A DNA stretch of 48,302 nucleotides from the sequence record OL539451.1; one strand, 5' to 3'. Shown here one piece after another: positions 1-48,302 of the stretch; positions within the stretch are counted from its first letter, which is position 1, and the number at the start of each line of letters is the position of its first letter. The notes beneath the pieces were generated by a model. It ran no database searches, was not told where the DNA came from, and saw only the letters and a program-made list of their open reading frames with translations. Origin of the DNA: Escherichia phage vB_EcoD_Opt-719. The position numbers and the translations under genes were made by a program.

Positions 1-73
1 TATAGCATCAATATTTGGGGTTATTGTCGGATTTACTATAATTTACAACATCTGGAAGATTAGGAGTTAAGCT

Positions 74-589
74 ATGTCAGAAGAGAAAAAGATTCACCAG
101 AAGATAGGGAACTTCAAGGAGCTCTATAATAAGAAGTATGGCGACATTGCCAATCTGAAAATTAACCACAAGTTCACGCCAGAGCAGGTGTTCGATTTGG
201 CTGTTAAGTACTTCACGTGGGCAGAAGAACAAGCAATCAAAGCAATTGAGACGGCCAGCTTCCAGGGTATCGTAACTGAGAACCTTATTCACAAGCCGCG
301 AGTATTTACGATAACTGGGTTCCAGCTGTTCTGCGGCGTAGGTCATAATGCTATCAGCAAGTGGCGCTCATCGCCTGGGTTCGATGAGGTCATGGAGTTC
401 GTTGACTCGGTCATCTTTGAGCAGAAGTATCAGCTGGGTGTTAACAACATCGTCAACCCCGGACTGATTGGCAAAGACCTTGGCATCGATAAGCCGCAAG
501 AGGTTAACATCAACAATGCTTCTAATGCCGTGGTAAACGATGAGGAAGCAATGAAGGCCGCCCTGACTTCGGTAATGGAAAAACTATGA
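74..589 (+). CDS. putative terminase small subunit
   Basis: 171-aa ORF, AGGAG RBS at 62-66, immediately upstream of the terminase large subunit gene; assignment by position only. Confidence 0.45.
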   Translation: MSEEKKIHQKIGNFKELYNKKYGDIANLKINHKFTPEQVFDLAVKYFTWAEEQAIKAIETASFQGIVTENLIHKPRVFTITGFQLFCGVGHNAISKWRSSPGFDEVMEFVDSVIFEQKYQLGVNNIVNPGLIGKDLGIDKPQEVNINNASNAVVNDEEAMKAALTSVMEKL

Positions 590-690
590 AAATACTAAAA
601 TCTATACTGGCATACTACGTCCTTTCTTGCATGGCATTCACTAGCGGCTTTCTTATTGGTGTAATTATTGGAGCAATAAAAAATCTATGA
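586..690 (+). CDS. hypothetical small hydrophobic peptide (34 aa)
   Basis: ATG 586 overlaps upstream stop (ATGA) and its TGA overlaps ATG 687 (ATGA); MKILKSILAYYVLSCMAFTSGFLIGVIIGAIKNL is TM-like; below ORF-track cutoff. Confidence 0.3.
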   Translation: MKILKSILAYYVLSCMAFTSGFLIGVIIGAIKNL

Positions 691-2255
691 ATACATTAGC
701 ATGGGAGGAGATGACGCCAGCCGAAAAGCTGGCAGTTAAGGCGCTATCCACTCACAGCTTCGAGGCATTCCTTCGCGTATGGTTCCAGTTATCGCAGGGT
801 GAGAGATACATCCCTAACTGGCATCATAAATACCTTTGCCGAATCATTGACGAGGTTATTAGTGGGGAGCGCAGGGATACCATCATTAACGTAGCTCCTG
901 GGGCCGGTAAAACCGAGATTACATCTATTCACTTTCCGGTCTACTCAATGATCAGGCTACCAAAGGTTAGGAACCTTAGCTTGTCATTCTCAGACAGTCT
1001 GGTGAAGCGTAACTCCAAGCGTGTTCGCGACCTAATCAAGTCCCCTGAGTTCCAGGAACTATGGCCTTGCAAGTTTGGCACGTGCAAGGATGATGAAATT
1101 CAGGTTCTTGATGAGAGTGGAAAGGTTAGATTCGAAGCTATATCGAAAGCAATTGGCGGTCAGATTACTGGTGCAAGGGGTGGATACATTACAGATAGCT
1201 ACAGCGGCTGCTTGATGCTGGATGACCCCGACAAACCAGACGACATGCTCAGCAAGGTAAGGCGTGAGGCTGTGCACGTTTTACTCAAGAATACCATCCG
1301 CTCACGTAGGGCTAGTAGCGTTAAAGGTAAAGCTACGCCGATTCTGTCAATTCAGCAAAGGCTTCATACGCAGGATTCAACGTGGTTCATGACTTCTGGC
1401 GGTATGGGTATCGACTTTGATGTAGTGAAGATACCAGCGCTGGTTAATGAAGACTATGTGAACGAGCTTCCTGACTGGATTCGTGAGCAGTTCGAGAAGG
1501 ACGTGCTTTCATCTGAATCAGTTGAGCGTGATGGGGTCAGGTACTATAGCTATTTCCCTCAAAAGGAATCCGTGCATGATTTGATGGCAATGTGGGAATC
1601 AGACCCGTACACATTCCTAAGCCAGTACCAACAATCACCAGTAGCTCTAGGTGGAAACCTGATCAACGTCGATTGGTTCGTAAGACTTGATGAGAATAAC
1701 AGGCCGCCAGTCAAGTATGACTACCGATTCATTACTGCCGATACTGCCATGACTACGAAGAGTTATAGCGACTACTCTGTGTTACAGCTGTGGGGTCGTA
1801 AGGGTAACAAGCTTTACCTTCTGGACATGGTAAGAGGTAAGTGGGAAGCGCCTGAGCTTGAGCAAACTCTTCTGGACTTTGAGAGTAAGCACAGAGCCAC
1901 CAGTAAAGCGGACGGTATCTTACGCAAGGTTATTATCGAGAAAAAGGCATCTGGTATCGGTCTTATCCAGTCAGCGGGTCGGACGATGCGAACTCCTATC
2001 GAGCCTTTCGTTCCTGATACAGATAAGTTGACCAGGGTGATGAGCGCATTGCCACAAATTAAGGCGGGTAACGTAATTCTGCCAGACTCTGCTCCATGGC
2101 TTACATCTTTGCTAACTGAGTTCTCAGCATTCACTGCTGATGATTCTCATCCCCATGATGACATTGTGGATACCACAACGATGGCTATCAACTGTGAACT
2201 AAACTTAGCGGACGATCCAAGGGCTAGGTTGATGAGGTTAGCAGGTGTTAGATAG
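687..2255 (+). CDS. terL: terminase large subunit
   Basis: 522 aa; P-loop-like VAPGAGKTE near N-terminus, acidic nuclease-like C-terminal half; sits between terS-like and portal genes. Confidence 0.8.
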   Translation: MNTLAWEEMTPAEKLAVKALSTHSFEAFLRVWFQLSQGERYIPNWHHKYLCRIIDEVISGERRDTIINVAPGAGKTEITSIHFPVYSMIRLPKVRNLSLSFSDSLVKRNSKRVRDLIKSPEFQELWPCKFGTCKDDEIQVLDESGKVRFEAISKAIGGQITGARGGYITDSYSGCLMLDDPDKPDDMLSKVRREAVHVLLKNTIRSRRASSVKGKATPILSIQQRLHTQDSTWFMTSGGMGIDFDVVKIPALVNEDYVNELPDWIREQFEKDVLSSESVERDGVRYYSYFPQKESVHDLMAMWESDPYTFLSQYQQSPVALGGNLINVDWFVRLDENNRPPVKYDYRFITADTAMTTKSYSDYSVLQLWGRKGNKLYLLDMVRGKWEAPELEQTLLDFESKHRATSKADGILRKVIIEKKASGIGLIQSAGRTMRTPIEPFVPDTDKLTRVMSALPQIKAGNVILPDSAPWLTSLLTEFSAFTADDSHPHDDIVDTTTMAINCELNLADDPRARLMRLAGVR

Positions 2256-2269
2256 CACGAATTGCTAAA
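2252..2269 (+). promoter_or_regulatory. promoter-cassette motif copy (ATAGCACGAATTGCTAAA)
   Basis: inverted repeat TAGCA-N5-TGCTA; contains terL TAG stop; followed by GGATGG, TATAAT, A-rich leader and GAGAGGAG RBS before ATG 2325. Confidence 0.5.
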
Positions 2270-2324
2270 GACAATAGCCACGGATGGCATATAATTAACT
2301 CACTTAAACGAGAGGAGATAGTAA

Positions 2325-2681
2325 ATGTTTAAAGCTAAATTTGTAAATTACAAAACACCAGCATCTGGTTATATTGGTATTTTCACTCCTGGTAGGGAGT
2401 ACAAACTAGATGTCATTGAGAATGACAGATATTATAGAACATACGATGATTACGGCGTAGAGGTTAAGTTCAATTCACTTTTTTTAGATAATTATGTTTT
2501 TGAGCGAGTTTCAGATTCCGAGCTGTTTGACATGATTGAGGAGCCAGCAAGCCTAAAGTATTATATCAATGGCAACTTGGTGCAAAAAAGCTACTTCTAC
2601 GAGTTAATTGGCGAGCTAAATGAGGCTGATAGACTTGGCGCCAAAGTGTCTTCAGTCAAATTTGAAATCAAGTTCGAGTAA
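2325..2681 (+). CDS. hypothetical protein (118 aa), moron-like
   Basis: own promoter cassette upstream and rho-independent terminator downstream; inserted between terL and portal. Confidence 0.5.
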   Translation: MFKAKFVNYKTPASGYIGIFTPGREYKLDVIENDRYYRTYDDYGVEVKFNSLFLDNYVFERVSDSELFDMIEEPASLKYYINGNLVQKSYFYELIGELNEADRLGAKVSSVKFEIKFE

Positions 2682-2701
2682 TCAAAACTCTGTGATACAC
2701 T

Positions 2702-2725
2702 AGCCCCTACTCAGGGGCTTTTTTA
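2702..2725 (+). terminator. rho-independent terminator
   Basis: hairpin AGCCCC-loop-GGGGCT followed by TTTTTT. Confidence 0.7.
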
Positions 2726-2738
2726 TTGGAGAAATTAC

Positions 2739-4007
2739 ATGGTAAAAGCAGACAGCTACGCAAACATCTTTCTTAACGGGAGTGATGGTAGCGAGATTTA
2801 CGGAAGGTTTGGCGGCCTTGGCTTAACAGCTCCAGCGCAGCTTGAGCAGCTTTACGTCAGTAGCGCACTGGTTCGTCGAATTATTGATATCGTGCCAGAG
2901 GTTGCACTTGGCGCTGGCTTTAACATTGAGGGTATCGACGATGAAGGTGCTTTCTGGTCGCGCTGGGATGATTTAGACCTTTCAGATAGTGTAATCGACG
3001 CACTGGCGTGGGCAAGATTATACGGTGGAGCTGCTGTAGTGGCAATTGTCAAGGATGGCAGGGCGCTAACTAGCCAGGTTAGGGAGGGAGCTGAACTTGA
3101 AACTATCCGCGTCTACGACCGACAGCAAATTAAGGTTCAGACTCGAGAGGAGAATCCACGTAACGCGCGATTTGGAAAGCCAGTTACCTATCGCATTACG
3201 CCAAATGGTTCGGCCACATTCTACGACGTGCATTACACTCGCTGCCACATCATCGATGGCGAAAGGGTTCCGAACAACCTACGCCGCAACAACGATGGTT
3301 GGGGCGCAAGCGTGCTAACTGGTGACTTAATCGACGCGATTGACGACTATCAGAACTGTGAGAGACTGGCTACTCAGTTACTTCGTCGAAAGCAACAGGC
3401 TGTGTGGAAAGCGAAAGGTTTGGCTGATTTATGCGATGATTCTGATGGATTTGGTGCAGCTCGCTTACGCCTGGCGCAGGTTGATAATAACAGCGGCGTT
3501 GGTCAGGCTATTGGTATTGATGCAGAGAGTGAAGAATATGACGTTCTTAACTCTGACATTGGTGGTATTGATGCATTCTTGAGCCAGAAGTTCGACAGAA
3601 TCGTTGCCCTGAGCGGCATCCATGAAATCATTCTCAAGGCCAAGAATACTGGAGGTGTATCAGCTAGCCAAAACACAGCCCTTGAGACTTTCTATGGTTA
3701 TGTTGACCGCAAGCGCAAGTCAGACCTGCTTCCTTTACTTGGTTTCCTGATTCAATTTATTGTCACTCAGGACGAATGGTCAGTTGAATTTAATCCACTA
3801 TCTCAAGTTAGCGATAAAGATAAATCTGAGATTCTAGAGAAGAACGTTAACTCAGTTTCAGCTCTTGTTGCTGGTGGCGTGATGAATACTGATGAAGCCC
3901 GTGATACACTACGAGCTATTGCGCCAGAGGTTAAGCTGCAAGATGGTGATATTGAGCAAACCGCTCAGGGGAAAACAGTCGAGGAGGTAGTGATTAATGA
4001 AGAGTAA
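2739..4007 (+). CDS. putative portal protein
   Basis: 422-aa ORF directly after terminase region, acidic C-terminus; portal call by position and size, family not verified. Confidence 0.55.
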   Translation: MVKADSYANIFLNGSDGSEIYGRFGGLGLTAPAQLEQLYVSSALVRRIIDIVPEVALGAGFNIEGIDDEGAFWSRWDDLDLSDSVIDALAWARLYGGAAVVAIVKDGRALTSQVREGAELETIRVYDRQQIKVQTREENPRNARFGKPVTYRITPNGSATFYDVHYTRCHIIDGERVPNNLRRNNDGWGASVLTGDLIDAIDDYQNCERLATQLLRRKQQAVWKAKGLADLCDDSDGFGAARLRLAQVDNNSGVGQAIGIDAESEEYDVLNSDIGGIDAFLSQKFDRIVALSGIHEIILKAKNTGGVSASQNTALETFYGYVDRKRKSDLLPLLGFLIQFIVTQDEWSVEFNPLSQVSDKDKSEILEKNVNSVSALVAGGVMNTDEARDTLRAIAPEVKLQDGDIEQTAQGKTVEEVVINEE

Positions 4008-5106
4008 AATGCGTTATGACAGCGCTAAAGTAAAAGCCCGTTTCGATGAGAACGGGTTTCTAGTGGACACTCCAGTGGTTGCTCGTGTTGGTGTTCAAAC
4101 ATACTACATGCCAGATGGCTCAGAGCGCCGAGAGTTCCGACCAGCATCAGAGGTGTTTAAATCCGATTCCCTGCAAAGCTATCAGGGCAAGCCGCTTACG
4201 CTTGGTCATGTAGTTGTTAATTCAGATAACGCCAAGGATGTTGTAGTTGGAGCAGTATCTGGTGCAGCTATGCGTCAGGATTCTACAGTTGTCGTTCCTC
4301 TAACAGTTTACGATAAGCAGGCAATAGAAAAGGCTAAGTCTGGCGTTGCTGGTGAGCTATCGGTTGGCTATAACACTGTTGATATTGAGTCTCCTGGCTG
4401 GGGTAGTAACGAAACGGGTGAGTATAAGCTTGATGGAGAGTACGCAAGCCAGGATGATATCCCTGCTGATTGGGTACGCTTTGATGCCCTGCAAACAAAC
4501 ATCGTTGTGAACCACATTGCTCTGGTATATAAAGGCCGCGCGCAAGTAGCTAAACTGAATCTGGACGCGGAACAGGAAAACCCGTATACTGATACCGTTC
4601 AATCAAATAAAGAGGATAAATTGATGATTAAGATTAAACTGGATGGCGAGCAGGAGTTCGAAATCGCCCCGGAAGTTGCTAAGCACATCGAAGCTGTTAA
4701 AGCTGATGCAGAACAGGCAAAAGCAAAAGCTGACACCCTTGAAGCTGAGCGTGACGCACTGAAAGCTAAAGTTGATGGCATTCCTGCTGAAATTGAATCT
4801 GCCGTAGCGAAAGCTAAAGCTGATGCTGACGAACTGGCCGCTCTGGTTGCTACCGCTGCAGAAGCTGGCGTTAAAGCTGATGGTATGGATGCTAAAGCAA
4901 TCAAAGTTGCTTACGTTAAAGAAGTATCCGGCCTTGACGTTGCAGAGAAATCTGACGCATACATCGATGCGGCCTTTGATATCGCTAAAGATAGTGATAA
5001 AATGGCTGAAGTCCGCAAAGCAGTTGTTGCTGCGGATAAATCTGACGCTGCCGACGCGCCTAAGAAATTAGACCCGCGCGCTCGCCTCGCTAAATTGAAA
5101 AAATAA
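3997..5106 (+). CDS. putative head maturation protease/scaffolding protein
   Basis: 369 aa; globular N-terminal domain then long Ala/Lys/Glu/Asp-rich coiled-coil-like C-terminus; GAGGAGG RBS; between portal and capsid genes. Confidence 0.45.
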   Translation: MKSKMRYDSAKVKARFDENGFLVDTPVVARVGVQTYYMPDGSERREFRPASEVFKSDSLQSYQGKPLTLGHVVVNSDNAKDVVVGAVSGAAMRQDSTVVVPLTVYDKQAIEKAKSGVAGELSVGYNTVDIESPGWGSNETGEYKLDGEYASQDDIPADWVRFDALQTNIVVNHIALVYKGRAQVAKLNLDAEQENPYTDTVQSNKEDKLMIKIKLDGEQEFEIAPEVAKHIEAVKADAEQAKAKADTLEAERDALKAKVDGIPAEIESAVAKAKADADELAALVATAAEAGVKADGMDAKAIKVAYVKEVSGLDVAEKSDAYIDAAFDIAKDSDKMAEVRKAVVAADKSDAADAPKKLDPRARLAKLKK

Positions 5107-5117
5107 GGAGTCTTAAT

Positions 5118-5588
5118 ATGGCAATTCGTCGTCAAGCTACTGCTGGTATGGTTGCAGATACCTCTCTGTACAATATCGATGGTGCCTGTGTAATGTCTAC
5201 CGGCGTAGTCCAGGGTGTCGGTTATGCTGTTGGTGTCGGTTCTGTTGATGCTGATGGTCACAAAGTTCTGATTTCCGCTGTTGCTGATAACGTATACGGC
5301 GTCCTGGTGAAGTCACACTACGAAAGCCCGCGTGGTTCTTACGGTGGTGTTGTTGGTAACATTGATAACTTCCAGGTCGCAAACGTAATGACTCACGGTC
5401 GCATCTGGATGGTTACCGGCCTTCCTTCTGCTCCTGCATTTGGTAGTGCTGTTACCATTGATACTAATGGTTCCGCAACAAGCGGCGGCGCAGTCACTAC
5501 CAACTGGACCTTCGCCGGTGGTTTCCAGGCAGCTGACACTGTGTCTGGCGAACCAGCACTGGTTGAAGTTCAGGTTATTCAGAAATAA
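5118..5588 (+). CDS. putative head decoration or minor capsid protein
   Basis: 156 aa Gly/Val/Ala-rich; AAGGAG RBS; strong terminator downstream; function by position only. Confidence 0.35.
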   Translation: MAIRRQATAGMVADTSLYNIDGACVMSTGVVQGVGYAVGVGSVDADGHKVLISAVADNVYGVLVKSHYESPRGSYGGVVGNIDNFQVANVMTHGRIWMVTGLPSAPAFGSAVTIDTNGSATSGGAVTTNWTFAGGFQAADTVSGEPALVEVQVIQK

Positions 5589-5604
5589 TTAGCAAAGCTA
5601 AACT

Positions 5605-5628
5605 AAACCTCCTCCGGGAGGTTTTTTT
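5605..5628 (+). terminator. rho-independent terminator
   Basis: hairpin AAACCTCC-TCCG-GGAGGTTT followed by T-run. Confidence 0.75.
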
Positions 5629-5640
5629 ATGCCTGTAAAC

Positions 5641-5649
5641 TGGTACAAT
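5641..5649 (+). promoter_or_regulatory. extended -10 promoter element TGgTACAAT
   Basis: TGnTACAAT right after terminator and ~25 bp before RBS of the SGNH gene; identical element recurs at 48196-48204. Confidence 0.4.
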
Positions 5650-5678
5650 TAGTTTCACTTTAAATCGGAGGAATGAAA

Positions 5679-6965
5679 ATGGCTAGCTTCTTGGAATTGG
5701 TAAGAGATAACATTGATAAGGGTTTAGCGACAATGCAGCCCGTTCAGTTATCAACTGAGTTTACTGCAATTAAAGAGATTAGGGTAGCAACATCAATCAC
5801 CACGCCACAAACAATATCAAGGAGTGATGAAACAAAGCTAATGTATACAACTTACGGGCTTGCTAACGTAGCTGGTGGTTCATACACAGGACAATCGCCA
5901 AACGGAGTCCAGATGAAGGTTGAGTTTATGACTGACTCAACTTTGTTCGAAATCAAAACCATCGGCTCAATCGGCACTTACTCAATTTTTATTGACGGCA
6001 AACTGGTAAATGCTGATGCATTCGCTACGCCAAATGGAGAGGCGGTGAGCTGGATGCAAGTTAAAGCTAATGACGGAGTTATCAGCGGGAAACTTCGACA
6101 CGTTGAAATCTACGGCATCAACTCAGCATTCGGAGCCTTCGTGTTTGGTGCTGGCGACACGGTTAGTCGTGAAATCTCAATCAAGCGCCCGCTTATTTAT
6201 CAGATGGGTGATAGTTATACTTATGGAACTGGTGCTGGATTCAGGACTCAAGCTTACGGCTCATCTCCTGCCGTAAATGACTTCTATGCATTCACCAGGT
6301 CTCTTGGTTTTGATGGTATTGCTGAAGGAATTGGTGGATCAGGATGGAACTCAGCTGCCGGTCAGTATCCAATGTCTCGCGTGCAAACAAGGCTTGCAAA
6401 GCTAAATCGCAAGCCGTCAGTTATCTCCTGGGCGCTTGGATATAATGATGCCGCTGCCATCCTGACTGGAACAAATAGCCAAAAGCTACTAGTTTCGATG
6501 GGTGAGTGTCTCGCTGAGACTAGGAAGGTTTATAGTGACGTTCCAATCATCCAGATTAGCAGCGCAACGCCGAAGGGAATTACCACTGGAATTCAGAAGG
6601 TAATTGATTTGGTTAATGGTTTTTGTTCTGATAACGACATTCCAGTAATTAACATAAGTAGCTATGTTACTAATGCTAACTCGGCAATTTATACAGGAAC
6701 AGACAACGTTCACCCGGGAACTCTTGGCCATGAGTTTAGGGGAATGGCAATGGCTCGCGAGGTTCTGCTTGCAGCCTCGGGTCAGAAATCACTAACAGTC
6801 CCAGTTACGCCGCGTGCATTTAACGTGGTAGCAAGGCTGACTAAAAGTTTTGGAGTTACAATCTTCTCTGGTGTAGTAAATGCTATTGATGAGAATGATG
6901 TTGCCGGACAGCTATACTTGCAGACTGGTGCTCGAGTGGAAATTCTCTCAGTATCTCGCGCCTAA
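5679..6965 (+). CDS. SGNH/GDSL-family hydrolase domain protein
   Basis: ordered GDSL blocks in C-terminal half: GDSYTYG, GYND, DNVHPGTLGH; ~170-aa non-catalytic N-domain; start set to ATG 5679 (GGAGGA RBS spacing); track start 5673. Confidence 0.65.
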   Translation: MASFLELVRDNIDKGLATMQPVQLSTEFTAIKEIRVATSITTPQTISRSDETKLMYTTYGLANVAGGSYTGQSPNGVQMKVEFMTDSTLFEIKTIGSIGTYSIFIDGKLVNADAFATPNGEAVSWMQVKANDGVISGKLRHVEIYGINSAFGAFVFGAGDTVSREISIKRPLIYQMGDSYTYGTGAGFRTQAYGSSPAVNDFYAFTRSLGFDGIAEGIGGSGWNSAAGQYPMSRVQTRLAKLNRKPSVISWALGYNDAAAILTGTNSQKLLVSMGECLAETRKVYSDVPIIQISSATPKGITTGIQKVIDLVNGFCSDNDIPVINISSYVTNANSAIYTGTDNVHPGTLGHEFRGMAMAREVLLAASGQKSLTVPVTPRAFNVVARLTKSFGVTIFSGVVNAIDENDVAGQLYLQTGARVEILSVSRA

Positions 6966-6969
6966 TATC

Positions 6970-6992
6970 AAACCTCCTTCGGGAGGTTTTTT
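6970..6992 (+). terminator. rho-independent terminator
   Basis: hairpin AACCTCC-TTCG-GGAGGTT followed by TTTTTT. Confidence 0.75.
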
Positions 6993-7046
6993 ATTGCTCT
7001 TTTTCTGTTAGACTGTCAATGATTATTAACCAATCAGGAGATAAAG

Positions 7047-7577
7047 ATGGCTTACACAGAAATTGCTATGGCGGTAGGGAATTCACCTGAAATCTTAGCC
7101 AGGAACGTAAAAATGATGATGTCATCTGGATTTCAGCCATATGGTGACGTCCAGATGCTAAGCGGCACTCTCTTTGGCATGAAAATGGCCAAGGGAACAG
7201 CAAACAACGTTGAAGACTTTATGGTGACATCCGACACCACAGTTCAGGGATTGATTAACAGGGTTAACCGATATCTTTTGCAGGGCTGGAAAAGGTTTGG
7301 CAATGCTCACTTTGAGGATGGAGCATATCTTTCAGCACTTGCGAAAGGTGATTTTGTAAGTGATGAAGACGGAGGCTCAGGTGAAGCAGGCCCACAAGGT
7401 CCGATTGGTCCACAGGGTCCAGCAGGTCCCGCAGGCGCAGCTGGTCCGCAAGGTCCTCAAGGTCCAACTGGTGCAACTGGCCCAGCGGGTGCGGCAGGTG
7501 CTAAAGGTGACACTGGCCCACAAGGTCCGGCAGGTCCGCAAGGTCCTCAAGGTGAAACTGGCGAGGCTGGTCCATAG
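7047..7577 (+). CDS. collagen-like repeat protein, upstream segment ending at in-frame amber
   Basis: ~110-aa N-domain then ~22 uninterrupted Gly-X-Y triplets (GPQGP...); ends at TAG 7575-7577 inside the repeat. Confidence 0.6.
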
Positions 7578-8558
7578 GGTCCTATCGGCCCAACGGGCGC
7601 CACAGGTCCGGCTGGCCCAAAAGGTGATAAAGGTGATGCAGGCCCAGTTGGCCCGGCAGGATTAACTTTCCGCGGGATGTACGACGCAGCTACTGCTTAC
7701 GTTAAAGATGATGTGGTTACATTCAATAACTCTAGCTGGTTTGCTACCGCCGCTGTGACCGGAGAGAATCCAGATGTTAGCGATTCCTGGGAGTTGCTGG
7801 CCGCGCAGGGCGCTCCAGGTCCGCAAGGCGCAACTGGTCCAGCAGGCCCAACTGGCCCGGCAGGCCCTGCAGGTATTCAGGGACCTCAGGGAGAGAGAGG
7901 GCTTCATGGTGAGCAAGGTCCGTCAGGCCCGCAAGGCTTGCAAGGTGCAGCTGGTCCAGTTGGACCTCAAGGCCCAGCAGGTCCTCAGGGTGAGCGAGGA
8001 ATACAGGGTCCGGTTGGCCCTCAAGGATTGCAGGGTGTAAAAGGTGATCCAGGCGTTAATTCTACATATACACTACCTTTAAAAAACTACCTTGTAATAG
8101 CCCTTAATGAAGAGGAGGGGGCGAGGCAGACATTCAGGGTGCCAGAAGACAGTTCGGGAGCTGAAATAGCTTTTGTGGTCAGAAATAAAGATTCTTCAAA
8201 CACTTCACCATCTGGAGTTTATGAGCTGGGATGTGGAGTGACTGGTACGGCTTCAATGCACTTTTCAGGTTGGATTATTAGTAACCTTAACCAACCAGAT
8301 AAAATAAGATCAGCCTCTATGCTAATTGCTTCCATGACTAATAGTCAGCGATACTTTACGCAGTTAGCAATAGGAACAAGGGGTGATCTTTTTAAAGGTT
8401 GCTTAACCAATCAGGAAACTGGTGAGCTATGGTACATTGAGGCTTTTGGTACCAAGCCAAGAGGGGCAGGGCAAACCGACTTAGGTAGACTCTCAGTTAA
8501 GATTGAGAAAAGAGTTGATACAGTAGTTGGAAGCTTAACAAAATTCCCAAGAGTTTAA
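7578..8558 (+). CDS. collagen-like repeat protein, downstream segment in same frame (possible readthrough product or pseudogene remnant)
   Basis: frame open immediately after the TAG; Gly-X-Y phase continues for 10 triplets, second collagen run, then ~200-aa C-terminal globular domain; first ATG at 7677. Confidence 0.5.
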
Positions 8559-8598
8559 GCTTTGCTCAAGGATGAGCACCCATGCATTGATATAGCTA

Positions 8599-8626
8599 TT
8601 GTCCCAATCGAAATCTCGTGTATAAT
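8599..8626 (+). promoter_or_regulatory. sigma70-like promoter (-35 TTGTCC, -10 TATAAT)
   Basis: perfect TATAAT at 8621-8626 preceded by TG, 16-bp spacer to TTGTCC; ~40 bp upstream of capsid gene start. Confidence 0.45.
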
Positions 8627-8664
8627 TGACACGTAAACTCATAAACAAAAGGATGCATCTTAAT

Positions 8665-9612
8665 ATGACTATCAAACTTGACGCTTTCGAGCAAGAAAAG
8701 ATTACTAACCACCTGCGCGCTATGGGTGTTGATAAGGCTGATGCGGCTGGTATCTGGACTGTTAAGCAGCTCACCGCAAGCCTGAATAAAGCTTACGAAA
8801 CCGAGTACGACCAGAACTCCGTAGTAAATCTGTTCCCTGTAAGTAATGAAATCCCTGGCTACGCTAAATATTTTGAGTATCCGGTATTTGATGGCGTAGG
8901 TATTGCTCAGATCGTAGCTGATTACACTGATGACCTGCCGCTGGTTGATGCCTTGGCAACTGAACGTCAGGGTAAAGTTTTCCGCTTCGGTAACGCTTTC
9001 CTGATTTCCATTGATGAAATTAAAGTTGGTCAAGCTACCGGTCAGTCTCTGTCTACTCGCAAGCAGTCTCTTGCTTTCGAAGCTCACGACAAGCTTCTTG
9101 ATAAACTGGTGTGGTCCGGCTCTACTGCTCACGGCATCCCTAGCGTTTTCGACTACCCGAACATCAACAACGTTGTTAGCGCTGGCTCATGGTCTCAGCC
9201 AACTACTGCGGTAAGTGATATTACAAGTCTCTTGGATATTATCGAGACTTCAACCAATGGTCAGCACCGTGCGACTCACCTGCTTCTGCCTACTACCGCT
9301 CGTCGTATCATGCAGAACCTGGTACCTGGCACTTCTGTTAGCTACGGTGAATTCTTCCGTCAGAACAATAGCGGCGTAACAGTTGAGTTCGTTCAGTACC
9401 TGAATGATTACAATGGTTCTGGCACCTCTGCAGCTATCGCTTATGAGAAAGACCCTAACAACATGGCAATCGAGATTCCGGAAGCGACTAACGCACTGCC
9501 GGCTCAGCCGCGCGACTTGCACTTCCGTGTTCCGGTAACTTCTAAAGCAACTGGCTTGATCGTGTATCGTCCTTTGACCATGGCTGTAATGAAAGGCATC
9601 ACCTTCGCGTAA
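8665..9612 (+). CDS. putative major capsid protein
   Basis: ~316 aa from ATG 8665 (track start TTG 8626); own promoter and strong terminator; position in head module; family not verified. Confidence 0.6.
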   Translation: MTIKLDAFEQEKITNHLRAMGVDKADAAGIWTVKQLTASLNKAYETEYDQNSVVNLFPVSNEIPGYAKYFEYPVFDGVGIAQIVADYTDDLPLVDALATERQGKVFRFGNAFLISIDEIKVGQATGQSLSTRKQSLAFEAHDKLLDKLVWSGSTAHGIPSVFDYPNINNVVSAGSWSQPTTAVSDITSLLDIIETSTNGQHRATHLLLPTTARRIMQNLVPGTSVSYGEFFRQNNSGVTVEFVQYLNDYNGSGTSAAIAYEKDPNNMAIEIPEATNALPAQPRDLHFRVPVTSKATGLIVYRPLTMAVMKGITFA

Positions 9613-9634
9613 TAGCAATTATTGCTTACCACTT

Positions 9635-9660
9635 GCCACCCTTCGGGGTGGTATTTTTGT
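9635..9660 (+). terminator. rho-independent terminator
   Basis: hairpin CCACCC-TTCG-GGGTGG followed by T-rich run. Confidence 0.7.
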
Positions 9661-9704
9661 TTATATGACTATATAATCAAACAATCGAAACAAAGGAGGA
9701 AAGA

Positions 9705-9950
9705 ATGAAACTGTTACATAAAGGTGCTTGTGTTATCCGTCTTGGCGCAAAAGATTATCTTCCAGGCGACACCATCGAGGTTGAAGAGTTATCAGTTGGA
9801 TTAAAGATTCTGGTAGCTGAAGGCAAGCTTGAGGTTGAGGATGACCACAAGGCAACTAAAGAAATCGAGCAGGAAGTTAAAGCCAAGGCTAAGCCGAAGA
9901 AGCAACCAAAGAGTATTGATGAAGCTGAGAATGGCGGCGACTACAAATAA
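9705..9950 (+). CDS. hypothetical protein (81 aa)
   Basis: strong AGGAGG RBS; Lys/Glu-rich C-terminus; between capsid and head-tail genes. Confidence 0.4.
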   Translation: MKLLHKGACVIRLGAKDYLPGDTIEVEELSVGLKILVAEGKLEVEDDHKATKEIEQEVKAKAKPKKQPKSIDEAENGGDYK

Positions 9951-9994
9951 ACCAAGAGGGCGCTTCGGCGTCCTTTATTGTATGGAGATATAAA

Positions 9995-10396
9995 ATGAAT
10001 GAAGAAGTAATTGCGTACATGCGCACGCTTTACCCGCCTCTTAAGGGTCAGCCTGATGATGTTCTTAACGCATGGATTGAGGTGGCAAGGCTATTTATCT
10101 GCTTAGATAAGTTTGGCGACAAGCAGGTTCAGGCATTGGCATTCTACACGCTTCACTTGCTTAGCCAGGATATCGCACTGAAGACTGAGAATGATTCAAG
10201 CCAGACATCCTCTGACCGGGTTAAGTCCTACTCCCTTTCCGGCGAATACACTATTAGCTATGATACAAGCACAGCTTCCGCAAGCTCATCTAACCTTGAG
10301 GCTTCATCATGGGGTAAGCTTTACATTGATTTGATGCGTCGTAAAGTTGGCCGCTGGGGTTTGATTACGTCTGGTGGGTCGAGGTGCTGCCGATGA
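9995..10396 (+). CDS. putative head-tail connector/adaptor protein
   Basis: 133-aa ORF in head-tail joining position; GGAGA RBS; assignment by synteny only. Confidence 0.35.
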   Translation: MNEEVIAYMRTLYPPLKGQPDDVLNAWIEVARLFICLDKFGDKQVQALAFYTLHLLSQDIALKTENDSSQTSSDRVKSYSLSGEYTISYDTSTASASSSNLEASSWGKLYIDLMRRKVGRWGLITSGGSRCCR

Positions 10397-10761
10397 ATCA
10401 CGCACTCTTGCAGCAGCAGATCAAGGCTGGTATTAATCTCCTGTCAGATGGTGATGGCGCTTTCGAAGCTACTACCCAGCCAACCATCTCGATAGTAAAT
10501 GGCTACGAAGTGCGCACGCCTGGCACTTCATACGCAGTGAGGGGTGTTATCCGTGAATTCAAAGCGCGAGACATTGACGGTGACATCATCAAATTCGGTG
10601 ACCGTCGCGGAATTTTTACTGCTGATTCAGTTGTATCGGAAGGCGACCGCATCTACATTGACCAGGAGGCCTACACAGTCATTGACCCGCGACCAGTGAA
10701 GCCAACTGGCACGGTAATCGCCTACAGGCCAGTATTACGGAGGGCTGCTACTTATGGCTAA
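10384..10761 (+). CDS. putative head-tail joining protein
   Basis: 125-aa ORF overlapping neighbours by a few codons; synteny only. Confidence 0.35.
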   Translation: MLPMNHALLQQQIKAGINLLSDGDGAFEATTQPTISIVNGYEVRTPGTSYAVRGVIREFKARDIDGDIIKFGDRRGIFTADSVVSEGDRIYIDQEAYTVIDPRPVKPTGTVIAYRPVLRRAATYG

Positions 10762-11182
10762 TGACGTTGTAAGTTTCAGGAACTCAATTAACGCATGGAT
10801 TGATGGCGTCACTGATGGTGTAGAATTGATTGTGGAAGGCACGCTAACTAAGGCTGCCAACGACATAGTTAAGCTATCTCCAGTTGATACAGGTCGATTC
10901 AGGGGTAACTGGCAGGCCACTGGCAATTCACCAGCCGCACAGTCACTAAATAATTACGACCCTGACGGCAGTGAGACTCGTAACTCTCTTCGTAGGCAAA
11001 TCTACGCACTAGCAAGAGATACAAATACGAACGTAATTTACGTTACCAACCGGCTTGATTATGCGCAAGGACTTGAGTTTGGTTCATCCAATCAGGCGCC
11101 TTCTGGTGTTCTTGGTGTTGTCCAGAAGAGGCTTGGTCGTTACTTCGCCGAGGCGGTACAGGAGGCTAAACGTGCACTATGA
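10754..11182 (+). CDS. putative neck/tail completion protein
   Basis: 142-aa ORF; start overlaps upstream stop; synteny only. Confidence 0.35.
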   Translation: MANDVVSFRNSINAWIDGVTDGVELIVEGTLTKAANDIVKLSPVDTGRFRGNWQATGNSPAAQSLNNYDPDGSETRNSLRRQIYALARDTNTNVIYVTNRLDYAQGLEFGSSNQAPSGVLGVVQKRLGRYFAEAVQEAKRAL

Positions 11183-11570
11183 AATGATGGTAGCATCAAG
11201 AAAGCTGGTTAGCGATGCTGCGGTTGATATTGCCGGCGGACTACCAGTGGCTTACGAGAACTGCGGATTCACGCCGCCCAAAAACGGAAGTTCATGGCTG
11301 AAGTTTGACTACACGGAGGTTGATAGTGTTACGTGGGGATTGCAGAGAACATGTCGGTATTACGTTGGCATGGTTCAGGTCTCTATATTCTTTTCACCAG
11401 GTGAGGGTACTGATAGGCCTCGCCAATTGGCTGGGCGATTGTCAGAAGCTTTCGCCGATGGTACAATGCTTGACAGCGGATACATTTATGAAGGCGGTTC
11501 TGTGTTTCCTCCAGTGAAATCACAATCCGGCTGGTTCATTCCTGTCCGATTCTACGTACGTATGGATTAA
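11172..11570 (+). CDS. putative tail terminator-like protein
   Basis: start set to GTG 11172 with GGAGG RBS 6 nt upstream (track TTG/GTG start 11055 overlaps previous gene); synteny only. Confidence 0.3.
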   Translation: MHYEMMVASRKLVSDAAVDIAGGLPVAYENCGFTPPKNGSSWLKFDYTEVDSVTWGLQRTCRYYVGMVQVSIFFSPGEGTDRPRQLAGRLSEAFADGTMLDSGYIYEGGSVFPPVKSQSGWFIPVRFYVRMD

Positions 11571-11584
11571 TTAAGGAGATTTAC

Positions 11585-12235
11585 ATGGCCCATCTTAGCA
11601 ATGGCACACAAATTTTTTTGCAGGGTTCCAAATCTGAAGCGGTAGCCGTAACAGCTATCACTAACGCAGCTCAGCCAGTTATGACCGTAGCTGATGCCTC
11701 AACTTTCGCAGCTGGTGACTTCATTGTTGTTGAGTCATCGTCATGGTCTAAACTTTCAGAAAAACAGTTGCGAGTAGTAACATCAACGGATACAACAATT
11801 ACCGTTGAAGGCATTGACACTACCGACCCGCTTCAGTTCCCAGCTGGCGGAACGGCATCGATCTACAAGGTTCTTACCTGGTATGAGATGCCTTGTGTTC
11901 AGGACGTTTCAACTGATGGCGGCGAGCAGCAGTTCGTTACCTATCAGTGCTTGGCTGATGACCGTGAACAGCAGATTCCAACCTATAAGTCAGCGGTAAA
12001 TACGACCTATACGTTTGCTCATGAGTTCACCAACCCTATCTACCCGGTTCTCCGTAACTACGACGAGTCCGGCGCACTGATTGCGATTCGTGCATATGTA
12101 CCAAAAGCTGGCGAAGTTCGCCTGTGGACCGGAACTATTGCTTTTAACGAAACTCCAAACGTTTCAGTTAACGAAATCGAAACTGTATCCGTAGCAATTA
12201 CGGTACGTGGACGCTACAGCTTCCTCGCTGCATAA
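11585..12235 (+). CDS. putative major tail protein
   Basis: 216 aa; AAGGAG RBS; followed by strong terminator; directly upstream of chaperone and tape measure genes. Confidence 0.5.
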   Translation: MAHLSNGTQIFLQGSKSEAVAVTAITNAAQPVMTVADASTFAAGDFIVVESSSWSKLSEKQLRVVTSTDTTITVEGIDTTDPLQFPAGGTASIYKVLTWYEMPCVQDVSTDGGEQQFVTYQCLADDREQQIPTYKSAVNTTYTFAHEFTNPIYPVLRNYDESGALIAIRAYVPKAGEVRLWTGTIAFNETPNVSVNEIETVSVAITVRGRYSFLAA

Positions 12236-12241
12236 CAATCA

Positions 12242-12266
12242 AGCCCCTTCACAGGGGCTTTTTTTA
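12242..12266 (+). terminator. rho-independent terminator followed by extended -10 (TGtTATAAT 12267-12275)
   Basis: hairpin AGCCCC-TTCACA-GGGGCT plus T-run; TGnTATAAT immediately downstream. Confidence 0.7.
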
Positions 12267-12308
12267 TGTTATAATTTCAACTCAAACAAACACGAGAGGA
12301 TTATTTAA

Positions 12309-12623
12309 ATGGCTAAGTTCAAATTAAAATTAGGCGCACTCCCTGATTTCAAACTTCCTGTTAAGTTCCAGATGATCAACGGAGAAGAAGCTGAGGTTAT
12401 TTTCAACGCCAAGCATCGTAAGGCTAAAGAGATTCAGGAAGTATTCCAGACTGAAGGCCTTAAGGACTTTGACTTTGTTAAAGAGATTTGCAGCGGTTGG
12501 AACCTTGAAGAGGAATTTAACGACGAGAACATCGAGGAGCTGGTATCTCTGTTCCCAGCATCCGTTCTGGCACTGACTAACGCTTACATGCAAGCTCTGG
12601 CGGGCCAGCGCGCAAAGGTCTAA
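12309..12623 (+). CDS. putative tail assembly chaperone (G-like)
   Basis: 104-aa acidic ORF immediately upstream of tape measure gene; GAGAGGA RBS. Confidence 0.45.
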   Translation: MAKFKLKLGALPDFKLPVKFQMINGEEAEVIFNAKHRKAKEIQEVFQTEGLKDFDFVKEICSGWNLEEEFNDENIEELVSLFPASVLALTNAYMQALAGQRAKV

Positions 12624-12940
12624 AGCGCGCAGTATATCTACAATACCAAAGAGAGCCAACGGACGCCGAACTTGAAGCTATTGGCATGCGGCGTTCCGAT
12701 TATGAAGATGAAGAGCCAGAGGAGTTATACTTCGATGATGACATGATGCTGGCATGGACTGTTTACCAGGCAACTTCAACTCAATGGCGTGTAGGTATGA
12801 ACGGCGCTACCGGAATAGATTATTCAGTACTCCCTTTCCTCTTTGATGTGTATAATGTCAAGGACAAAGAGATGACTTTAAATGACTTGCGAATACTGGA
12901 GTGCAAAGCACTTGAGATGATGCAAGTAAGGCAAAAATAA
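12581..12940 (+). CDS. possible -1 frameshift extension of tail assembly chaperone (T-like) or independent 84-aa ORF
   Basis: -1 frame opens at 12581 and overlaps the 3' end of the G-like ORF by ~40 nt; no canonical slippery heptamer, only A-AAG at 12614-12617. Confidence 0.3.
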   Translation, partial: RLHASSGGPARKGLKRAVYLQYQREPTDAELEAIGMRRSDYEDEEPEELYFDDDMMLAWTVYQATSTQWRVGMNGATGIDYSVLPFLFDVYNVKDKEMTLNDLRILECKALEMMQVRQK

Positions 12941-12963
12941 CCTCCCTTTGTGGAGGTTTTTTT
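12939..12963 (+). terminator. hairpin/terminator overlapping tape measure RBS
   Basis: CCTCC-CTTTGT-GGAGG followed by TTTTTTT; GGAGG arm doubles as RBS for ATG 12975. Confidence 0.5.
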
Positions 12964-12974
12964 ATGGAGGTTAC

Positions 12975-15953
12975 ATGGCAGAATTTGCAGGTATCACTCT
13001 TGGCGTTGACGTTCGCCAGGTTGACCAGGGCACAAAGTCCCTGCAAGAATTTAAACGTGCCAATGAGCAGGCTGCGGCTGGTGTTAGCGAATTTGTTAAC
13101 GCTGAGCTAGTTGCGAAGAATCAGGCTCGCGATACTGCCAGATATCTTTCTGAGCAGCGAACTGCTTTCCGTCAGCTGCAAACCGCAATCGACCCAACGG
13201 CAGGAAAACTTCGCAAACTACAGGAAGCGGCTGACGCACTGGATAAATCCTTCTCCGCAGGAGTTGTTCCTGAGGCTGAATTCTACCGCTTAAGCGAGGC
13301 TCTTGAGACTCAGACTAACAGGCTTCGCAACTCACAGCGCGCATTGACTGAGGAAGGCAGGGCGGCAATTGAGGCATCAAAAGCCAAGGCTCAGGCAGCT
13401 ACACAGGCGGAAAGATTCCTTAAGTCTTTGCAGGCTGAAGCTCAGGCGGCAACATTAACGCGAGAGGAGCTGTTAAAGCTCAGGGCTGCTGAGTTAGGAG
13501 TCTCAAGCCAGGCTGCGCCAATTATTGCACAAATCGGAGCAGCAGCTGACCAGTCCGCAGCGGCATTAACAAGGCAGAGCCAGGCTTTGCAACGTTCCGG
13601 GCTATCTGTTGGCGCATATAAGAACGCAATACGCACACTTCCGGCGCAGATTACAGATATTGGAACCTCATTGGCTGGCGGCATTCCAATCTGGTTAATT
13701 GCAATTCAGCAGGGTGGCCAGATTAAGGATAGCTTTGGTGGTGTAGCTAACACATTCAGGTTTGCGCTTGCTGCATTAAACCCGTTCGTTGTTGCAGCTG
13801 GAGCTCTCGGTGTTGCTCTTGGTGCTCTTGGGCTATCAGCTTATCAGGCTTATCAGAACACATCACAGCTAAACCAGACGCTTACCCTGACCGGGCAATC
13901 AGCGAACTTATCAGCTGCAGCGGTTCAGAACCTAGCAAGGAATGCTGCTGAAGCTGCCGGAGCTACTCAGGGTTTAGGCCAGGAAATTGCTAATGGATTG
14001 GTCGCAAGTGGAAACCGCACGGTAGCTCAGATTTCAATTATCACTGAGGCAACTGCGCGCTGGGCTACGGTTACTGGTGATTCAGCTGACGATATCGTCA
14101 AGAACTTCGATAAAATCGCAAATGACCCGGTCAAAGGGCTGGCTGAGCTTGATAAGCAGTTTAATTTCTTAACCGCTGGTCAACTTAAGTACATCGAGCA
14201 GATTAGGGTTACAGAGGGTCAAACTCAAGCTGTAACGGCCGCCACGAAAATATTTGCTGATGTGATGGAGAATCGCTTAACCAAAGTTGCAGAGTCGCTA
14301 ACGCCGCTTGAGAGGGCTTGGGATAGCTTCAAAAACTTCGTTTCTCGGGTTTGGACAGATATCGGGAACAGAACGCTTGGCGCGCTAAACCTAATTGTAG
14401 ACGTTGTTGCTGGCACTATTGAGCAGATTCAGTTTCTGATTGGTCAGGGTGACGTTCTTATCAACAACTTCCTGATATCGACAATCAAAGCATTCCAGAA
14501 TATCCCTGGCGCTGATGGAGTTGGTAGTGAGTTGGTTCAGCAATTTGAGAAGCAAAACGAAGGGATAAAGAAAGCTAACGAGGAGTTAGTTAAGTCAGTA
14601 GCTGAGCGTGACGCAAGGATTCGTAAGGGTGAGCTTGGTTATGTCACCTCAACTCAGGAGGAGCAGCAAAGGAATGGAGAATCTGACGCTGAGTTCGAGA
14701 AACGCAGAAAGTCACGTGAGCAGGAACTTAAAGATATTGAGGCAGCGAATAAGGCAAGGAAGACTGGAGTTAAGGACCAGCAAGACCTTACTATCAACTA
14801 TGAGTCAGGCGTCTTAGCTCTACAGGCTCAGCTTAAGGTTCTTCAGGAACACCGCCAGATTAGTGATGTCATCAGTAACGAGCGAAAGCAGCTGTTCGCA
14901 GAAGAAGCAAGGTTTGCAATCCTTAATGAAAGGCTGGCTGATGGCACTATCACCAAACAGCAAAGGGCGTTACTGCTACAGCAAGATAAAATCTTAGGAC
15001 TGGCTCGTGAGAAAGCTGAGATTGGTGACCAGATTGTTCTGCAGGAAAGGGCCAATAAACTCCTTGATGATAACATCAAGAAGACTCGCCAGATTAACGC
15101 TGAAGCAGTATCAATAAGTGTTGGCGCTGGATTATCTCAGCGCGAAGCTGAAAGGAAGCGAGAGTTGGCGGCGCTAGAAGCCCAGCAGATTTCTAAAGGC
15201 GGCTCCGTAGATGACACTGACTTCCAAGCATTGTTGCAGGCTCGTCAGAATTTCTACAATCAGGAAGACGCATTACGTGGCAACTGGTTGGCTGGTGTTA
15301 AGTCTGCGTTTGCTGAGACGGCTGATGAATTAGCAAACTTCAATCAGATTGGTTCTGAATTGGCAATGAGTGCCTTCAATGGATTGACTGACCAGATTAC
15401 AAACCTGGTTACTACCGGAGAGGCAAACTTTAAAGAGTTTACCGCTTCAATTCTGAAGCAGATTGCACGCATTGCAACGCAATTACTTTTGATTAAAGCT
15501 ATTGAGTCAACCATATCTAGTTTTGGTGGTGGCGGCGGCTCAACAGGTACAGCTATAGCTAACTTTGGTAAATCTTTTGGCTTTGCATCTGGTGGCTACA
15601 CAGGTAGTGGTGGTAAGTACGAGCCAGCTGGCACGGTGCATAAAGGTGAATTCGTATTTACTAAAGAGGCAACCTCAAGGATTGGCGTTGATAACCTTTA
15701 CAAGTTGATGCGCGGATACGCAAACGGTGGGGTGGTTGGCTCTGGTCCTGGCTATGCGACTGGTGGACTTGTTGGTGGAAGCAACGTTAACGTTGGTGGA
15801 GTGAATGTTACCGTTCAGACAGGTCTTGGCGGTGGTGGCGGCAATGACGCTAAACAGTTAGAATCTGGTATCAGGGTTATCATCGCGGAAGAGATTACTC
15901 AATCTTTCCAGCAGGGCGGAACGGCTTACCAGTTCTTGCGTGGTTACAGTTAA
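12975..15953 (+). CDS. tail tape measure protein
   Basis: ~990 aa, Ala/Gln/Glu-rich coiled-coil-like regions and Gly-rich C-terminal segments; canonical position; start at ATG 12975 (track TTG 12948). Confidence 0.85.
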   Translation: MAEFAGITLGVDVRQVDQGTKSLQEFKRANEQAAAGVSEFVNAELVAKNQARDTARYLSEQRTAFRQLQTAIDPTAGKLRKLQEAADALDKSFSAGVVPEAEFYRLSEALETQTNRLRNSQRALTEEGRAAIEASKAKAQAATQAERFLKSLQAEAQAATLTREELLKLRAAELGVSSQAAPIIAQIGAAADQSAAALTRQSQALQRSGLSVGAYKNAIRTLPAQITDIGTSLAGGIPIWLIAIQQGGQIKDSFGGVANTFRFALAALNPFVVAAGALGVALGALGLSAYQAYQNTSQLNQTLTLTGQSANLSAAAVQNLARNAAEAAGATQGLGQEIANGLVASGNRTVAQISIITEATARWATVTGDSADDIVKNFDKIANDPVKGLAELDKQFNFLTAGQLKYIEQIRVTEGQTQAVTAATKIFADVMENRLTKVAESLTPLERAWDSFKNFVSRVWTDIGNRTLGALNLIVDVVAGTIEQIQFLIGQGDVLINNFLISTIKAFQNIPGADGVGSELVQQFEKQNEGIKKANEELVKSVAERDARIRKGELGYVTSTQEEQQRNGESDAEFEKRRKSREQELKDIEAANKARKTGVKDQQDLTINYESGVLALQAQLKVLQEHRQISDVISNERKQLFAEEARFAILNERLADGTITKQQRALLLQQDKILGLAREKAEIGDQIVLQERANKLLDDNIKKTRQINAEAVSISVGAGLSQREAERKRELAALEAQQISKGGSVDDTDFQALLQARQNFYNQEDALRGNWLAGVKSAFAETADELANFNQIGSELAMSAFNGLTDQITNLVTTGEANFKEFTASILKQIARIATQLLLIKAIESTISSFGGGGGSTGTAIANFGKSFGFASGGYTGSGGKYEPAGTVHKGEFVFTKEATSRIGVDNLYKLMRGYANGGVVGSGPGYATGGLVGGSNVNVGGVNVTVQTGLGGGGGNDAKQLESGIRVIIAEEITQSFQQGGTAYQFLRGYS

Positions 15954-15984
15954 TAAATGGGGCTTCGGCCCCTAAGGATTTTAG

Positions 15985-16335
15985 ATGGCATTGGAAACAT
16001 TTCGTTGGTGTACACAAATTCAAGGTGGATCAGCAAACTTCACCAACGCGAATAACGTTAGGGTGGTTAGCTTTGGTAATGGCTACGAGCAGCGTGGGAC
16101 TGGTGGCTATAGGACCAATAGGCGCACATACAATATGACCTACACTAACACTAACTGGAAGGAAGTGTTAGACTTCTGCTTTTCGCACATCATTACACCT
16201 TTTGCGTGGACAACTCCGCAAGGTGAACTTAAGCTGTTTGTTGTGGCTCAAGATAGCATCAGCGTCACACCAAATACTAAGGAAGTACAGACTGTATCAA
16301 TGCAGTTTGTAGAAGTTTTCACCTCGATGCAGTAA
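15985..16335 (+). CDS. putative minor tail protein (M-like)
   Basis: 116-aa ORF directly after tape measure gene; AAGGA RBS. Confidence 0.45.
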   Translation: MALETFRWCTQIQGGSANFTNANNVRVVSFGNGYEQRGTGGYRTNRRTYNMTYTNTNWKEVLDFCFSHIITPFAWTTPQGELKLFVVAQDSISVTPNTKEVQTVSMQFVEVFTSMQ

Positions 16336-16339
16336 ACTA

Positions 16340-16361
16340 AGACCCTACGGGGTCTTTTTTA
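16340..16361 (+). terminator. rho-independent terminator
   Basis: hairpin AGACCC-TACG-GGGTCT followed by TTTTTT. Confidence 0.7.
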
Positions 16362-16374
16362 TTGGAGAAATATC

Positions 16375-17139
16375 ATGGCAACGCCATTAAGCACTAAGTT
16401 TGAGAATCAATTACAAAGCTTGTTCCCTGGTGAGGTCGTTACGCTTATCGAGGTTGACGGAGGAAAGTTTGGCGCACCAGTTTACCGCTTTCATGGGGAG
16501 AATATCAGCTATACGCCAGAAGAAATCATGATGGCACAATCAACAGGTCAGCCACTGCCAGCAAAGGCAATCACTTTCCGTGGAGAAGAGTATGGCGCAA
16601 GGCCTTTTGGCATTCAGGGTATTAACATGACTTCTGACGGCAAGGCAAACAAGGTAACTCTGGTTGTATCAAACGTTGACCAGAACATCTCGGCGCTCAT
16701 CCGCACTTATAATGGTCTTGTTCAGGCTAAGGTTACTATCTGGATAACCCTTCGTGAGAATATTAATGAAGATGGCACCATTGCTGATGGGGATTACCGT
16801 AAGCTAGTTTACTTCATTGAGCGACCTAAGCAGGTTGACTACAACACGGCGTCATTTGAACTAACTAGCCCAATGGATATGGATGGTATCTACATTCCGG
16901 CTCGACTTGTTCAGTCTGTTTGTTATTGGGCACAGCGCAATCAGTACCGCTCAGGGAATGGATGTAACTACATGGGCAATCGATACTTCGATAAGGACAA
17001 CGTGCCTGTGACTGACCCATCCCAAGACTTCTGCGCCGGAACGGTGACCGCCTGTAAGTTAAGGTTTGGAGCTAACAATCAATTAGACTTTGGCGGTTGT
17101 GCGGCTGCAAGTCTGCAAGCGAAAGCCAACCAGAACTAA
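16375..17139 (+). CDS. putative minor tail protein (L-like)
   Basis: 254 aa; C-terminal cysteine cluster (CYW...C...C...C) reminiscent of Fe-S-binding L-type tail-tip proteins. Confidence 0.55.
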   Translation: MATPLSTKFENQLQSLFPGEVVTLIEVDGGKFGAPVYRFHGENISYTPEEIMMAQSTGQPLPAKAITFRGEEYGARPFGIQGINMTSDGKANKVTLVVSNVDQNISALIRTYNGLVQAKVTIWITLRENINEDGTIADGDYRKLVYFIERPKQVDYNTASFELTSPMDMDGIYIPARLVQSVCYWAQRNQYRSGNGCNYMGNRYFDKDNVPVTDPSQDFCAGTVTACKLRFGANNQLDFGGCAAASLQAKANQN

Positions 17140-17149
17140 GGAGTTGAAA

Positions 17150-17242
17150 ATGAAATTATTGTGTGCTTATTTGATATTTATATTTTTGTCAATGTTTGGA
17201 TTGTCATTAACATTAATTCTCAATATGGCTGGTGTTTTATGA
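17150..17242 (+). CDS. hypothetical small hydrophobic peptide (30 aa)
   Basis: AAGGAG RBS 6 nt upstream of ATG 17150; stop overlaps ATG 17239 (ATGA); MKLLCAYLIFIFLSMFGLSLTLILNMAGVL. Confidence 0.3.
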   Translation: MKLLCAYLIFIFLSMFGLSLTLILNMAGVL

Positions 17243-17985
17243 TTACACCTAAAGTTAAACTAGAAATATTTCGCCACGCCAACGAGGTTTACCCGCAGGA
17301 ATCTTGCGGGGTTGTAACTCAAAAGGGAATGGCGCAGAAATATCACAGGATTACCAATGTATCCAAAACTCCTGAGCAATCATTCATTCTTGACCCAGCA
17401 GAATTCATGGAGATTTCAGATAGTGAACAAATTGTTTACGTGGTTCATTCTCATACTGGTGACGGTGCCACTACTCGCCCTAGCGCTGCAGACATTTGTA
17501 GTTGTAATGAGTGCGAAATTCCTTATGTCATTGTTAGCATTCCCGAAGGCGATTTGCGAATTATTGAACCTAGCACAATGCCTTTAGCTGGCAGGCCGTG
17601 GGGTTTGGGCAGCTTCGATTGTTGGAGTTTGGTCATGGAATTTCACAAGCTACACGGCGTTAAGCTGAACGACTACCGAGTTGATTACCAGTGGTGGACG
17701 AATGAATACCCTGACAATATCTACGATGATAATTGGCAACTTGAAGGGTTTGAGTTAGTTCGAGGTAATGATATTCCCATTGGCTCAATGGTTATGATGC
17801 AGATTCAAAGCGAGAAGACAAACCACGCTGCAATCTACATTGGTGATAATAAAATCCTGCACCATTTATATGGTAAGATGAGTAAGGTTGATTTGTACGG
17901 TGATTACTATCGTGAGCGGACTGTGCGAATCGTAAGGCATAAAGATTTACCGGAGGATGCTGGTTATGACCCAGAACGTGATTGA
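17239..17985 (+). CDS. tail tip assembly protein (K-like; JAMM/MPN plus NlpC/P60-like)
   Basis: JAMM-like HSHTGDGATTRPSAAD and catalytic-Cys-like FDCWSL motifs; start at ATG 17239 (track GTG 17161). Confidence 0.65.
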   Translation: MITPKVKLEIFRHANEVYPQESCGVVTQKGMAQKYHRITNVSKTPEQSFILDPAEFMEISDSEQIVYVVHSHTGDGATTRPSAADICSCNECEIPYVIVSIPEGDLRIIEPSTMPLAGRPWGLGSFDCWSLVMEFHKLHGVKLNDYRVDYQWWTNEYPDNIYDDNWQLEGFELVRGNDIPIGSMVMMQIQSEKTNHAAIYIGDNKILHHLYGKMSKVDLYGDYYRERTVRIVRHKDLPEDAGYDPERD

Positions 17986-18532
17986 TGTTAAGTTAGGATT
18001 AGGTTTAGGCAGGAAGTTTGGAAAGCTACATAAACTGTGCGTTAAGACAGTTCCAGAAGCAATGCGGGCCCTATCTGTAAACATCCCTGAATTTAAGGAA
18101 TTCATGCGTAGTCATGTTGGCCAGAACACAAGGTTTGCTGTATTCGTTGACGGTAAAAATGTTAACGAACACAAGATTAACGACCTGCAGACTGTGCGTG
18201 AAATCAGGATTATGCCAATCCCACAAGGTCGAAAATCAGGAGGTTTATTCCAGACAATCCTTGGTGGCGTACTTCTGGTGGCATCTTACTTCTTCCCCGT
18301 TCTTTTGCCAGTGGCTGTAGGCCTTCTTGCTGGTGGCGTAGCTCAGTTATTGGCACCGCAAGCGACAGGATTGAATGACCAGGCATCACAAACAAGCAAC
18401 AGGGCTTCATACGCATTTGGCTCAGCAGTAAACACCATTGCTGCTGGTAACCCGGTTTGTTTGCCTTATGGTTACAGGACTGTTGGTGGCGCCGTGTTTA
18501 GCGCTGGTTCATTTGCTGAAGATATTGTTTAA
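17966..18532 (+). CDS. putative tail assembly protein (I-like)
   Basis: hydrophobic Gly/Ala/Leu-rich central segment; follows K-like gene; start ATG 17966 with GGAGG RBS. Confidence 0.5.
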   Translation: MTQNVIDVKLGLGLGRKFGKLHKLCVKTVPEAMRALSVNIPEFKEFMRSHVGQNTRFAVFVDGKNVNEHKINDLQTVREIRIMPIPQGRKSGGLFQTILGGVLLVASYFFPVLLPVAVGLLAGGVAQLLAPQATGLNDQASQTSNRASYAFGSAVNTIAAGNPVCLPYGYRTVGGAVFSAGSFAEDIV

Positions 18533-18538
18533 AATTAC

Positions 18539-18563
18539 AACCCGCCTAGTGCGGGTTTTTTAT
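18539..18563 (+). terminator. rho-independent terminator
   Basis: hairpin ACCCGC-CTAGT-GCGGGT followed by TTTTTT; TGTAGAAT -10-like element just downstream. Confidence 0.7.
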
Positions 18564-18612
18564 TTAGTGTAGAATGGCACAAATGGTTAAACAAACAACG
18601 AGGTTATATGAT

Positions 18613-21600
18613 ATGGCCGATTTGCCAAAGATTTATGGAAGCAAGGGTGGTGGCAAGAAGCCACACACACCTGTGGAGCAAGAAGATAACCTGGTTTCAC
18701 TAAACAAGATTAAGGTGCTGCTGGCCGTTGCTGATGGTGAGGTTGATTCTAGCTTCTCACTTAAGGATGTTTACCTTGCTGACGTTCCAGTGCAGAACCA
18801 GGACAACTCATTCAACTATGAAGGTGTAACCGCTGAGTTTCGCCCAGGCACTCAATCTCAAGATTACATCGCCGGGCTAGACGGTGAGGCATCAGAGATT
18901 CAGGTTAGTCGTGAGATTAACAATGATACACCTTACATCATCGCAGTTAACAACAGTCAGCTTTCAGCAATCCGAGTCAAGCTGTTCTGGCCTCGACTCG
19001 TTAAGCAAGAAGAGAATGGAGATTTAAATGGCACAACATGTGAATATGCAATCGATTTATCAGTTAATGGCTCAGCGTACACTGAATATACCAGAGGCGT
19101 GGCTAACGGTAAAACTACAACAGGTTACGACCGCAGTATCAGGGTTAACTTACCAGCCGAGTTTAGCAGCGCTCTTGTTCGTATTAGGAAGTTAACGCCA
19201 GACTCAACAAGCAGCACACTGGTTAACGGAATGCAGATTACAACCTATCAGGAAGTAATCGACGCTAAGTTCCGCTACCCTCTTACAGCGCTTGTTTACG
19301 TTGAGTTCAGCTCCGACCTATTCCCCAATGGCATCCCAACGATAGCTATTAAGAAAAAGTGGAAGCTTATCCGCGTACCGACAAACTACAATCCAGAGAC
19401 AAGGACTTATAGCGGCACATGGGATGGTACCTTTAAGATGGCGTGGTCTGACAACCCGGCCTGGGTTTTATATGACCTTGTGGTTAGTCAGCGTTACGGA
19501 TTAGATCAGCGAGAACTTGGTGTAGAGATTGATAAATGGGGTCTGTATGAAGCTGCGCAATTCTGTGACCAGATGGTTCCTGATGGTAAGGGTGGAATGG
19601 AGCCGCGATATACTTGCAACGTTGTAATTCAGCAGAAGGTTGAAGCATACCAGCTTATTCGTGACATCTGTTCTATATTCCGCGGTTTAACCTTCTATGA
19701 TGGTGAGCAAATCGGGATTGTTGTAGACAGGCCGCGCCAGCCAAGTTACGTGTTCACCAATGATAACGTTGTTGATGGATTGTTTAACAGGACATTCTCT
19801 AGCGATAAGTCTCTTTACACGACTGCAAACGTTCAGTTTGATGACGTAGAGAATAACTATCAGCAAGATGTTGAACCAGTGTTCGACCTTGAAGCAACTC
19901 GCCGCTTTGGTTATAACCCTGTAGACCTGACCGCAATTGGATGCGTAAGGCGTAGTGAAGCTAACCGTCGAGGTCGCTGGTTGCTGAAAACAAACCTTCG
20001 AAGTGAAACGGTAACGTTCACAACTGGCCTCGAAGGGATGATTCCTATGATTGGTGATGTAATTGCTGTCAATGACCAGGCTTGGTCAAGCAACTACACA
20101 TTGAACCTTTCGGGTCGAATCGTTGAGGCTACTGGTCTGCAGGTTTTTGTTCCTTTCGCTATTGATGCGGACCCAGGCGACAGGATTTTAATCAACAAGC
20201 CCGATGGAAGCCCGGAGTACAGGACTATCGCTTCAGTATCTGCAGATAAGCTTACGCTTGAACTGAACACAGCATTCAGTTTCACGCCGCAGCCGGATAC
20301 GGTATTCGCAATCGATAAGCAGAATCTGGCGTTGCAGCAGTATGTGGTGACCGGGATTCAAAAAGCTAACACGGATGGAGAGGACTCATTCCAGTACAGC
20401 ATCACAGCTGTTCAGTATGATCCTAACAAGTACGATGAGATTGACTACGGAGTAAACATCGATGACAGGCCAACAAGCATCGTTGACCCTGACAGGATTT
20501 TGCCACCGCAGAACATCACCGTTACTAGCTACAGCAAGGTAGTGCAGGGCTTAAGCGTTGAGACGATGGTTATTGGTTACGACAAAGTGCAGTATGCGAA
20601 AACATACAACGTACAATGGCGTAAGAATAACGGAAACTGGATTAACGTTCCTGAGACGGCTAACACTGAAGTTGATATTGAAGGTATCTACGCTGGCATT
20701 TACGACGTCAGGGTTCGTGCTGTAACTGACCAAAAATCAGTATCGGCATGGTCAGAAATCACAACTGTTAGCCTCACTGGCAAAATTGGAGAACCATCTG
20801 CGCCGCCTGTAATTACGGCTTCTGATGATGAGGTTTTCGGAATTAGGGTTAAGTGGGGCTTCCCTACTGACTCAGCGGATACTGCGTACACCGAGCTTCA
20901 GCAGGTTCCTGATAATGGTGACGGTACATACAATCCAGAGAATGCATCACTGCTTACCCTGGTTCCTTATCCTCAGTACGAATACTGGCACACAACTTTA
21001 CCAGCAGGTAACGTGAGGTGGTACAGGGCGAGGATTATTGACAGGATAGGTAACGTATCTCCATGGACTGATTTTGTCAGGGGTATGGCATCTGATGATG
21101 TAAGTGCAATCATTGGCGACATCAAGGTTGATATCGAAAACTCTGATGGTTACAAGTATCTTCTCCAGAACGCCATTGATGCAAATACTGACATCCAGAA
21201 CCAGGCCGAAGCAATAATTGAGAACGCATTAGCAAACGATACTGACGTGCGCGTTATGAAGCGCGAGAATGGAGCAAGGAAGGCTGAATATCGCCAGGCT
21301 GTTAGTTTGATTGCTGATGAAACTCAGGCGCGTGTAAATGCTCTCACAGAACTTAAAGCGCAGATTGATGATGAGATTGTTGGTCAGATTACGACAATTG
21401 AAACTGCTTTAGCTACAGAGACCGAGGCAAGGGCTACTGCTGATACCGCTCTAAGCGCAAGGCTTGGTGATAACGAGGCGGCTTTGAATCAGAAGCTTGA
21501 CTCTTACGCCACGGTCGAAGGCGTTGGTGTTCAGTACGGCGTTAAGCTAGGTCTGAAGTACAATGGAGTTGAGTATGGCGCTGGCATGAGCATGGAGTTA

Positions 21601-21969
21601 ACTGGTAGTGGTGGAAATGTTCGCAGTCAGTTCATTTTCGACGCCAACAGATTTGCAATCAGTAACGGCATTAGTTCTGGTTCCGGTCAGTGGTCACTGC
21701 CTTTTGTTGTCGATAATAACCAGGTTTTCATTCAAAGCGCTGTGATACAGGACGGTTCAATCACTAACGCGAAGATTGGAGACGCAATTCAGTCTAACAA
21801 CTTTGTAGCAAACTCTGTTGGCTGGAGGCTTGATAAGGCTGGAACTTTCGAAAATAACGGTTCTACGCCTGGCGAGGGTAAAATGAAGCAAACTAACCAG
21901 ACAATTTCGGTTGCTGATGCTAACGGAAGGCTTCGTGTTCAGATTGGCCGTTTGACTGGAGTTTACTAA
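18613..21969 (+). CDS. central tail fibre / host specificity protein (J-like)
   Basis: ~1118 aa; N-terminus GSKGGGKKPHTPVEQEDNL resembles lambda J N-terminus; start ATG 18613 (track 18574). Confidence 0.8.
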   Translation: MADLPKIYGSKGGGKKPHTPVEQEDNLVSLNKIKVLLAVADGEVDSSFSLKDVYLADVPVQNQDNSFNYEGVTAEFRPGTQSQDYIAGLDGEASEIQVSREINNDTPYIIAVNNSQLSAIRVKLFWPRLVKQEENGDLNGTTCEYAIDLSVNGSAYTEYTRGVANGKTTTGYDRSIRVNLPAEFSSALVRIRKLTPDSTSSTLVNGMQITTYQEVIDAKFRYPLTALVYVEFSSDLFPNGIPTIAIKKKWKLIRVPTNYNPETRTYSGTWDGTFKMAWSDNPAWVLYDLVVSQRYGLDQRELGVEIDKWGLYEAAQFCDQMVPDGKGGMEPRYTCNVVIQQKVEAYQLIRDICSIFRGLTFYDGEQIGIVVDRPRQPSYVFTNDNVVDGLFNRTFSSDKSLYTTANVQFDDVENNYQQDVEPVFDLEATRRFGYNPVDLTAIGCVRRSEANRRGRWLLKTNLRSETVTFTTGLEGMIPMIGDVIAVNDQAWSSNYTLNLSGRIVEATGLQVFVPFAIDADPGDRILINKPDGSPEYRTIASVSADKLTLELNTAFSFTPQPDTVFAIDKQNLALQQYVVTGIQKANTDGEDSFQYSITAVQYDPNKYDEIDYGVNIDDRPTSIVDPDRILPPQNITVTSYSKVVQGLSVETMVIGYDKVQYAKTYNVQWRKNNGNWINVPETANTEVDIEGIYAGIYDVRVRAVTDQKSVSAWSEITTVSLTGKIGEPSAPPVITASDDEVFGIRVKWGFPTDSADTAYTELQQVPDNGDGTYNPENASLLTLVPYPQYEYWHTTLPAGNVRWYRARIIDRIGNVSPWTDFVRGMASDDVSAIIGDIKVDIENSDGYKYLLQNAIDANTDIQNQAEAIIENALANDTDVRVMKRENGARKAEYRQAVSLIADETQARVNALTELKAQIDDEIVGQITTIETALATETEARATADTALSARLGDNEAALNQKLDSYATVEGVGVQYGVKLGLKYNGVEYGAGMSMELTGSGGNVRSQFIFDANRFAISNGISSGSGQWSLPFVVDNNQVFIQSAVIQDGSITNAKIGDAIQSNNFVANSVGWRLDKAGTFENNGSTPGEGKMKQTNQTISVADANGRLRVQIGRLTGVY

Positions 21970-22016
21970 CTGATAGAATGGGCAAATGGAATTGCCCTTA
22001 TCAACAGGAGGAATTT

Positions 22017-22325
22017 ATGGCTGAGTATGGGATTGCTACATATGATGCAAATGGTAATTACAATAACTATGGGATTAAGCCAGTTACGGTTGTTGGCTTT
22101 GATTTCCTTTCCGCTGGCAATAATTCTTACTCGTTTTCTTACTCAATACCAGAAGGCACAAAGGTTGGATTCACTATTAGTCTGGATGATGGGGCGATAT
22201 CTGGACCAGCAAGGAGAATAGTGGCAAGTGGGAACACAATAACGATAACACCAACATCAACACCAGGACCTGGTGTTTACCCATCATCAAATTGCTACCT
22301 CATAGCTTATCTGGAGAATCAATAA
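22017..22325 (+). CDS. hypothetical tail-associated protein (102 aa)
   Basis: AGGAGG RBS; N-terminus MAEYGIATYDANGNY paralogous to next gene; follows J-like gene. Confidence 0.45.
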   Translation: MAEYGIATYDANGNYNNYGIKPVTVVGFDFLSAGNNSYSFSYSIPEGTKVGFTISLDDGAISGPARRIVASGNTITITPTSTPGPGVYPSSNCYLIAYLENQ

Positions 22326-23017
22326 TGGCTGATTACGGAGCTTTTATAGATGTAAATGGAAATCCATTCATAACGCCACTATCAACACCATTCGCACTTT
22401 ACTCAAAAGGAACAATCGCATCAGGTAATGTTAACAACACCCAGTATGCTGATAGATATGTTGACATTCCTCTCAATGTTCCAGTGATAGCTTTTTGCAA
22501 AACGACAAACACAAACAATGGTACAGCTTTGTCAGCATTCACATTTAGGGAGGGATCCAACATTGGAAAGATCTACTTTCAGGGTGTTAATCCAGCAAAT
22601 CAGGCGTTTGTTATGACGTACTACATATTTGCGATATTCCCACAGACTCTACCTGATTGGGGTATGGCTATATGGGATGCGCAGGGTAAATTGATACTTA
22701 CAAATGAAACAAAGGTTCTTAGCGACCTAGCAACAATTGGCACGCCAGGTTATCAATCTGGTGGTTTAAATATAGACGTAACATTGCAAGGAAGTTGGGC
22801 CGTGGTTCCAACAACCCTGGGGAATAGTCAGATACAAATAGGAACGCTACCAACTGGTCAGCCAGTTATAACAAATGCGACAGCTGGAACATCCTGCAGG
22901 TACAACGGAGTGCAGACAAGAATAAACGCGCAGTCAACACGTGGCTCTGGAAATGTGTTAAGCACAACAAATAACGGAAATGTAATAACAGCAATTAACA
23001 CATCAGCATACGACTAA
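22325..23017 (+). CDS. hypothetical tail-associated protein (230 aa), paralog of 22017..22325
   Basis: N-terminus MADYGAFIDVNGNPF; ATG overlaps upstream TAA (TAATG). Confidence 0.45.
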   Translation: MADYGAFIDVNGNPFITPLSTPFALYSKGTIASGNVNNTQYADRYVDIPLNVPVIAFCKTTNTNNGTALSAFTFREGSNIGKIYFQGVNPANQAFVMTYYIFAIFPQTLPDWGMAIWDAQGKLILTNETKVLSDLATIGTPGYQSGGLNIDVTLQGSWAVVPTTLGNSQIQIGTLPTGQPVITNATAGTSCRYNGVQTRINAQSTRGSGNVLSTTNNGNVITAINTSAYD

Positions 23018-23040
23018 GCCCCTTTCGGGGCTTTTTCTTT
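23017..23040. terminator. bidirectional rho-independent terminator
   Basis: hairpin AGCCCC-TTTC-GGGGCT with T-run; separates convergent plus structural genes and minus lipoprotein gene. Confidence 0.7.
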
Positions 23041-23041
23041 A

Positions 23042-23263
23042 TCAACCTCCACAATCGTGGTCTTTAAAATTCCGCTCAGAGACGTACTGAAACGAGAATG
23101 GATATCCGGCCCTAAGTAAAAACTCCTCACCGCGCTTCTGCGTGCCAAAAACATAAACAGAGTAACTCATTCCGCTTGACTCATAAATCGCCGTACAAGT
23201 GCGCTCCGGCATCGTAGAGCACCCGCCTAACGTCATTGCTGCGATAACGATTAATTTTTTCAT
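23042..23263 (-). CDS. small lipoprotein, candidate Cor-like superinfection-exclusion factor
   Basis: 73 aa from ATG 23263 (track GTG 23272); signal peptide MKKLIVIAAMTLGGC with lipobox LGGC; AAGGTG RBS; small lipoprotein next to tail genes. Confidence 0.45.
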   Translation of the reverse strand: MKKLIVIAAMTLGGCSTMPERTCTAIYESSGMSYSVYVFGTQKRGEEFLLRAGYPFSFQYVSERNFKDHDCGG

Positions 23264-23273
23264 CTCATTCACC

Positions 23274-23378
23274 TTAGAAACCGTTAAAGTTTGAAGCCAG
23301 CAGCAGAACCCAAACGAAGAAGCTGGTAGTTGCTACGCCGAAGATTGCAGAGATTAAGTTAGTGGTTAAGTTAGTCAT
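23274..23378 (-). CDS. hypothetical small membrane peptide (34 aa)
   Basis: MTNLTTNLISAIFGVATTSFFVWVLLLASNFNGF; AAGGA RBS; stop abuts lipoprotein start; same minus-strand operon. Confidence 0.3.
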   Translation of the reverse strand: MTNLTTNLISAIFGVATTSFFVWVLLLASNFNGF

Positions 23379-23444
23379 TTTGTATTCCTTAGTAAGTATG
23401 TTTCGTTTCGATGGAGTAACTATAGCAAAGGCTTCAGCGGTAGT

Positions 23445-23465
23445 CTTTAGCAAATCGTGCTATTT
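23445..23465 (-). promoter_or_regulatory. promoter-cassette motif copy (minus orientation)
   Basis: reverse complement AAATAGCACGATTTGCTAAAG followed on minus strand by TATAGT and CATCGAAACGAAAC leader toward the lipoprotein operon. Confidence 0.45.
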
Positions 23466-23820
23466 GATATACGCGTAACCGATGTAACTCGATGTATACA
23501 ATCTCATCCGCGGAAAATTGTATACGCTTTTTTACGCGCAGATACGCATTAGTTACATTTATAAATCCTTATATAATAAGGTTTTAGAGTAGTATTATTA
23601 TTATATATATTACTATGTATATCTTGTAACTACTCTCTATAGCTATGTTGGTATGTTTTTCTAAAAGACTATGTTTGATTTCCTGTTAAGGAGGAAATGC
23701 ATATAGATATAGATAGGGTGCAAAATTGGTGGATACATTGGTTACAAGAGTTACATTCAGCATCCATGCGGCCTAGAGACTAGCAAGGCGTATTTAGGTG
23801 CGTTTTACACCGATATACAA

Positions 23821-23840
23821 AATAGCACGATTAATCAAAA
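23821..23840 (+). promoter_or_regulatory. promoter-cassette motif variant
   Basis: AATAGCACGATTAATCAAAA with GGGTATAGTG ~20 bp downstream; upstream of Rha-like gene. Confidence 0.4.
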
Positions 23841-23928
23841 CGGCTGCTTCTTGATTGGGTATAGTGCACTCATCGGCAGCAATGGTGCTGCGTCTATCTA
23901 CCAAAAAATGGTAGATACAAATGAAATA

Positions 23929-23947
23929 GCTCCTCAACTTGAGGAGC
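23929..23947 (+). promoter_or_regulatory. perfect 19-bp palindrome GCTCCTCAAcTTGAGGAGC (operator or hairpin)
   Basis: 9-bp arms around one central base, ~20 bp upstream of Rha-like gene ATG; second inverted repeat ATCTACC-N7-GGTAGAT at 23896-23916. Confidence 0.4.
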
Positions 23948-23966
23948 AAGGATAAGAGAGAAGATA

Positions 23967-24593
23967 ATGAACTTAATCAATACCAAGAAAGAAATGACCA
24001 TGACGACAACTGAGATTGCTAAGATTGTTGGTCAGCGACACGATAACTTAATGAATGATGTTAAATCAATGTACCTTGAGTTGTATGGTGAAAATCATTC
24101 TCCTGAGATTCAGGAGATTAAAATTCACAACAACAGAAGCCAAAAAATTGCAATTCTTGATAAAAAACACACACTATGCCTTGCTGCAAAGTACAGCGCA
24201 AAGGTTAGAATGAACATGATCGAGAAGATTGAGAGCCTTGAGCAGGAAAACAAATTACTGAAAGAGCATATGGCTAAGATGGTTTCAATTGACGAGATCA
24301 AAGTTTATAAGATAGAAGCTGCGTCAGCAAAAGCTGCACAGCACAGAGCTGAAGATAACTATTACGCAATTGAGAAGTTCATGTTTAAGAACATGGATAA
24401 GTGCGGAAATCCTGCAGAACTTGATGAGCAATACTTCGATGTTAAATTCGAGTCAAATCGTTACCATGACTCTCAAGAGGTTGTTTACAAGTACCAGGCC
24501 CAGCTTGAGGTTGCTTGCGAGAAGTTAAAGGCCAAAGATGAGCTGATTGCTAATCTGGTAGACAAGAATAGCGAGATTCTTAAGTTGAAATGA
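23967..24593 (+). CDS. Rha-family-like phage regulatory protein
   Basis: N-terminal TTEIAKIVGQRHDNLMNDV resembles Rha-domain signature; coiled-coil-like C-terminal half. Confidence 0.5.
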   Translation: MNLINTKKEMTMTTTEIAKIVGQRHDNLMNDVKSMYLELYGENHSPEIQEIKIHNNRSQKIAILDKKHTLCLAAKYSAKVRMNMIEKIESLEQENKLLKEHMAKMVSIDEIKVYKIEAASAKAAQHRAEDNYYAIEKFMFKNMDKCGNPAELDEQYFDVKFESNRYHDSQEVVYKYQAQLEVACEKLKAKDELIANLVDKNSEILKLK

Positions 24594-24666
24594 TAGGCAA
24601 AACCAATTGGATAAACTTATCCACGGATGGCATAGTTAAATCACACAAACAAAGAGAGATATAGAA

Positions 24667-24861
24667 ATGGCATACTTCATTATTCAAGAGCGAAACAATC
24701 CGATTTTCGGCACGGTATACTACTGCGAGGATGGTTCCGGATACTGCGACCACAAAGCTGACGCCAAGAGATTCGATACTAAAGCTGAGGCAATGGAATG
24801 GGGCAGCATTAACGATGAGGAGCTGGGTGGAATTGTTAAGGTGATTAAGGTTAAGGAGTAA
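24667..24861 (+). CDS. hypothetical protein (64 aa)
   Basis: GAGAGA RBS; compact ORF between Rha-like and exonuclease genes. Confidence 0.4.
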   Translation: MAYFIIQERNNPIFGTVYYCEDGSGYCDHKADAKRFDTKAEAMEWGSINDEELGGIVKVIKVKE

Positions 24862-24864
24862 TTC

Positions 24865-25824
24865 ATGAGCTTCAAGGTTTACACTAACGATGAGTTAACC
24901 AACGAAGCCTACCATGAGGAGTCTGACCATGTGTCTGGCTCTGGTCTGGCTCACATCTTCTCAACTTGCCCAGCCGCATACAAATACGCTGAGCATGATG
25001 ATAGCAGTAAAGCGTTAAAGTTCGGTACATTGGCTCACACGATGGTTTTGGAGAGCTCTGTATTTGATGCGACATACTATCGTCAGCCAGCGCAGGAAGA
25101 GTTTGAAGACCTGATTACCAGTAAGGCTGCATTAGCAGCAAGACTGAAAGCGATGGGAATTGCTGGAACTTCTGGAAAGGATTACCCTGAATTAATGGAG
25201 ATACTGGCACTGACTGGTGAATCACTCAACGTATGGTGGGATATCCAGCGCTCTAGCGAGATTAAAGCAGAAGGCCGCGAGATTGTATCAGCTAAGGACT
25301 TTGACACCGTACAGGCGATGCGAGAGGTTTTGTGTGGAATTCCTGCTTACAATGCAATAGTTAACAGTGAAACCGCTCAGCGTGAACTATCAATTTTCGG
25401 TGAGATTAACGATTGTGGAGTGAAGGTAAGACTGGACCATGTTGATGTAGTTGGTGATGTTGTTTATATCCGAGATTACAAAACAACTAGCGACGCTTCT
25501 CCGTCAGGTTTCGGTCGCCTCGCCTTTAAGCATGGTTACTTGTTAAAGATGGCACTTCAACATGACTTATTTGTGCGAGCCTTTAATGAAAAGAGGCGAG
25601 TTGTTGTTCAGCTATTGGCGCAGGAAAAAAAGAGCCCGTACCTACCAATGTGCTACACGATAACAAAAGAACAGTTAAGGGTTGGTAGGTTGCAATACAT
25701 GAGTGCGCTTTCTACATACAAGCATTGTAAGAAGCTTGATATCTGGCCTGGGTATGGGTTCGGTGAAACAGAGATGGAATTGCAGATACCTGAATATGAG
25801 ATGAAGAAATATGAATTGGCATGA
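24865..25824 (+). CDS. putative PD-(D/E)XK recombination exonuclease
   Basis: 319 aa; DHVDVVGDVVYIRDYKTT (D...DxK-like) and downstream QHDLF motif; adjacent to Erf-like and SSB genes. Confidence 0.5.
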   Translation: MSFKVYTNDELTNEAYHEESDHVSGSGLAHIFSTCPAAYKYAEHDDSSKALKFGTLAHTMVLESSVFDATYYRQPAQEEFEDLITSKAALAARLKAMGIAGTSGKDYPELMEILALTGESLNVWWDIQRSSEIKAEGREIVSAKDFDTVQAMREVLCGIPAYNAIVNSETAQRELSIFGEINDCGVKVRLDHVDVVGDVVYIRDYKTTSDASPSGFGRLAFKHGYLLKMALQHDLFVRAFNEKRRVVVQLLAQEKKSPYLPMCYTITKEQLRVGRLQYMSALSTYKHCKKLDIWPGYGFGETEMELQIPEYEMKKYELA

Positions 25825-26266
25825 TATTTTTGAGTATATAGATGGATGCATAATATGGCGTGCTAGTGGTAATGTTGCTGGTTACAAACGAAAGGATGGT
25901 TATGTGATTGTGACAATAAATGGTAAGAAAATACTAGCGCATCGGATAATATACGAAATGAATAACGGAGATATAGAGCCAGGTATGCAAATTGACCATA
26001 TTGACCACAATCCATCAAACAACAGGATTGAAAACCTTAGGGTGGTTAACCACCAGGAGAACCAATCCAATAAGTCAAAGCAGTCAAATAACACTTCAGG
26101 GGTTACTGGCGTTTGGCTACATAAGAAATCTGGAAGGTTTGTAGCTGAAATAATGGTTGAAAAGAAGAAGATACATATAGGCTACTTTGATGACAAGCTG
26201 AATGCGGCAAAGGCTAGAAAGGATGCTGAAATTAAGTTTGGGTTTCATAAAAATCATGGAAAATAG
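25811..26266 (+). CDS. HNH homing endonuclease with AP2-like DNA-binding domain
   Basis: HNH motif DHIDHNPSNNRIENLRVVNHQEN; C-terminal GVTGVW...GRFVAEI...IHIGYF AP2-like segment; inserted between exonuclease and Erf-like genes. Confidence 0.8.
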   Translation: MNWHDIFEYIDGCIIWRASGNVAGYKRKDGYVIVTINGKKILAHRIIYEMNNGDIEPGMQIDHIDHNPSNNRIENLRVVNHQENQSNKSKQSNNTSGVTGVWLHKKSGRFVAEIMVEKKKIHIGYFDDKLNAAKARKDAEIKFGFHKNHGK

Positions 26267-26280
26267 CACGAATAGCTAAA
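26261..26280 (+). promoter_or_regulatory. promoter-cassette motif copy
   Basis: AAATAGCACGAATAGCTAAA; contains TAG stop of HNH gene; TATAGT and CATCGACAACGAGAGGA leader downstream. Confidence 0.5.
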
Positions 26281-26333
26281 ACAACATTAAATCGGTGAGG
26301 TATAGTTACCTCATCGACAACGAGAGGAAAAGT

Positions 26334-26984
26334 ATGAATACCAGCGACAAAAACACAAACGTTTTAAAGGCTCTATTTGAAGCTAAGAGCAAGTTTGCCA
26401 AGGCTGAAAAGTCAAAGCAGAACTCGCACCTCAAGAACAAATATGCAACATTAGATGACGTACTCGCAGCTGTAGAGCCTGGATTGGAGGATAGCGGTCT
26501 TGTGATGTTCCAGAGCATGATTGAGTCAGAAGTTGCAAATCAGATTAAGGTTGAGACTAAGATTTATCATGCTGAGTCTGCTGAATGGGTTTCTTTCCTG
26601 ACTATCGTTCCGTTGGCTAAAAATGACTGCCAGGGAACCGGCTCGTCATTAACGTACGCTCGACGCTACGCTATTACGGCAGCTCTCGGTCTTAGTCAGG
26701 CTGATGATGACGGCAATCTTGCAGTCAAGAGCGTCAAGGACTGGCGTAAAGATGTGGAAAAAGCAGAGTCTCGCGATGAACTTGTAGAGGTTTACAAGGC
26801 TTGTAAATCACAAGCTGATGCAGCAACGTGGGGTATTGTAGAGAAGGCCATCATCGAAAAGCAGGCGGAGATTAAGATGGCATCTGCGAGCGGGTTCAAT
26901 CCAGCTAAACCAAAAGAAGTAACTAAAGTTGTTGCAAATGCACCGAGTGAAGCTGTAGAATCACAATCAATCGAACGGTTCTAA
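26334..26984 (+). CDS. Erf-like single-strand annealing protein
   Basis: KALFEAKSKFAKAEKSKQNSHLKNKYATLDDVLAAVEP and TYARRYAITAALGL resemble ERF-family motifs; start ATG 26334 with GAGAGGA RBS (track GTG 26295). Confidence 0.55.
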   Translation: MNTSDKNTNVLKALFEAKSKFAKAEKSKQNSHLKNKYATLDDVLAAVEPGLEDSGLVMFQSMIESEVANQIKVETKIYHAESAEWVSFLTIVPLAKNDCQGTGSSLTYARRYAITAALGLSQADDDGNLAVKSVKDWRKDVEKAESRDELVEVYKACKSQADAATWGIVEKAIIEKQAEIKMASASGFNPAKPKEVTKVVANAPSEAVESQSIERF

Positions 26985-27031
26985 ATTAAACGGGGCTTCG
27001 GCCCCAAAATCAAACGAGAAGAGAATATAAA

Positions 27032-27457
27032 ATGCATACTTTAACAGGCGTAATTCGCAAAGCTCCTTACACCAAAGATGGTCAGAATGCTAAAGGCAAA
27101 TGGAAGATGTACGCTATCGAGATGAGCGAATCCTACAAGACTAAAGACGGAGAGCGTAAATATACTAACTATCGAATAACGATGTTTGCTAGTGAGGCGC
27201 AGATTGGCTGGTATGATGAGGCATTTCAGGAAGGAAAAGTTATCTCTGTGAGTGGTGATTCATTGGTGGTTAATGAGCGTGAGCATAATGGTAAGGTCTA
27301 CATCACTCTGGAGTTTCAGAATCCTCGATTAATGTTTAGCCAGCGAGGTGGGGAATCGGAACCACAGCAACAACAACAACGCCAGCAGCCTCAGCCTCAG
27401 CAGCAGCGACAGCAGCCACAGCAGCAAAGCCAGTTCGATGACGATATTCCGTTCTGA
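27032..27457 (+). CDS. ssb: single-stranded DNA-binding protein
   Basis: 141 aa; Gln/Pro-rich linker and C-terminal DDDIPF tip identical to the canonical bacterial SSB tail. Confidence 0.8.
   Translation: MHTLTGVIRKAPYTKDGQNAKGKWKMYAIEMSESYKTKDGERKYTNYRITMFASEAQIGWYDEAFQEGKVISVSGDSLVVNEREHNGKVYITLEFQNPRLMFSQRGGESEPQQQQQRQQPQPQQQRQQPQQQSQFDDDIPF
27364..27432 (+). repeat. CAG/CAA/CAGC low-complexity tract (poly-Gln linker of SSB)
   Basis: encodes QQQQQRQQPQPQQQRQQPQQQSQ; imperfect trinucleotide repeats. Confidence 0.6.
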
Positions 27458-27467
27458 TGTAAAATAT

Positions 27468-27491
27468 AAAGCCCCTTTCGGGGCTTTTTTT
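27468..27491. terminator. bidirectional rho-independent terminator
   Basis: hairpin GCCCC-TTTC-GGGGC flanked by A-run and T-run; between convergent ssb and tail fibre genes. Confidence 0.75.
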
Positions 27492-30102
27492 ATATTGCTC
27501 TAACCTGCCACCTTTTATCATAAAAGTGAGCAAATCCACTATATGTTAATTTAAGGTGGCAAAGGAATGTGCTTACCGATGCAGTTGGTGTTAAAATCCT
27601 CAGGAATGTCTGACCACCAGTCACGTACTTAGTAATAGAAACCCCATCAAGAGAAGTGCTTTTTGAGCCAGTCGACTTAGCTATCTTGTTATACCAAGGT
27701 ATTCCTGATGAGACATTGGCCTTAGTGCTTCCAGATAAGCTAAATTGAATAATACCTCCTGATTCCTGACCGCCTAATCCATTCTTATTAATTGGTATAA
27801 GGCTCAACTCTCCAGCAATAAATGTTGACCCATACCTGGACTCCTCACCAACTGTAGTAAGAAGGATATCAAGCGCCCTGTTATAAGGCAGCAATAAAGT
27901 AGCATCCTCAGTTCTGACCTGATTGAAGTCCATTCCACTAGTAACATGAACAGCAGATAACGTAGTTCCGTTATATGAGTTCCTTGCTTCAACTGGTGAC
28001 TCGCCATATGTCACGTTGCCAACTTTAGTGCTCCTCAACGTGCTCTTTGAGAATGAACCAGTGTATTGACTGTTAATAATCCTGAAGTCATCACCAAAAT
28101 GAACAGAGTTACCTTCTGCAGTTGGGTTTGAAATGGTGTTTTCCATAATCATCAAGGCGTAATCAGACTTGAAATAACCATCGCTAAAACGTATCGATCC
28201 AACTGGCATTCTACTTTCATTAGCTGGCAATTTTATCATCCTAAGGACTCCAGTGTTCATGCTTGATTGAATCCAGCAAGAAAACCCCTTTACATCAAAT
28301 CCAAACTGATCGTCATCACCACCATAGTCGGAGAAATCAAATACAGTATCTCCATTAACACCCTCAACCCCAGCACCTACGATATTAACAGACCTTAACT
28401 GGCCACCAATCTTGTGTGGAGTTAAGCAACCATCAGCAGCTATGTTTGTCGCAGTGACATACATAACAGGAAAACCACCAGCTACAGGCTCCAGGGTTGT
28501 TGTGTTAATGCCGTAACCCCAAAGAAAGCCAACATCACAGTGGTGTGCCCATACAGAATCAAGGGCGGTACTTGTATTACCTGAAAGTCCAATGCCGTAT
28601 GTGCAATCGTACATGTATACATTTGAAATTTTAGAAACAAATGTCAGTGTTGATAATGCATACTTGTAATGATAAAACTCAACGTTATCTATTGTGTACT
28701 GCTTGCCGCCACCACCTTGACCTGAGTCATTTCCGCTAATTAGAGGTGAGCCGTTATAATCAGCATCTGCGTTCCTGAAGCCAATGTTTTTAACAAACAT
28801 ATTGTGACCCCAAGGCGAAACAATGAAGCCACCATTGCCAGATGTGTAAATCAAACACCTCCTAGGAGTTGCTGTACCTTCAATCCTAATTGTCTGTCCT
28901 GAGAACCTCTCACCAGATACGTTGACCCTTGTTGTGCCAATGTAGATAGGCCTATCAATGAGAATCTTCTTGTTTAATTTGATTGATGCTGTGTAGCACT
29001 TCTGCATAGCAACGCCATCGTTAGACACGCCAGTCAAATCAGCGGCGCCCATGCTTGGTGCTTTTGGATATGGCGTACCTTGGATTGTATTTCCATCAAT
29101 ATATGGCGCGTTCATCAGAGCACCAAACATCATTGGTGACAAGCCTTCAATCAATGAAAGATCTCGCTTCCATCTGTGGTTTCCGGTAGTGACAATAACA
29201 ACACCATCATCATCTGTGCTGGTTGAATCATTGGCATCGTAATAGAACCAGCCACCGCCAAGCATGCTAGTCCCTGAGTGACTAGATACATAAACCCGCT
29301 CACCGTCACGAAGTGGCACCAAGCCCCTCAAAATAGATAAGTTATCAACATTACGATCAGCAAATGACAAAGGCACCCATCCAGAAGATGAAACCCCTCC
29401 AGTTGACTCAGGGGTTGAGTTAGCCGGGACGGTTTTAGGAAGCGCGCCCGCCCAAATGTAAGGGACAGCAATACCAGATGAAATGTCAATTACCTGTTGA
29501 GTTGCTGATTGAATAGTTACGCCAGACTGAAATGAGCCAATGAGAGCACCAGAAACTGACTGAGCTGCTGACTCAGCACTTTGAGCAGAGGATGCTGCGT
29601 TAGATGCACTTAAACCCGCTGCATCCCTCGCCGCCTCAGCTTGAGATAATGAGGACTGAACATCTGCCTTATCTGCCGATACTTGCAAGGCATCACTGGC
29701 AACCTGCTGAGACTGGTTGTTTACGTTTGTGACATTTTGCTGGAATGCATCAGCATCAAACTGATTAAAAGCATCAACAGCTGCTGCGACTTCAGTCTCA
29801 TTTGACTGATAGTAACGCAAGGTTTCAGCAACATCCTGAGCAAGTCCCTGAACAGTAATCCCGTCGTGAGCAAGAATTGAGTACTGAGTACCAGTCGGAG
29901 CGGTAAATCCCTTGTCGTTAAAAACTCGAATTTCGGTATCACTGATTATTTCAGCAATGGTAACAATACTTGCTGGCGTGGTATTGAAAATCATTGTTGC
30001 GCCAACTCGAATTAGAGTTAACGGCTGCCTCCAGGTAGTACCAACACCAGTTACAGTTCCGTCAGCTGCAAGCGATGCTGTTCCCGCGTCATAAATTGCC
30101 AT
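27490..30102 (-). CDS. tail fibre/tailspike-like protein
   Basis: 870 aa; N-terminus MAIYDAGTASLAADGTVTGVGTTW typical of fibre anchors; Ser/Ala/Gln-rich stalk then large Gly/Asn/Thr-rich beta-rich C-domain; AGAGGAG RBS. Confidence 0.6.
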   Translation of the reverse strand: MAIYDAGTASLAADGTVTGVGTTWRQPLTLIRVGATMIFNTTPASIVTIAEIISDTEIRVFNDKGFTAPTGTQYSILAHDGITVQGLAQDVAETLRYYQSNETEVAAAVDAFNQFDADAFQQNVTNVNNQSQQVASDALQVSADKADVQSSLSQAEAARDAAGLSASNAASSAQSAESAAQSVSGALIGSFQSGVTIQSATQQVIDISSGIAVPYIWAGALPKTVPANSTPESTGGVSSSGWVPLSFADRNVDNLSILRGLVPLRDGERVYVSSHSGTSMLGGGWFYYDANDSTSTDDDGVVIVTTGNHRWKRDLSLIEGLSPMMFGALMNAPYIDGNTIQGTPYPKAPSMGAADLTGVSNDGVAMQKCYTASIKLNKKILIDRPIYIGTTRVNVSGERFSGQTIRIEGTATPRRCLIYTSGNGGFIVSPWGHNMFVKNIGFRNADADYNGSPLISGNDSGQGGGGKQYTIDNVEFYHYKYALSTLTFVSKISNVYMYDCTYGIGLSGNTSTALDSVWAHHCDVGFLWGYGINTTTLEPVAGGFPVMYVTATNIAADGCLTPHKIGGQLRSVNIVGAGVEGVNGDTVFDFSDYGGDDDQFGFDVKGFSCWIQSSMNTGVLRMIKLPANESRMPVGSIRFSDGYFKSDYALMIMENTISNPTAEGNSVHFGDDFRIINSQYTGSFSKSTLRSTKVGNVTYGESPVEARNSYNGTTLSAVHVTSGMDFNQVRTEDATLLLPYNRALDILLTTVGEESRYGSTFIAGELSLIPINKNGLGGQESGGIIQFSLSGSTKANVSSGIPWYNKIAKSTGSKSTSLDGVSITKYVTGGQTFLRILTPTASVSTFLCHLKLTYSGFAHFYDKRWQVRAI

Positions 30103-30153
30103 TTTATTTCTCCTCTTTGATAGATGAAACCTATTGTATCAGATTAGTTGTAA

Positions 30154-30175
30154 TAAAAAACCCTCCGAAGAGGGT
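30154..30175 (-). terminator. rho-independent terminator (minus strand)
   Basis: hairpin CCCTC-CGAA-GAGGG with A-run on plus strand (T-run on minus) just downstream of primase-like gene end. Confidence 0.6.
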
Positions 30176-30180
30176 AATTG

Positions 30181-31128
30181 TTATGAATGCTTATCTATCA
30201 GATCTTGCGGGTTATATAACTTTCGCTCAAGTCCCATTTTGAAGTTCCCACCGTTTGGAACTACAACTTTTAGGCCTCTATCATCAGCAACGTAAAGTGA
30301 TTCATTGTCATCAGGGAGGCAGGCTACCCGTAATTCGCGTTCACCTCCGAGATAACGATACGCCACTATTTCAAGATTTTCTGGCGTGAAAGTAACCCAA
30401 ACCTCCTGATTGGTTGCCACCTTAACACGATAACCATCAATCAGATCGCTTGTCATATATATAGCAGCATCAGGCTGGCCGCTTCCTAGCTTAACAACAG
30501 AGCCACGCGAATAATCACGCGCCAGAAATGTGTACTCACCATTATCATAAGCAAACATGACGTTACACATTTCATCATCAATACCGTCAGCGTGAACCAT
30601 GTGGCATGGCAATGCATGTATTAGCTCTTCAGAGCCATCATGGCGCAATTTAACACCAACGTCATAAGAATCTTCAGTTAGGCACTCATACACGCTTAAA
30701 TCGGTGTTCTCGCGCTTTTCCGTACGCTCCATTACTGCTACACACGATTCATGATCAGCCATCTTACCTAATCCTTTTTCAGGTACGCGTGACGCCCTGC
30801 GATAAGCCCTTGCCTTGTAATCCTGCGGAACTTTACCAAGGAATCGACCGAGAATGTTAATAACCTCACTATAAGGTTCTCCAGTCAACTTCATCATCCA
30901 GCCAACACCAGAGTCGTTACCGCATTGGTTACAGATGGCGCCACCGTCACCAGGGGAGTTAATATTGTCAGTCCAGCGGAAGCGGTCTTTTCCCGAGCAG
31001 TGAGGGCATGGGCCGTGCTTTTTGCTAAAGTATGAATCATTAAGCCCGCATATAGATTGCAGCGCCTCCCTCCAGAGGCCTTTCATGTACGGAAGAACCT
31101 CTTCTTTCTGGTAACTTATCTCGCTCAC
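30181..31128 (-). CDS. putative DNA primase (zinc-ribbon type)
   Basis: N-terminal CPHCSGKDRFRW...CNQCGN zinc-ribbon; acidic DxD-containing C-terminal half; next to helicase gene; GTG start. Confidence 0.4.
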   Translation of the reverse strand: MSEISYQKEEVLPYMKGLWREALQSICGLNDSYFSKKHGPCPHCSGKDRFRWTDNINSPGDGGAICNQCGNDSGVGWMMKLTGEPYSEVINILGRFLGKVPQDYKARAYRRASRVPEKGLGKMADHESCVAVMERTEKRENTDLSVYECLTEDSYDVGVKLRHDGSEELIHALPCHMVHADGIDDEMCNVMFAYDNGEYTFLARDYSRGSVVKLGSGQPDAAIYMTSDLIDGYRVKVATNQEVWVTFTPENLEIVAYRYLGGERELRVACLPDDNESLYVADDRGLKVVVPNGGNFKMGLERKLYNPQDLIDKHS

Positions 31129-31143
31129 TGTATTTACTCCAAT

Positions 31144-31180
31144 AAAAAAGGTTGCACCGATTATGGCACAACCTTAATTT
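31144..31180. terminator. bidirectional terminator hairpin
   Basis: 7-bp stem AAGGTTG/CAACCTT with A-run and T-run flanks between primase-like start and HTH gene end. Confidence 0.5.
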
Positions 31181-31663
31181 TTACTCTTTAGCTTTTCGTG
31201 CTGCTTCATTAGCTGCTTTAATTTTACGCCAAGAGCGACACTCTGGTTTGGTAGCTAACTCAGCATCAGTAACCACGCGCAGCATGTGACGCTTCTTGCA
31301 GCGCAGAGTAAGTGGCTTGCCGTTACCATCAAATTGAAGGTCTGGACGGCAGAATGTAGCGCGGAACCCTTCGCCAGTTCGCTTGTATCGATTGTGAGCA
31401 AGCTGGGCGCCACGTGCCGACATCATGCCGCGATTAAACCACTCCTCAACAGCCTGTCGAGTAACCTTTAATTGCTTCGCCATATTAGCCTTGCTGCCGT
31501 AGAAGTCTAAAACAATCTCAAGCCTCGCCCTTAAACCCGCTCTTACTTCATCCTTTAACACATAGTAACCTGACGGTCGTTTGCGAGGTTTTTTGTCTTC
31601 TGTTCGTATTGTTCCGTTATTACCGTTAAGGGTACGCTTATCAATTTCACACACTTTTATCAC
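31181..31663 (-). CDS. putative HTH DNA-binding protein
   Basis: 160 aa; helix-turn-helix-like segment SKANMAKQLKVTRQAVEEWFNRG; basic N- and C-termini; divergent from helicase gene. Confidence 0.4.
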   Translation of the reverse strand: MIKVCEIDKRTLNGNNGTIRTEDKKPRKRPSGYYVLKDEVRAGLRARLEIVLDFYGSKANMAKQLKVTRQAVEEWFNRGMMSARGAQLAHNRYKRTGEGFRATFCRPDLQFDGNGKPLTLRCKKRHMLRVVTDAELATKPECRSWRKIKAANEAARKAKE

Positions 31664-31665
31664 CT

Positions 31666-31685
31666 CGATAGCACTTTTTGTTAAA
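31666..31685 (+). promoter_or_regulatory. promoter-cassette motif copy
   Basis: CGATAGCACTTTTTGTTAAA then GATGGCTGTTATTATAAC and GTCAATCGAACGAAC leader before helicase ATG. Confidence 0.5.
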
Positions 31686-31747
31686 CATTGTCTTTGATGG
31701 CTGTTATTATAACGTCAATCGAACGAACATGAAAGGCATTTGAGAAC

Positions 31748-33691
31748 ATGACTATGCGATTGAAATCAATACAAAAACAAATTGAAGAACTAGGCAAAGA
31801 TAAGATTAAAGAGATTCAGGAAAAATTCACATCATCAAATGGCATGGTTCCTTACAGCTATCAGTGCGTGATGTATGACGAGATCGCCAAGCGCATTGGT
31901 AAATATAAATACCCATTCATCGCTATGGCTTCAGTATCCGCTGGTAAGACTCTGGTTTTCGCCATGGTCGCAAAGCGTTGCTCTGAACTTGGTTTGCCGA
32001 TGCTTTTACTTGCGAGACAGGCTGAGCTTGTTAGCCAGAGCGCCTCTGAAATTTCAGACTACGGCGTTCCTAACTCTGTCTATTGTTCAGGCCTTGGCAT
32101 TAAGTCCTCTTATTTCCCTGTAATTGTTGGCTCTGAAGGTACAGTTGTTGGTGGCCTTGATAAGGCGCTTGGTGACTTCTGCCCCGCAGTAGTCGCAATA
32201 GATGAATGTCACATGGTAGATGACCAGGATATCGCTGAAGCAATAGACAACAATGAGACATCTCAGCAAGCGAGAGATAAAGGACGAAGCCAGTACACAA
32301 TAATTATCCTTACATTGATGGAGAGATGCCGCGCTAAGTATGGTCGTGAATTGAGAATATTTGGCCTGACTGGTTCTCCTTTCCGCGGGACCGCGCCAAT
32401 TGTTGTAGAGAACCTTAAGGAACTTGGATTCTGGCGTGAAGCAGCGACTAACATTGATACCAACTATCTGGTTGAGTTTGGCTCTGTTGTTCCTACAAAT
32501 TTCGGGTCTACTGATGGTGTTGGCTATGACCTATCTGAGTTTGATACCTCAGCTGATGATGGTGTTCAGGACTTCACTAAATCCCAGCTAGAAGCAATGG
32601 AGAAGAAGATTCAGCAGTCGGGCACAATGACAGCTGAGATTATGAAGAAGGTGTGGTTGGCAGCTAAAGAACGAAACGGTGTTCTCGTGACGTGCGCTGG
32701 TGAGCGCCATTGCAAGGAGGCTGCAAGCTATCTTCCTGAAGGTGAAACTTACTGCATAATTACTGGAAAAACTGGTGAGAAGCAGCGTAAGGAACTACTG
32801 GATAAGTGCTTCACTGGAGAGATTAAATATTGCTTCCAGGTTCAGGCGCTTACTACTGGGGTTAACGTTCCAACATGGGATACTAGCGTAATTCTTCGCA
32901 AGATTGGCAGCCTAACTCTTCTAGTCCAACTTCTAGGTCGTGGAATGCGCAAACTGAAGAAGCTACATGAAGACAAGGGAATGGTTAAGAATGACCATTT
33001 AGTTTTAGATTTCGCTGGAACTATGGACTCGATGGCTTCACTGTACTTCAATCCCATTCTTGAGCAAGCTCAGTATCAGCTACGGAAGAGTAACGGCAAG
33101 GAGACTAAGCAGTGTCCAGTTTGCGGAACTGAGAACAGCTTCTTTGCTCGCCGCTGTATGCATGTTGACGAAAGCAATAATCGATGTGAATACTTCTGGG
33201 TTAGTCGCACATGCGAAGACCAGAAAGACCCTCGCACTGGTAAAGTTATAGTTAAAGGATGCGGGGTTCAGAATGACGTTGCAGCTAAGATTTGCAGGGG
33301 CTGTGATTGCACATTACTTGACCCGAACCTAAAGTTAAGCGGGAAACATTACAGAAAAAACGATTGGTTTGACGTTGTTGATTTTAAGGTTGGACTAACA
33401 AAGAACCAATCAGGAATCATCTATAACTATGTGCTTGATGATGGCATGGGCGGAACCTTCAAGGCTTATGAGGTTTTCTTCGTAGAGTCTGACCATAGAG
33501 TATGTAAAACTCTCTGGCTGAATAATGGAATTAAAGGTCACGTAGTTGATATGAATGCCAAGCGATATATGGCTGCATATCGAAATGCTCGCAAGATTAT
33601 GGAGTACGCGCAGTACATTCAGGCCCCGAAGCGAGTAACACACCGCAAGACCGCTAAAGGCGGAGATAACATGGCAAATAAGGAGTTCTGA
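31748..33691 (+). CDS. SF2 DNA helicase (DEAH-like) with C-terminal zinc ribbon
   Basis: Walker A SVSAGKTLV, DECH box, C-terminal CPVCGTEN...C...C...C cysteine cluster. Confidence 0.7.
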   Translation: MTMRLKSIQKQIEELGKDKIKEIQEKFTSSNGMVPYSYQCVMYDEIAKRIGKYKYPFIAMASVSAGKTLVFAMVAKRCSELGLPMLLLARQAELVSQSASEISDYGVPNSVYCSGLGIKSSYFPVIVGSEGTVVGGLDKALGDFCPAVVAIDECHMVDDQDIAEAIDNNETSQQARDKGRSQYTIIILTLMERCRAKYGRELRIFGLTGSPFRGTAPIVVENLKELGFWREAATNIDTNYLVEFGSVVPTNFGSTDGVGYDLSEFDTSADDGVQDFTKSQLEAMEKKIQQSGTMTAEIMKKVWLAAKERNGVLVTCAGERHCKEAASYLPEGETYCIITGKTGEKQRKELLDKCFTGEIKYCFQVQALTTGVNVPTWDTSVILRKIGSLTLLVQLLGRGMRKLKKLHEDKGMVKNDHLVLDFAGTMDSMASLYFNPILEQAQYQLRKSNGKETKQCPVCGTENSFFARRCMHVDESNNRCEYFWVSRTCEDQKDPRTGKVIVKGCGVQNDVAAKICRGCDCTLLDPNLKLSGKHYRKNDWFDVVDFKVGLTKNQSGIIYNYVLDDGMGGTFKAYEVFFVESDHRVCKTLWLNNGIKGHVVDMNAKRYMAAYRNARKIMEYAQYIQAPKRVTHRKTAKGGDNMANKEF

Positions 33692-34080
33692 TGATTAAGG
33701 TATTTTACGATAAGACAAGCACGGACAAGGCCAAAGAGTTTGTACACCAGGTTAACTGTATCGCATGGGTTCGCCATAACCACCCTGAGATATTTGCATG
33801 GCACGTGAAGAATGAAGGCTTAAAGTCAATCGGCACTGCAGTGAAGGATAAGCAGGAGGGCGTAATCAAGGGAGTGTCGGATATATTACTGATCGGGCCA
33901 AAAGGATTTGGAGCAATAGAACTTAAGCGAGCAATAAAATCAGATAGCAAAGTTTCGAAGGAGCAAAAGGAGTTTCTTGAAAAGGTATCAGAAACAGGCG
34001 GTTACGCAGCAATCTGCTACGGATTCGAAATGTTTAAACTGGCAATTGAGGATTATCTATCAAATAGCACGAATTGCTAA
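33691..34080 (+). CDS. putative VRR-NUC-like nuclease
   Basis: 129 aa; PD-(D/E)XK-like core GVSDILLIGPKGFGAIELKR; ATG overlaps helicase stop (ATGA). Confidence 0.45.
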   Translation: MIKVFYDKTSTDKAKEFVHQVNCIAWVRHNHPEIFAWHVKNEGLKSIGTAVKDKQEGVIKGVSDILLIGPKGFGAIELKRAIKSDSKVSKEQKEFLEKVSETGGYAAICYGFEMFKLAIEDYLSNSTNC

Positions 34081-34081
34081 A
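34063..34081 (+). promoter_or_regulatory. promoter-cassette motif copy
   Basis: AAATAGCACGAATTGCTAAA; supplies TAA stop (C-terminal NSTNC) of upstream gene; GGATGG, TGTATTAT and CATCGAAACGAAA downstream. Confidence 0.5.
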
Positions 34082-34146
34082 GACGAAAACCAAGGATGGT
34101 GTATTATCACTTCATCGAAACGAAACGCACAAATGAGGCAAACAAA

Positions 34147-34470
34147 ATGAAAAAGTTAATTATCGCAACTATCCTGATGGCGGCAGCAAGTGTTAATGCA
34201 GACGCGAAAGCTAACAACTGTCATGACATCGTTCAGTACGCTTACAACCTTGCAGTTAACGAATGGGGCGCTAACAAAACTGATGTGGTTAATGCTAAAA
34301 CTGTCAGTCTCTACCTGGATACATGTGAAATTGCTATCAAATCACGAGGCACTTACACTAAAGATGAACTTACAGCTAAGTATGATTCAGTAAAAACAAG
34401 CACTAAATCAGAGATGGATGTTCAGGATATTGTAATCCTTGTATCTAGAATCTCTTACGATAAGGCATAA
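34147..34470 (+). CDS. secreted/periplasmic protein (107 aa), hypothetical
   Basis: Sec-type signal peptide MKKLIIATILMAAASVNA with AxA cleavage site; start ATG 34147 (track TTG 34096). Confidence 0.5.
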   Translation: MKKLIIATILMAAASVNADAKANNCHDIVQYAYNLAVNEWGANKTDVVNAKTVSLYLDTCEIAIKSRGTYTKDELTAKYDSVKTSTKSEMDVQDIVILVSRISYDKA

Positions 34471-34474
34471 TTTT

Positions 34475-34702
34475 ATGAAACTTTCTTTAGAAACAAAGTG
34501 GGAACTGTTCCAGGGATTAGCAGCAAAGAAGCTGGTTGATAACGGATTTAATCAAGATCCTTTTGAAATGGCTAGCAGTCTAGATATGAGCTTTGAAGAA
34601 GATTACTTGCACGCTGATTTAGAGGATTGGGAAGATATGATGCAAGGTAACATTGAAGAGTTTAAAGAGGATGTGCCTGAACTTTTTGCGGAGATTCACT
34701 AA
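34475..34702 (+). CDS. hypothetical acidic protein (75 aa)
   Basis: start ATG 34475 (track TTG 34439); Asp/Glu-rich C-terminal half. Confidence 0.4.
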   Translation: MKLSLETKWELFQGLAAKKLVDNGFNQDPFEMASSLDMSFEEDYLHADLEDWEDMMQGNIEEFKEDVPELFAEIH

Positions 34703-35004
34703 TGAGTGAGGAACTTAAAGTATTCTATAAAGCCTATGCCGCTTGGCTTGACGCTGGCGCTGTTAACAAGGGTGCATTCTGGCGTGACTGTGGTTTGTGT
34801 ACGTGTATCGTGTCTTGGACGAACGACGATGAAGGTTATGAGTTACTGAATGAAATGAAATCGCAGTTTACCGCCGCTGGTCTGAGCGATCGATTCCCGT
34901 TCAACGTTAGCGACGAGGATTACGCCCGGGAGCATCTCAATAGCGCCATGCACCTTAACGAAGACCGCGTAGCCTGGGTACGCAAACATGTGGAGATCCA
35001 CTAA
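34702..35004 (+). CDS. hypothetical protein (100 aa)
   Basis: ATG overlaps upstream TAA (TAATG); contains CGLCTC cysteine cluster. Confidence 0.45.
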   Translation: MSEELKVFYKAYAAWLDAGAVNKGAFWRDCGLCTCIVSWTNDDEGYELLNEMKSQFTAAGLSDRFPFNVSDEDYAREHLNSAMHLNEDRVAWVRKHVEIH

Positions 35005-35141
35005 TGAAGATTGATAGAAAGCAATTCTCAAAAGCTCAAATTAACGCATGGATTGCAACGCAGTTTAATAACTCAGAACATTGGATTAAAGCAATCGAAC
35101 AGCTTAGGTGTGCTTATGATACTAAAAACCGGAAGGGCTGA
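35004..35141 (+). CDS. hypothetical small basic protein (45 aa)
   Basis: ATG overlaps upstream TAA (TAATG); alternative to the TTG-initiated track ORF 35011..35355. Confidence 0.3.
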   Translation: MKIDRKQFSKAQINAWIATQFNNSEHWIKAIEQLRCAYDTKNRKG

Positions 35142-35355
35142 GGTCTGGAAGCACTGCGGAGAGGCTGGACTACAGGATGATATCAAGATAATAAGTAAGT
35201 ACTTTGACATTGATGATATCTCTGTAGTTTATGATGGAAAATTCAGCTATATGAACCAGCGCCCTCGAAAGTATGTAAGAGTTCCGGCAACCCCAAGCCT
35301 TGCGATGTATCGCGAGGAAGGTAAGAAGATATTTAAGAAAGGTGCTAAGAAATGA
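35116..35355 (+). CDS. hypothetical protein (80 aa)
   Basis: ATG 35116 with AGGTG RBS; same frame as track ORF 35011..35355 whose TTG start lacks RBS. Confidence 0.4.
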   Translation: MILKTGRAEVWKHCGEAGLQDDIKIISKYFDIDDISVVYDGKFSYMNQRPRKYVRVPATPSLAMYREEGKKIFKKGAKK

Positions 35356-35609
35356 ATTTACCTGGACTTGATTTTGATGAGAGTAAGTATCCAGTTGTCT
35401 TTTTTGGTGAGAAGCCTTACCGGAAGATCCCTTTTGCTGATTGGATTCCACCAGACTATCTTGATGTGCTGGTTCAGATTGAAGTTGGTAAGGCTGAACT
35501 CATGTATTACTCACCAGGCTGCAACATGATGATGCCTAGTGAATACTCTCCGGCAATAGCCGCGCTTGAAACTGAGTTTCTTGATTACTGGCTAAAAGAA
35601 GTTAAATAG
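35352..35609 (+). CDS. hypothetical protein (85 aa)
   Basis: ATG overlaps upstream stop (ATGA); stop TAG lies inside promoter-cassette motif. Confidence 0.45.
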   Translation: MNLPGLDFDESKYPVVFFGEKPYRKIPFADWIPPDYLDVLVQIEVGKAELMYYSPGCNMMMPSEYSPAIAALETEFLDYWLKEVK

Positions 35610-35623
35610 CACTTTTTGTTAAA
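35604..35623 (+). promoter_or_regulatory. promoter-cassette motif copy
   Basis: AAATAGCACTTTTTGTTAAA; GGATGG, CGTATAGT and CATCGAAACGAGAGAAG leader downstream. Confidence 0.5.
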
Positions 35624-35677
35624 ACGCACCGCCAAGGATGGCGTATAGTGTGTTCATCGAAACGAGAGAAGCTTTAG

Positions 35678-35746
35678 ATGAAAACATTACTACCGTTGAT
35701 GGCTATGCCATTAACCTTTATAATCATGTACTTCATAATCTGCTAA
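35678..35746 (+). CDS. hypothetical leader micro-ORF (22 aa, hydrophobic)
   Basis: occupies the usual first-cistron position of the promoter cassette (GAGAGAAG RBS); MKTLLPLMAMPLTFIIMYFIIC; precedes the HTH-phosphoesterase gene. Confidence 0.3.
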   Translation: MKTLLPLMAMPLTFIIMYFIIC

Positions 35747-35760
35747 CAGGAAATTAAATA

Positions 35761-36894
35761 ATGGCTATTGCTAAAATTACGAACGAACAACTTAAAGAAG
35801 AACTAGCTAACGGTATGACTAACAAATCAATCGCAGAGAAGTACGGTATGAATATTCGTAACGTAGAACTGCGTCGCAGCAAGCTGGCTAAGGCTGGGGA
35901 TGGTCACGGTCGCGATGTTAGTAACCTAATTCCTCAAGGCTACATGGTTAAGGGTGTATCTAGCCTCGTTGATAATGATGGAAATGTAAAGTTGCAGTGG
36001 GTTAAGTCCTCCATTGATGCAGAAAAGCTTGAAGAGATTATGAATCAAGCGCGAGAGGCATTTTCTAGTGAGTTACCAAAAGAAAAAGCAGTGAAGTCTG
36101 AAGGTCTGGATTTTGATGAAGATACTTTAGCCATGTATCCAGTGTTTGACCTTCATATTGGCGCGATGGCTCATAAGCATGAGTGTGGAGAAAACTACGA
36201 CACAGCAACAGCTGAGAAAGTAATGAATGACTACTTTGATTACGCTGTTCAGAAAGCTCCAAATTCAAAGAATGCGGTACTAGTTCTTGGAGGAGATTTA
36301 CTTCACTATGATTCTCTAGAGGCTAAAACTCCAGCTAGTGGTCACATCCTTGATAGTGACAGTCGCTACGCTAAAATTGTTTATGTTTGCATACGTTCGG
36401 TTCGTCGTGCAATTAGAAACATGCTTAGCAAACATGAAAATGTAGAGGTTAAAGTTATATCCGGGAATCATGATGAAAGTGGTATGGTTTGGTTGCGAGC
36501 TGCACTTGCGGCATTTTATGAGGAAGAACCACGCGTAAGTATTGATGTTAGCCCCGCGGCAATGATGGTAACTAAGTTTGGTTCTACAATGCTCGGGTTC
36601 ACTCACGGCCATCAAATGCGGAAAGCTGATACTCGCCTTACGGTTATGGCTACTGACTGGCGACGTGACTTTGGCTTAAGTGATTATGTATACACCCACT
36701 CAGGCCACTGGCATTCACAGAAGATTACAGAAACAAATCTTGGTATTGATGAGGTTCATGGTCAGCTTGGTTCACCAGATGCATATAGTGCGAATGGTGG
36801 ATGGCGCTCACAAAGGCAGGCTGCGGTAATCATATATCATAAAGAGTTTGGTGAAGTTGGTCGCTTTATCTGTCGCCCTGAAATGTTTAAATAA
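35761..36894 (+). CDS. calcineurin-like metallophosphoesterase (Mre11/SbcD-like motifs) with N-terminal HTH
   Basis: ordered motifs DLHIG, GGDLLH, GNHDE, THGH, GHWH; N-terminal HTH-like NKSIAEKYGMNIRNVELRRSKL. Confidence 0.6.
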   Translation: MAIAKITNEQLKEELANGMTNKSIAEKYGMNIRNVELRRSKLAKAGDGHGRDVSNLIPQGYMVKGVSSLVDNDGNVKLQWVKSSIDAEKLEEIMNQAREAFSSELPKEKAVKSEGLDFDEDTLAMYPVFDLHIGAMAHKHECGENYDTATAEKVMNDYFDYAVQKAPNSKNAVLVLGGDLLHYDSLEAKTPASGHILDSDSRYAKIVYVCIRSVRRAIRNMLSKHENVEVKVISGNHDESGMVWLRAALAAFYEEEPRVSIDVSPAAMMVTKFGSTMLGFTHGHQMRKADTRLTVMATDWRRDFGLSDYVYTHSGHWHSQKITETNLGIDEVHGQLGSPDAYSANGGWRSQRQAAVIIYHKEFGEVGRFICRPEMFK

Positions 36895-36911
36895 TAGCAC
36901 TTTTTGCTAAA
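36893..36911 (+). promoter_or_regulatory. promoter-cassette motif copy with adjacent hairpin
   Basis: AATAGCACTTTTTGCTAAA immediately followed by hairpin GCCCTCCGGGGC and TTTT. Confidence 0.45.
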
Positions 36912-36960
36912 GCCCTCCGGGGCTTTTGAAAGGTGTCAATTACAGACTGAGGAATCAAAA

Positions 36961-37158
36961 ATGATTACAGAGATGATTTTAGTTGCAAGCCTGTCGTCTC
37001 CATTGGCATCTCATCAGTATTGTGAGCTTGGCAAAGAGATTTATCACGATGGAGTGGAAGTAAACACAGTTGTTGAGTGGCTAAATCACAGTACGATGAA
37101 CATTGATGATAAGAAGGTTGTCCTTGAGTGCTATCTGGTGGAGGCAAATAAAGTTTAA
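36961..37158 (+). CDS. hypothetical protein (65 aa)
   Basis: start ATG 36961 (track TTG 36904); GAGGAA RBS. Confidence 0.4.
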   Translation: MITEMILVASLSSPLASHQYCELGKEIYHDGVEVNTVVEWLNHSTMNIDDKKVVLECYLVEANKV

Positions 37159-37176
37159 ATAGCACGAATTGCTAAA
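37157..37176 (+). promoter_or_regulatory. promoter-cassette motif copy
   Basis: AAATAGCACGAATTGCTAAA; TATAGT and CATCGAAACAAACGAGAGGA leader downstream. Confidence 0.5.
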
Positions 37177-37234
37177 ACACAAATTAAAAGATTGGGTATA
37201 GTTACTCCATCGAAACAAACGAGAGGATACAAAT

Positions 37235-37420
37235 ATGGCTAAGTTCACACAATCAGATGCACAAATCGAAGTTAAAGATGTTGGTTTTGGTAAGGCATTC
37301 AAGATTGCGCAGGCGTACGGGTCTAGCGAAGAAGATGTGAAAGTTGACACTATTAACCTTACTGCTAAGAATGCACGTGAGATCGCTTATGCAATCCTTG
37401 CAGCACTTGGAGAAAAATGA
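37235..37420 (+). CDS. hypothetical protein (61 aa)
   Basis: GAGAGGA RBS; first cistron after promoter cassette. Confidence 0.45.
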   Translation: MAKFTQSDAQIEVKDVGFGKAFKIAQAYGSSEEDVKVDTINLTAKNAREIAYAILAALGEK

Positions 37421-37421
37421 A

Positions 37422-37595
37422 ATGACTAAATTATTTTGCGTAATCAACAAATCAAAAACTCTGCCGTTCACTGTAAACAATCCGTATAGCGCTGAGTATC
37501 AGGGTGAAGGAAACTACAAGATTTATGGCGATGACATGACATGGATTTTTGCGCCAATCGATGGAGCTTTGTTGGAATTCATTATCGCAGACTAA
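37422..37595 (+). CDS. hypothetical protein (57 aa)
   Basis: ATG 2 nt after upstream TGA; same frame as track ORF 37344..37595. Confidence 0.35.
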   Translation: MTKLFCVINKSKTLPFTVNNPYSAEYQGEGNYKIYGDDMTWIFAPIDGALLEFIIAD

Positions 37596-37621
37596 GTTAT
37601 TAAAAACATTAACTTGCAAAT

Positions 37622-37648
37622 AGGCGGCCTTTAAGGCTGCCTTTTTTC
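37622..37648 (+). terminator. rho-independent terminator
   Basis: hairpin AGGCGGCC-TTTAA-GGCTGCCT (one G-U) followed by TTTTTT; precedes lysis cassette. Confidence 0.65.
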
Positions 37649-37709
37649 GTTTATGTCAAAGGCTAATGTCTGGTATTATTTAACCAAATCAACTAAACAA
37701 GGCCGCAAC

Positions 37710-37925
37710 ATGAAACATTTCTATGACGCAGCCGCCTTGTCCGGTAGCGGAGTAGCTATGGGCGGCGGTTTATCTGACAACACAATCATCGGCATTATCG
37801 GATTAGTTATCGCCGTATGCTTTGGTATTTTTGGCGCATGGCTGCGCTGGCGTGACAGTAAAGCGCTCCATAAGGCACTTGAAGATGGAGACATCCGAGA
37901 GGCAATGAGAATCAGGAGCAAATGA
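37710..37925 (+). CDS. putative holin (single-TM, possibly pinholin)
   Basis: 71 aa from ATG 37710; one hydrophobic helix IIGIIGLVIAVCFGIFGAWL and charged C-terminus; immediately upstream of lysozyme; alternative upstream ATG 37653. Confidence 0.55.
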   Translation: MKHFYDAAALSGSGVAMGGGLSDNTIIGIIGLVIAVCFGIFGAWLRWRDSKALHKALEDGDIREAMRIRSK

Positions 37926-38407
37926 TGAGCATCAAAAATAAGGTAATTGGTTCGGCAGTAGCTGGTGCCATGGCGTTAGCGGTTCCGTTCCTTAATGAGC
38001 ATGAAGGCGTTGAGTACAAGCCTTACAGAGATATTGCTGGGGTATGGACCACATGCGCTGGAATTACTGGTCCTGACGTTATTCTAGGTAAGGTTTATAC
38101 TAAGAAAGAGTGTGACGCGCTTCTTGCAAAGCACTTAGCAATTCATCAGCGCGCTGTTGATAAAGCTCTGAATGTTAATGTTCCAGTTAGCACCAGGGCG
38201 GCACTGTACAGTTTTTCATTCAATGTGGGAACCAGTGCAATGCGCAACTCGACTGTTATTAGGCGCATGAATCGTGGCGATATCCGCGGAGGATGCGAGG
38301 CGCTATCTATGTGGAATAAAATTAGCGTTGGTGGCAAGAAGGTTGTTAGTAAAGGCCTGGTTAACAGGCGTAACGCGGAGATTAAACTATGCGTCTCGGA
38401 ATTGTAA
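37922..38407 (+). CDS. endolysin, phage lysozyme (GH24-like), probable SAR type
   Basis: EGVEYKPYRDIAGVWTTCAGITG resembles P22/T4-type lysozyme catalytic region; Gly/Ala-rich weakly hydrophobic N-terminus VIGSAVAGAMALAVPF. Confidence 0.8.
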   Translation: MMSIKNKVIGSAVAGAMALAVPFLNEHEGVEYKPYRDIAGVWTTCAGITGPDVILGKVYTKKECDALLAKHLAIHQRAVDKALNVNVPVSTRAALYSFSFNVGTSAMRNSTVIRRMNRGDIRGGCEALSMWNKISVGGKKVVSKGLVNRRNAEIKLCVSEL

Positions 38408-38793
38408 TTATTGCAACTGTATTACTGACTGGTTGCTCTGGCCTATCGGCTATTTCTGATTTTTTACCAGCAAAGGATGGCGTCGAGGCAACAGCGCAGG
38501 TGGGTGAATCTAACCAGAAAACAGGGGTTGGGCTATCAAATCAGACAGACAAATCTAGCTCTATAGAAAGCGATATGCGCAACTCAACTAACAGAGACGT
38601 GGACTCATCAAGCCAGAAAAAGACCGCCGCTACTGGCCTATCAGCTAACACAATAACGGCTGAAAAGATTGAAATTCATAGTACTGAAAACTCAGGGGTA
38701 GATTCATTAGTCTGGGGTATTCTTGCCGGGCTAGTTTCTTGTTTGTTAACTTACTTCACTTTAAGATTTGCAGGAAACAAAAAAGGAGCCTAA
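38389..38793 (+). CDS. unimolecular spanin-like protein (lipoprotein with C-terminal TM)
   Basis: N-terminal lipobox LLTGC and C-terminal TM helix LVWGILAGLVSCLLTYFTL; last gene of lysis cassette. Confidence 0.65.
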   Translation: MRLGIVIIATVLLTGCSGLSAISDFLPAKDGVEATAQVGESNQKTGVGLSNQTDKSSSIESDMRNSTNRDVDSSSQKKTAATGLSANTITAEKIEIHSTENSGVDSLVWGILAGLVSCLLTYFTLRFAGNKKGA

Positions 38794-38806
38794 TGGCTCC
38801 TTTCTC
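38778..38806. terminator. bidirectional rho-independent terminator
   Basis: hairpin AGGAGCC-TAAT-GGCTCCT flanked by A-run and T-run; between convergent lysis genes and minus-strand block. Confidence 0.7.
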
Positions 38807-38808
38807 TA

Positions 38809-39006
38809 TTAATAATCATCCTCCTCGAGGTTGTCACCCTCATACACTAAAAAGAACCCAAGCCTTTGTAATTCAGCTCCCGCCATGAAGTAACCCAACG
38901 CTTCGGCTCGCTCTGAGTCATTTTTTAAACCATCTAAAGGGTATCTCTCATAAAATTTATTAATCAACATAGCTTGGTCAAACTTGCTTGAATTGTATTC
39001 TTTCAT
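38809..39006 (-). CDS. hypothetical protein (65 aa)
   Basis: minus-strand ORF, acidic C-terminus; last gene of minus block. Confidence 0.35.
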   Translation of the reverse strand: MKEYNSSKFDQAMLINKFYERYPLDGLKNDSERAEALGYFMAGAELQRLGFFLVYEGDNLEEDDY

Positions 39007-39338
39007 TTAAATAATTCCTCGTCTGTCATTTCTTTTATCGTCATCATCTCATTGGTGTACTTATCACTCTCACCATTAAGGCATCTGAAGCTAAATCCGA
39101 ATGGTCGCTTCATGCTTCCTTTACTCCAGTAATTACCATTAACTCCATCGATGTAACCTTCAGTCATACATCTTGCCAGAAACTCCTTTGACGCGGATGA
39201 TGCAAAGTAACGCGTAGTAACTCCAGCCGCTTTAGCCATTCTTTCACAGTCTTTATGGCGGTAAATGAACACCGCCAGATGCTGCCTGTTAAATCTCTCG
39301 TAGCTCTCGCAGAACTTGAACACATCTAGTAAAAACAT
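39003..39338 (-). CDS. hypothetical protein (111 aa)
   Basis: minus-strand ORF with GGGTGA RBS; overlaps downstream gene start. Confidence 0.4.
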   Translation of the reverse strand: MFLLDVFKFCESYERFNRQHLAVFIYRHKDCERMAKAAGVTTRYFASSASKEFLARCMTEGYIDGVNGNYWSKGSMKRPFGFSFRCLNGESDKYTNEMMTIKEMTDEELFK

Positions 39339-39437
39339 AAATCACCCATAAATTAATGATAATATGCAAAACAAAATACTCATCAAATGAATAGGAATTA
39401 GAGAGTACATGACAAAATTTTCAACCTTTCTCATAAA

Positions 39438-41021
39438 TCACCCCAGCAGTCGTGGATTAATGTAAACCTTATCACCAATCAGGCAGGTGTAGTTTTTCTC
39501 ATCAAGCATCGGAAGTAAATGGTCTTTAATCTTAGCCATTACGCCAGCCTGAGCCTCAAACGGTCTAACCTTACGTGCCGCTTCATAGAGTGATCGCAAC
39601 CCCACCACTCCTTTACTGTTCTTTCCTTGCTTAATAAGAATATCAATTAGCTTGTTCATCTCTGCATTATCACCAGCGTGACCAGCAGCATTAGCGGAAG
39701 ACAAGTAAGTCTTACTCAGTTCTTCAAACATAAGAAGAGCTTCTTGCATCGTTTCAAGCCCAATCTCCCTGGACTTCTGCGGACTCCCTCCGTTTGGATT
39801 AAACCAGTTACGGATAGTGTGAAGAACTGCCGCTATCCTGATTACCTGCTTATCCATTTTACCTAACGCTCCGCGCAACATTGTGTGCGAGTACTTACCG
39901 CCATCTGCAAGGTGCGGCTCCATTTCCTGACGAGCACGGTTGAGGTGCTTCATTGCTGAATTACTGACAGTTAGTTTTACATCTTGCTCGCTCATTATTT
40001 CATGAACAAGACGAAAGTAATCTGCCTTTAATCCACCATCAATTGGTTTATATGTTGACTCGCCCTCATCATCAACAAACACACGCTCACCAAGGAATGA
40101 CTTCTCGCGCACAAGAAGGAAACGCTCTGATACACCGATACCGCGAGCGCCAGCATTCATGATTGCGACGATTGTTTCATCCTGCGCAATTACAGAAATG
40201 CAACCCATAGCAATAAAGCTCATGTTGTTCTCTGCGTTCGCACGCGCGATAGATACGTTACCAGCATCCCAGGCCTTCAGAACAAGTTCGCTGTTAGTTT
40301 TCTTCGAGCCATCACCGTAAGTCATACCAAGAAGTGAGTTAACACTTGTCGCTTCATCAGAAATCACGGAGAAGTTGCCCTGGCGGTTGTTGATTCGCGC
40401 AAGACCTTCCGGGGTAGTATCAGATACCGGAAACACAATGTCGCACAGCTTTTCTAACTTCTCTTCCAACTCCTCTTTATCTTCGAATAATCCAGCCATC
40501 TCAGATGGTGACTTCTCTTGCTTCATTTCTTTTGCCAGGGCTGACAATTTAGCCATAATCTTCTTACGGTCACGCTTGCGTAATTCGTTCAATCGCTCAG
40601 TCTCAGCAATCATTGGCGCTAGTGCGAGTGAGTTAATAGCTGACTTACCAGTTGATGGAGGCTGACTGGTTACTACGTACAGCGCGGTAGGCTGCTGAGT
40701 TCCATGATACTCAACCGTAAAGCGACCAAGCATTGCTGCTGAAATACACCCAAGGAAGTGCATGTAAGCTGAAGACTCTGGGAACTGAACTGAGCGTGCG
40801 ATATTGCTTGATAATTTACCAACGACATCACAATCATTTCCTAGCGAGATGACCGGATATTTGTCACCAGTTGAATCAATTTCTACCGGAGCCTTCCAGA
40901 ATGATGCACTCTGTCGATAACCATTGGCATTAATAGCAACTCGCAATGGTGGTAAATTTTCAGCTGCCGCAACAGACATTACTTGTTCGACTGATAATTT
41001 ATCTTCGTTAAAATCAAACAT
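39438..41021 (-). CDS. P-loop NTPase with N- and C-terminal modules shared with mini-paralog 43328..43870
   Basis: 527 aa; deviant Walker A QPPSTGKS (aa ~120-127) and Walker B FSVISDEAT (aa ~218-224); N-terminal 45 aa and C-terminal ~75 aa ~60-65% identical to the 180-aa plus-strand protein. Confidence 0.55.
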   Translation of the reverse strand: MFDFNEDKLSVEQVMSVAAAENLPPLRVAINANGYRQSASFWKAPVEIDSTGDKYPVISLGNDCDVVGKLSSNIARSVQFPESSAYMHFLGCISAAMLGRFTVEYHGTQQPTALYVVTSQPPSTGKSAINSLALAPMIAETERLNELRKRDRKKIMAKLSALAKEMKQEKSPSEMAGLFEDKEELEEKLEKLCDIVFPVSDTTPEGLARINNRQGNFSVISDEATSVNSLLGMTYGDGSKKTNSELVLKAWDAGNVSIARANAENNMSFIAMGCISVIAQDETIVAIMNAGARGIGVSERFLLVREKSFLGERVFVDDEGESTYKPIDGGLKADYFRLVHEIMSEQDVKLTVSNSAMKHLNRARQEMEPHLADGGKYSHTMLRGALGKMDKQVIRIAAVLHTIRNWFNPNGGSPQKSREIGLETMQEALLMFEELSKTYLSSANAAGHAGDNAEMNKLIDILIKQGKNSKGVVGLRSLYEAARKVRPFEAQAGVMAKIKDHLLPMLDEKNYTCLIGDKVYINPRLLG

Positions 41022-41057
41022 CTTATTCTCTCTATTTGTTATCGATGGGTATAAATA

Positions 41058-41075
41058 TACCCGCCGAAGCGGGTA
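41058..41075 (-). other. hairpin within promoter cassette (ACCCGC-CGAA-GCGGGT)
   Basis: perfect 6-bp stem between motif copy and ATPase gene RBS. Confidence 0.4.
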
Positions 41076-41081
41076 GTGTCA

Positions 41082-41100
41082 TTAACAAAAAGTGCTATTT
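41082..41100 (-). promoter_or_regulatory. promoter-cassette motif copy (minus orientation)
   Basis: reverse complement AAATAGCACTTTTTGTTAA; abuts stop of 41099..41452. Confidence 0.5.
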
Positions 41101-41452
41101 ACTTATACTGAGCTTCAAACTTATACATCCCATAACCAACATCATAGCCAACTTCATCATCGCGAGTAAGTTGCCAGCCGTCACCTTCGTTGTCGTAGAT
41201 GTAGCCAGCATTACGACCTAATCCAGCGTGCATGGAGACCTGGTAACGCTTACCTTCAGTAAATGATTTCTTGAGCGGATTGCTGTGGTCAACCCTGGTG
41301 CACAGTAGTGTCTTTGTCTTAATGTAGTGACCGTTCATGTCTATATTAACCCATTTGCCATCGACCTTAATTTGTTCAACTCCATCTTTTGCTCGAGCTT
41401 TAAATAATTTGTTATCGCTGCTTACCCAGTTCTTTGTGATGGTAGTGGCCAT
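41099..41452 (-). CDS. hypothetical protein (117 aa)
   Basis: AAAGGAAAG RBS; first gene after motif/hairpin cassette on minus strand. Confidence 0.45.
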   Translation of the reverse strand: MATTITKNWVSSDNKLFKARAKDGVEQIKVDGKWVNIDMNGHYIKTKTLLCTRVDHSNPLKKSFTEGKRYQVSMHAGLGRNAGYIYDNEGDGWQLTRDDEVGYDVGYGMYKFEAQYK

Positions 41453-41517
41453 TATTACTTTCCTTTTATGCGTGTCATTTCAGTGATTTCAATATACATC
41501 ATAAGCCCCGAAGGGCT

Positions 41518-41536
41518 TTAACAATTAGTGCTATTT
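41518..41536 (-). promoter_or_regulatory. promoter-cassette motif copy (minus orientation) with adjacent hairpin
   Basis: reverse complement AAATAGCACTAATTGTTAAA followed by hairpin GCCC-CGAA-GGGC. Confidence 0.45.
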
Positions 41537-41683
41537 CTTTGCTGCTTTTGCAATTGCTTTCTGAACAATGTCGAAACTCTCAATCAAATCTTCTTTAAAG
41601 TAGTCACCAACAGGCCAGCCCTTGCCGCTGTACTTTGCTATGGTTTCTAGATCGTAATAGTTCAAATCAGATGGCTTAAGCAT
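41531..41683 (-). CDS. hypothetical small protein (50 aa)
   Basis: GAGGTGAG RBS; ATG immediately follows upstream TAA; stop lies in motif. Confidence 0.3.
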   Translation of the reverse strand: MLKPSDLNYYDLETIAKYSGKGWPVGDYFKEDLIESFDIVQKAIAKAAKK

Positions 41684-41923
41684 TTATCTCACCTCATCAA
41701 AAGTGGCGATTCCAGGGATGAACATACCAACCTTCCAGCCAGCTATAGCAATCCACCCCGAATCGTGCTTGTGCGGACGCTCAGCGCCATTAATCACCCA
41801 TTCGTTCGGGATTGTCTTACCGTTAATGATAAGCGGCTCAGCGTCGTATACAGAGTCTTTTACGAACGGTGTTAAAACCTTCTTATCCGTGCTTTGGATA
41901 ACGTTAGTGCAGCGAATCTTCAT
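41684..41923 (-). CDS. hypothetical protein (79 aa)
   Basis: GAGGT RBS; overlaps stop of upstream acidic gene. Confidence 0.45.
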   Translation of the reverse strand: MKIRCTNVIQSTDKKVLTPFVKDSVYDAEPLIINGKTIPNEWVINGAERPHKHDSGWIAIAGWKVGMFIPGIATFDEVR

Positions 41924-42138
41924 GCTAATACCTCGATTTCTTCTTCCGTAACGCTGAATTCTTCACCTTCATAAACAGCCGTGATGCCATCAATTACAAC
42001 ATCGCGCTTCGCATCAATGAAGTACTCACCTTCAAGTTCAAACACCTCAACCTCTTCACCAACTTCATAGCCCATCTCAGCCAGGCTTAATGCATCTTCG
42101 TCAAACTTGATTTCGTTGTTGATAATAATCGCTTTCAT
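41920..42138 (-). CDS. hypothetical acidic protein (72 aa), paralog of 46598..46810
   Basis: start ATG 42138 with GAGGAG RBS (track TTG 42177); MKAIIINNEIKFDED...GYEVGEEVEV versus MKIKIIDVDYVTDDE...GFEIGDVVEV. Confidence 0.45.
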   Translation of the reverse strand: MKAIIINNEIKFDEDALSLAEMGYEVGEEVEVFELEGEYFIDAKRDVVIDGITAVYEGEEFSVTEEEIEVLA

Positions 42139-42191
42139 CTGATATCTCCTCGTTGTCGATGTGATAACTATAACCAATCAGGGCTGAATGG

Positions 42192-42211
42192 TCATTAGCA
42201 AAAAGTGCTAT
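42192..42211 (-). promoter_or_regulatory. promoter-cassette motif copy (minus orientation)
   Basis: reverse complement AATAGCACTTTTTGCTAATG with TATAGT and CATCGACAACGAGGAG leader toward 41920..42138. Confidence 0.5.
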
Positions 42212-42214
42212 TCG

Positions 42215-42345
42215 TTCGATTTATGGATTGTTGCAGATATTGCAATGATTCACTTCACTATTGCATGTATAGCAATATTGCATCGATTGCAATGATTTTC
42301 TGGACTGTTGCGAAATTTAGCAATGATTGATGGATTGATGGAATG
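42215..42345. repeat. iteron-like array (GCAATGATT x3, ATTGCAAT palindromes, ATTGATGG x2); candidate origin/operator
   Basis: approx. coordinates; three direct GCAATGATT copies near 42241, 42288, 42319, two perfect ATTGCAAT palindromes and several ATTGCA/TAGCAAT half-sites in an ORF-free divergent region. Confidence 0.5.
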
Positions 42346-42509
42346 AAGGAGGGCGCATCAACTAGTTGGTTGGTTTTAGCTTACACGAGGAGCTTTCCTT
42401 TATATACGCGTTATGGCTTGTTCAACCGTGTGGAGAAATTGCCATATTTACGCCATCCACGCCAGTTTACGCGCTGGTTACAAAATAAATCCCTTATATA
42501 ACAACCTTT

Positions 42510-42540
42510 TAGATTTATTATTATTATTATTATTATATAT
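42510..42540. repeat. (TTA)n microsatellite in AT-rich spacer
   Basis: approx. coordinates; TTATTATTATTATTATTAT followed by ATATATG; candidate DNA-unwinding element next to iterons. Confidence 0.4.
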
Positions 42541-42812
42541 GTTATCCCGTAACCATGATTATCCAAGATATTGGTGATATTTTTTTGATATTGCGCGGCG
42601 CATAAAGATTTAGATAAAGAGATAGGGATGCAAGTGGGGTGGAGAAAATGGCTTAACAGACCATAACGGCAATAACAGCCTTGATATGACTAGCGTCAGC
42701 ATGTAACAATTTAGCATAACGTGCGATTACTGAGTTGAACGTGTAAATAATGCTTGCGACATTCACCCATCATGGTAAGATGCTCTCACACTAAACGAGA
42801 GGAGTAGTAAAA

Positions 42813-43328
42813 ATGAGTAATACAATTCGTGAAGCAAACCCGACACTTGGCGACCTGGTGCGCCACCTTGTTAAGATGGCACTCAATTCAGAGGATGGAA
42901 GCGTAACAGTTCCCGTTAAGTTGCTTTACAAGAATCTTTACGGAGAAATTGATAACGGCTATGTAGCAGCCGACTTTAGACCTGGCGGCAAATATTCACT
43001 TCCAAAGCTTAAGGCTTCCTATGTTTCAAATACAGCCAGTAGAATGCAGGAAGTTAAAGACGCAGATAAGCGCGCAAGGTTCTCTTGTGGAGAGATGGAT
43101 TATAATGGTGATGAGCATTATTGCGTAAAAATCACAATGGTCGACGGAGCTGTTAAGAATGGAACCCGAGCTAAGACAAGCAGTCAATTAGAGGAGAAAG
43201 CGGTAAGCGAGTTTAAAGCCAGGCTACTTAAGCTTTCCCCTAGCGTTGCAGGCATGAGTGGTGATGAACTTAAGGGCGCGGTAACTATGATTAACGCATA
43301 TCAGGAAATGATTAAGGAGACTAAATAA
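42813..43328 (+). CDS. hypothetical protein (171 aa)
   Basis: first gene of rightward early block; GAGAGGAG RBS. Confidence 0.5.
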   Translation: MSNTIREANPTLGDLVRHLVKMALNSEDGSVTVPVKLLYKNLYGEIDNGYVAADFRPGGKYSLPKLKASYVSNTASRMQEVKDADKRARFSCGEMDYNGDEHYCVKITMVDGAVKNGTRAKTSSQLEEKAVSEFKARLLKLSPSVAGMSGDELKGAVTMINAYQEMIKETK

Positions 43329-43870
43329 TGTTTGATTTCAAAGAGGATAAACTTACTTATGAGCAGGTGTTAGCAGCAGCAGCGGCAGACAATCTGCCTC
43401 CCTTGCGAGTATCAATAATTGCAAATGGTTACCGACAATCTGCAAATCTATGGCCTGAACTGGATAAGGTCAAAGATTTCGAACTAGACACTGGAGCTTT
43501 AAAGATTATAGAAATCCTCATTAATCAAGGAATGAGCAGTAAAGGTGTCGTTGGTCTCGGGTCACTATATAATACAGTAAGGAAAGTTAAACCATTCGAA
43601 GGTAAAAGTGAAGTAATTATGGATATCAGAGATGTCATCATCCCAAACCTTGATAAGCTTGGCTATGCATGCCTAATCGGAGATAAGATTTACATCAACC
43701 CTAAACTGCTTGATGGCAACCAGGACTGGACTTACAAGGTTAAGCTGCTGGAAGATGATTTCAACATCGACGATTGCGAGAAGATTGTTGACGAGATTAC
43801 TATCAAGGCAATTGATGAGCAAATCGAGAGGCTCAAGCGGAAGAAGAAGTACCTCCTGACCGGTAAATAG
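43328..43870 (+). CDS. ATPase-less mini-paralog of the 39438..41021 P-loop protein
   Basis: 180 aa; MFDFKEDKLTYEQVLAAAAADNLPPLRVSIIANGYRQSA and KGVVGLGSLY...CLIGDKIYINPKLL match the N- and C-termini of the 527-aa protein; ATG overlaps upstream TAA. Confidence 0.55.
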   Translation: MFDFKEDKLTYEQVLAAAAADNLPPLRVSIIANGYRQSANLWPELDKVKDFELDTGALKIIEILINQGMSSKGVVGLGSLYNTVRKVKPFEGKSEVIMDIRDVIIPNLDKLGYACLIGDKIYINPKLLDGNQDWTYKVKLLEDDFNIDDCEKIVDEITIKAIDEQIERLKRKKKYLLTGK

Positions 43871-43884
43871 CACGAATTGCTAAA
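43865..43884 (+). promoter_or_regulatory. promoter-cassette motif copy
   Basis: AAATAGCACGAATTGCTAAA; contains TAG stop; GGGATGCG, TTATAGT and CATCGAAACGAAA downstream. Confidence 0.5.
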
Positions 43885-43948
43885 CCAGTTCCGCAGGGAT
43901 GCGTTATAGTTATTTCATCGAAACGAAATGGTTAATAGAGGAAGGCAA

Positions 43949-44107
43949 ATGAGTTATTACGAAGTTATCGACACTGGCAATAAATCATTACTTGGCTCAA
44001 AGCGCTTTAAATGTACCGGCCAAGGGTTCACTGGATACGGCTTTGACGAGAAAGATGCCATCCTGGAATGGAAAGAAGCTAAATACATTGGGGAGTTCGA
44101 CGAATGA
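43949..44107 (+). CDS. hypothetical small protein (52 aa)
   Basis: first cistron after promoter cassette (GAGGAAGG RBS); below ORF-track cutoff. Confidence 0.35.
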   Translation: MSYYEVIDTGNKSLLGSKRFKCTGQGFTGYGFDEKDAILEWKEAKYIGEFDE

Positions 44108-44247
44108 AACACATTGGATGGCTGGTAAACGGAACGTTCTACTCACTAACCGACGCAGTAAGGGTGGAAAGAATTAGAGTTAACTGCGGACGAAATGTCC
44201 AGATTCTTGAAATTTACGCAGAGGAGGAAGTATGCGTAAGGTACTGA
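44104..44247 (+). CDS. hypothetical small protein (47 aa)
   Basis: ATG overlaps upstream TGA (ATGA); 3' end overlaps start of membrane-protein gene; GGAG RBS. Confidence 0.3.
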   Translation: MKHIGWLVNGTFYSLTDAVRVERIRVNCGRNVQILEIYAEEEVCVRY

Positions 44248-44708
44248 TGATATGCGTCTATGTTGCCATATTCTTATTGGCAAACCTCCTGGTAGCCTCA
44301 TTTGGTCCAGCGGTAACTCCATTTAACGCACTTTTTCTTATAGCGGCAGACATGGTATTAAGGGACAGGATTCAGTTTGAGAGCGGTGCGGCATGGTCAA
44401 TACTAGCATGCTTCCTTGCCGGATTTGCGACTGTATTAATAGCGCCAGGTTCAGAGATGATTGCTTTAGCATCTGGCCTATCATGCTTACTTGCTGGATC
44501 AGCTTCAGCGATTGCATTCAAATTAAAGTCTGGTGGATTTTTTCAGAAGGCGTTGCCAGCAAACGTAATTGCTGCTGCGGTAGATTCAATTGCATTCCCA
44601 TTAATTGCTTTCGGGTCTATAATGCCAGGCATAACAGCAGCCCAGTTTGCCGCTAAAACTATTGGCGCATCAATCATACTATTAATCATAAGGAAATTAT
44701 CTAAGTGA
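44232..44708 (+). CDS. polytopic inner-membrane protein, tentatively YhhQ/Vut-like (DUF165) transporter
   Basis: 158 aa, ~5 predicted TM helices, GAGGAGG RBS; family guess from size, topology and conserved-looking Asp/Arg residues (AADMVLRDR, AVDSIAFPLIAF); unverified. Confidence 0.4.
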   Translation: MRKVLMICVYVAIFLLANLLVASFGPAVTPFNALFLIAADMVLRDRIQFESGAAWSILACFLAGFATVLIAPGSEMIALASGLSCLLAGSASAIAFKLKSGGFFQKALPANVIAAAVDSIAFPLIAFGSIMPGITAAQFAAKTIGASIILLIIRKLSK

Positions 44709-45535
44709 CAATTCACTTCCATGGCTCCCCTATAACGGGGGGCAAGGGCGATGCACTTGCTCGGACCGCGTATACAAATGGCGGTGCTTTCGTGTCATTC
44801 GCCCACCCGCAGCAGATAGAATTGGCGTTTAAGGTAGCGAATGCAGTATGCATAGATAATGGTGCGTTCTCTAAGAAGAATAGCGGCAAAGCTACTGACT
44901 GGCATAAATTCTATAATGACTTTTTACCCAGATTTATCGACAGAGAAAAGTTACGATTCTTTGTTATACCTGATGATATCAGCGGGTGCGACAAAGAGAA
45001 CGACAGATTAATAAGCGAACTTCCATTACACCTAAAGCACAAAGGAGCTCCAGTCTGGCATATGCATGAGAGCTTAGACAGGCTAGTCCACCTTGCCAAC
45101 GAGTGGGAATACATGTGTATAGGCTCGTCAGGCGAGTACTACTCTATCCGTTCAGAGAAATGGAAGCGGCGCATGAATGATGCCTTTAACGCTCTAATTC
45201 AGAGGGGCTACTCAGCAAAAATTCACGGCCTCAGAATGCTGGATGGTCGAGTTCTTGGCAACTACCCACTGGATCAGGCTGACTCAACAAACCTGGCTAT
45301 TAATGCGCCTAAGTGGATATGCAAATATATAGATATGACCATTGAGGCGTGCCGAGCTCAGACTCACAGAGACGCATGGATTTCAACCTCAGATCCGAAG
45401 TTTGCACTTGAGCAATTAATCGCAGACGGCGGCACAAGGGAGCAGATGCTGGCACAGAGATGCGCGATACTCAGGAATTGCATAGAAGCAGTAAGGCCAC
45501 CATCAAGGGATTCATGGAATAGCACGAATTGCTAA
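44705..45535 (+). CDS. hypothetical enzyme, tentatively TGT/DpdA-like transglycosylase
   Basis: 276 aa; GTG start overlapping upstream TGA (GTGA); motif VCIDNGAFS loosely resembles TGT catalytic DSGGFQ; call rests mainly on gene context; unverified. Confidence 0.3.
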   Translation: MTIHFHGSPITGGKGDALARTAYTNGGAFVSFAHPQQIELAFKVANAVCIDNGAFSKKNSGKATDWHKFYNDFLPRFIDREKLRFFVIPDDISGCDKENDRLISELPLHLKHKGAPVWHMHESLDRLVHLANEWEYMCIGSSGEYYSIRSEKWKRRMNDAFNALIQRGYSAKIHGLRMLDGRVLGNYPLDQADSTNLAINAPKWICKYIDMTIEACRAQTHRDAWISTSDPKFALEQLIADGGTREQMLAQRCAILRNCIEAVRPPSRDSWNSTNC

Positions 45536-45536
45536 A
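45517..45536 (+). promoter_or_regulatory. promoter-cassette motif copy
   Basis: GAATAGCACGAATTGCTAAA; supplies TAA stop (C-terminal NSTNC) of upstream gene. Confidence 0.5.
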
Positions 45537-45592
45537 CAATAAATCGGGTAGTCAGCTATGATTACCCTATCAACAACGAAGAGGAAATGATT

Positions 45593-45805
45593 ATGGATAC
45601 TGGAATTTTACGCATTGACGATGTTCACTTTGACCAGGCTGAGGTCAGTGTCACCAAGTTAACCTTTCGAGGTAATGTTGTTAGCCTTGACTTCGATCCT
45701 GACGACTACGGCGACGGTCAAACACTTATGCAATACTCACCTGTTGCGGCCCGCAAATTAGCGGCGGCATTAATCCTGGCGGCAGAAGAGGCGGAAGAGC
45801 AATGA
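45593..45805 (+). CDS. hypothetical protein (70 aa)
   Basis: start ATG 45593 with GAGGAA RBS (track ATG 45587 has no spacing); Ala-rich acidic C-terminus. Confidence 0.4.
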   Translation: MDTGILRIDDVHFDQAEVSVTKLTFRGNVVSLDFDPDDYGDGQTLMQYSPVAARKLAAALILAAEEAEEQ

Positions 45806-46041
45806 TTACCATTAACCTGTCTTATGAACAAGCTGCAGAGCTAAAAGATATAATGCAGCACTCACTCATTAACAAGAATTATAGCTGCACAGAGGTGCTA
45901 TCAGAAGCGATTACACAGATTCAGAACCAACAGATAGCTGACGATGATGAACTCCCATGGGACACTGATACCGCCTGGAGCCGATACGAGCAGATTTGCA
46001 CAGCGCTATCAGGTTGTCAGCTGGCTAGCCAATACAAATGA
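45802..46041 (+). CDS. hypothetical protein (79 aa)
   Basis: ATG overlaps upstream TGA (ATGA). Confidence 0.4.
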   Translation: MITINLSYEQAAELKDIMQHSLINKNYSCTEVLSEAITQIQNQQIADDDELPWDTDTAWSRYEQICTALSGCQLASQYK

Positions 46042-46163
46042 CAATATACGAACACAAATTCAGTAGCAGGGGTATTGATATGCTCCTGCATTATGTAGAC
46101 GAGAGATACGCCATGTTGATGCAGAAGACGCATGGCGGCACAATAACGAGGATTGAGATATGA
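46038..46163 (+). CDS. hypothetical micro-ORF (41 aa)
   Basis: ATG overlaps upstream stop (ATGA); translationally coupled chain. Confidence 0.25.
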   Translation: MTIYEHKFSSRGIDMLLHYVDERYAMLMQKTHGGTITRIEI

Positions 46164-46294
46164 AGATTCATAATGGCGAATACAGTAATTTTTACATTGA
46201 TGAGTGCGTTGAACTATATGAAGGATATGGCGAGCCAACTGCGTGCCATGGAGATGAGCTTGGTATCAGCTTTCCCGAAGAGCGTGAGGATTGA
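46160..46294 (+). CDS. hypothetical micro-ORF (44 aa)
   Basis: ATG overlaps upstream stop (ATGA); GAGG RBS. Confidence 0.25.
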   Translation: MKIHNGEYSNFYIDECVELYEGYGEPTACHGDELGISFPEERED

Positions 46295-46297
46295 TAT

Positions 46298-46540
46298 ATG
46301 AGCAAGTACAACCGAGAGATTATCGGCCTGGATGGAACGTTAACGACAGTCGATGTATATCGTGTTCTGGATGCATTCCAGGTAACAGACCCAGCAATTC
46401 AGCACGCAATCAAGAAAATGCTCTGTACTGGGTTGCGAGGCCACAAGGATTACCTCACCGACATTGATGACTCAATAGAATCACTTAGGAAAGCAAAGGA
46501 GCTTTACGGTCAGAAGAAGATAAATAGCACGAATTGCTAA
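46298..46540 (+). CDS. hypothetical protein (80 aa)
   Basis: track ORF; C-terminus NSTNC supplied by promoter-cassette motif. Confidence 0.45.
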   Translation: MSKYNREIIGLDGTLTTVDVYRVLDAFQVTDPAIQHAIKKMLCTGLRGHKDYLTDIDDSIESLRKAKELYGQKKINSTNC

Positions 46541-46541
46541 A
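46522..46541 (+). promoter_or_regulatory. promoter-cassette motif copy
   Basis: AAATAGCACGAATTGCTAAA; GGGATGCG and CTAAATCGAAACGAA downstream. Confidence 0.5.
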
Positions 46542-46597
46542 CATCAATCGCAGGGATGCGTTACTATTACTAAATCGAAACGAACTAGGAAGAAGAA

Positions 46598-46810
46598 ATG
46601 AAAATTAAAATTATCGATGTTGATTATGTTACTGATGACGAGTCTATCACGCTTCGCGAATGCGGCTTCGAGATTGGCGATGTTGTAGAGGTGTCTGGTA
46701 AGTACAACAACGGAGAGCTTTCAATCCAGGCAATCCGTGAGACTGATTTTGTTAATGTTGGCAATGAGGTTAGTATAAGCGAATTTGAATATGAGGTAGT
46801 GGAAGAATGA
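46598..46810 (+). CDS. hypothetical acidic protein (70 aa), paralog of 41920..42138
   Basis: GGAAGAAG RBS; MKIKIIDVDYVTDDE...GFEIGDVVEV...EYEVVEE. Confidence 0.45.
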   Translation: MKIKIIDVDYVTDDESITLRECGFEIGDVVEVSGKYNNGELSIQAIRETDFVNVGNEVSISEFEYEVVEE

Positions 46811-46923
46811 AACCCTCTGAGTGGTGCAAAAAGATGATGGATGAGGCAAAAGACGGCGAGGAGGCGATGACATACTTTGAGTTGATGAATATGTGGCGTG
46901 AGCGCGAGGAGAAGAAATCGTGA
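46807..46923 (+). CDS. hypothetical micro-ORF (38 aa)
   Basis: ATG overlaps upstream TGA (ATGA); Glu/Lys-rich. Confidence 0.25.
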   Translation: MKPSEWCKKMMDEAKDGEEAMTYFELMNMWREREEKKS

Positions 46924-47054
46924 TTTGGATTCACACGTACTATACTGGCAAGTTCAATAGCGTAATGCACAAGAGGATGTATGACAGCTATGAAGCAGCA
47001 AAAGCACAACACGCAGTTCTCGGTGGCGACATTCAATCTTACAAGAAGGCTTAA
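46920..47054 (+). CDS. hypothetical micro-ORF (44 aa)
   Basis: GTG overlapping upstream TGA (GTGA); fills gap before ATG 47057. Confidence 0.2.
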   Translation: MIWIHTYYTGKFNSVMHKRMYDSYEAAKAQHAVLGGDIQSYKKA

Positions 47055-47056
47055 TT

Positions 47057-47296
47057 ATGTTCGGACTTACTCAACCGCAATTCAATGCAGTGCGCGCCCA
47101 GGCTAAGAAGCTAAACGAGGCAGTGGATAAGCTAACAGCCAAGCAGAAGCAGGATAACGATATCATGAAGGCAGTTATCTGTGAGTTCCATAGCCCGGTC
47201 AGTACAATCATCGAGAAGATGCGGTTCGTCTGGGTTGCTGGTTATCTGGCTGGCCGCGTTGGTAAGCGTGAAGATGGGAGTAATATCTATGATTAA
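47057..47296 (+). CDS. hypothetical protein (79 aa)
   Basis: track ORF; ATG 2 nt after upstream stop. Confidence 0.4.
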   Translation: MFGLTQPQFNAVRAQAKKLNEAVDKLTAKQKQDNDIMKAVICEFHSPVSTIIEKMRFVWVAGYLAGRVGKREDGSNIYD

Positions 47297-47489
47297 TCCA
47301 TTCAAGAGTTTCGCTGTTTCTATGGGATGGACTTGCAGGAAGCATGTATTCGTACTCTTTAGGCATATCAAGTGGTATGAGATTGAGTACTACCGCAAAG
47401 GATATAGAAGTAAGCTGGTATGTCGCAATTGCAATAAAATGATTTACTCTAAGATTGATTTTAATGATAAATTTGGATTGCCACTATGA
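47289..47489 (+). CDS. hypothetical protein (66 aa), possible Cys-containing small zinc-binding protein
   Basis: start ATG 47289 (track TTG 47181 overlaps previous gene); contains WTCRKH and CRNCNK. Confidence 0.35.
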   Translation: MINPFKSFAVSMGWTCRKHVFVLFRHIKWYEIEYYRKGYRSKLVCRNCNKMIYSKIDFNDKFGLPL

Positions 47490-47554
47490 CTGAACTATCA
47501 ATATGGTTCCTGGCTGGCATGCTGACTTGGATTTATTTCGTGGTCATGGCTTGA
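47486..47554 (+). CDS. hypothetical hydrophobic micro-ORF (22 aa)
   Basis: ATG overlaps upstream TGA (ATGA); MTELSIWFLAGMLTWIYFVVMA. Confidence 0.25.
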   Translation: MTELSIWFLAGMLTWIYFVVMA

Positions 47555-47746
47555 CTCAAATGTTTAATATGGTTAGTATTAAACACGTAGACGGCAATGA
47601 CCGTAACGCGCATCGCGGAGATGAAAGCCGATAGCCGGGCTGGATAAAGATACGAGGCAACTACCGCATCGCCAAAAGCAAAGTGTAAGTCGGACTTGCG
47701 GAGCATTGTGAAAGCTCGCCGGATTCCGTAACCGGCACCTATTCAA

Positions 47747-47822
47747 GTTCTGTTAGTGTAAGTGGACAGCACGAAGACCTCCTAAGTCTTAGGTACTGGT
47801 TCAAGTCCAGTGCGGAACGCCA
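47747..47822 (+). tRNA. tRNA-Arg (anticodon CCU)
   Basis: 76 nt cloverleaf by hand: 7-bp acceptor (GTTCTGT/GCGGAAC, two G-U), D-stem GTGT/GCAC with GG in loop, anticodon loop CUCCUAA, T-arm ACTGG-TTCAAGT-CCAGT, encoded CCA. Confidence 0.8.
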
Positions 47823-47827
47823 AATAT

Positions 47828-47929
47828 GCTCACGTTGCTAATGTTGGCCTAAGGGTGGAGCTTATACCTCCATAAAGCAATCACCAGATAAGTGATGTAA
47901 CGCAGGTTCGATTCCTGCCGTGAGCACCA
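47828..47929 (+). tRNA. atypical tRNA-like element (102 nt incl. CCA)
   Basis: perfect 7-bp acceptor pairing GCTCACG/CGTGAGC, T-arm GCAGG-TTCGATT-CCTGC, discriminator A plus CCA; two candidate anticodon stem-loops (CUUAUAC, CAGAUAA); D-region ~26 nt too long. Confidence 0.35.
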
Positions 47930-47945
47930 ATCATGGAGCATCCTA

Positions 47946-48131
47946 GTGAATAACTACGAAGTCCGTTTAACTTCCCGCCTAATGGGCAGGCAATGCAAAT
48001 CTTGCCAGCAATCCTACGAAGGTAGGTTCCCTGCTAACAGCCCTGAAGAAGCAGTTGCAGCCGCAAAGGCAGCATTTAAGATTGACCTGACGGTTCACAA
48101 AGTCAGCGTTGATAAAGTATCCCTCGTTTGA
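47946..48131 (+). CDS. hypothetical protein (61 aa)
   Basis: GTG start with GGAG 8 nt upstream; Ala/Lys-rich; followed by strong terminator. Confidence 0.35.
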   Translation: MNNYEVRLTSRLMGRQCKSCQQSYEGRFPANSPEEAVAAAKAAFKIDLTVHKVSVDKVSLV

Positions 48132-48159
48132 GATTGGTAATCTCGCAATGTAGTGTTTC

Positions 48160-48183
48160 GCCCTCCTCGTGAGGGCTTTTTTT
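48160..48183 (+). terminator. rho-independent terminator
   Basis: hairpin GCCCTC-CTCGT-GAGGGC followed by TTTTTTTT. Confidence 0.7.
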
Positions 48184-48195
48184 CGTCTCTACTCA

Positions 48196-48204
48196 TGGTA
48201 CAAT
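48196..48204 (+). promoter_or_regulatory. extended -10 promoter element TGgTACAAT
   Basis: same TGnTACAAT element as at 5641-5649; ~20 bp upstream of AGGAGG RBS. Confidence 0.4.
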
Positions 48205-48229
48205 GACTTTTAAAACAGGAGGAATGACA

Positions 48230-48292
48230 ATGACAGGCTATCAACCAAAACCACACGATGGCGAAATAAAACCACCGCCAAGGAGACCTTGA
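48230..48292 (+). CDS. hypothetical micro-ORF (20 aa, Pro-rich)
   Basis: AGGAGG RBS 7 nt upstream; TGA overlaps next ATG (ATGA). Confidence 0.25.
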   Translation: MTGYQPKPHDGEIKPPPRRP

Positions 48293-48302
48293 TGATTGAG
48301 TC
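48292..48302 (+). CDS. 5' end of a gene truncated by the window edge (continues in frame at 1..70 if the molecule is circular)
   Basis: AGGAG RBS 6 nt upstream of ATG 48292; joined to window start gives 26-aa TM-like ORF MIESIASIFGVIVGFTIIYNIWKIRS ending at TAA 68-70. Confidence 0.35.

Follow-up and report, generated by a model that had tools for sequence, protein, structure and literature searches.

Phage P1 encodes Sim, a soluble periplasmic protein processed from a signal-peptide-bearing precursor, which blocks the entry of superinfecting phage DNA after adsorption. The virulent coliphage T4 produces Imm, an inner-membrane protein, as well as Sp (Spackle, gp61.3), a small, helical, signal-peptide-bearing periplasmic protein that is made before lysis and acts after adsorption, independently of the outer-membrane receptor. 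Cor (T1, phi80), Llp (T5), and Rtp45 (Rtp) are small exported siphophage lipoproteins with a lipobox, encoded beside the receptor-binding locus and each directed at one receptor, which shield an infected cell against renewed infection. Both Llp and Rtp45 exert their effect on the periplasmic side (PMC12685063). We compared these systems with two adjacent genes in the window, the whole 48,302-nucleotide stretch analyzed here, which represents a complete Rogunavirinae (T1-like) phage genome and is identical over the compared stretch to Phleasolo, Sadiya, and Opt-79. The preliminary description had placed a secreted 107-aa protein and a strongly acidic 75-aa protein between positions 34147 and 34702. 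Both ORFs are present at these coordinates, and we refer to them as ORF-A and ORF-B, respectively. The features of this locus are:

33691..34080, plus strand: VRR-NUC nuclease gene (PF08774, E = 7.4e-6; synteny kept in all related loci)
34081..34146, plus strand: leader between the VRR-NUC gene and ORF-A (five-phage alignment, upstream frames)
34147..34470, plus strand: ORF-A, 107-aa precursor of a small, predicted exported protein (ORF, signal-peptide features, dN/dS, relatives, AF2)
34147 to ~34200, plus strand: predicted signal peptide of ORF-A (rule-based features)
34201..34467, plus strand: predicted mature ORF-A protein of ~89 aa (rule-based cleavage site)
34475..34702, plus strand: ORF-B, 75-aa acidic four-helix protein of PHROG 2676 (HMM, AF2, survey)

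ORF-A and ORF-B sit in a helicase/VRR-NUC/exonuclease block, and gene order suggests that this block belongs to the early region. A holin/endolysin/spanin cassette follows ~3 kb downstream of ORF-A on the same strand. GenBank places the start of ORF-A at 34096, whereas the preliminary description had chosen 34147, which, judged by sequence, is the better start. The upstream extension contains an in-frame stop in one close relative, and the upstream ATG is replaced by GTG in phiEB49. Additionally, a Shine-Dalgarno motif, GAGG (34135..34138), lies 8 nt ahead of the ATG at 34147, while the ATG at 34096 is preceded by a directly abutting AAGG. The leader is conserved even where a phage carries an unrelated gene downstream of it, and in the alignment of five phages similarity stops at the ATG; we detected neither a structured-RNA signal (z = +0.5) nor an Rfam match in this leader. 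Given that pairwise dN/dS values among four close homologues were 0.065–0.21 in five of six comparisons (dS was saturated in the sixth), ORF-A is a real gene, on which, by this codon-level measure, purifying selection acts.

The classical cleavable signal peptide described for ORF-A in the earlier reading held up under rule-based evaluation. The N-terminus reads MKKLIIATILMAAASVNA followed by DAKANNC, and it combines a basic n-region (MKK, residues 1–3; a trait retained in eight of nine aligned relatives), an uncharged h-region of 11–13 residues (LIIATILMAAA; 11-residue Kyte-Doolittle mean up to 2.68), and small residues at positions −3 and −1 of a predicted cleavage site (VNA/D), with ADA/K and AKA/N also fitting the rule. 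The ElisaCorrea relative retains the cleavage site as SVNA/DSC, and every relative has small residues just ahead of the first cysteine. No lipobox was found, as the first cysteine follows ANN in ORF-A (ADS in relatives) and no [LVI][ASTVI][GAS]C motif is present. Relatives at 31–38% identity have signal peptides of different sequence but like properties and keep both cysteines, Cys25 and Cys60, which are invariant. These n-, h-, and c-region hallmarks, conserved as properties in divergent relatives, point to Sec export and non-lipidated processing by signal peptidase I.

Structure prediction, proposed in the preliminary description as a check, yielded confident models for both proteins. The AF2 model of mature ORF-A has five helical segments and a pLDDT of 86.5, on an alignment of four sequences and with one of the five models reaching a pLDDT of only 50.7, while the ORF-B model has four helices and a pLDDT of 93.4. 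Foldseek searches of the ORF-A model against the PDB returned no match better than E = 1.4, and Sp, Llp, Rtp45, and RI were not matched; the best that the ORF-A profile reached among PDB sequences was E = 0.085, for an unrelated chain. Against BFVD, the model matched only phiEB49 gp19 and, weakly (TM ~0.6), uncharacterized proteins from phages Tsm2 and Pocis76. In Pfam, NCBIfam, PADLOC, and PHROGs, ORF-A and its relatives had no more than weak signal-peptide matches, and ORF-A did not match PHROG 1119. We infer export and a disulfide for ORF-A, as well as the functions that we propose below for both genes.

The ORF-A family is rare. It was present in 13 of 50,697 phage records, exclusively T1-like and always directly after the VRR-NUC gene. 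In a set of 5.8 billion proteins the family accounted for only four clusters (90% identity), and a search of 1.84 billion representatives added only four further real relatives. A 352-aa protein with near-identical tandem repeats (P0128) was discarded as a spurious relative, its similarity being limited to five short repeated stretches, the best of which covers 24 query positions, and a pattern-based scan for relatives in bacterial genomes confirmed no locus. Hosts, as written in the records of the family, include E. coli, Klebsiella, Serratia, Citrobacter, and Salmonella; the family is tied to no one host.

The VRR-NUC gene is the conserved left border of a variable slot, which holds ORF-A in the window. 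We surveyed this slot in 80 related loci plus the window, a set of 81 related, and thus not independent, genomes. It was empty in 19 of them and encoded cytoplasmic proteins alone in 9, while the remaining 53 had a protein scored as exported or membrane-located. Exported or membrane proteins thus account for 53 of 62 occupied slots, compared with a genome-wide baseline of 12 of 79 proteins by the same heuristic, although the enrichment is weaker when counted per family (roughly 17–19 families, of which about 9 are exported or membrane-located). The occupants represent non-homologous families: Rogue1-type, Rtp, and Tls phages have unrelated genes in the position of ORF-A, with similarity breaking exactly at the ATG. 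Given that the slot is empty in T1 and encodes a cytoplasmic protein in Rogue1-type phages, it is not exclusively for envelope proteins. When we searched for remote homology between ORF-A and other slot families, hhalign aligned signal peptides only, including for a 150-aa family with the same 35-residue cysteine spacing; the exception was the protein at locus L044, a divergent but true member of the ORF-A family (hhalign probability 84%).

Two features of accessory cassettes, replacement at a fixed position and deviant base composition, were found for ORF-A, while a promoter and terminator of its own were not: a scan limited to consensus sequences detected no promoter-like or terminator-like site flanking ORF-A on the plus strand, and none belonging to ORF-B. 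GC content was 0.36–0.39 over positions 34100–34700, compared with 0.42–0.48 upstream and 0.43–0.50 downstream, a dip that also spans most of ORF-B. ORF-A is therefore probably a dispensable accessory gene in an exchange slot.

These distributions do not agree with the earlier view of ORF-A and ORF-B as a pair. ORF-A occurs in 13 phage records and at 4 of the 81 surveyed loci, whereas ORF-B occurs in 231 records and exactly one homologue is present at each of the 81 loci. Moreover, most relatives have a Dam methylase gene separating the position of ORF-A from that of ORF-B. ORF-A and ORF-B are unrelated adjacent genes that are not co-inherited.

Two further features of the genome, located ~11 kb from ORF-A, bear on a possible role in exclusion:

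23042..23263, minus strand: Cor superinfection-exclusion lipoprotein (tblastn, phrog_1119, lipobox)
23274..23453, minus strand: small C-terminal-transmembrane protein adjoining Cor (ORF; blastp to slot proteins)

The Cor gene shares 74% identity with the T1 gene (tblastn), matches phrog_1119 (E = 3.3e-27), has the lipobox LGGC, and is annotated as Cor in many records. The phage is thus already equipped with a FhuA receptor blocker, and given that Cor is present, a second exclusion factor is not required. The product of the adjoining gene has homologues in the VRR-NUC slot of seven other loci (L061, L085, L087, L088, L093, L094, and L096; blastp E = 5e-10 to 1e-6). The preliminary description had regarded ORF-A as a candidate superinfection-exclusion factor or envelope modifier. 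This proposal gains from the slot contents and from the presence of Cor-neighbor homologues in the slot, and a role at the envelope is plausible, while the variant in which ORF-A masks a receptor is disfavored.

Our preferred explanation, which we put forward tentatively, is that ORF-A mediates receptor-independent exclusion from the periplasm and that ORF-B, an unrelated gene, serves phage DNA metabolism by binding a conserved partner. The 107-aa ORF-A precursor would be exported via Sec, and signal peptidase I would cut it, with the end of VNA (residue 18) as the most likely site. In the periplasm, the mature protein would form a small, soluble, helical domain, probably with a Cys25–Cys60 disulfide. 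It would then act in the periplasm of the infected cell and not via an outer-membrane receptor. Most likely, it would bind a host or phage component that is exposed to the periplasm and required once adsorption has occurred, thereby keeping out the DNA of later phages. Such action would be a form of superinfection exclusion comparable to that by P1 Sim or T4 Spackle/Imm. We read the putative entry block as receptor-independent because ORF-A does not track receptor type and because Cor is already present. Relatives of ORF-A occur in FhuA-type and TolC-type phages alike, and Tls and ElisaCorrea differ in their slot genes even though their J (tail-tip) proteins are 97.5% identical, a comparison on which we rejected co-variation of ORF-A with the receptor-binding domain. 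Co-occurrence with Cor was likewise rejected, as ElisaCorrea and Sephi301i have ORF-A relatives and no Cor. Siphophages have been reported to need the periplasmic or inner-membrane host factors DcrB, SdaC, and MetQ after adsorption (bioRxiv 10.64898/2026.04.02.716166), and these are therefore plausible targets for a factor of the ORF-A type. Our literature search recovered no functional study of the ORF-A or ORF-B family, neither protein has a homologue with an established function, and the HIDEN-SEQ preprint does not include T1-like phages.

Other readings of ORF-A are less compatible with these results. As a receptor-masking exclusion protein, it would sit on the periplasmic face of the phage's own receptor and block adsorption like Cor, Llp, and Rtp45. 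Its predicted export and its pre-lysis operon placement would suit this role, and in TolC-type T1-like phages gpJ is not followed by an exclusion gene (PMC8594841), yet their slot is occupied by a lipoprotein or a relative of ORF-A, with the N-terminus of the Tls slot lipoprotein weakly matching the Cor family. However, we consider receptor masking very unlikely: ORF-A has no lipobox, unlike Cor, Llp, and Rtp45 (PMC12685063), it is encoded ~11 kb from gpJ and Cor instead of beside the receptor-binding locus, Cor is already encoded here, and the PDB search gave no structural match to Llp or Rtp45. The distribution of relatives across FhuA-type and TolC-type tips, and the different slot genes behind the near-identical tips of Tls and ElisaCorrea, also argue against it. 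Periplasmic lysis control, by an antiholin or by a modulator of the SAR endolysin or spanin, has a precedent in T4 RI, a small periplasmic holin regulator, and would be in line with a small, helical, predicted periplasmic protein encoded ~3 kb upstream of the lysis cassette on the same strand. Nevertheless, ORF-A does not adjoin that cassette, most phages that share its T1-type holin lack it, and its model matched neither RI nor another solved structure, and we know of no lysis inhibition in T1-like phages, which leaves this role with little probability.

A rare and patchy gene in a variable accessory position could also encode a counter-defense or immunity factor against a host envelope anti-phage system, a bacteriocin, or a periplasmic enzyme; HXS, a periplasmic defense blocking phage DNA entry, has been described recently (PMC13128918). 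The failure of ORF-A to match anything in PADLOC, Pfam, NCBIfam, or PHROGs, and its lack of ties to a particular host, make this quite unlikely. Finally, the N-terminus of ORF-A might be an uncleaved membrane anchor, or the protein might not be exported at all, given that cleavage was judged by rule, that three alternative −3/−1 sites exist, and that GenBank annotators picked a longer N-terminus. This is hardly probable, as the hydrophobic core of ~11–13 residues is too short for a stable transmembrane helix, VNA/D is kept in ElisaCorrea, all relatives have small residues before the first cysteine, and the longer N-terminus is interrupted by a stop codon in one relative.

Going beyond receptor-independent exclusion by ORF-A itself, the position after VRR-NUC may represent a previously undescribed hot spot of exchangeable envelope-targeted exclusion genes in T1-like phages. 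ORF-A would then found a new fold family, that of a soluble, disulfide-stabilized periplasmic protein imposing a receptor-independent, post-adsorption block on DNA entry, with DcrB, SdaC, MetQ, or the TonB/Tol machinery as possible targets, and in TolC-dependent phages the missing exclusion function would fall to the slot lipoproteins of the Tls type. This extended scheme is speculative, and we regard it as somewhat unlikely as a whole. As a practical rule, the slot survey also indicates where to look in T1-like phages for accessory genes that act on the envelope, and for the TolC-dependent phages it suggests a candidate exclusion factor.

ORF-B matched PHROG 2676 with E = 2.9e-23, its residues 1–71 aligning to profile positions 4–77 of 78. 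The acidity noted for this 75-aa protein in the preliminary description was borne out: it has 20 D/E versus 5 K/R residues (27% D/E), a net charge of about −15, and a pI of 4.05, and its C-terminal 38 residues include 14 D/E and 1 K/R. A pI below 4.2 was found for 6 of the 79 annotated proteins of the genome, and the acidity of ORF-B is not unusual in this context. Across the 81 homologues, net charge ranged from −15 to +1, with Tls-type members at pI 6.8–7.9, while positions D37, E41, E42, D43, D48, E50, D54, D59, E62, D66, and E69 were conserved within the Rogunavirinae/Braunvirinae set, which leaves room for a charge-dependent role in this lineage. The signature motif LDMSFEE was also conserved. 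Given that one homologue is present at all 81 loci, ORF-B is core-like, and all 231 phage records annotate it as 'hypothetical'. The best PDB match of the ORF-B model by Foldseek had an E of 1.3, PDB profile searches retrieved nothing relevant, and Pfam matches were at chance level only. According to our preferred explanation, ORF-B would bind a conserved protein partner via a surface centered on LDMSFEE and thereby assist or regulate phage DNA metabolism. The annotation of a 75-residue, confidently folded protein that is universal in the T1-like phages examined, with no function assigned, is a gap.

Two other roles for ORF-B would not involve a phage partner. ORF-B might instead be a host-takeover inhibitor that binds and blocks a conserved host enzyme of nucleic acids, such as RecBCD, RNA polymerase, H-NS, or UDG, for which T7 gp5.9 and lambda Gam are precedents. 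That ORF-B is small, acidic, helical, and conserved, in phages that carry their own RecE/Erf-type recombination genes, would be consistent with such activity; however, it showed no similarity to gp5.9 or Gam, and the neutral members of its family argue against a purely charge-based decoy, so that we regard this role as unlikely. The preliminary description had likened ORF-B to DNA-mimic anti-restriction proteins. In this role its acidic surface would mimic the phosphates of DNA and, as Ocr and ArdA do, occupy the DNA-binding site of restriction enzymes. In common with the mimics Ocr, ArdA, Arn, Gam, gp5.9, and Ugi, ORF-B is small, very acidic, and, according to its model, stably folded, and its acidic positions are kept within the Rogunavirinae/Braunvirinae set. 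Disorder, which together with the lack of a DNA-mimic surface had been named as evidence against mimicry, was not predicted (pLDDT 93.4). Even so, DNA mimicry appears highly improbable. Acidity is not a family-wide trait, as charge reaches +1 and Tls-type members are near neutral, and other small proteins of the genome are as acidic. Present at every surveyed T1-like locus and located within the replication block, ORF-B differs from typical anti-restriction genes, which are variable and lie at leading ends, and neither structure nor profile searches linked it to a solved protein, Ocr, ArdA, Arn, Gam, Ugi, and gp5.9 included. In addition, a few Drexlerviridae were remarkably sensitive to all restriction-modification systems tested in the BASEL study (PMC8594841). 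Mimics have diverse folds, so that a protein with no such match may still be a mimic.

Among described systems, P1 Sim is the closest functional analogue of the receptor-independent exclusion that we propose for ORF-A, although Sim is about twice the size, belongs to a temperate phage, and showed no homology to ORF-A in any search; to our knowledge, no Sim structure is available for comparison. T4 Sp resembles ORF-A as a small, helical, signal-peptide-bearing, pre-lysis coliphage product of the periplasm, the location being predicted for ORF-A. However, the two share no sequence similarity, nor fold similarity by Foldseek against the PDB, and we know of no counterpart in T1-like phages of the Sp target, the T4 tail lysozyme gp5. 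Cor, Llp, and Rtp45 are, like the predicted ORF-A product, small exported siphophage proteins, but differ from it in lipidation, in genomic position, and in their dedication to one receptor. The Tls gp60-type slot lipoproteins (PHROG 7420) share with ORF-A the position after VRR-NUC, a size of ~90 aa, and export, which is predicted for ORF-A, and even near-identical phages differ in whether they carry a gp60-type protein or an ORF-A relative. They are lipoproteins, however, and not homologues, as hhalign aligned the signal peptide only (probability 9%). Post-adsorption exclusion matters for the design of phage cocktails and sheds light on the passage of siphophage DNA through the periplasm. 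If ORF-A blocks entry from the periplasm with no receptor contact, it would add a new protein family, probably with a new target, to the few such mechanisms known.

The 3-kb stretch around the two genes studied here, ORF-A and ORF-B, was 100% identical to that of Escherichia phages vB_EcoD_Phleasolo and vB_EcoD_Sadiya and Klebsiella phage vB_KpnD_Opt-79, and ~87% identical to that of phiEB49 and Rogue1-type phages. Given that the three identical records (48,301–48,303 bp) belong to the Drexlerviridae, subfamily Rogunavirinae, the window is a complete T1-like siphophage genome. Over 33000..36000, three 100%-identical GenBank records differ in host (E. coli, Klebsiella pneumoniae, and Serratia marcescens). 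The + strand block runs from a helicase through a VRR-NUC nuclease, several small ORFs, and a metallophosphoesterase-type exonuclease to holin, endolysin, and spanin. No promoter-like or terminator-like sites were found between ORF-A/ORF-B and their neighbors, and we infer that both ORFs are co-transcribed with the DNA-metabolism genes and presumably expressed early. Features of this region and elsewhere in the genome were:

33691..34080, + strand: VRR-NUC nuclease gene
34147..34470, + strand: ORF-A, 107 aa, with signal peptide
34475..34702, + strand: ORF-B, 75 aa, acidic
35004..35141, + strand: 45-aa ORF matching PHROG 2055, "Kil protein for bacterial septation inhibition" (E = 1.1e-4), a possible FtsZ/division inhibitor; its homologue on contig L016 has a faint Pfam Lambda_Kil match
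39438..41021, − strand: 527-aa protein, DUF3987 (E = 5.5e-42), hypothetical in records
42813..43328, + strand: 171-aa protein, DUF7174 (E = 4.4e-49), hypothetical in records
44232..44708, + strand: "VUT family protein" in the Sadiya annotation, resembling a multi-pass membrane protein; neither its product nor the 276-aa ORF after it matched Pfam at E ≤ 0.01

Pairwise dN/dS among four ORF-A homologues (79–100% identity) was 0.065–0.21 in the five computable comparisons, dS being saturated in the sixth, which marks ORF-A as a protein-coding gene under purifying selection. The GenBank start at 34096 (124 aa), 51 nt upstream of the ATG at 34147, is probably wrong, given that an in-frame stop interrupts the extension (34096..34146) in a close relative and that the AAGG before ATG 34096 adjoins it directly, a spacing that is not usable. 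Additionally, the upstream ATG is GTG in phiEB49, and a Shine-Dalgarno GAGG lies 8 nt upstream of ATG 34147. Both ORFs were confirmed as observed in the preliminary description, whose start for ORF-A is preferable to that in GenBank. The N-terminus, MKKLIIATILMAAASVNA/DAKANNC, has a basic n-region, an 11–13-residue uncharged hydrophobic core, and small residues at −3/−1, this rule being satisfied after residues 18, 20, and 22; a lipobox was looked for and is absent. The earlier claim of a signal peptide is well founded on these sequence features, and ORF-A is very probably exported.

The ORF-A family is very small, with four clusters recovered from 5.8 billion proteins. HMMER, run in full over 1.84 billion representatives, gave five further matches, four of which were real relatives (P0125, P0126, P0127, and P0129); the remaining one, a 352-aa protein built of tandem repeats that are nearly identical, aligned in short repeated stretches only and was discarded. 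By tblastn, the family occurred in 13 of 50,697 phage records. These comprise phiEB49 and the three identical genomes plus, at 32–35% identity, Citrobacter phage ElisaCorrea and a Salmonella phage clade. Of the carriers, ElisaCorrea and Sephi301i were inspected, and both are assigned to Tlsvirus. No relative was confirmed when 185,579 genomes of bacteria and archaea were scanned by sequence pattern. All relatives have signal peptides of the same character but differing sequence, invariant Cys25 and Cys60, and a C-terminal helix that is likewise conserved and ends in (I/V)S(Y/F)D. AlphaFold2, using an alignment of only four sequences, predicted five helical segments in the 89-residue mature protein (pLDDT 86.5, pTM 0.79). 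Foldseek with this model retrieved nothing from the PDB (best E = 1.4) and, from BFVD, only phiEB49 gp19 plus weak matches with TM ~0.6, while Pfam, NCBIfam, PADLOC, and PHROGs gave nothing except weak N-terminal matches. ORF-A is best filed among exported phage accessory proteins; like ORF-B, it is already in public records as a hypothetical protein.

The ORF-A family lay directly 3′ of the VRR-NUC gene, a position hereafter called the slot, in every T1-like locus recovered. This adjacency could not show on two short contigs, one starting just upstream of the ORF-A relative and the other carrying P0127, the most divergent member, beside regulator-like genes and without VRR-NUC. Elsewhere the slot holds unrelated genes, encoding a 66-aa cytoplasmic protein in Rogue1-type phages and Rtp and a 92-aa lipoprotein (PHROG 7420) in Tls. 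Phages whose slot genes are unrelated share a conserved leader upstream of the slot-gene start, and similarity ends at the ATG, the hallmark of cassettes being exchanged at gene boundaries. GC content falls to 36–39% over ORF-A and most of ORF-B. The leader in the window (34065..34146), which had no RNA structure signal (z = +0.5) and no Rfam match, may mark a boundary for recombination or for translation coupling; the stop codon of VRR-NUC is spanned by an inverted repeat, TAGCA-cgaat-TGCTA (34065..34079).

We surveyed the slot in the window and in 80 IMG/VR loci with a gene for a VRR-NUC relative. Of these 81 loci, 53 had one or more exported or membrane proteins in the slot, 9 had cytoplasmic proteins alone, and in 19, T1 among them, the slot was empty. 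The occupants were non-homologous families.

Slot families (locus counts, like the totals above, are inflated by relatedness of loci)
Two lipoprotein families: 31 and 4 loci
Small C-terminal-transmembrane proteins: 7 loci
ORF-A family: 4 loci
150-aa signal-anchored proteins
80-aa membrane proteins
Single secreted proteins

At family level, roughly half of the families were envelope-targeted, well above the 15% baseline (12 of 79 annotated proteins of the window genome flagged by the same crude export/membrane heuristic). This envelope-gene slot is one of the two most useful by-products of the analysis. The two cysteines of the 150-aa signal-anchored protein (L039 2922..3413 and relatives, IMG/VR) are spaced as in ORF-A, at 35 residues; hhalign found no homology to ORF-A past the signal peptide. 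The small C-terminal-transmembrane family was homologous (blastp E = 5e-10 to 1e-6) to a product encoded beside Cor, the FhuA-blocking superinfection-exclusion lipoprotein, a homology that links the slot to the Cor cassette:

23042..23263, − strand: Cor lipoprotein, 74% identity to T1 Cor (PHROG 1119, E = 3.3e-27)
23274..23453, − strand: small C-terminal-transmembrane protein adjoining Cor, with homologues in the slot of seven other T1-like loci

ORF-A and ORF-B had been described as a pair, which they are not: their distributions are more than one order of magnitude apart. In most relatives, the two positions flank a Dam gene (in Tlsvirus-type phages, the order is ORF-A relative, Dam methylase, ORF-B homologue), and the two genes are adjacent here because Dam is absent at this site in Rogunavirinae. 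ORF-B occurred in 231 phage records by tblastn, all annotated as hypothetical, and matched PHROG 2676 (E = 2.9e-23); a profile search yielded >120 clusters, Rtp rtp56 and phiEB49 gp18 among them. In an iterative search, every one of the 81 loci yielded exactly one homologue, usually directly 3′ of Dam and often overlapping or abutting it. Given this distribution, ORF-B is universal in the replication/recombination block of these phages rather than a variable anti-defense gene. AlphaFold2 (121 sequences) predicted four helices at pLDDT 93.4, indicating a folded rather than disordered protein. The other most useful by-product is that ORF-B can be recognized as a universal T1-like phage protein, uncharacterized and with a confidently predicted structure.

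The preliminary description had proposed that ORF-B is a DNA-mimic anti-restriction protein. With 20 D/E against 5 K/R in 75 aa (net charge ~−15, pI 4.05), it is acidic, most so in its C-terminal half, and its acidic positions are conserved within Rogunavirinae and Braunvirinae, in line with that proposal. Nevertheless, family net charge ranges from −15 to +1, with Tls-type members at pI 6.8–7.9, and the features conserved throughout the family are the LDMSFEE motif and a hydrophobic/aromatic core. Nothing was retrieved from the PDB by Foldseek (best E = 1.3) or by two sequence-profile searches, nor from Pfam, and no solved DNA mimic resembled ORF-B by Foldseek or PDB-sequence profiles. Strong acidity is also unremarkable here (pI <4.2 in 6 of 79 proteins); two other small proteins are about as acidic or more (approximate positions, Sadiya coordinates minus 11):

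41920..42138, − strand: 72-aa protein, net charge −18
46597..46809, + strand: 70-aa protein, net charge −13

Together with the universality of the gene, these results leave the DNA-mimic proposal unsupported and very unlikely. In phage DNA metabolism, ORF-B is likelier to bind a conserved partner protein; the main alternative, that it inhibits a host enzyme, seems rather unlikely.

For ORF-A, the slot survey made the proposed envelope or exclusion role more plausible, though not as receptor masking. A bona fide Cor is encoded in the genome, and therefore FhuA masking is already covered. Cor is absent from ElisaCorrea and Sephi301i, which carry ORF-A relatives and whose J (receptor-binding) proteins have a long C-terminal extension, a feature linked in the literature to TolC targeting (PMC8594841). 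Tls has a slot lipoprotein and ElisaCorrea an ORF-A relative, despite J proteins that are 97.5% identical between the two (93% over the last 258 residues). Given these near-identical J proteins beside different slot genes, the slot gene does not co-vary with receptor specificity, and ORF-A is found with two receptor types, which argues against a blocker of the Cor/Llp/Rtp45 kind and leaves receptor masking improbable. Roles in lysis control or counter-defense are each similarly improbable. TolC-dependent T1-like phages have no receptor-binding/exclusion locus after gpJ (PMC8594841); they have a ~90-aa slot lipoprotein of PHROG 7420 (L021 1329..1751, Tls gp60; 31 IMG/VR loci), a candidate exclusion factor of these phages.

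What remains for ORF-A is a soluble periplasmic factor with a target common to these infections. In recent screens, siphophage subgroups are reported to need the periplasmic or inner-membrane host proteins DcrB, SdaC, and MetQ after adsorption (bioRxiv 10.64898/2026.04.02.716166), and proteins of this type are plausible targets. From the periplasm, ORF-A could exclude superinfecting phages at the DNA-entry step independently of the receptor, a reading that we favor tentatively. Known blockers of the Cor/Llp/Rtp45 type are lipoproteins encoded beside the receptor-binding locus (PMC12685063), whereas ORF-A has no lipobox and follows VRR-NUC; the manner of exclusion proposed for it would instead be that of P1 Sim and T4 Spackle and Imm.

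Follow-up and report, generated by a model that had tools for sequence, protein, structure and literature searches.

A T1-like lysis cassette in Escherichia phage vB_EcoD_Opt-719, with a holin gene most likely starting at the second of two in-frame ATGs

Organisation of the lysis region

The window analysed here, a stretch of 48,302 nucleotides (sequence record OL539451.1), is the complete genome of a Drexlerviridae phage (Rogunavirinae, T1-like), Escherichia phage vB_EcoD_Opt-719. Its lysis genes follow the order holin, endolysin and spanin and end at a terminator, the spanin gene being the last and lying directly 3' of the endolysin gene (Table 1). The three ORFs, the two in-frame ATGs of the holin ORF and the motifs described in the original prediction are all present. 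The ORFs match PHROG families of holins (6e-36), endolysins (7e-55) and Rz-like spanins (9e-43) and are therefore real genes rather than chance ORFs; homologues occur in hundreds of phage records. An NCBIfam scan of the three proteins gave sub-threshold generic lysozyme matches only, and nothing for the holin or the spanin.

Table 1. Features of the lysis region (positions are those of the window)
Feature	Position	Strand	Basis or remark
Small DUF7244 (SH3-clan) gene, just 5' of the lysis cassette	37422..37595	+	Pfam DUF7244 5e-28; phrog_4788
Rho-independent terminator, GGCGGCC-TTTAA-GGCTGCC plus T-run	37622..37648	+	Terminator scan; fold energy -15.8 kcal/mol
Holin 5' leader, in-frame 19-codon extension open only in this lineage	37653..37709	+	Most likely untranslated
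Holin, 71 aa, T1 gp13 family	37710..37925	+	phrog_2877; T1 gp13 identity; family alignment; hydropathy
Predicted SAR endolysin, R21-type GH24 muramidase	37925..38407 (or from 37922)	+	Pfam; R21/RrrD alignments; T1 gp12; hydropathy
Predicted u-spanin, T1 gp11 family, 134 aa	38389..38793	+	phrog_1804 9e-43; T1 gp11; family alignment; hydropathy
Bidirectional terminator hairpin at cassette end	38782..38803	.	Fold energy -15.1 kcal/mol (+), -18.1 kcal/mol (-)

The upstream terminator divides the cassette from the preceding genes and ends 3-4 nt 5' of ATG 37653; it is kept in relatives, and the annotations of AHP24, AHP42 and Sin4 mark a terminator there. [quoted passage not shown] At the other end, the stop codon of the spanin gene falls inside the loop of the bidirectional hairpin, beyond which lie convergent minus-strand genes, and a terminator is annotated at the equivalent site of Rogue1, AHP24 and Sin4.

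The lysis region is 100% identical to that of the GenBank phages Opt-79, Phleasolo and Sadiya, whose genomes were announced in PMC9119101 and whose records label the three genes holin, endolysin and putative U-spanin. In the Rogue1-like phages (Rogue1, phiKP26, e4/1c, phiJLA23, AHP24/42, C119, Sf12 and phiEB49) the cassette DNA is 85-88% identical, the 71-aa holins are identical or differ by at most two residues, and the spanins, which appear in the published list of the T1gp11 family, are 88-90% identical to the present one. The expert-curated phage Sin4 has an identical layout of terminator, pinholin, SAR endolysin, u-spanin and terminator. T1 itself, a member of the Tunavirinae rather than the Rogunavirinae, has the same gene order (gp13, gp12, gp11), similar sizes (71, 160-162 and 133-134 aa) and flanking terminators, with identities of 37% for the holin, 50% for the endolysin and 34% for the spanin. 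It differs in that its spanin and endolysin genes abut, whereas here the spanin gene overlaps the 3' end of the endolysin gene by 19 nt, and in that the periplasmic domain of the spanin has strongly diverged from that of T1 gp11.

The holin gene and its upstream ATG

The longest holin ORF (37653-37925) would encode 90 aa and contains two in-frame ATGs, one at 37653 and the other 19 codons on at 37710, a pair that had been put forward as a possible dual start, with the longer product as antiholin. What was said of its layout and composition stands, as the 19-residue extension, MSKANVWYYLTKSTKQGRN, carries four Lys or Arg and no Asp or Glu; the antiholin reading fared less well in the comparisons that follow.

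The two ATGs differ in their initiation signals. ATG 37710 is preceded, at a spacing of 7 nt, by the Shine-Dalgarno sequence AAGG (37699-37702), although this is weaker (-3.0 kcal/mol) than the AGAGG of relatives (-5.8). For ATG 37653 we found no usable Shine-Dalgarno: the DNA just upstream is the terminator tail, CCTTTTTTCGTTT, and the sole purine-rich match to the anti-Shine-Dalgarno lies inside the terminator stem. The leaders of the Rogue1-like phages combine their AGAGG with a TAA at codon 15 of the extension, where this lineage has AAA. An in-frame TAA stands at this codon in 11 of the 11 relatives examined, so that ATG 37653 is in frame with the holin because a stop was lost in this lineage, and the AAA creates what would be an illusory 90-aa ORF.

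Furthermore, the extension evolves like non-coding DNA: all six of its variable codons differ in the encoded amino acid or introduce a stop, and none is synonymous-only, whereas 29 of the 33 that vary in the holin core are synonymous-only and four are not (Fisher p = 6e-5). Homology also begins at the second ATG. The phrog_2877 profile aligns over all its 71 positions (1-71) with residues 20-90 of the 90-aa ORF, the match to T1 gp13 begins at Met20, and so do the tblastn matches of the wider holin family. Six Drexlerviridae holins, T1 gp13 among them, have lengths of 71-72 aa and begin M[K/R][E/H][F/V]; Rogue1 and phiKP26 encode exactly the 71-aa holin of this phage. Of the 15 listed members of the 27-member cluster to which this holin belongs, 13 have 71 aa, and the 90-aa form is limited to four contigs, near-identical isolates from a single study. 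A word-indexed homologue search with the 71-aa protein returned its own cluster only.

These comparisons suggest that ATG 37653 is most likely part of an untranslated leader. The alternative is a true dual start, in which both ATGs are used and the 90-aa product serves as an antiholin and postpones triggering, its four extra N-terminal positive charges blocking the passage of the N-terminal segment across the membrane as in lambda S107 and S21-71. Lambda S107/S105 and phage 21 S71/S68 are holin-antiholin dual-start pairs, and they too have two in-frame Met and a longer form with added N-terminal positive charge, so the mechanism would fit the open frame and the charge of the extension seen in this phage. 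However, known dual-start motifs have a spacing of 1-3 codons rather than 19, and the upstream start here has no ribosome-binding site and heads an extension that is unconserved and interrupted by a stop in all relatives examined. In favour of a true dual start, the 90-aa ORF is the one that gene callers selected for the GenBank records, and a dual start has been proposed for the related TLS holin, though elsewhere in the protein (M1RDFLLM7). On balance we regard a true dual start in this phage as very unlikely.

Low-level initiation at the open-frame ATG 37653 may nevertheless take place on read-through transcripts. A recent origin of a dual start can also be imagined, in which the TAA-to-AAA change in the lineage of Opt-79, Phleasolo, Sadiya and Opt-719 fused a short leader ORF to the holin, and some ribosomes starting at ATG 37653 on read-through transcripts would make a 90-aa antiholin with an N-terminal tag of +4; we hold such a very recent, de novo dual-start timing switch to be highly improbable.

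A consensus sigma-70 scan of the gap between terminator and holin detected no promoter. Under relaxed settings we found an extended -10-like element, TGGTATTAT, at 37671-37679, with a poor -35 (2-3 of 6), which is conserved in the Rogunavirinae. A promoter at this place would leave ATG 37653 outside the transcript, and we set the idea aside because the element is weak and recurs at no consistent position in T1, Sin4, Henu7, 011D2 or LF82-19. In the MFE fold of the leader, the region of ATG 37653 is paired with that of ATG 37710. An sdi-like regulatory stem in the leader, as in lambda S, was likewise considered and dropped, as it would be a single predicted structure without covariation support.

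By hydropathy, the 71-aa holin consists of a weakly hydrophobic, Gly/Ala/Ser-rich segment at residues 7-21 (AAALSGSGVAMGGGL), one strong TMD at residues 25-45 (Hessa-scale sum -2.9) and a charged C-terminal tail. The holins of T1 and TLS are classed in the literature as class II pinholins, and the present gene adjoins that of an R21-type SAR endolysin, the partner of a pinholin; it is on this association that the label rests in the T1 gp13 family. Pinholins of the S21-68 type depolarise the membrane through small holes of about 2 nm, in contrast to micron-scale ones. No Pfam family, the S21 holin family included, was matched by the holin at E <= 0.1, so any similarity to S21 would be functional or topological and not a matter of belonging to the S21 sequence family. 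This result, the values of segment 7-21, which are far below those of a stable TMD (73% GAST, KD mean 1.15, Hessa-scale sum +4.3 kcal/mol), and the single TMD reported in the T1, AHP24 and Sin4 annotations (annotators' TMHMM/Phobius) would suit a single-TMD holin (N-out, C-in) rather than a two-TMD pinholin, with an N-terminal segment that is never inserted into the membrane and the other functions of the cassette unchanged. The segment is indeed weaker than typical SAR domains, yet its weak hydrophobicity is kept across six diverse family members, in which G14 and G19 are invariant, and it resembles the SAR-like TMD1 of S21-68. Given this conservation and the literature classification, we find the single-TMD version rather unlikely, and since a pinholin would reach the same final topology after exit of TMD1, the outcome would differ little.

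The endolysin

The endolysin gene probably starts at ATG 37925 and possibly at ATG 37922, which lie 6 nt and 3 nt, respectively, from an AGGAG at 37914-37918. Its product matches Pfam Phage_lysozyme (PF00959) at 2e-37. The N-terminus, MMSIKNKVIGSAVAGAMALAVPFL, places K5 and K7 ahead of the stretch VIGSAVAGAMALAVPFL at residues 8-24 (nt 37943-37993 for the approximate SAR domain, 161-aa numbering), with a Kyte-Doolittle mean of 2.07. The value drops to 1.48 for a 19-residue window, and with a Hessa-scale sum of +2.9 membrane insertion of this segment would be marginal.

The alignments support the earlier assignment of this lysozyme as a SAR-type endolysin, and the protein is a homologue of phage 21 R21. 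Those with R21 (PDB 3hde; 1.8e-38, query 9-158 to chain 14-161) and E. coli DLP12 RrrD (4zpu; 4.4e-39, query 10-158 to chain 15-161) begin at residue 9 or 10 and thus cover the weakly hydrophobic N-terminal domain, whereas the soluble P22 lysozyme (2anv) aligns from residue 22 only. R21 (3hde/3hdf) and RrrD share with the present protein the GH24 fold and the Glu-8aa-Asp-5aa-Thr spacing of the catalytic residues, here E28, D37 and T43 (161-aa numbering), which align with R21 EGVSYIPYKDIVGVWT. They likewise carry an N-terminal Gly/Ala-rich SAR domain without Cys. Residues 1-44 of the present protein contain no Cys, the first being C45; as a regulatory Cys in the SAR domain is absent, the enzyme would be of the R21 type and not of the disulfide-caging type of P1 Lyz. 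The SAR stretch is somewhat shorter than in R21 and RrrD (about 17 against about 20 residues) and has less Gly/Ala/Ser/Thr (47% against 65%), and unlike those enzymes the present one is partnered by a u-spanin and by a holin that is not related to S21.

The basic K5 and K7, the hydrophobic core and a possible A-M-A site at residues 16-18 also resemble the n/h/c layout of a cleavable Sec signal peptide, which would make the product a soluble periplasmic enzyme rather than a tethered one. We judge this extremely unlikely. The same region aligns with R21 and RrrD, both of which retain an uncleaved SAR domain at the N-terminus; T1 gp12 has no AXA motif at that place, the catalytic Glu28 is only four residues past the hydrophobic stretch, and a free, active secreted muramidase would cause premature lysis.

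The spanin

The third protein had been predicted to be a unimolecular spanin of the T1 type, and its comparison with T1 gp11 (34% identity over 121 aa, E 1e-16) supports this. It has a lipobox, LTGC, at residues 13-16 (Cys16 codon at 38434-38436), preceded by an h-region with KD values of 2.3-2.5. Ser17, at the +2 position, is not Asp and is compatible with sorting by Lol, which would bring the protein to the outer membrane. Across 28 aligned sequences of the family, T1 gp11 among them, C16 is invariant, G15 is at least 90% conserved and a TAQVGxxNxK motif is shared. The C-terminal TMD, at about residues 106-126 (nt 38704-38766; for 107-125, KD mean 1.98 and Hessa-scale sum -0.5), is followed by a basic tail, RFAGNKKGA, and TMD and tail are kept in nearly all members of the alignment.

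The only Cys residues of the protein are at 16, in the lipobox, and at 118, in the TMD, so that the periplasmic domain, of about 89 aa, is free of Cys; none of the 58 u-spanins surveyed by Kongari 2018 (PMC6139136) has a Cys in its periplasmic domain. The AlphaFold2 model built from a 35-sequence alignment contains helices at 3-22 and 102-128, the latter with the highest pLDDT of the model (84). It is a low-confidence model that shows no periplasmic beta structure: residues 29-91 have a pLDDT below 50 and no assigned secondary structure, and with a mean pLDDT of 54.7 it is uninformative on a beta-rich periplasmic domain.

The T1gp11 family of Kongari 2018 (PMC6139136) includes Rogue1, phiKP26, e4-1c, phiJLA23, phiEB49 and AHP42, and its cassettes combine a pinholin with a SAR endolysin except in J8-65 and Limezero, neither of which is among the 88-90% identical relatives of the present spanin. 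As far as that paper and PMID 30135120, as represented in papers citing it, go, lipidation, tethering of outer to inner membrane and complementation of lambda RzRz1 are described for T1 gp11 only.

Discussion

We read the region 37653-38793, at a probability of about 0.88, as a canonical T1-like phage lysis cassette with a 71-aa holin starting at ATG 37710, a SAR endolysin and a u-spanin, the upstream ATG being untranslated. Such a cassette is not a new finding, though it had been put forward as a possible one: it is already annotated in GenBank and its family is covered by the published spanin survey.

How lysis would proceed, as regards membrane topology, timing and fusion mechanism, we infer from the characterised homologues R21 and T1 gp11. 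The 71-aa holin would accumulate in the inner membrane and depolarise it at a programmed time. Until then, the R21-type muramidase would be exported via Sec and held on the periplasmic side of the inner membrane, with its weakly hydrophobic N-terminal domain keeping it inactive; upon depolarisation this domain would exit the bilayer, and the enzyme would refold and degrade the peptidoglycan. The u-spanin would be anchored in the outer membrane by the lipid on Cys16 and through its C-terminal helix in the inner one and, once the murein is gone, would draw both membranes together and so disrupt the outer membrane.

The importance of these results lies chiefly in annotation quality. The 273-nt (90-aa) holin CDS of the Opt-79, Phleasolo and Sadiya records is most likely a longest-ORF artefact, and the correct start of the gene in these phages should be the ATG equivalent to 37710 of the window, giving 71 aa. 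Should the 90-aa holin be produced nonetheless, it would offer a neat natural example of a dual-start antiholin born from the loss of a single stop codon.

Organisation of the cassette and its close relatives

All sequence features underlying the original prediction of a lysis cassette are present in the window (see table); of its interpretation, the SAR-type endolysin and the unimolecular spanin (u-spanin) stood, the dual-start holin did not. The three cassette proteins matched PHROG profiles for a holin (6e-36), an endolysin (7e-55) and an Rz-like spanin (9e-43). The cassette is flanked on both sides, by a terminator upstream and a bidirectional hairpin downstream, a terminator-bracketed layout annotated likewise in Rogue1, AHP24 and Sin4. 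Immediately 5' of it, with the terminator in between, lies a gene for a DUF7244 protein; a 2026 paper (PMC13164509) regards standalone DUF7244 proteins, which belong to the SH3 clan, as a widespread, hypothetical auxiliary part of the lysis modules of Drexlerviridae.

Features of the lysis region and the right end of the window
Feature	Position	Strand	Remarks
DUF7244 protein, 57 aa, SH3 clan	37422-37595	+	Pfam 5e-28
Strong rho-independent terminator	stem 37622-37642, then T-run	+	-15.8 kcal/mol
Holin ORF	37653-37925	+	in-frame ATGs at 37653 and 37710
Extended -10-like element TGGTATTAT	37671-37679	+	30 nt 5' of the holin ATG
Endolysin ORF	37922-38407	+	Pfam Phage_lysozyme 2e-37
Spanin ORF	38389-38793	+	lipobox; C-terminal hydrophobic helix, basic tail
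Bidirectional terminator hairpin	38782-38803	both	spanin stop codon inside the loop
Convergent genes	from 38809	-	downstream of the cassette
Adjacent tRNA genes	47747-47822 and 47828-47929	+	near the right end

In database comparison, positions 37400-39100 were 100% identical to Klebsiella phage vB_KpnD_Opt-79 and Escherichia phages vB_EcoD_Phleasolo and vB_EcoD_Sadiya, Drexlerviridae of the subfamily Rogunavirinae with genomes of ~48.3 kb, equal to the window, published among 22 T1-like phages in a genome announcement (PMC9119101). About 30 more Rogue1-like phage records share 85-88% DNA identity with the region. The lysis system is already known and annotated, and the Sadiya GenBank record names the three genes holin, endolysin and putative U-spanin. 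The near-identical genomes OL539453, OL539447 and OL539467 (48,301-48,303 bp; 100% identity across the queried 1.7 kb) are assigned to three hosts, namely Klebsiella, E. coli and Serratia marcescens, which reflects either a broad host range or inconsistent records. One of the paired tRNA genes is a tRNA-Arg(CCT); the other tRNA-like sequence is unusually long (~93-99 nt), ARAGORN assigns it no anticodon and it scores 42.7 bits with the Rfam tRNA model.

The holin start codon

The two in-frame ATGs and the Lys/Arg-rich extension between them (MSKANVWYYLTKSTKQGRN, 19 residues with four Lys/Arg and zero acidic ones), from which a holin/antiholin pair had been proposed, are real, but a dual start failed five independent tests: the context of the first ATG, the relatives, the substitution pattern, the family boundary and the distribution. 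ATG 37653 lies only 3 nt past the terminator T-run, the 13 nt preceding it consist of pyrimidines and one G, and it has no usable Shine-Dalgarno, the sole anti-Shine-Dalgarno match within 20 nt upstream being an AAGG in the terminator stem. ATG 37710 is preceded by AAGG (37699-37702) at 7-nt spacing. The element TGGTATTAT is kept in the Rogunavirinae examined, but its -35 match is just 2-3/6; it could be the cassette promoter, in which case ATG 37653 would fall outside the mRNA. In a single predicted minimum free energy fold of 37615-37760 (+), GUUUAUG around ATG 37653 pairs with CAUGAAA around ATG 37710.

We compared the region with 11 relatives from at least three genera (Rogue1, phiEB49, Sf12, phiKP26, AHP24, e4/1c, phiJLA23, AHP42, C119, BECP10 and UDF157lw). 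In all 11 the frame opened by the upstream ATG is closed at codon 15 by a TAA, where the Opt-719 lineage has AAA, and a stronger AGAGG precedes the holin ATG. Their conserved upstream ATG thus begins a 14-codon mini-ORF, e.g. MSKFNIWYYLIKST and a stop (window equivalent 37653-37697), whose TAA overlaps the holin Shine-Dalgarno (TAAAGAGG); it may be a translated leader peptide coupled to holin translation, or just promoter/leader sequence. Across the 12 sequences, all six variable codon columns of the extension are amino-acid-changing or stop-creating vs 29 of 33 synonymous-only in the 71-codon core (Fisher p = 6e-5), placing the shift in substitution pattern at ATG 37710.

Homology mostly starts at the same residue. 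The 71-position PHROG holin profile matches residues 20-90 of the 90-aa ORF, the T1 gp13 alignment begins at Met20, and among the tblastn matches listed most phages outside the Rogue1 group begin at residue 20, the others somewhere within residues 10-19, apart from a weak partial match that begins at 57. Six diverse family members have 71-72 aa and an M[K/R][E/H][F/V] N-terminus. In a collection of 15 billion proteins the 90-aa sequence occurs on four contigs only (Opt-79, Sadiya, Phleasolo and Opt-719); its cluster has 27 members, and the 15 listed comprise 13 of 71 aa, one of 90 aa and one 55-aa miscall. The phiEB49 annotation gives the holin a truncated CDS of 55 aa from an internal Met (locus positions 953-1120), although the conserved ORF of 71 aa begins at 905, another start-codon mis-call in the family.

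Since these five tests go against a dual start, the GenBank 90-aa CDS is best explained as a longest-ORF call enabled by lineage-specific loss of a stop codon. A mechanism in which a positively charged extension blocks N-terminal translocation, as in lambda S107 or S21-71, is coherent; with some low-level initiation at ATG 37653 on read-through transcripts conceivable, we regard it as improbable.

The endolysin and its start codon

The endolysin aligns with the phage 21 SAR endolysin R21 (3hde, 1.8e-38) and RrrD (4zpu, 4.4e-39) from residue 9-10 on, and the alignments therefore cover the signal-anchor-release domain, whereas that with the soluble P22 lysozyme begins only at residue 22. The E28, D37, T43 catalytic spacing is identical to that of R21. 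The N-terminal stretch VIGSAVAGAMALAVPFL, preceded by K5 and K7, is 47% Gly/Ala/Ser/Thr and marginally hydrophobic (Hessa-scale sum +2.9 vs -2.9 for the holin TMD); it contains zero Cys, so the enzyme is R21-type and not P1 Lyz-type. T1 gp12 (50% identity) has an N-terminus of the same kind. The sequence thus supports the predicted SAR-type lysozyme.

A tandem ATGATG (37922-37927) overlaps the holin stop (ATGATGA), and GenBank starts conflict, Sadiya using the first ATG and Phleasolo the second. The 160-aa form from ATG 37925, which begins MSIKNK as in T1 gp12 and most relatives, is the likelier product: AGGAG (37914-37918) lies 6 nt from this ATG and 3 nt from ATG 37922.

The spanin

The spanin shares 34% identity (E 1e-16) with T1 gp11, the prototype u-spanin, which has been characterised by experiment. 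Together with the lipobox (LTGC, Cys16, then Ser at +2), the C-terminal helix and the basic tail, this argues for the T1-type u-spanin originally proposed. We aligned 28 sequences, comprising 50%-identity cluster representatives from an exhaustive HMMER search and T1 gp11: Cys16 is invariant, Gly15 at least 90% conserved, a TAQVGxxNxK motif is common to members, and in nearly all the C-terminus consists of a hydrophobic stretch and then basic residues. Cys occurs only at positions 16 and 118, the latter within the TMD, which fits the published rule that u-spanins have no periplasmic Cys (PMC6139136). The T1gp11 family of Kongari et al. (2018, Table 5) includes Rogue1, phiKP26, e4-1c, phiJLA23, phiEB49, AHP42, AHS24 and AKS96, and according to that paper all its members save J8-65 and Limezero occur in cassettes with a pinholin and a SAR endolysin; among those compared, the phiKP26, phiJLA23, AHP42 and e4/1c spanins are 88-90% identical to that of Opt-719. 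A low-confidence AlphaFold2 model (pLDDT 54.7) shows two terminal helices only and gives no confirmation of a beta-rich periplasmic domain.

A model for lysis

The 71-aa holin has one strong TMD (residues 25-45, KD ~2.3-3.0), a conserved, very weakly hydrophobic Gly/Ala/Ser-rich N-terminal segment (residues 7-21, KD 1.15) and a charged C-terminal tail. Judging from its SAR endolysin partner, it likely works like a pinholin; it may have a two-TMD topology. The T1 and TLS holins are classed as class II pinholins (PMC6139136, PMC11447400), and the curated Sin4 annotation also names a pinholin, yet with one TMD by TMHMM; Pfam holds no sequence relationship between the S21 holin family and the 71-aa holin.

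By analogy with homologues, for which the steps have been shown, the holin and a Sec-exported, membrane-tethered inactive endolysin would build up in the inner membrane. The spanin would acquire its lipid at Cys16, pass to the outer membrane, in keeping with Ser at +2, and thread the murein meshwork, its C-terminal helix remaining in the inner membrane. Holin triggering would collapse the membrane potential, the SAR domain would exit the bilayer and the endolysin would refold and degrade the peptidoglycan; the spanin, freed from the meshwork, would then draw the two membranes together and disrupt the outer membrane. On a practical level, the analysis yields a correction of the annotated holin start, and probably of the endolysin start too.

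Follow-up and report, generated by a model that had tools for sequence, protein, structure and literature searches.

Two small genes on opposite strands of the genome of Escherichia phage vB_EcoD_Opt-719 (OL539451.1; the whole stretch of 48,302 nucleotides is referred to here as the window) are true paralogs, diverged members of the protein family phrog_5684. Copy A is located at 41920..42138 on the minus strand and encodes a 72-aa acidic SH3-like protein; copy B is located at 46598..46810 on the plus strand and encodes a 70-aa acidic SH3-like protein (stop codons are counted in both intervals). The genome belongs to the Rogunavirinae (Drexlerviridae) and is nearly identical to those of Phleasolo, Sadiya and Opt-79. 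The presence of two diverged members on opposite strands of one genome was not previously recorded for phrog_5684, and neither was the split of the family into A-type and B-type forms.

T1-like phages are common in the laboratory and in therapy, yet hardly any of their small non-structural genes have an assigned function. Our analysis assigns phrog_5684 a fold with confidence and reveals a clear pattern of evolution: B is conserved but dispensable, and A is lineage-restricted, diverges quickly and occupies a swappable, promoter-proximal slot. This contrast makes the pair a cheap and concrete target for work on host takeover and anti-defence. The finding is modest, and it would be an ordinary one if A and B have only a minor accessory role.

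Homology of the two proteins

Both open reading frames translate as quoted in the preliminary description, and they are homologous, as it had proposed. In the BLASTP alignment, which has 73 columns, A and B are 36% identical (E = 2e-6, single comparison). Their Smith-Waterman alignment scores 84, whereas shuffled sequences average 32 (sd 6.2; z = 8.3). Both sequences are short, with a high content of Asp, Glu and Val, and the low-complexity filter of BLAST masks the C-terminus of A, as might be expected if the likeness were a chance product of similar composition. However, none of 20,000 composition-preserving shuffles reached the A/B score, the top values being 76 with both sequences shuffled and 71 with B alone shuffled; the alignment is thus clearly better than that of shuffled acidic sequences. 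Both proteins match phrog_5684 (PHROGs v4) end to end, and hence are members, at E-values below 1e-24: residues 1-72 of A on profile positions 1-74 of 75 (E = 2e-28), and residues 1-70 of B on positions 1-75 of 75 (E = 2.8e-25). Profiles made from one clade also recognize the other. The A-type-only HMM gives B 22.4 bits (top of 5,000 shuffles, 13.5), the B-only HMM gives A 29.8 bits (top of 5,000 shuffles, 17.3), and hhalign of the A clade with the B clade yields a probability of 97.2% (E = 3.4e-11, 66 aligned columns). Together with the matching predicted folds described below, these results refute a chance resemblance, the likelihood of which we regard as negligible.

The start codon of A deserves a comment. 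In the Phleasolo annotation the protein has 85 aa and begins at a TTG codon, and this version spans the -10 box and the ribosome-binding site. Because of this overlap we prefer the 72-aa ATG start that had been chosen beforehand, which appears sensible.

Predicted fold and charge

The AlphaFold models of A and B are confident (pLDDT 96 and 94.5, respectively), and both are SH3-like barrels, five-stranded and with RT, n-Src and distal loops; structure prediction, which had been suggested as a check on the pair, thus agrees with the alignments. The strand order of the AF2 models matches, and A has one extra hairpin that originates from a 5-residue insertion. When the model of A is superimposed on that of the B-type protein of Sd1 in BFVD, the fit is 1.3 Å over 54 columns. 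For A and B alike, the neighbours that Foldseek identifies in the PDB are SH3 domains. The best structural neighbours (the SH3 domains of p47phox, RasGAP and Sho1, and bacterial SH3b) share the five-strand barrel and the long RT-loop; unlike them, A and B do not have the ALYDY / WW / PxxY residues, are stand-alone and are far more acidic, and A carries the additional β-hairpin. Each is a single-domain protein of roughly 8 kDa, with a net charge of -18 for A and -13 for B; the charge ranges from -5 to -21 in the family, with a mean of -12.

A and B are not canonical, proline-peptide-binding SH3 domains. Neither gives a match to the SH3 clan of Pfam at E up to 0.1, neither contains Trp or Pro, and the canonical aromatic/Pro peptide-binding residues are absent. 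Therefore, the binding mode of A and B is not readable from the classical domains. Searches of Pfam, NCBIfam and PDB sequence profiles returned no meaningful family; the p47phox SH3 profile in the PDB set matched weakly (E = 0.06). Members of the family carry database names such as 'methyltransferase type 11', 'AbrB-like regulator' or 'portal protein'. Their sole trace is a match to the PDB profile of a SAM-dependent methyltransferase at E = 1.3, and since no Pfam or NCBIfam profile matches, these misleading names are to be ignored and are removed here from the family.

The PHROG entry is without function. An exhaustive HMM search of 1.84 billion representatives yielded 24 proteins, 20 of them 55-84 aa in length and four long (three of the four multi-repeat), and offers no clue to function. 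No account of the family emerged from literature searches that covered the early genes of Drexlerviridae, Phleasolo, Rogunavirinae, acidic or anti-defence proteins of T1-like phages, and the promoter motif. Another small stand-alone SH3-fold protein of T1-like phages is DUF7244, which is encoded beside the Drexlerviridae lysis cassette, in the interval from the DNA-repair exonuclease gene to that of the holin, and has been proposed to be an endolysin accessory (KanT1 paper, PMC13164509). The copy in the window lies within 37344-37595, by the holin; A and B are 4-9 kb from the lysis genes, a different locus, and the role proposed for DUF7244 is a different one. A and B do not match PF23896, and hhalign against the DUF7244 protein of the window gives a probability of 0.1%, so an identification with DUF7244 was rejected.

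Promoter-like elements and transcription units

A and B each head a small transcription unit directly behind a promoter-like element, which a motif search detects 15 times in the genome against 0.2 expected, before genes all round the genome. The element and ribosome-binding site before A occupy 42139..42211 on the minus strand and read ATAGCACTTTTTGCTAA (42211-42195), a 22-nt spacer, TATAGT (42172-42167), CATCGACAACGAGGAG and the ATG. Those before B occupy 46524..46597 on the plus strand: ATAGCACGAATTGCTAA (46524-46540), a 21-nt spacer, TACTAT (46562-46567), AATCGAAACGAAC, AGGAAG and the ATG. A sigma-70-like scan also matches 42195-42167 before A, where the element is kept in seven genomes, its boxes fixed and its spacer variable. 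The same element precedes the B-type genes of L007, Sd1, XT34 and Sushi, and is retained in the B slot of genomes that have no B.

In both units, the stop codon overlaps the start of the next small gene in an ATGA. The gene behind A, at 41684..41923 on the minus strand, encodes 79 aa (phrog_4448), and this overlap suggests that it is probably translationally coupled to A. The gene behind B, at 46807..46923 on the plus strand, encodes 38 aa (phrog_1312), and from the arrangement of the codons B is probably coupled to it likewise. In B-less genomes, the conserved genes downstream of this element begin with the phrog_1312 gene. A 46-aa gene, gp68, is annotated between the promoter element and the phrog_1312 gene in phiEB49.

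The divergent intergenic region (42139..42812) contains an (ATT)n run and, at 42237-42328, four repeats that resemble ATTGCAATGATT. The T1 equivalent of this region is the start of the record and of its annotated 2.8-kb repeat_region (1-2800), just ahead of the rightward arm.

Distribution and divergence among relatives

The preliminary description had suggested checking whether relatives carry one or both copies. The picture is varied across our census of about 15 genomes or contigs: some carry A and B, some A only, some B only and some neither. By tblastn, B-type genes are present in 454 phage records, comprising Klebsiella, Escherichia and other T1-like phages. A-type genes were found in Rogunavirinae only, and tblastn retrieves 14 records for A at any E-value limit; counts of A-bearing phages are lower bounds because the low-complexity filter cripples tblastn for A. 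The search missed the A-type genes of Sd1 and e4/1c, both of which are found by the HMM. A scan of viral contigs added three loci, all already in GenBank.

The B slot is fixed, with the small terminase gene roughly 2 kb downstream, and its position is the same in subfamilies that have no A-type gene in the stretches read. In Rogunavirinae the slot frequently has no occupant: AKS96, phiEB49 and L008 lack B, and the B gene of Sd1 carries a nonsense codon. The A slot, with which the leftward arm begins, is variable, and in C119, AHS24 and Rtp it is occupied by small acidic genes of no relation to A. Neither the two arms of Rtp nor the initial 9 kb of T1 contain a family member. Of 500 NJ bootstraps, 382 recover the core A clade as monophyletic, and B does not resolve as a clade. 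B is thus the widespread Drexlerviridae form, and A, as seen here, is a fast-diverging form restricted to Rogunavirinae.

Orthologues of A are 46-82% identical, compared with 94-98% for the flanking helicase. Six relatives have the adjacent 79-aa protein, which is also far more conserved than A: its identity is 90-94% in five of them and 28% in the sixth, L008. Both A and B genes are under purifying selection. Every dN/dS value obtained is below 1. Positive selection thus has no direct support, and recombination that shuffles alleles, instead of an arms race, could account for the high divergence of A. The variability is distributed differently in the two proteins. In A, column entropy averages 0.42 over residues 1-30 and 1.31 over the remaining residues, and the corresponding values in B are 1.25 and 1.18; in structural terms, the RT-loop of A is almost invariant and its n-Src/distal region hypervariable, and the reverse holds for B. 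The N-terminal region of A has pN of 0.08 and pS of 0.39, indicating constraint at the protein level and not only DNA identity.

Possible function of the paralogs

Small acidic proteins are common in phages and their roles are many. We tentatively favor an explanation, short of probable as a whole, in which A and B are phrog_5684 paralogs of separate origin from the helicase pair discussed below and act as stoichiometric binders with two specificities. Each would bind a basic protein partner as an inhibitor, decoy or adaptor, presumably via the loop face used by SH3-like barrels, and the partner would most probably be a host nucleic-acid-binding or defence protein. The two specificities may correspond to the constant RT-loop and variable n-Src-distal region of A and the opposite pattern of B. 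Such a role is suggested by the SH3-like fold and extreme charge of the proteins, by the concentration of variability in loops and by their cassette-like behaviour. All observations would also fit the earlier suggestion that the two are variants serving one host-takeover function.

In a more specific version, which we consider rather unlikely, T1-like phages would deploy the phrog_5684 proteins as hypervariable SH3-like decoys, directed at nucleoid or defence proteins of the host. The faster-evolving A would be a second copy, recruited by Rogunavirinae to the swappable cassette slot where the leftward arm starts. The host targets that it neutralises would differ from those of B, and the slot occupants phrog_14327 and rtp75 would be functional analogues. 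The first of these occupants (64 aa; C119 gp57 and AHS24 gp66) resembles A in size and charge and shares its MK.KI start and E.E..ED end. It forms a separate PHROG, however, and hhalign gives a probability of only 7.7%; we therefore do not count C119 gp57 and AHS24 gp66 as demonstrable homologues. The model of A aligns with a 64-aa AHS24 protein in BFVD, assumed to be gp66, with TM of 0.59/0.65.

Alternatively, A and B may serve phage DNA transactions or regulation instead of host takeover, for example as a replication or packaging accessory or as a co-factor of the presumed regulator of the TAGCA-N5-TGCTA box. A adjoins the repeat-bearing intergenic region that corresponds to the T1 record start and its repeat_region, B resides in a block of small genes upstream of the small terminase gene, and the near-invariant N-terminal 30 residues of A are as expected for a conserved phage partner. 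However, the family is dispensable, being missing from the Rtp and T1 stretches described above and, in the case of B, from many Rogunavirinae, and the A slot can carry unrelated genes. Binding of DNA by the proteins themselves is unlikely because of their net charge of -13 to -18. We judge this alternative improbable, to about the same degree as the specific decoy version.

A sub-case of the binder explanation, to which we assign a still lower likelihood, is that A and B are DNA mimics with anti-restriction or anti-defence activity, titrating host nucleases or sensors, the paralogs being directed at different systems. T7 Ocr, ArdA and T4 Arn are similarly small, very acidic and promoter-proximal, and the family-wide negative charge, the cassette-like presence and absence and the fast divergence of phrog_5684 would suit such a role. 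Nevertheless, the likeness to these proteins would be a functional analogy, since they differ from A and B in fold and our searches gave no similarity in sequence. The acidic surface of a mimic is present in A and B, but no Pfam anti-restriction family matches, and the compact SH3-like barrel is not an elongated, DNA-shaped molecule. In the BASEL study, moreover, Drexlerviridae were reportedly broadly sensitive to restriction-modification systems, which also counts against DNA mimicry.

Separate origins of the two paralog pairs

The preliminary description had recognized two gene families with one copy on each divergent arm, and had suggested an ancient inverted duplication of one module. The first part holds: a six-frame all-against-all BLASTP within the window detects two cross-arm paralog pairs, A/B (supported by phrog_5684 and the clade profiles) and a DUF3987 helicase with a mini-helicase. 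The helicase (39438..41021, minus strand; 527 aa) matches PF13148 at E = 5.5e-42 and belongs to phrog_2373. The mini-helicase (43328..43870, plus strand; 180 aa; phrog_7327) is a partial copy of this family on the opposite arm.

The second part does not survive. Two families with one copy per arm, and arms that diverge from a single intergenic region, are what a mirror-image segmental duplication of a module containing the A/B ancestor and the helicase, followed by decay, would leave behind. However, the gene order is not mirrored: outward from the axis at 42139-42812, the left arm has A and then the helicase, and the right arm has the mini-helicase and then B. The ages of the pairs also differ, as the shared ends of the helicase pair retain 69-78% nucleotide identity (60-64% at the amino-acid level), whereas no DNA similarity is detectable between the A and B coding sequences, whose synonymous sites are saturated. 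The pairs assort independently among relatives, where A, B and the mini-helicase together, A with the mini-helicase, A alone, A with a truncated B and no mini-helicase, B alone, and the absence of both A and B are all found, and the B slot stands in subfamilies where no A-type gene was found in the stretches read. A single inverted duplication is therefore very improbable, and the two pairs are products of unrelated events. The mini-helicase itself lacks the ATPase core: its residues 1-50 correspond to residues 1-53 of the helicase (64% identity) and its residues 59-128 to residues 457-526 (60%), and a unique 52-aa tail has been added.

Homology of the two small acidic proteins

The preliminary description regarded two small acidic proteins, copy A (41920-42138, minus strand, 72 aa) and copy B (46598-46810, plus strand, 70 aa), as paralogs, and both ORFs are real as described, their translations agreeing exactly with its text. 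The proteins share 36% identity over 73 columns (BLASTP), and their local alignment, with a score of 84, stands 8.3 sd above shuffles that preserve composition; 0 of 20,000 such shuffles reach it, so the refuting condition set in the preliminary description does not apply. Both match phrog_5684 end to end, with E = 2e-28 (A) and 2.8e-25 (B). To avoid circularity, separate profiles were made from A-type-only and B-type-only sequences; each detects the other window copy with a score well above those of 5,000 shuffles of that copy, and the two profiles align with 97.2% probability (E = 3.4e-11, 66 columns; hhalign). That the resemblance of A and B arose by chance is effectively excluded. Pairwise dN/dS values against orthologues are 0.08-0.55, mostly 0.1-0.4, indicating that both are real genes.

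Relatives number 76 in a word-indexed search of 5.8 billion proteins and 24 in an exhaustive HMM search over 1.84 billion representatives, most being 55-85 aa long. No precomputed Pfam domain is attached to any of the 76, and the representative library carries no annotation; all source-named relatives are from T1-like phage or E. coli. Some members are called 'portal protein', 'methyltransferase type 11' or AbrB-like, names without support in Pfam, NCBIfam and PDB profile searches. Annotation problems also occur in near-identical GenBank records (Phleasolo, L001, 4328-4999; window 41920-42177): copy A as annotated begins at an upstream TTG (85 aa), crossing its own -10 box and RBS, and the Phleasolo annotation breaks the mini-helicase region into three short CDSs.

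The AlphaFold2 models, computed from a 75-sequence alignment and of very high confidence (pLDDT 96.4 for A and 94.5 for B), are both all-beta with identical strand order, A having an extra hairpin that stems from an insertion of five residues (VVIDGITAV). Compared with BFVD structures, the A model superimposes on the B-type protein of Sd1 at 1.3 A across 54 columns, its other matches being only uncharacterised phage proteins. Trp and Pro are absent from A and B, and neither matches any SH3-clan Pfam family. The predicted fold is SH3-like, but the proteins are not canonical peptide-binding SH3 domains. Both are extremely acidic, with a net charge of -18 for A and -13 for B and a family mean of -12. 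A and B are small phage proteins that each consist of an SH3-like domain standing alone, and their PHROG (phrog_5684) is an existing one without assigned function.

Genome layout and the proposed module duplication

Megablast of 41000-47500 gives at least 99% identity at 100% coverage to the Escherichia phages vB_EcoD_Phleasolo and vB_EcoD_Sadiya and to Klebsiella phage vB_KpnD_Opt-79; the next-best matches are Rogunavirinae, with 81-91% identity across only 24-44% of the region. The window is accordingly a complete T1-like genome (Drexlerviridae, Rogunavirinae), in a permutation that opens near the small terminase gene. The leftward arm (minus strand) runs from 42138 down to 39438 and the rightward arm (plus strand) from 42813 onward, separated by a 674-bp divergent intergenic region (42139-42812) that contains four ATTGCAATGATT-like direct repeats at 42237-42328 as well as an (ATT)7 run close to 42517. 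The annotated 2.8-kb repeat_region (1-2800) of the T1 record begins at the equivalent position; if it represents the terminal redundancy, packaged DNA would carry one of the two 'divergent arms' at each end.

Comparison of each window ORF of at least 35 aa with all the others bears out the claim that two families have one copy per arm, the only cross-arm pairs being A/B and the helicase (527-aa DUF3987 protein, 39438-41021, minus strand) with the mini-helicase (180 aa, 43328-43870, plus strand, phrog_7327). True paralogy and the two cross-arm families survive from the earlier interpretation, whereas the single mirror-image duplication does not: an inverted module duplication failed every test run (gene order, age, distribution) and is effectively excluded. 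The order is unmirrored, reading outward from the axis A, orf79, orf50, orf117 and helicase on the left, and DUF7174, mini-helicase, about ten small or accessory genes and then B on the right. The ages differ, since the mini-helicase retains 69-78% nucleotide identity to the two ends of the helicase gene, whereas the sole DNA match between A and B is a shared promoter element and their synonymous sites are saturated.

Furthermore, the pairs combine independently in relatives, among which A with B, A alone, B alone and neither are all observed. A, B and mini-helicase occur together in the window and in contig L007; A and mini-helicase without B in the whole genomes of AKS96 and phiEB49; and A only in L008 and e4/1c. 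Sd1 has A and a B copy interrupted by a nonsense codon at position 57. Only B is found in the stretches read of XT34 (Nouzillyvirus) and Sushi (Webervirus), and neither copy in C119, AHS24, both arms of Rtp and the first 9 kb of T1. In C119 and AHS24 a mini-helicase-sized gene, not scored as mini-helicase, adjoins the DUF7174 gene.

The mini-helicase itself joins the first 50 and the last 70 residues of the helicase, lacks the ATPase core between them and adds a unique tail of 52 aa. AKS96, phiEB49 and L007 carry it, and L008 and the Sd1 stretch read do not. It could act on the helicase as a regulatory or dominant-negative partner.

A shared promoter-like element

Directly 5' of both A and B stands an element of roughly 70 nt with the same architecture: ATAGCAC-N4-TG(C/T)TAA, a 21-22 nt spacer, a TATAGT-like sequence, CATCGAAACGA, a Shine-Dalgarno sequence and then ATG. 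The window contains 15 copies of its 17-nt core, where 0.2 would be expected, at 2252, 26263, 31668, 34064, 35606, 36894, 37159, 43867, 45519 and 46524 on the plus strand and at 23463, 41098, 41534, 42211 and 42727 on the minus strand. All 14 exact copies point to a start codon that follows after 50-75 nt; the copy at 42727, which carries one mismatch, lacks such a start codon. Seven genomes keep the element upstream of A, its boxes constant and its spacer varying, and it also precedes B-type genes of three subfamilies. It is found in Rogunavirinae, Nouzillyvirus, Webervirus and T1, whose first 9 kb carry it seven times on the plus strand, six of them closely trailed by a start codon, and once on the minus strand (L017 1450-8362). 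Because it is repeated genome-wide and conserved in relatives and T1, the element looks like the general promoter of these T1-like phages, so that A and B would each head a transcription unit; it holds no information on 'early'. Literature searches on T1-like phages and the promoter motif gave no mention of it. Within the element, TAGCA-N5-TGCTA is a perfect palindrome centred near -42 relative to the -10-like box, and resembles an activator site.

The stop codons of A and B overlap (ATGA) the starts of the next small genes, orf79 (41684-41923, minus strand, phrog_4448) and orf38 (46807-46923, plus strand, phrog_1312), suggesting that each copy is translationally coupled to its neighbour.

Gain, loss and divergence

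A-type genes are found only in Rogunavirinae, where they always open the leftward arm. Of the NJ bootstraps, 76% recover the core A clade as monophyletic, and the B-type is not resolved as a clade; this short and weak tree fits A as a lineage-specific offshoot. B-type genes occur in 454 phage records. In the relatives read they belong to the block of small genes on the rightward arm, and wherever the small terminase gene is in view they lie roughly 2 kb upstream of it. Rogunavirinae lacking B keep the orthologous promoter with the same spacer sequence before the downstream small genes, an orf38 homologue lying within 50-130 nt of it, which indicates that B is a clean indel.

Divergence peaks locally at A, whose orthologues share 46-82% identity, compared with 94-98% for the helicase, 90-94% for orf79 in five of six relatives and 91-98% for orf50 in four of six. 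Residues 1-30 (strand 1 and RT-loop) are nearly invariant, and residues 31-62 are variable with indels, among them CxxC inserts in the n-Src loop and a single tandem duplication of 9 aa. The conserved part has pS 0.39 against pN 0.08, and constraint therefore acts at the protein level. B behaves in the opposite manner, its RT-loop being variable. The duplication is in frame (GEEVEVFEF/GDEVEVFEF) at the strand-2/n-Src junction of an A-type allele (L008 10001-10246, P0055); since this allele is present on 16 contigs, it is a real, circulating variant.

In C119 (gp57, L018 1878-2072, minus strand) and AHS24 (gp66, L019 1886-2080, minus strand), the A slot is taken by a 64-aa acidic protein assigned to a different PHROG, phrog_14327, and in Rtp by yet a third gene; the slot therefore behaves as a swappable cassette. 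The phrog_14327 protein resembles A in its MK.KI start and E.E..ED end, but homology to the A/B family is not demonstrable (hhalign 7.7%). The A model weakly resembles a 64-aa AHS24 protein in BFVD, presumably gp66 (TM 0.59/0.65).

Possible function

On the basis of fold, charge, loop-localised variability, promoter-proximal position and cassette-like gain and loss, we tentatively propose, at somewhat less than even odds, that A and B are small proteins that would bind a basic partner stoichiometrically. The partner would probably be a host protein, and the two paralogs would supply two specificities. The main rival, in which they would serve the phage itself as regulatory or replication/packaging accessories, seems unlikely, and is weakened by the dispensability of the family. 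Our estimate for stoichiometric binding includes DNA mimicry as a sub-case, which taken singly is rather improbable.

Other features of the window

Just 5' of B, an 80-aa protein (46298-46540, plus strand) matches only the C-terminal third of longer PHROG families, at positions 151-224 of 235 in phrog_2452 and 172-244 of 246 in phrog_17613 ('ATPase'), and may be a remnant or a stand-alone domain. The segment 43928-45535 is an insertion, not found in the eight relatives compared. It contains a pair of orphan ORFs, of 59 and 47 aa, a VUT/YhhQ-like membrane protein (44232-44708, phrog_4899) and a 276-aa DpdA-like protein (44705-45535, phrog_887 'queuine tRNA-ribosyltransferase'), a content that suggests a 7-deazaguanine DNA-modification or precursor-uptake module. 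Finally, the head-gene region contains a third pair of paralogs within the genome: the proteins of 7047-7577 (176 aa) and 7677-8558 (293 aa), both on the plus strand, are 57% identical over 68 aa; the relatives' equivalent of the former has Phage_cement / XM1_gp53 domains.

Follow-up and report, generated by a model that had tools for sequence, protein, structure and literature searches.

Arrays of short repeats are typical of small-terminase (TerS) sites, as in SPP1 pacL/pacR, lambda cosB and P1 pac, and in phage phi29 the early and the late promoters diverge from the p4 switch region, which holds several sites of the inverted-repeat type. Phage T1 is one of the classical T phages, and the Drexlerviridae are common therapy candidates as well as fermentation contaminants. 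According to the recent papers on SU57 and TLS, the origin, the pac recognition sequence and the transcriptional programme of the Drexlerviridae are undefined. The pac of TLS was mapped by restriction digests to a spot homologous to the locus described here, 198 bp from the left gene, and its fine placement followed from resemblance to P22 pac. PhageTerm places an end of SU57 about 45 bp to the right of the corresponding array position. Furthermore, a 21-nt direct repeat (DR; aaATAGCACnnnTTGnTAAAA) has been reported for TLS, T1, Rtp and Rogue1, and its function is listed as an open question (PMC11447400). From the literature, DUF3987 proteins are MCM-like SF6 replicative helicases with a C-terminal wHTH, and DNA unwinding has been shown for one of them.

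The window, that is, the whole stretch of 48,302 bp that was analysed (OL539451.1, Escherichia phage vB_EcoD_Opt-719), is a complete T1-like phage genome (Drexlerviridae, Rogunavirinae) with 99.9% identity to vB_EcoD_Phleasolo, Klebsiella phage Opt-79 and phage Sadiya. The sequence-only reading had placed a set of repeats in an ORF-free region between divergent operons, and such a region is indeed present between the p72 arm and the 171-aa ORF:

42139-42812, unstranded: divergent control region without conserved ORF, 674 bp between two operons
left of the control region, minus strand: leftward operon of p72, p79, p50 and p117, then the 527-aa helicase
42138, minus strand: ATG start of p72, with a good RBS (GAGGAG)
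42813 and 43328, plus strand: rightward early genes, headed by those for the DUF7174 protein of 171 aa (42813) and for p180, the protein of 180 aa (43328)

A 40-aa ORF on the plus strand (42223-42345; annotated in Phleasolo, AKS96) lies wholly within the dyad array and is labelled "membrane protein" in some records. Its ATG is missing in IME542 and phiA2-1. Since the start codon is lost in these relatives, the ORF is not a conserved coding sequence, and it is probably a spurious gene call. GC skew was rejected as an origin indicator, because it merely tracks the direction of transcription.

The array itself consists of four 17-18-bp dyads of the form RTTGC-N7/8-GCAAY, termed O1-O4, which lie within 95 bp (42230-42324) and have their centres 30, 17 and 30 bp apart:

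42230-42246, unstranded: dyad O1, GTTGC-AGATATT-GCAAT
42260-42276, unstranded: dyad O2, ATTGC-ATGTATA-GCAAT
42277-42293, unstranded: dyad O3, ATTGC-ATCGATT-GCAAT
42307-42324, unstranded: dyad O4, GTTGC-GAAATTTA-GCAAT, with an N8 spacer
42325-42350, plus strand: tandem GATTGATG, 3.2 copies with a period of 8, followed by a G-rich tail; kept only in Rogunavirus-type relatives

O1+O2 and O3+O4 form a 47-bp tandem duplication, by which the four-dyad array was built. The motif ATTGC/GCAAT occurs 8 times in 110 bp of the array, compared to 4 times at the next best place in the genome and at most 5 times in 200 shuffles. For RTTGC/GCAAY the array holds 10 copies and the next best place 5. Outside the array a single RTTGC-N7/8-GCAAY dyad was found, at 15462; shuffled genomes contained on average 0.77 and at most 4 such dyads genome-wide. 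The individual repeats that had been described from the letters are all there: GCAATGATT is exact at 42242, 42289 and 42320 (with one further genome copy at 45799), the palindrome ATTGCAAT lies at 42239 and 42286, the tandem GATTGATG occupies the place listed above, and the (TTA)n plus AT tract announced about 170 bp downstream corresponds to (TTA)7.3 at 42515-42536, 170 bp from the array. Their description as an iteron-like array was right in that the repeats are present beyond chance, but the basic unit is a 17-18-bp inverted repeat and not a 9-bp direct repeat. Similarly, ATTGC/GCAAT half-sites are enriched in the array as proposed, but the TAGCA-type site at 42193-42211 belongs to a dispersed promoter element outside of it.

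A reading of the array as a promoter cluster was rejected, as a consensus scan found no sigma-70 promoter inside it. The plus strand of the array folds with z = -2.9, and an RNA element was therefore considered. No Rfam match to the array region was obtained, and compensatory changes were seen at 0 of 22 predicted pairs in 16 sequences (covariation term -0.08). Given the lack of both, a structured RNA is unlikely. This candidate was rejected, and the fold reflects only the palindromic motifs.

Several further elements were identified, in the control region and, in the case of C2, elsewhere in the genome:

42167-42211, minus strand: leftward promoter PL, with a marbox-like element at 42211-42193 (ATAGCACTTTTTGCTAATG), a weak -35 (ATGACC) and the -10 TATAGT at 42172-42167
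42403-42470, plus strand: four (A/T)TACGC repeats, the last three 9-11 bp apart; kept in all subfamilies including T1
42480-42545, unstranded: AT-rich block with (TTA)7, which together with the TACGC repeats forms "element C1"
23470-23640, unstranded: element C2, a paralog of the TACGC plus AT-rich element, without dyads
42709-42727, minus strand: leftward-facing, perfect match to the marbox consensus that lacks a clear -10 hexamer
42754-42781, plus strand: PR (TTGCGA-16-TAAGAT), a candidate promoter that would read rightward into the 171-aa gene

A distance of 19 bp separates the start of O1 from the marbox element of PL, on the upstream side of that element. The array lies 20-115 bp upstream of PL, and no dyad overlaps the -35 or -10 of this promoter. 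PR is plausible as a rightward promoter from reading the sequence; at the aligned place the relatives carry TTGAYN-17-xAATAT. The element at 42727 has an analogue in T1, a second leftward DR to the right of the T1 dyads. No 50-mer of the genome is less stable than 42495-42545, which lies within the AT-rich block, and the one at 23571 comes out about equal. C2 sits in the other large divergent ORF-free region (23018-23966), which has marbox-type promoters on both sides. This region is 80-82% conserved in ESCO41 and DTL, and the TACGC plus AT-rich element is likewise duplicated there. The existence of a paralogous AT-rich copy at 23.5 kb indicates that the AT-rich element is real and conserved, but not specific to the array. 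The C2 region, which ranks among the genome's two least stable stretches, is itself a candidate, either for an origin or for a regulatory element.

To the right of the AT-rich block we also observed lineage-specific short tandem repeats. The window carries GATATTG three times (42565-42593), T1 carries CGATTAACA three times with an 11-bp period (L003, 397-425), and TLS carries CGTGAACA twice (L022, about 395-420). The reverse complement of the TLS unit, TGTTCACG, resembles the P4 type I iteron.

The marbox-like element of PL is one of about 16 dispersed copies of the 21-nt repeat that share a common layout, in which a weak -35 comes after the element and then, beyond a spacer, a TATAGT-like -10 and an CATCGAAACGA leader. 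The elements lie at 2252, 23463(-), 23822, 26263, 31668, 34064, 35606, 36894, 37159, 41098(-), 41534(-), 42211(-), 42727(-), 43867, 45519 and 46524. We compared them with the MarA/SoxS/Rob marbox consensus AYnGCACnnWnnRYYAAAY (PMC3709825). The window contains 16 matches with at most one mismatch, where 1.06 are expected; the copies at 41098 and at 42211, the latter being that of PL, have two mismatches. Comparable numbers were found in T1 (21), TLS (21), ESCO41 (15), DTL (14) and ACG-M12 (17), while shuffles of those genomes gave at most 4 and lambda gave 0. A class II marbox is defined by forward orientation and a centre between -36 and -55 (PMC12052159). The DR copies are in forward orientation, their 19-mer ends 19-20 nt before the TATAGT-like -10 and their centre lies at about -41, which is the class II position. 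This suggests that host Rob, MarA or SoxS, or a mimic of them, may drive the DR promoters. No literature linking the marbox to phage promoters was found. If Rob, MarA or SoxS do drive these promoters, the question left open in 2024 would be answered and phage gene expression would be tied to the host stress and antibiotic-resistance regulon. This observation may matter more than the array itself.

In 133 phage records the array stretch was recovered with an identity of 80-90%. When 17 control regions of Drexlerviridae were aligned, the TTGC/GCAA cores proved near-invariant while the spacers drift, a combination that is the footprint of protein-binding sites. The cores of O1 stay nearly unchanged in 16 phages, and O4 is degraded in DTL, BEK3 and 12469II. 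The flanking genes diverge much further: in ESCO41, DTL and ACG-M12, p72 is either missing or no more than 36% identical, and for DUF7174 the identity is 32-39%. T1 has two dyads 30 bp apart at the corresponding locus, upstream of a DR promoter, and ACG-M12 and TLS have none there, although both retain helicase and primase. For a wider sample we used 80 IMG/VR loci anchored on the helicase and counted dyad clusters with one mismatch allowed. Four-dyad clusters were present in all loci with a helicase of at least 88% identity whose sequence still reaches the control region. Two loci with a helicase identity of 73% (L047 and L048) have three dyads, and a lineage with 70% helicase and 57% regulator identity has dyad pairs 31 bp apart upstream of a DR promoter. 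Among the 80 loci, no dyads were detected in the TLS-like and Klebsiella Webervirus-like lineages. The presence of dyads in T1 and in divergent IMG/VR lineages implies that the motif is older than the four-site array. We conclude that O1-O4 are a cluster of conserved palindromic, predicted protein-binding sites that is unique in the genome and under purifying selection.

In TLS the array position (at the L023/L022 junction, some 90-120 bp to the right of where the left gene starts) is occupied by a tandem palindrome, TAGACCGATTGGTC, in two copies. Compared with the array-bearing phages, TLS thus shows different repeats in the same place.

Three proteins had been put forward as candidate binders, namely the 527-aa, the 180-aa and an HTH protein. 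This choice is reasonable, with the 527-aa protein assigned by its predicted domains to the DUF3987 helicases and the 180-aa protein as its paralog:

31181-31663, minus strand: Cro-like HTH "transcriptional regulator", 160 aa, candidate dyad binder
39438-41021, minus strand: DUF3987 (SF6, MCM-like) replicative helicase, 527 aa, with a C-terminal winged helix, rival candidate binder
43328-43870, plus strand: p180, a helicase paralog without ATPase, made of the helicase N-terminus and winged helix

Residues 1-50 of p180 correspond to residues 1-53 of the helicase (64% identity), and residues 59-128 to helicase residues 457-526 (60%). To compare the partners, we set the window against ESCO41, DTL, ACG-M12, TLS and T1, with identities given relative to the window and the helicase values given for its N-terminal 55 aa and its C-terminal 75 aa:

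ESCO41: four-dyad array present; regulator 92%; helicase 87/89%; p180 present
DTL: four-dyad array present; regulator 90%; helicase 85/95%; p180 present
ACG-M12: no four-dyad array; regulator 70%; helicase 56/69%; p180 absent
TLS: no four-dyad array; regulator 47%; helicase 49/57%; p180 absent
T1: two dyads only; regulator 54%; helicase 36/47%; p180 absent

Among these six genomes, p180 is found only in the three that bear the array (window, ESCO41 and DTL); ACG-M12 has merely a faint match to its N-terminal part, at 1034-1144. The N-terminal and winged-helix domains of the helicase track the four-dyad array in ESCO41, DTL, ACG-M12 and TLS, but T1 breaks the pattern. The regulator forms an island of conservation across genera, with about 90% identity in ESCO41 and DTL versus 44-52% in DTL for its neighbours, the primase and the SNF2 helicase. 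At the level of records, the regulator reaches at least 80% in 128 and the helicase in 144, compared to 133 with the array. The regulator's own promoter region (31664-31747) contains no dyad, and its recognition helix differs between T1 and the window (SNQTVQGW against TRQAVEEW) although T1 keeps the half-site. A rule by which Gln at position 3 of this helix predicts dyads held in six genomes and failed on the IMG/VR loci, because Webervirus regulators carry the Gln and yet have no dyads. We also rejected p79 as a partner of the array, as it is 90% conserved in ACG-M12, which has no array. A screen of gene presence and absence revealed no protein exclusive to the dyad-bearing genomes. Neither the putative helicase winged helix nor a simple feature of the predicted regulator recognition helix predicts the dyads cleanly.

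In our judgement the array is best read, if tentatively, as a multi-operator switch. O1-O4 would be dyad-symmetric operators for a dimeric sequence-specific DNA-binding protein, of which the Cro-like HTH regulator (31181-31663) would be the likeliest representative. Cooperative occupation of O1-O4 would switch transcription of the leftward replication-gene arm, and an occupied array might in addition stop transcripts arriving from the leftward promoter on its right-hand side, at 42727. Overall, it would act as an early/middle switch in the main divergent early control region. Both the identity of the binder and the regulatory outcome are what we infer. HTH dimers usually recognise a dyad of 17 bp with arms of 5 bp, and dyads of 14-20 bp, several per control region, are seen here as four copies of RTTGC-N7/8-GCAAY at a spacing of 30-17-30 bp, directly upstream of a promoter with a conserved layout. 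Ahead of the same DR promoter, T1 and the divergent IMG/VR lineage have retained a pair of dyads at a distance of 30-31 bp, and the array stays at 80-90% in its 133 records while p72 and DUF7174 are at most 39% identical or absent in ESCO41, DTL and ACG-M12. The regulator is 90-92% identical in array-bearing phages, as opposed to 70%, 54% and 47% in ACG-M12, T1 and TLS, and the record counts agree (128 and 133). However, within the array-bearing group the co-variation with the array is just as good for the terminal domains of the helicase and for p180, no dyad lies in the promoter region of the regulator itself, and the core of PL is not overlapped by one. T1, moreover, retains the half-site despite a different recognition helix, which makes a host factor possible. 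Such a host protein would use the array as a binding-site cluster, either for regulation or as a titration sink. CytR, a LacI-family repressor with the octamer GTTGCATT, would be an example, and the half-sites presumably resemble its sites. The RTTGC(A) half-site persists at this locus in lineages with a regulator and helicase only 54-73% identical to those of the window, and the adjacent promoter element looks like a host-factor (marbox) site, but dyads are missing in Klebsiella-infecting relatives and in TLS. We regard a host protein as a very improbable reader of the array. The main competitor of the switch is replication. Here the dyads would be lambda-type iterons bound by the winged helix of the DUF3987 helicase, with p180 as modulator, and melting would occur at the nearby TACGC/AT-rich element, aided by the flanking promoters. 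The uniqueness of the array, its clustering of four repeated sites within 95 bp, its proximity to the helicase, the DUE-like AT-rich block nearby and the fact that no origin is known in the family all speak for such a role. Nevertheless, 170 bp separate the AT-rich block from O4 and its paralog at 23.5 kb is devoid of dyads, ACG-M12 (with a helicase of 81%) and TLS have no dyads at this locus, and T1, which has dyads, lacks p180 and carries the winged helix that diverges most (47%). In addition, the winged helix has a predicted recognition helix of acidic and hydrophobic, not basic, character. Foldseek gave no significant match, and no convincing DnaA box, GATC or perfect IHF site was found at the candidate origin. 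We consider iterons read by the helicase possible but doubtful, and the complete scheme, in which array and TACGC/AT-rich element form a T1-like origin read by the DUF3987 winged helix with p180 as an origin-binding regulator or licensing factor, unlikely. The sequence-only reading had offered an origin or a master operator. The core common to both stands, namely a conserved, unique cis-acting cluster of predicted protein sites in the early control region from which the operons diverge. For a "classic origin architecture" the case is not made, given an AT-rich element that is 170 bp off and duplicated at 23.5 kb, relatives such as ACG-M12 and TLS without dyads, and a winged helix that fails to track the motif once T1 is included.

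A last reading concerns DNA packaging, with the array as the proposed binding site of the small terminase and the first headful cut falling next to it. The T1 record begins on the first base of its first dyad (GTTGCATGGTGTGCAAC), and 1-2800 are annotated as terminal repeat. In T1 (L003, 1-47), position 1 opens a perfect 17-bp palindrome, GTTGCAtggtgTGCAAC, and the second dyad follows 30 bp on. The ends of TLS and SU57 fall in the same control region, and TerS is P22 gp3-like. The presence of the T1, TLS and SU57 termini here places pac within this control region in the family; the evidence for a physical end near the site is at the level of the region and comes from published records and papers on these other phages, and the exact starts of T1 and TLS were partly picked from sequence motifs. 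Against a role of the array itself, ACG-M12 and DTL have TerS proteins of 89% identity, but of the two phages DTL alone carries the array. Conversely, TerS is merely 58-67% identical among phages that share the array, similar to the distance to T1 (52-57%). At 80% identity or more, TerS of the window type was found in 31 records and TerS of the ESCO41 type in 13, versus 133 with the array. In sequence comparison, the array does not track TerS, a double dissociation that speaks against recognition of the array by TerS. The small terminase is thereby removed as a likely reader of the array, and a pac function of O1-O4 is improbable.

P22-pac-like AGATTT motifs at 42511 and 42607 were considered as well and rejected; their conservation ends with the close relatives, and chance alone would yield an 8-mer match. 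In the lambda "esp" test, the terminal palindrome of T1 has a 14/15 match at 42840-42854 of lambda, which is not statistically significant (E about 0.8), and the motif density there is unexceptional. This match lies in the ninG region, and the stretch 42820-42856 (L025) additionally holds two GCAAT motifs. The P-Q interval of lambda, in which the ninG match lies, is a place where T1 can initiate packaging. At a different locus of the window, 7385-7873, we noticed long runs of 9-bp units GGTCCnCAn, which are Gly-X-Y-like and suggest collagen-like repeats in a structural protein.

A discrete, strongly conserved set of four sites, together with three candidate binders, makes a vague "UTR with repeats" directly testable. 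Among the known systems, the origin of lambda is similar in having four internally palindromic sites of about 17-19 bp within about 100 bp and an AT-rich region on one side (its iterons are annotated at 39034-39118 in the lambda record). However, the lambda iterons lie inside the initiator gene and abut the AT-rich stretch, whereas the array described here is intergenic and its AT-rich block is 170 bp off and duplicated elsewhere. The putative initiator would also be an MCM-like helicase and not an O-type protein. The phi29 switch region offers a parallel to the operators that we favour. In both cases a virulent phage has four dyads over 100-200 bp between divergent promoters, with a possible switch between transcription classes. 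The two share no sequence or protein homology, no late promoter was identified beside the array, and the operator role is a predicted one here. The dispersed 21-nt repeats have one copy (42193-42211) immediately left of the array, but they are spread over the genome in about 16 copies, while the dyad array is a separate, locus-specific motif. Finally, the pac region of T1, TLS and SU57 is the same non-coding locus, with the small-gene/helicase arm running leftward on one side and the early genes running rightward on the other, and the termini fall within or adjoin the dyads. It differs in that the array does not co-vary with TerS.

Follow-up and report, generated by a model that had tools for sequence, protein, structure and literature searches.

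A coupled mini-Vut transporter and DpdA-like enzyme as a putative minimal 7-deazaguanine DNA-modification cassette in the T1-like phage Opt-719

Why would a T1-like phage carry a small membrane protein whose gene runs directly into that of a soluble protein, both lying behind a repeated promoter-like element? The question is raised by Escherichia phage vB_EcoD_Opt-719 (OL539451.1), a Rogunavirus (T1-like) whose complete genome of 48,302 nt is the window analysed here. An earlier note on this DNA had tentatively read the two proteins as a transporter and a DpdA-like enzyme that together salvage a 7-deazaguanine precursor and insert it into phage DNA, an interpretation that turns out to be largely right. 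The gene pair is best explained as a complete, early-gene cassette with its own promoter (43866-45537). We assign a probability of roughly 0.6 to the reading that this cassette is a minimal 7-deazaguanine DNA-modification system, inserted into a T1-like phage by promoter-element recombination. It is a new, formerly unannotated case of a known phage anti-restriction type in its most stripped-down form, already published as 'DpdA-only'.

The chain of four overlapping cistrons described in the earlier note was recovered from the ORF list, with all four reading frames in place between 43949 and 45535. The features of the locus are as follows:

43866..43927, plus strand: left copy of the promoter cassette (alignment of all copies; junction alignment with the empty site of AKS96)
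43866-43885, plus strand: 20-nt direct-repeat core of the left cassette, AATAGCACGAATTGCTAAAC, containing the palindrome AGCA-N5-TGCT
Left cassette, 3' of the core, plus strand: 19-nt copy-specific spacer, then the -10-like TATAGT at 43905-43910
Left cassette, after TATAGT, plus strand: conserved leader tCATCGAAACGA
43949..44107, plus strand: first micro-ORF, 52 aa, acidic (pI 4.8), from the ORF list
44104..44247, plus strand: second micro-ORF, 47 aa, with ATGA overlap and the invariant N-terminal I-G-W-L-V-N-G-x-F-Y
44232..44708, plus strand: 158-aa mini membrane protein of the Vut/QPTR (YhhQ) family, with six helices and pI 9.7 (phrog_4899, E 5e-28)
44705..45535, plus strand: putative phage-type DpdA-like 7-deazaguanine transglycosylase, 276 aa, TIM barrel, pI 8.4, GTG start
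45518..45586, plus strand: right-hand promoter cassette, its core at 45518-45537, at the right edge of a 1,652-bp insertion

The 52-aa and 47-aa genes overlap by ATGA, the 47-aa and 158-aa genes by 16 nt, and the 158-aa and 276-aa genes by GTGA. A GAGGAGG Shine-Dalgarno sequence precedes the 158-aa gene. The GTG start of the 276-aa gene is right, since the MxIHFHG N-terminus that it yields aligns with the N-termini of the homologues.

What had been called one promoter cassette stands as a repeated, conserved element: its 17-nt core occurs in 10 copies in the window versus 0.15 expected, and the alignment of all copies places this core within a conserved element of ~75 nt. That the cassette acts as a promoter is something we infer from its sequence; a generic sigma-70 scan called no promoter at the cassette because TTGCTA stands 22 nt from the -10 element. 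The right copy would drive the next gene downstream, at 45587..45805. Between them, the left and right copies flank the module, which is a 1,652-bp insertion. The close relative AKS96 has the empty site in the junction alignment, 33 other Drexlerviridae records align to the window only from ~45517 on, and the last five codons of the 276-aa gene (NSTNC*) come from the right cassette. The insertion may well have come about through recombination between copies of the repeated promoter element. The repeated promoter element of the Drexlerviridae could thereby be a docking site for the exchange of accessory gene cassettes.

The identity of the 276-aa protein carries most of the argument. The earlier note had guessed at the TGT/DpdA family from the motif VCIDNGAFS. 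This guess holds, though by other evidence than the HMM the note had proposed: the protein matches PHROG_887 ('queuine tRNA-ribosyltransferase') with E 7e-71, and its family includes a homologue in phage 7-11 (tblastn E 9e-40, 37% identity). A plain tblastn with the DpdA of phage CAjan as query finds the 276-aa ORF at E 0.001, and hhalign of the enzyme-family profile against CAjan DpdA gives 98.8% (E 5.8e-17, 171 columns), with IDNGAFS opposite LDSGAFS and ADST opposite CDSS. The motif picked out in the note thus aligns with FLDSGAFS of a validated DpdA, and its D51 is invariant throughout the family. The proposed model, PF01702 (TGT), does not match the enzyme. Searches of Pfam and NCBIfam gave no match either, hhalign of the family against E. 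coli Tgt gave no signal (0.2%), and a PDB sequence search with the enzyme alone and with 45- and 72-sequence profiles returned only spurious coiled-coil and other noise. In a published similarity network, phage DpdA clades are separate from TGT (PMC6884629). The zinc site CxCx2C...H was also looked for, and the enzyme family has neither a CxCxxC motif nor an invariant Cys. Since the validated CAjan DpdA is likewise without it, this site defines TGT and bDpdA, not phage DpdA.

Candidate catalytic residues are D51 (acid/base), F55 (gate), D90 and H119 (base recognition), the G140-SSG143 loop, H174, and D193-S194 (nucleophile). The family counts 1,331 clusters at 50% identity, with aligned members down to 27% identity to the 276-aa enzyme. 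D51, D90, H119, H174, D193 and S194 are invariant. For D51, D90, D193 and H119 this covers 72 diverse members; for F55, the gate Phe four residues past D51, it covers the 45 closer ones. The CAjan DpdA motifs line up with D51 and D193. By order and spacing, the residues correspond to bDpdA D95/F99/D130/H181/D256 (PMC10164549) and to Cap10 D73/D122/K154/H226/D248 (10.1101/2025.04.06.647259). The predicted fold is a (beta/alpha)8 TIM barrel closest to TGT/DpdA structures, and the model puts all active-site-type residues of the family at the C-termini of beta-strands; Foldseek with this model against the PDB found generic TIM barrels only. Within the family there are fusions of the enzyme to QueD (P0224) and to Dam, and in Caulobacter phage DMCA the QueD gene overlaps the start of the enzyme homologue. 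An E. coli prophage homologue lying between holin and endolysin raised the idea of a lysis-related glycosidase, but homology to DpdA, fusions with QueD and with Dam, and the coupling to Vut led us to reject it.

The closest functional precedent is the DpdA of CAjan and Enterobacteria phage 9g (DpdA1, Queuovirinae), a homologous enzyme that shares the D-x-G-A-F-S and D-S motifs and is also without the zinc site, although sequence identity to the Opt-719 enzyme is just ~20-24%. Deletion of dpdA in CAjan leads to loss of dPreQ0 (PMC6884629, PMC7544227), and the 276-aa enzyme presumably performs the same kind of base exchange on dsDNA. The preQ0 cluster of CAjan likewise includes a homologous mini-YhhQ of 159 aa; there, however, transporter and dpdA are separated, whereas in Opt-719 they overlap, and CAjan has no homologue of the 47-aa ORF. 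A further difference is that CAjan has folE, queD, queE and queC and carries ~25-32% of its G as dPreQ0, while no FolE, QueD, QueE or QueC was found in the window. The absence of these preQ0-synthesis genes agrees with the idea of salvage. CAjan folE or queC mutants still incorporate host-derived preQ0, although ~12-fold less (PMC7544227), so that a DpdA can run on the host preQ0 pool.

'DpdA-only' phages (Group 3) made up the biggest group in the survey of Hutinet et al. 2019, with 76 of 182 viruses (PMC6884629); like Opt-719, they have no preQ0 or G+ synthesis genes, and one of them, Salmonella phage 7-11 (gamma-proteobacterial 'singleton DpdA' cluster), has an enzyme of the same family as Opt-719. 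For these phages the survey proposed host preQ0 or uptake, some phages having YhhQ homologues (PMC6884629). Those homologues were uncorrelated with any phage group, whereas here, in several lineages, translational coupling ties a mini-Vut to this clade of DpdA. None of the papers found discusses Drexlerviridae as DpdA-only or YhhQ phages. In phage 7-11, the sole assayed relative in this enzyme family, dPreQ0 was absent and dADG came to just 50 per 10^6 nt, or ~0.02% of G (PMC6884629). Given such a trace, a protective level of modification in this clade is no more than a hypothesis.

Two other systems are more distant. Bacterial DpdA (Salmonella Montevideo, PDB 7UI4) is 413 aa long, with sizeable insertions and the zinc site CxCx2Cx22H, none of which the Opt-719 enzyme has; it needs the DpdB ATPase and belongs to a restriction-modification island, and neither is present in Opt-719, whose genome annotation contains no gene of the bacterial Dpd system (DpdB ATPase, DpdC, restriction components). 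Cap10 of type IV CBASS (PDB 9NTN) binds a deazaguanine-conjugated CD-NTase; its partner in the bacterial defence operon is Cap9, a QueC-like protein. The Opt-719 enzyme resembles Cap10 in structure only, the sequence link being to DpdA.

It is conceivable, if unlikely, that the same chemistry serves another base (preQ1, queuine, CDG/ADG or an unknown one) or another target, be it RNA or a protein-linked deazaguanine as with Cap10. The nearest sequence relative of known function is nonetheless a DNA enzyme, CAjan DpdA, and the family includes the Dam DNA-methyltransferase fusion. Partners of the type IV CBASS kind (Cap9/QueC-like, CD-NTase) are absent from the window, and PADLOC gave no match on the four module proteins. 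As for RNA, the phage's own tRNA is Arg(CCT), which offers no GUN-anticodon substrate for a TGT.

The second half of the argument concerns the membrane protein. Its AF2 model (pLDDT 90) confidently predicts six helices, in keeping with the polytopic topology that had been proposed. The accompanying guess of a YhhQ/Vut-type protein is borne out through relatives, not directly: the protein itself scores 13.9 bits against PF02592 (Vut_1; E 0.07), below the 27.2-bit gathering cut-off, but 10 of its 19 homologues (down to 33% identity) do match, with a best E of 1.2e-11, and hhalign of the family against CAjan gp41 'yhhQ' (159 aa) gives 96% (E 3.3e-9, 141 columns, full length). D118, S119, F122, P123 and A126 are invariant in the family. 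With the QPTR/YhhQ family (COG1738, PF02592) the protein has in common the six helices and the conserved C-terminal core IA-AS...D...DS..F..IAF, yet E. coli YhhQ (221 aa) is longer by ~60 residues. A local mini-Vut HMM aligns this core to residues 109-166 of E. coli YhhQ, a modest match in the C-terminal half, and hhalign of the Vut profile against the same protein reaches a probability of just 13%. A fold search of BFVD with the model gave three confident matches only, and the sole named one is a 'Putative vitamin uptake transporter'; the PDB was looked through for a YhhQ-family structure and has none. The 158-aa protein would bring preQ0, or a 7-deazaguanine base akin to it, into the cell. 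Substrate specificity varies within the QPTR family and is not readable from sequence (PMC11130926).

The mini-Vut adjoins the enzyme in 13 of the 20 phage records that have it, with a chance expectation of 0.04 co-occurring records. This adjacency is seen in T1-like phages, RCIP0319, PEAT2, Flyfo, ECO111 5-P and AB3P2, and at least five unrelated phage backbones show translational coupling of the pair, gene order and coupling being kept at 53-63% protein identity. Fusions of bTGT and QPTR are known from bacteria (PMC11130926). A different pairing occurs in mEp lambdoid and MagusPhagus phages, where the partner coupled to the same mini-Vut is not the enzyme but phrog_757, an unrelated protein. 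This partner is labelled 'DNA methyltransferase' and lies beside a Dam gene, so the mEp-type context also points to DNA modification. The idea that phrog_757 is a hidden DpdA relative was rejected (hhalign 0.1%).

We find it doubtful that the enzyme is of DpdA type while the 158-aa protein, though of Vut-fold descent, imports no precursor and instead, for instance, perturbs the membrane, takes part in exclusion or anchors the enzyme. Its small size, its sub-threshold Pfam score and its match to only half of YhhQ would suit such a role, as would the phrog_757 pairing and the finding that deletion of the CAjan mini-yhhQ had no phenotype and left modification unchanged (PMC7544227). Still, the passing of the Pfam model by homologues, a fold with hardly any match beyond a viral 'vitamin uptake transporter', the place of the homologue in the CAjan preQ0 cluster, and the coupling and fusions to transglycosylases all speak for transport; a DpdA phage without synthesis genes would need exactly a transporter, and even the phrog_757 context is one of DNA modification.

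In the modification system that we favour, the cassette promoter would drive all four cistrons, with translation passing from one to the next by coupling. The mini-QPTR/Vut protein, in the inner membrane, would import preQ0 or a close 7-deazaguanine and so supplement the pool made by host QueCDE. The transglycosylase would flip out selected guanines of the phage dsDNA, remove the base by way of an intermediate in which Asp193 is covalently bound to the deoxyribose, Asp51 serving as the general acid/base, and then install the 7-deazaguanine, which may leave the DNA resistant to restriction enzymes. Having no synthesis genes, the module would have to draw its modified base from host or environment. 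Given a transporter next to the enzyme, the level of modification should respond to preQ0 or preQ1 in the medium. The earlier statement that no DPPY-type methyltransferase motif is present was accurate: [DNS]PP[YFW] is absent from all real ORFs, and the genome encodes no methyltransferase. Opt-719 makes a clean test case, being a T1-like phage that grows on E. coli K-12, with one 1.65-kb cassette and a natural empty-site relative in AKS96. Such phages might prove resistant to restriction digestion or change nanopore signals, their annotation giving no warning.

The 47-aa ORF is intact in all T1-like copies and also in RCIP0319, an unrelated phage of 69 kb (53-60% identity), and in every one of these it overlaps the start of Vut. 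Among 5.8 billion proteins it has only 11 clusters, all of 47 aa, and these share contigs with Vut and enzyme homologues; no homologues of the micro-ORFs were found in CAjan, PEAT2, Flyfo or AB3P2. Within the module, the 47-aa ORF is a lineage-specific accessory. A more speculative picture, which we regard as improbable, is that the coupled mini-Vut/DpdA pair and the 47-aa protein surpass a feeble version of the CAjan system and form a dedicated pipeline putting an environmental base, possibly not preQ0, into DNA, with the 47-aa protein as activating or targeting subunit. It would then be a miniature functional analogue of DpdB, restriction resistance would hinge on a micronutrient in the medium, and a non-preQ0 base could escape targeted LC-MS.

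That the module is a near-neutral or decaying passenger, with an enzyme of little or no catalytic activity in this host, and persists only through its spread by promoter-cassette recombination, is very unlikely: its patchy occurrence (DNA-level matches in 3 of 50,697 phage records, and AKS96-like close relatives without it), the trace-level modification in phage 7-11 (PMC6884629) and a first micro-ORF broken in one relative would fit, but six active-site-position residues are invariant across 1,331 clusters with identity down to 27%, gene order and coupling persist at 53-63% protein identity, the 47-aa ORF is intact in all copies, and the GC content of the module (0.453) matches that of the genome (0.447).

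In three of three GenBank records the 276-aa enzyme is annotated as 'hypothetical protein'. For the first micro-ORF, GenBank places the start at the upstream ATG 43928, which gives 59 aa, while the Shine-Dalgarno sequence AGAGGAAGG favours 43949. This ORF is conserved in L004, L006 and L009 (58-66% identity), with an in-frame stop in L004, and is probably dispensable.

The earlier note's four overlapping cistrons were all found at the coordinates claimed, and its tentative reading, a transporter and DpdA-like pair for 7-deazaguanine salvage and DNA modification, is the best supported: we regard them as a minimal salvage-type 7-deazaguanine DNA-modification module. We give the full mechanism a probability of roughly 0.6, held there because of two caveats. 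The main one is that phage 7-11, the only relative of the enzyme family assayed in the 'DpdA-only' group, has about 0.02% of its G replaced, by dADG; additionally, deletion of the mini-yhhQ of Escherichia phage CAjan gave no phenotype. Very probably the two larger cistrons encode a DpdA-type transglycosylase and a membrane protein of QPTR type that work together. The module is an unannotated instance of an already known type of system, and the salvage-type reading is already framed in the literature (Hutinet et al.; Kot et al., 2020). Modestly new are the tight coupling of Vut to this clade of DpdA, a 47-aa partner private to the pair, the carriage by Drexlerviridae and the delivery as a promoter-bounded cassette, for which the empty site of the AKS96 type is a natural control.

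43949..44107: first micro-ORF, 52 aa (GenBank start 43928, 59 aa)
44104..44247: second micro-ORF, 47 aa, ATGA overlap with the first
44232..44708: membrane protein, 158 aa, 16-nt overlap with the 47-aa ORF, GAGGAGG upstream
44705..45535: enzyme, 276 aa, GTG start inside a GTGA overlap

The Shine-Dalgarno sequence AGAGGAAGG supports 43949 over 43928 as the first start, and the GTG start of the enzyme is supported because homologues conserve the N-terminus MxIHFHG. GC content can be taken as equal in module (0.453) and genome (0.447).

Searches of the enzyme against Pfam, NCBIfam, PADLOC and PDB sequences returned no match, and its profile showed no link to E. coli Tgt. PHROG_887 ('queuine tRNA-ribosyltransferase') matched it at E 7e-71, within a family of more than 3,000 clusters at 90% identity (1,331 at 50%). 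A profile of 72 family members matched CAjan DpdA with 98.8% probability (E 5.8e-17, 171 columns), pairing IDNGAFS with LDSGAFS and ADSTN with CDSSS; a less diverse profile gave 93.8%. The CAjan enzyme is genetically validated, since deletion of dpdA abolishes all dPreQ0 (PMC6884629, PMC7544227). By tblastn, the family takes in Salmonella phage 7-11 (E 9e-40), which Hutinet et al. (2019) name as an example of the 'DpdA-only' group; it also takes in numerous P22-like, lambdoid and Vibrio phages annotated 'queuine tRNA-ribosyltransferase'. Two natural fusions join the DpdA-like domain to QueD/PTPS (PF01242; P0224) and to a D12-class Dam DNA methyltransferase (P0142). In Caulobacter phage DMCA (L016:5708-6729) a QueD gene abuts the start of the homologue, sharing one base; it is QueD alone, with no QueC or QueE seen nearby. 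Singleton copies, all annotated hypothetical, occur in many enterobacterial prophages; one lambdoid E. coli prophage (CP057104.1; L007:7666-9210) carries a 50%-identical homologue between holin and M15 endolysin genes, with no Vut gene.

Only D51, D90, H119, H174, D193 and S194 are invariant across the 72 diverse members, joined among closer relatives by F55 and G140 to G143, and consecutive beta-strands carry all of them at their C-terminal ends. In order and spacing they agree with bDpdA, where the series is Asp95 (acid/base), Phe99 (gate), Asp130 and His181 (base edge), a Gly-rich loop and Asp256 (nucleophile) (PMC10164549). The zinc motif of TGT and bDpdA is absent, as it is from the validated CAjan DpdA. 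The likeliest of the alternatives has another base or another target: the best structural match is Cap10, whose D73/D122/K154/H226/D248 also agree in order and spacing (10.1101/2025.04.06.647259).

The membrane protein had been likened to the YhhQ/Vut family, a resemblance borne out by its relatives rather than by its own score: against PF02592 (Vut_1) it stays below threshold (E 0.07, 13.9 bits), and 10 of its 19 homologues match (best E 1.2e-11). It belongs to phrog_4899, and its profile has a full-length match in CAjan gp41 (96%, E 3.3e-9), a 159-aa 'yhhQ / putative preQ0 transporter' within the CAjan deazaguanine cluster. E. coli YhhQ is matched only weakly, in the C-terminal half; a broader mini-Vut HMM reaches YhhQ residues 109-166. 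Six helices are predicted with confidence (pLDDT 90). No member of the Vut/YhhQ family has a solved structure, and the viral structure library gave only three high-probability matches, the sole named one a 'Putative vitamin uptake transporter'. We therefore regard the protein as a shortened, divergent QPTR/Vut member. Because QPTR specificity varies, that of E. coli carrying preQ0 and preQ1 and that of Chlamydia queuine (PMC11130926), we infer its substrate from context only. A non-transport role for the mini-Vut is a less probable alternative.

Coupling of the two genes could be followed across 50,697 phage records, which hold the enzyme family in 104 and mini-Vut in 20. In 13 of the 20 (11 distinct phages) the two are same-strand neighbours, abutting, overlapping or within about 40 nt, where roughly 0.04 co-occurring records are expected by chance. 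The backbones are unrelated: the T1-like phages (this genome, Phc, Lg3 and LHE71), the 69-kb phage RCIP0319, ECO111 5-P, the Flyfo siphovirus Tbat1_6, Pectobacterium phage PEAT2, whose RefSeq record already names both genes, and Acinetobacter phage AB3P2, in reversed order. That the module is a near-neutral passenger is an improbable further alternative. Every T1-like copy of the pair, and that of RCIP0319, also has the 47-aa ORF (53-60% identity), in which IGWLVNGxFY is invariant; its family has only 11 clusters, all of 47 aa, and the contigs that carry them carry the Vut and enzyme homologues too. The first micro-ORF (43928/43949..44107) is less constant, and in a metagenomic T1-like contig its homologue (L004:5209-5403) is interrupted by an in-frame stop while the other three genes are intact.

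In the remaining seven records, mEp-type lambdoid phages and MagusPhagus, a mini-Vut 35% identical to the 158-aa protein overlaps a phrog_757 gene (~253 aa, labelled 'DNA methyltransferase') lying downstream of Dam and DUF6378. The phrog_757 protein has no Pfam match, is unrelated to the 276-aa enzyme and is not DpdA; together with the mini-Vut (L008:2992-4259 in mEp515, L011:2977-4241 in MagusPhagus) it may form another transporter-coupled module for DNA modification, as yet uncharacterised.

None of CAjan FolE, QueD, QueC and QueE was found in the window (tblastn, all E > 0.1), and Pfam scans of ten larger, mostly unannotated or doubtfully annotated ORFs found neither Que genes nor a methyltransferase. 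Without folE or queC, CAjan continues to incorporate preQ0 from the host, at a roughly 12-fold lower level (Kot et al., 2020). As the earlier note remarked for its listed ORFs, DPPY-type motifs are missing: [DNS]PP[YFW] occurs in no real ORF, nor was a Dam-like gene found in the window, so the DpdA module would be the phage's only recognisable DNA-modification function. The phage tRNA, Arg(CCT), is not a GUN-anticodon TGT substrate. In 47747-47929 ARAGORN finds it together with, 15 nt downstream, a second, 93-nt tRNA-like structure of undetermined anticodon, the latter missing from the GenBank annotation.

The genome is a complete T1-like one of ~48.3 kb, and the module is 100% identical in Escherichia phages Phleasolo and Sadiya and Klebsiella phage Opt-79 (Drexlerviridae, Rogunavirinae), all with E. 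coli BW25113 as isolation host and described solely in a genome announcement that leaves the module unmentioned (PMC9119101). The membrane protein is a 'VUT family protein' in Sadiya and Phleasolo and hypothetical in Opt-79; the enzyme is 'hypothetical' in all three. Upstream of the module, the 180-aa ORF 43328..43870 appears as three short CDSs in Phleasolo (OL539447.1 43257-43928), the match being broken into four pieces, a sign that the Phleasolo record, compared with the window and Sadiya, may contain indels or sequencing errors.

Two copies of a repeated element flank the module, out of ten in the genome (0.15 expected):

2254, 23445(-), 26265, 31186(-), 34066, 37161, 41516(-), 43869, 45521, 46526: dispersed element of ~75 nt, upstream of many early and middle genes

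Each reads aaatAGCAcgaatTGCTAAA, a 19-nt spacer, TATAGT or TATAAT, tCATCGAAACGA, then RBS and ATG; the spacing to this -10-like hexamer is fixed and the tCATCGAAACGA leader conserved. The core is a palindrome, AGCA-N5-TGCT, within AGCACGAATTGCTAAA. As its TTGCTA is 22 nt away from the -10 element, more than a standard sigma-70 -35 box allows, the core may be where a regulator binds. Conservation of the element extends across Drexlerviridae, and it appears to be a recombination site at which gene cassettes are swapped. In AKS96, a related phage without the module, the aligned site is cleanly empty, with a single core between the left and right flanks. Set against it, the window has an insertion of 1,652 bp whose two ends are marked by a 20-nt direct repeat (43866-43885 and 45518-45537). 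The last five codons of the enzyme (NSTNC*, 45521-45535) come from the downstream core. The unrelated ORF 46298..46540 also ends in NSTNC* (46526-46540), because both frames enter a cassette core before their stop, a by-product of cassette insertion.
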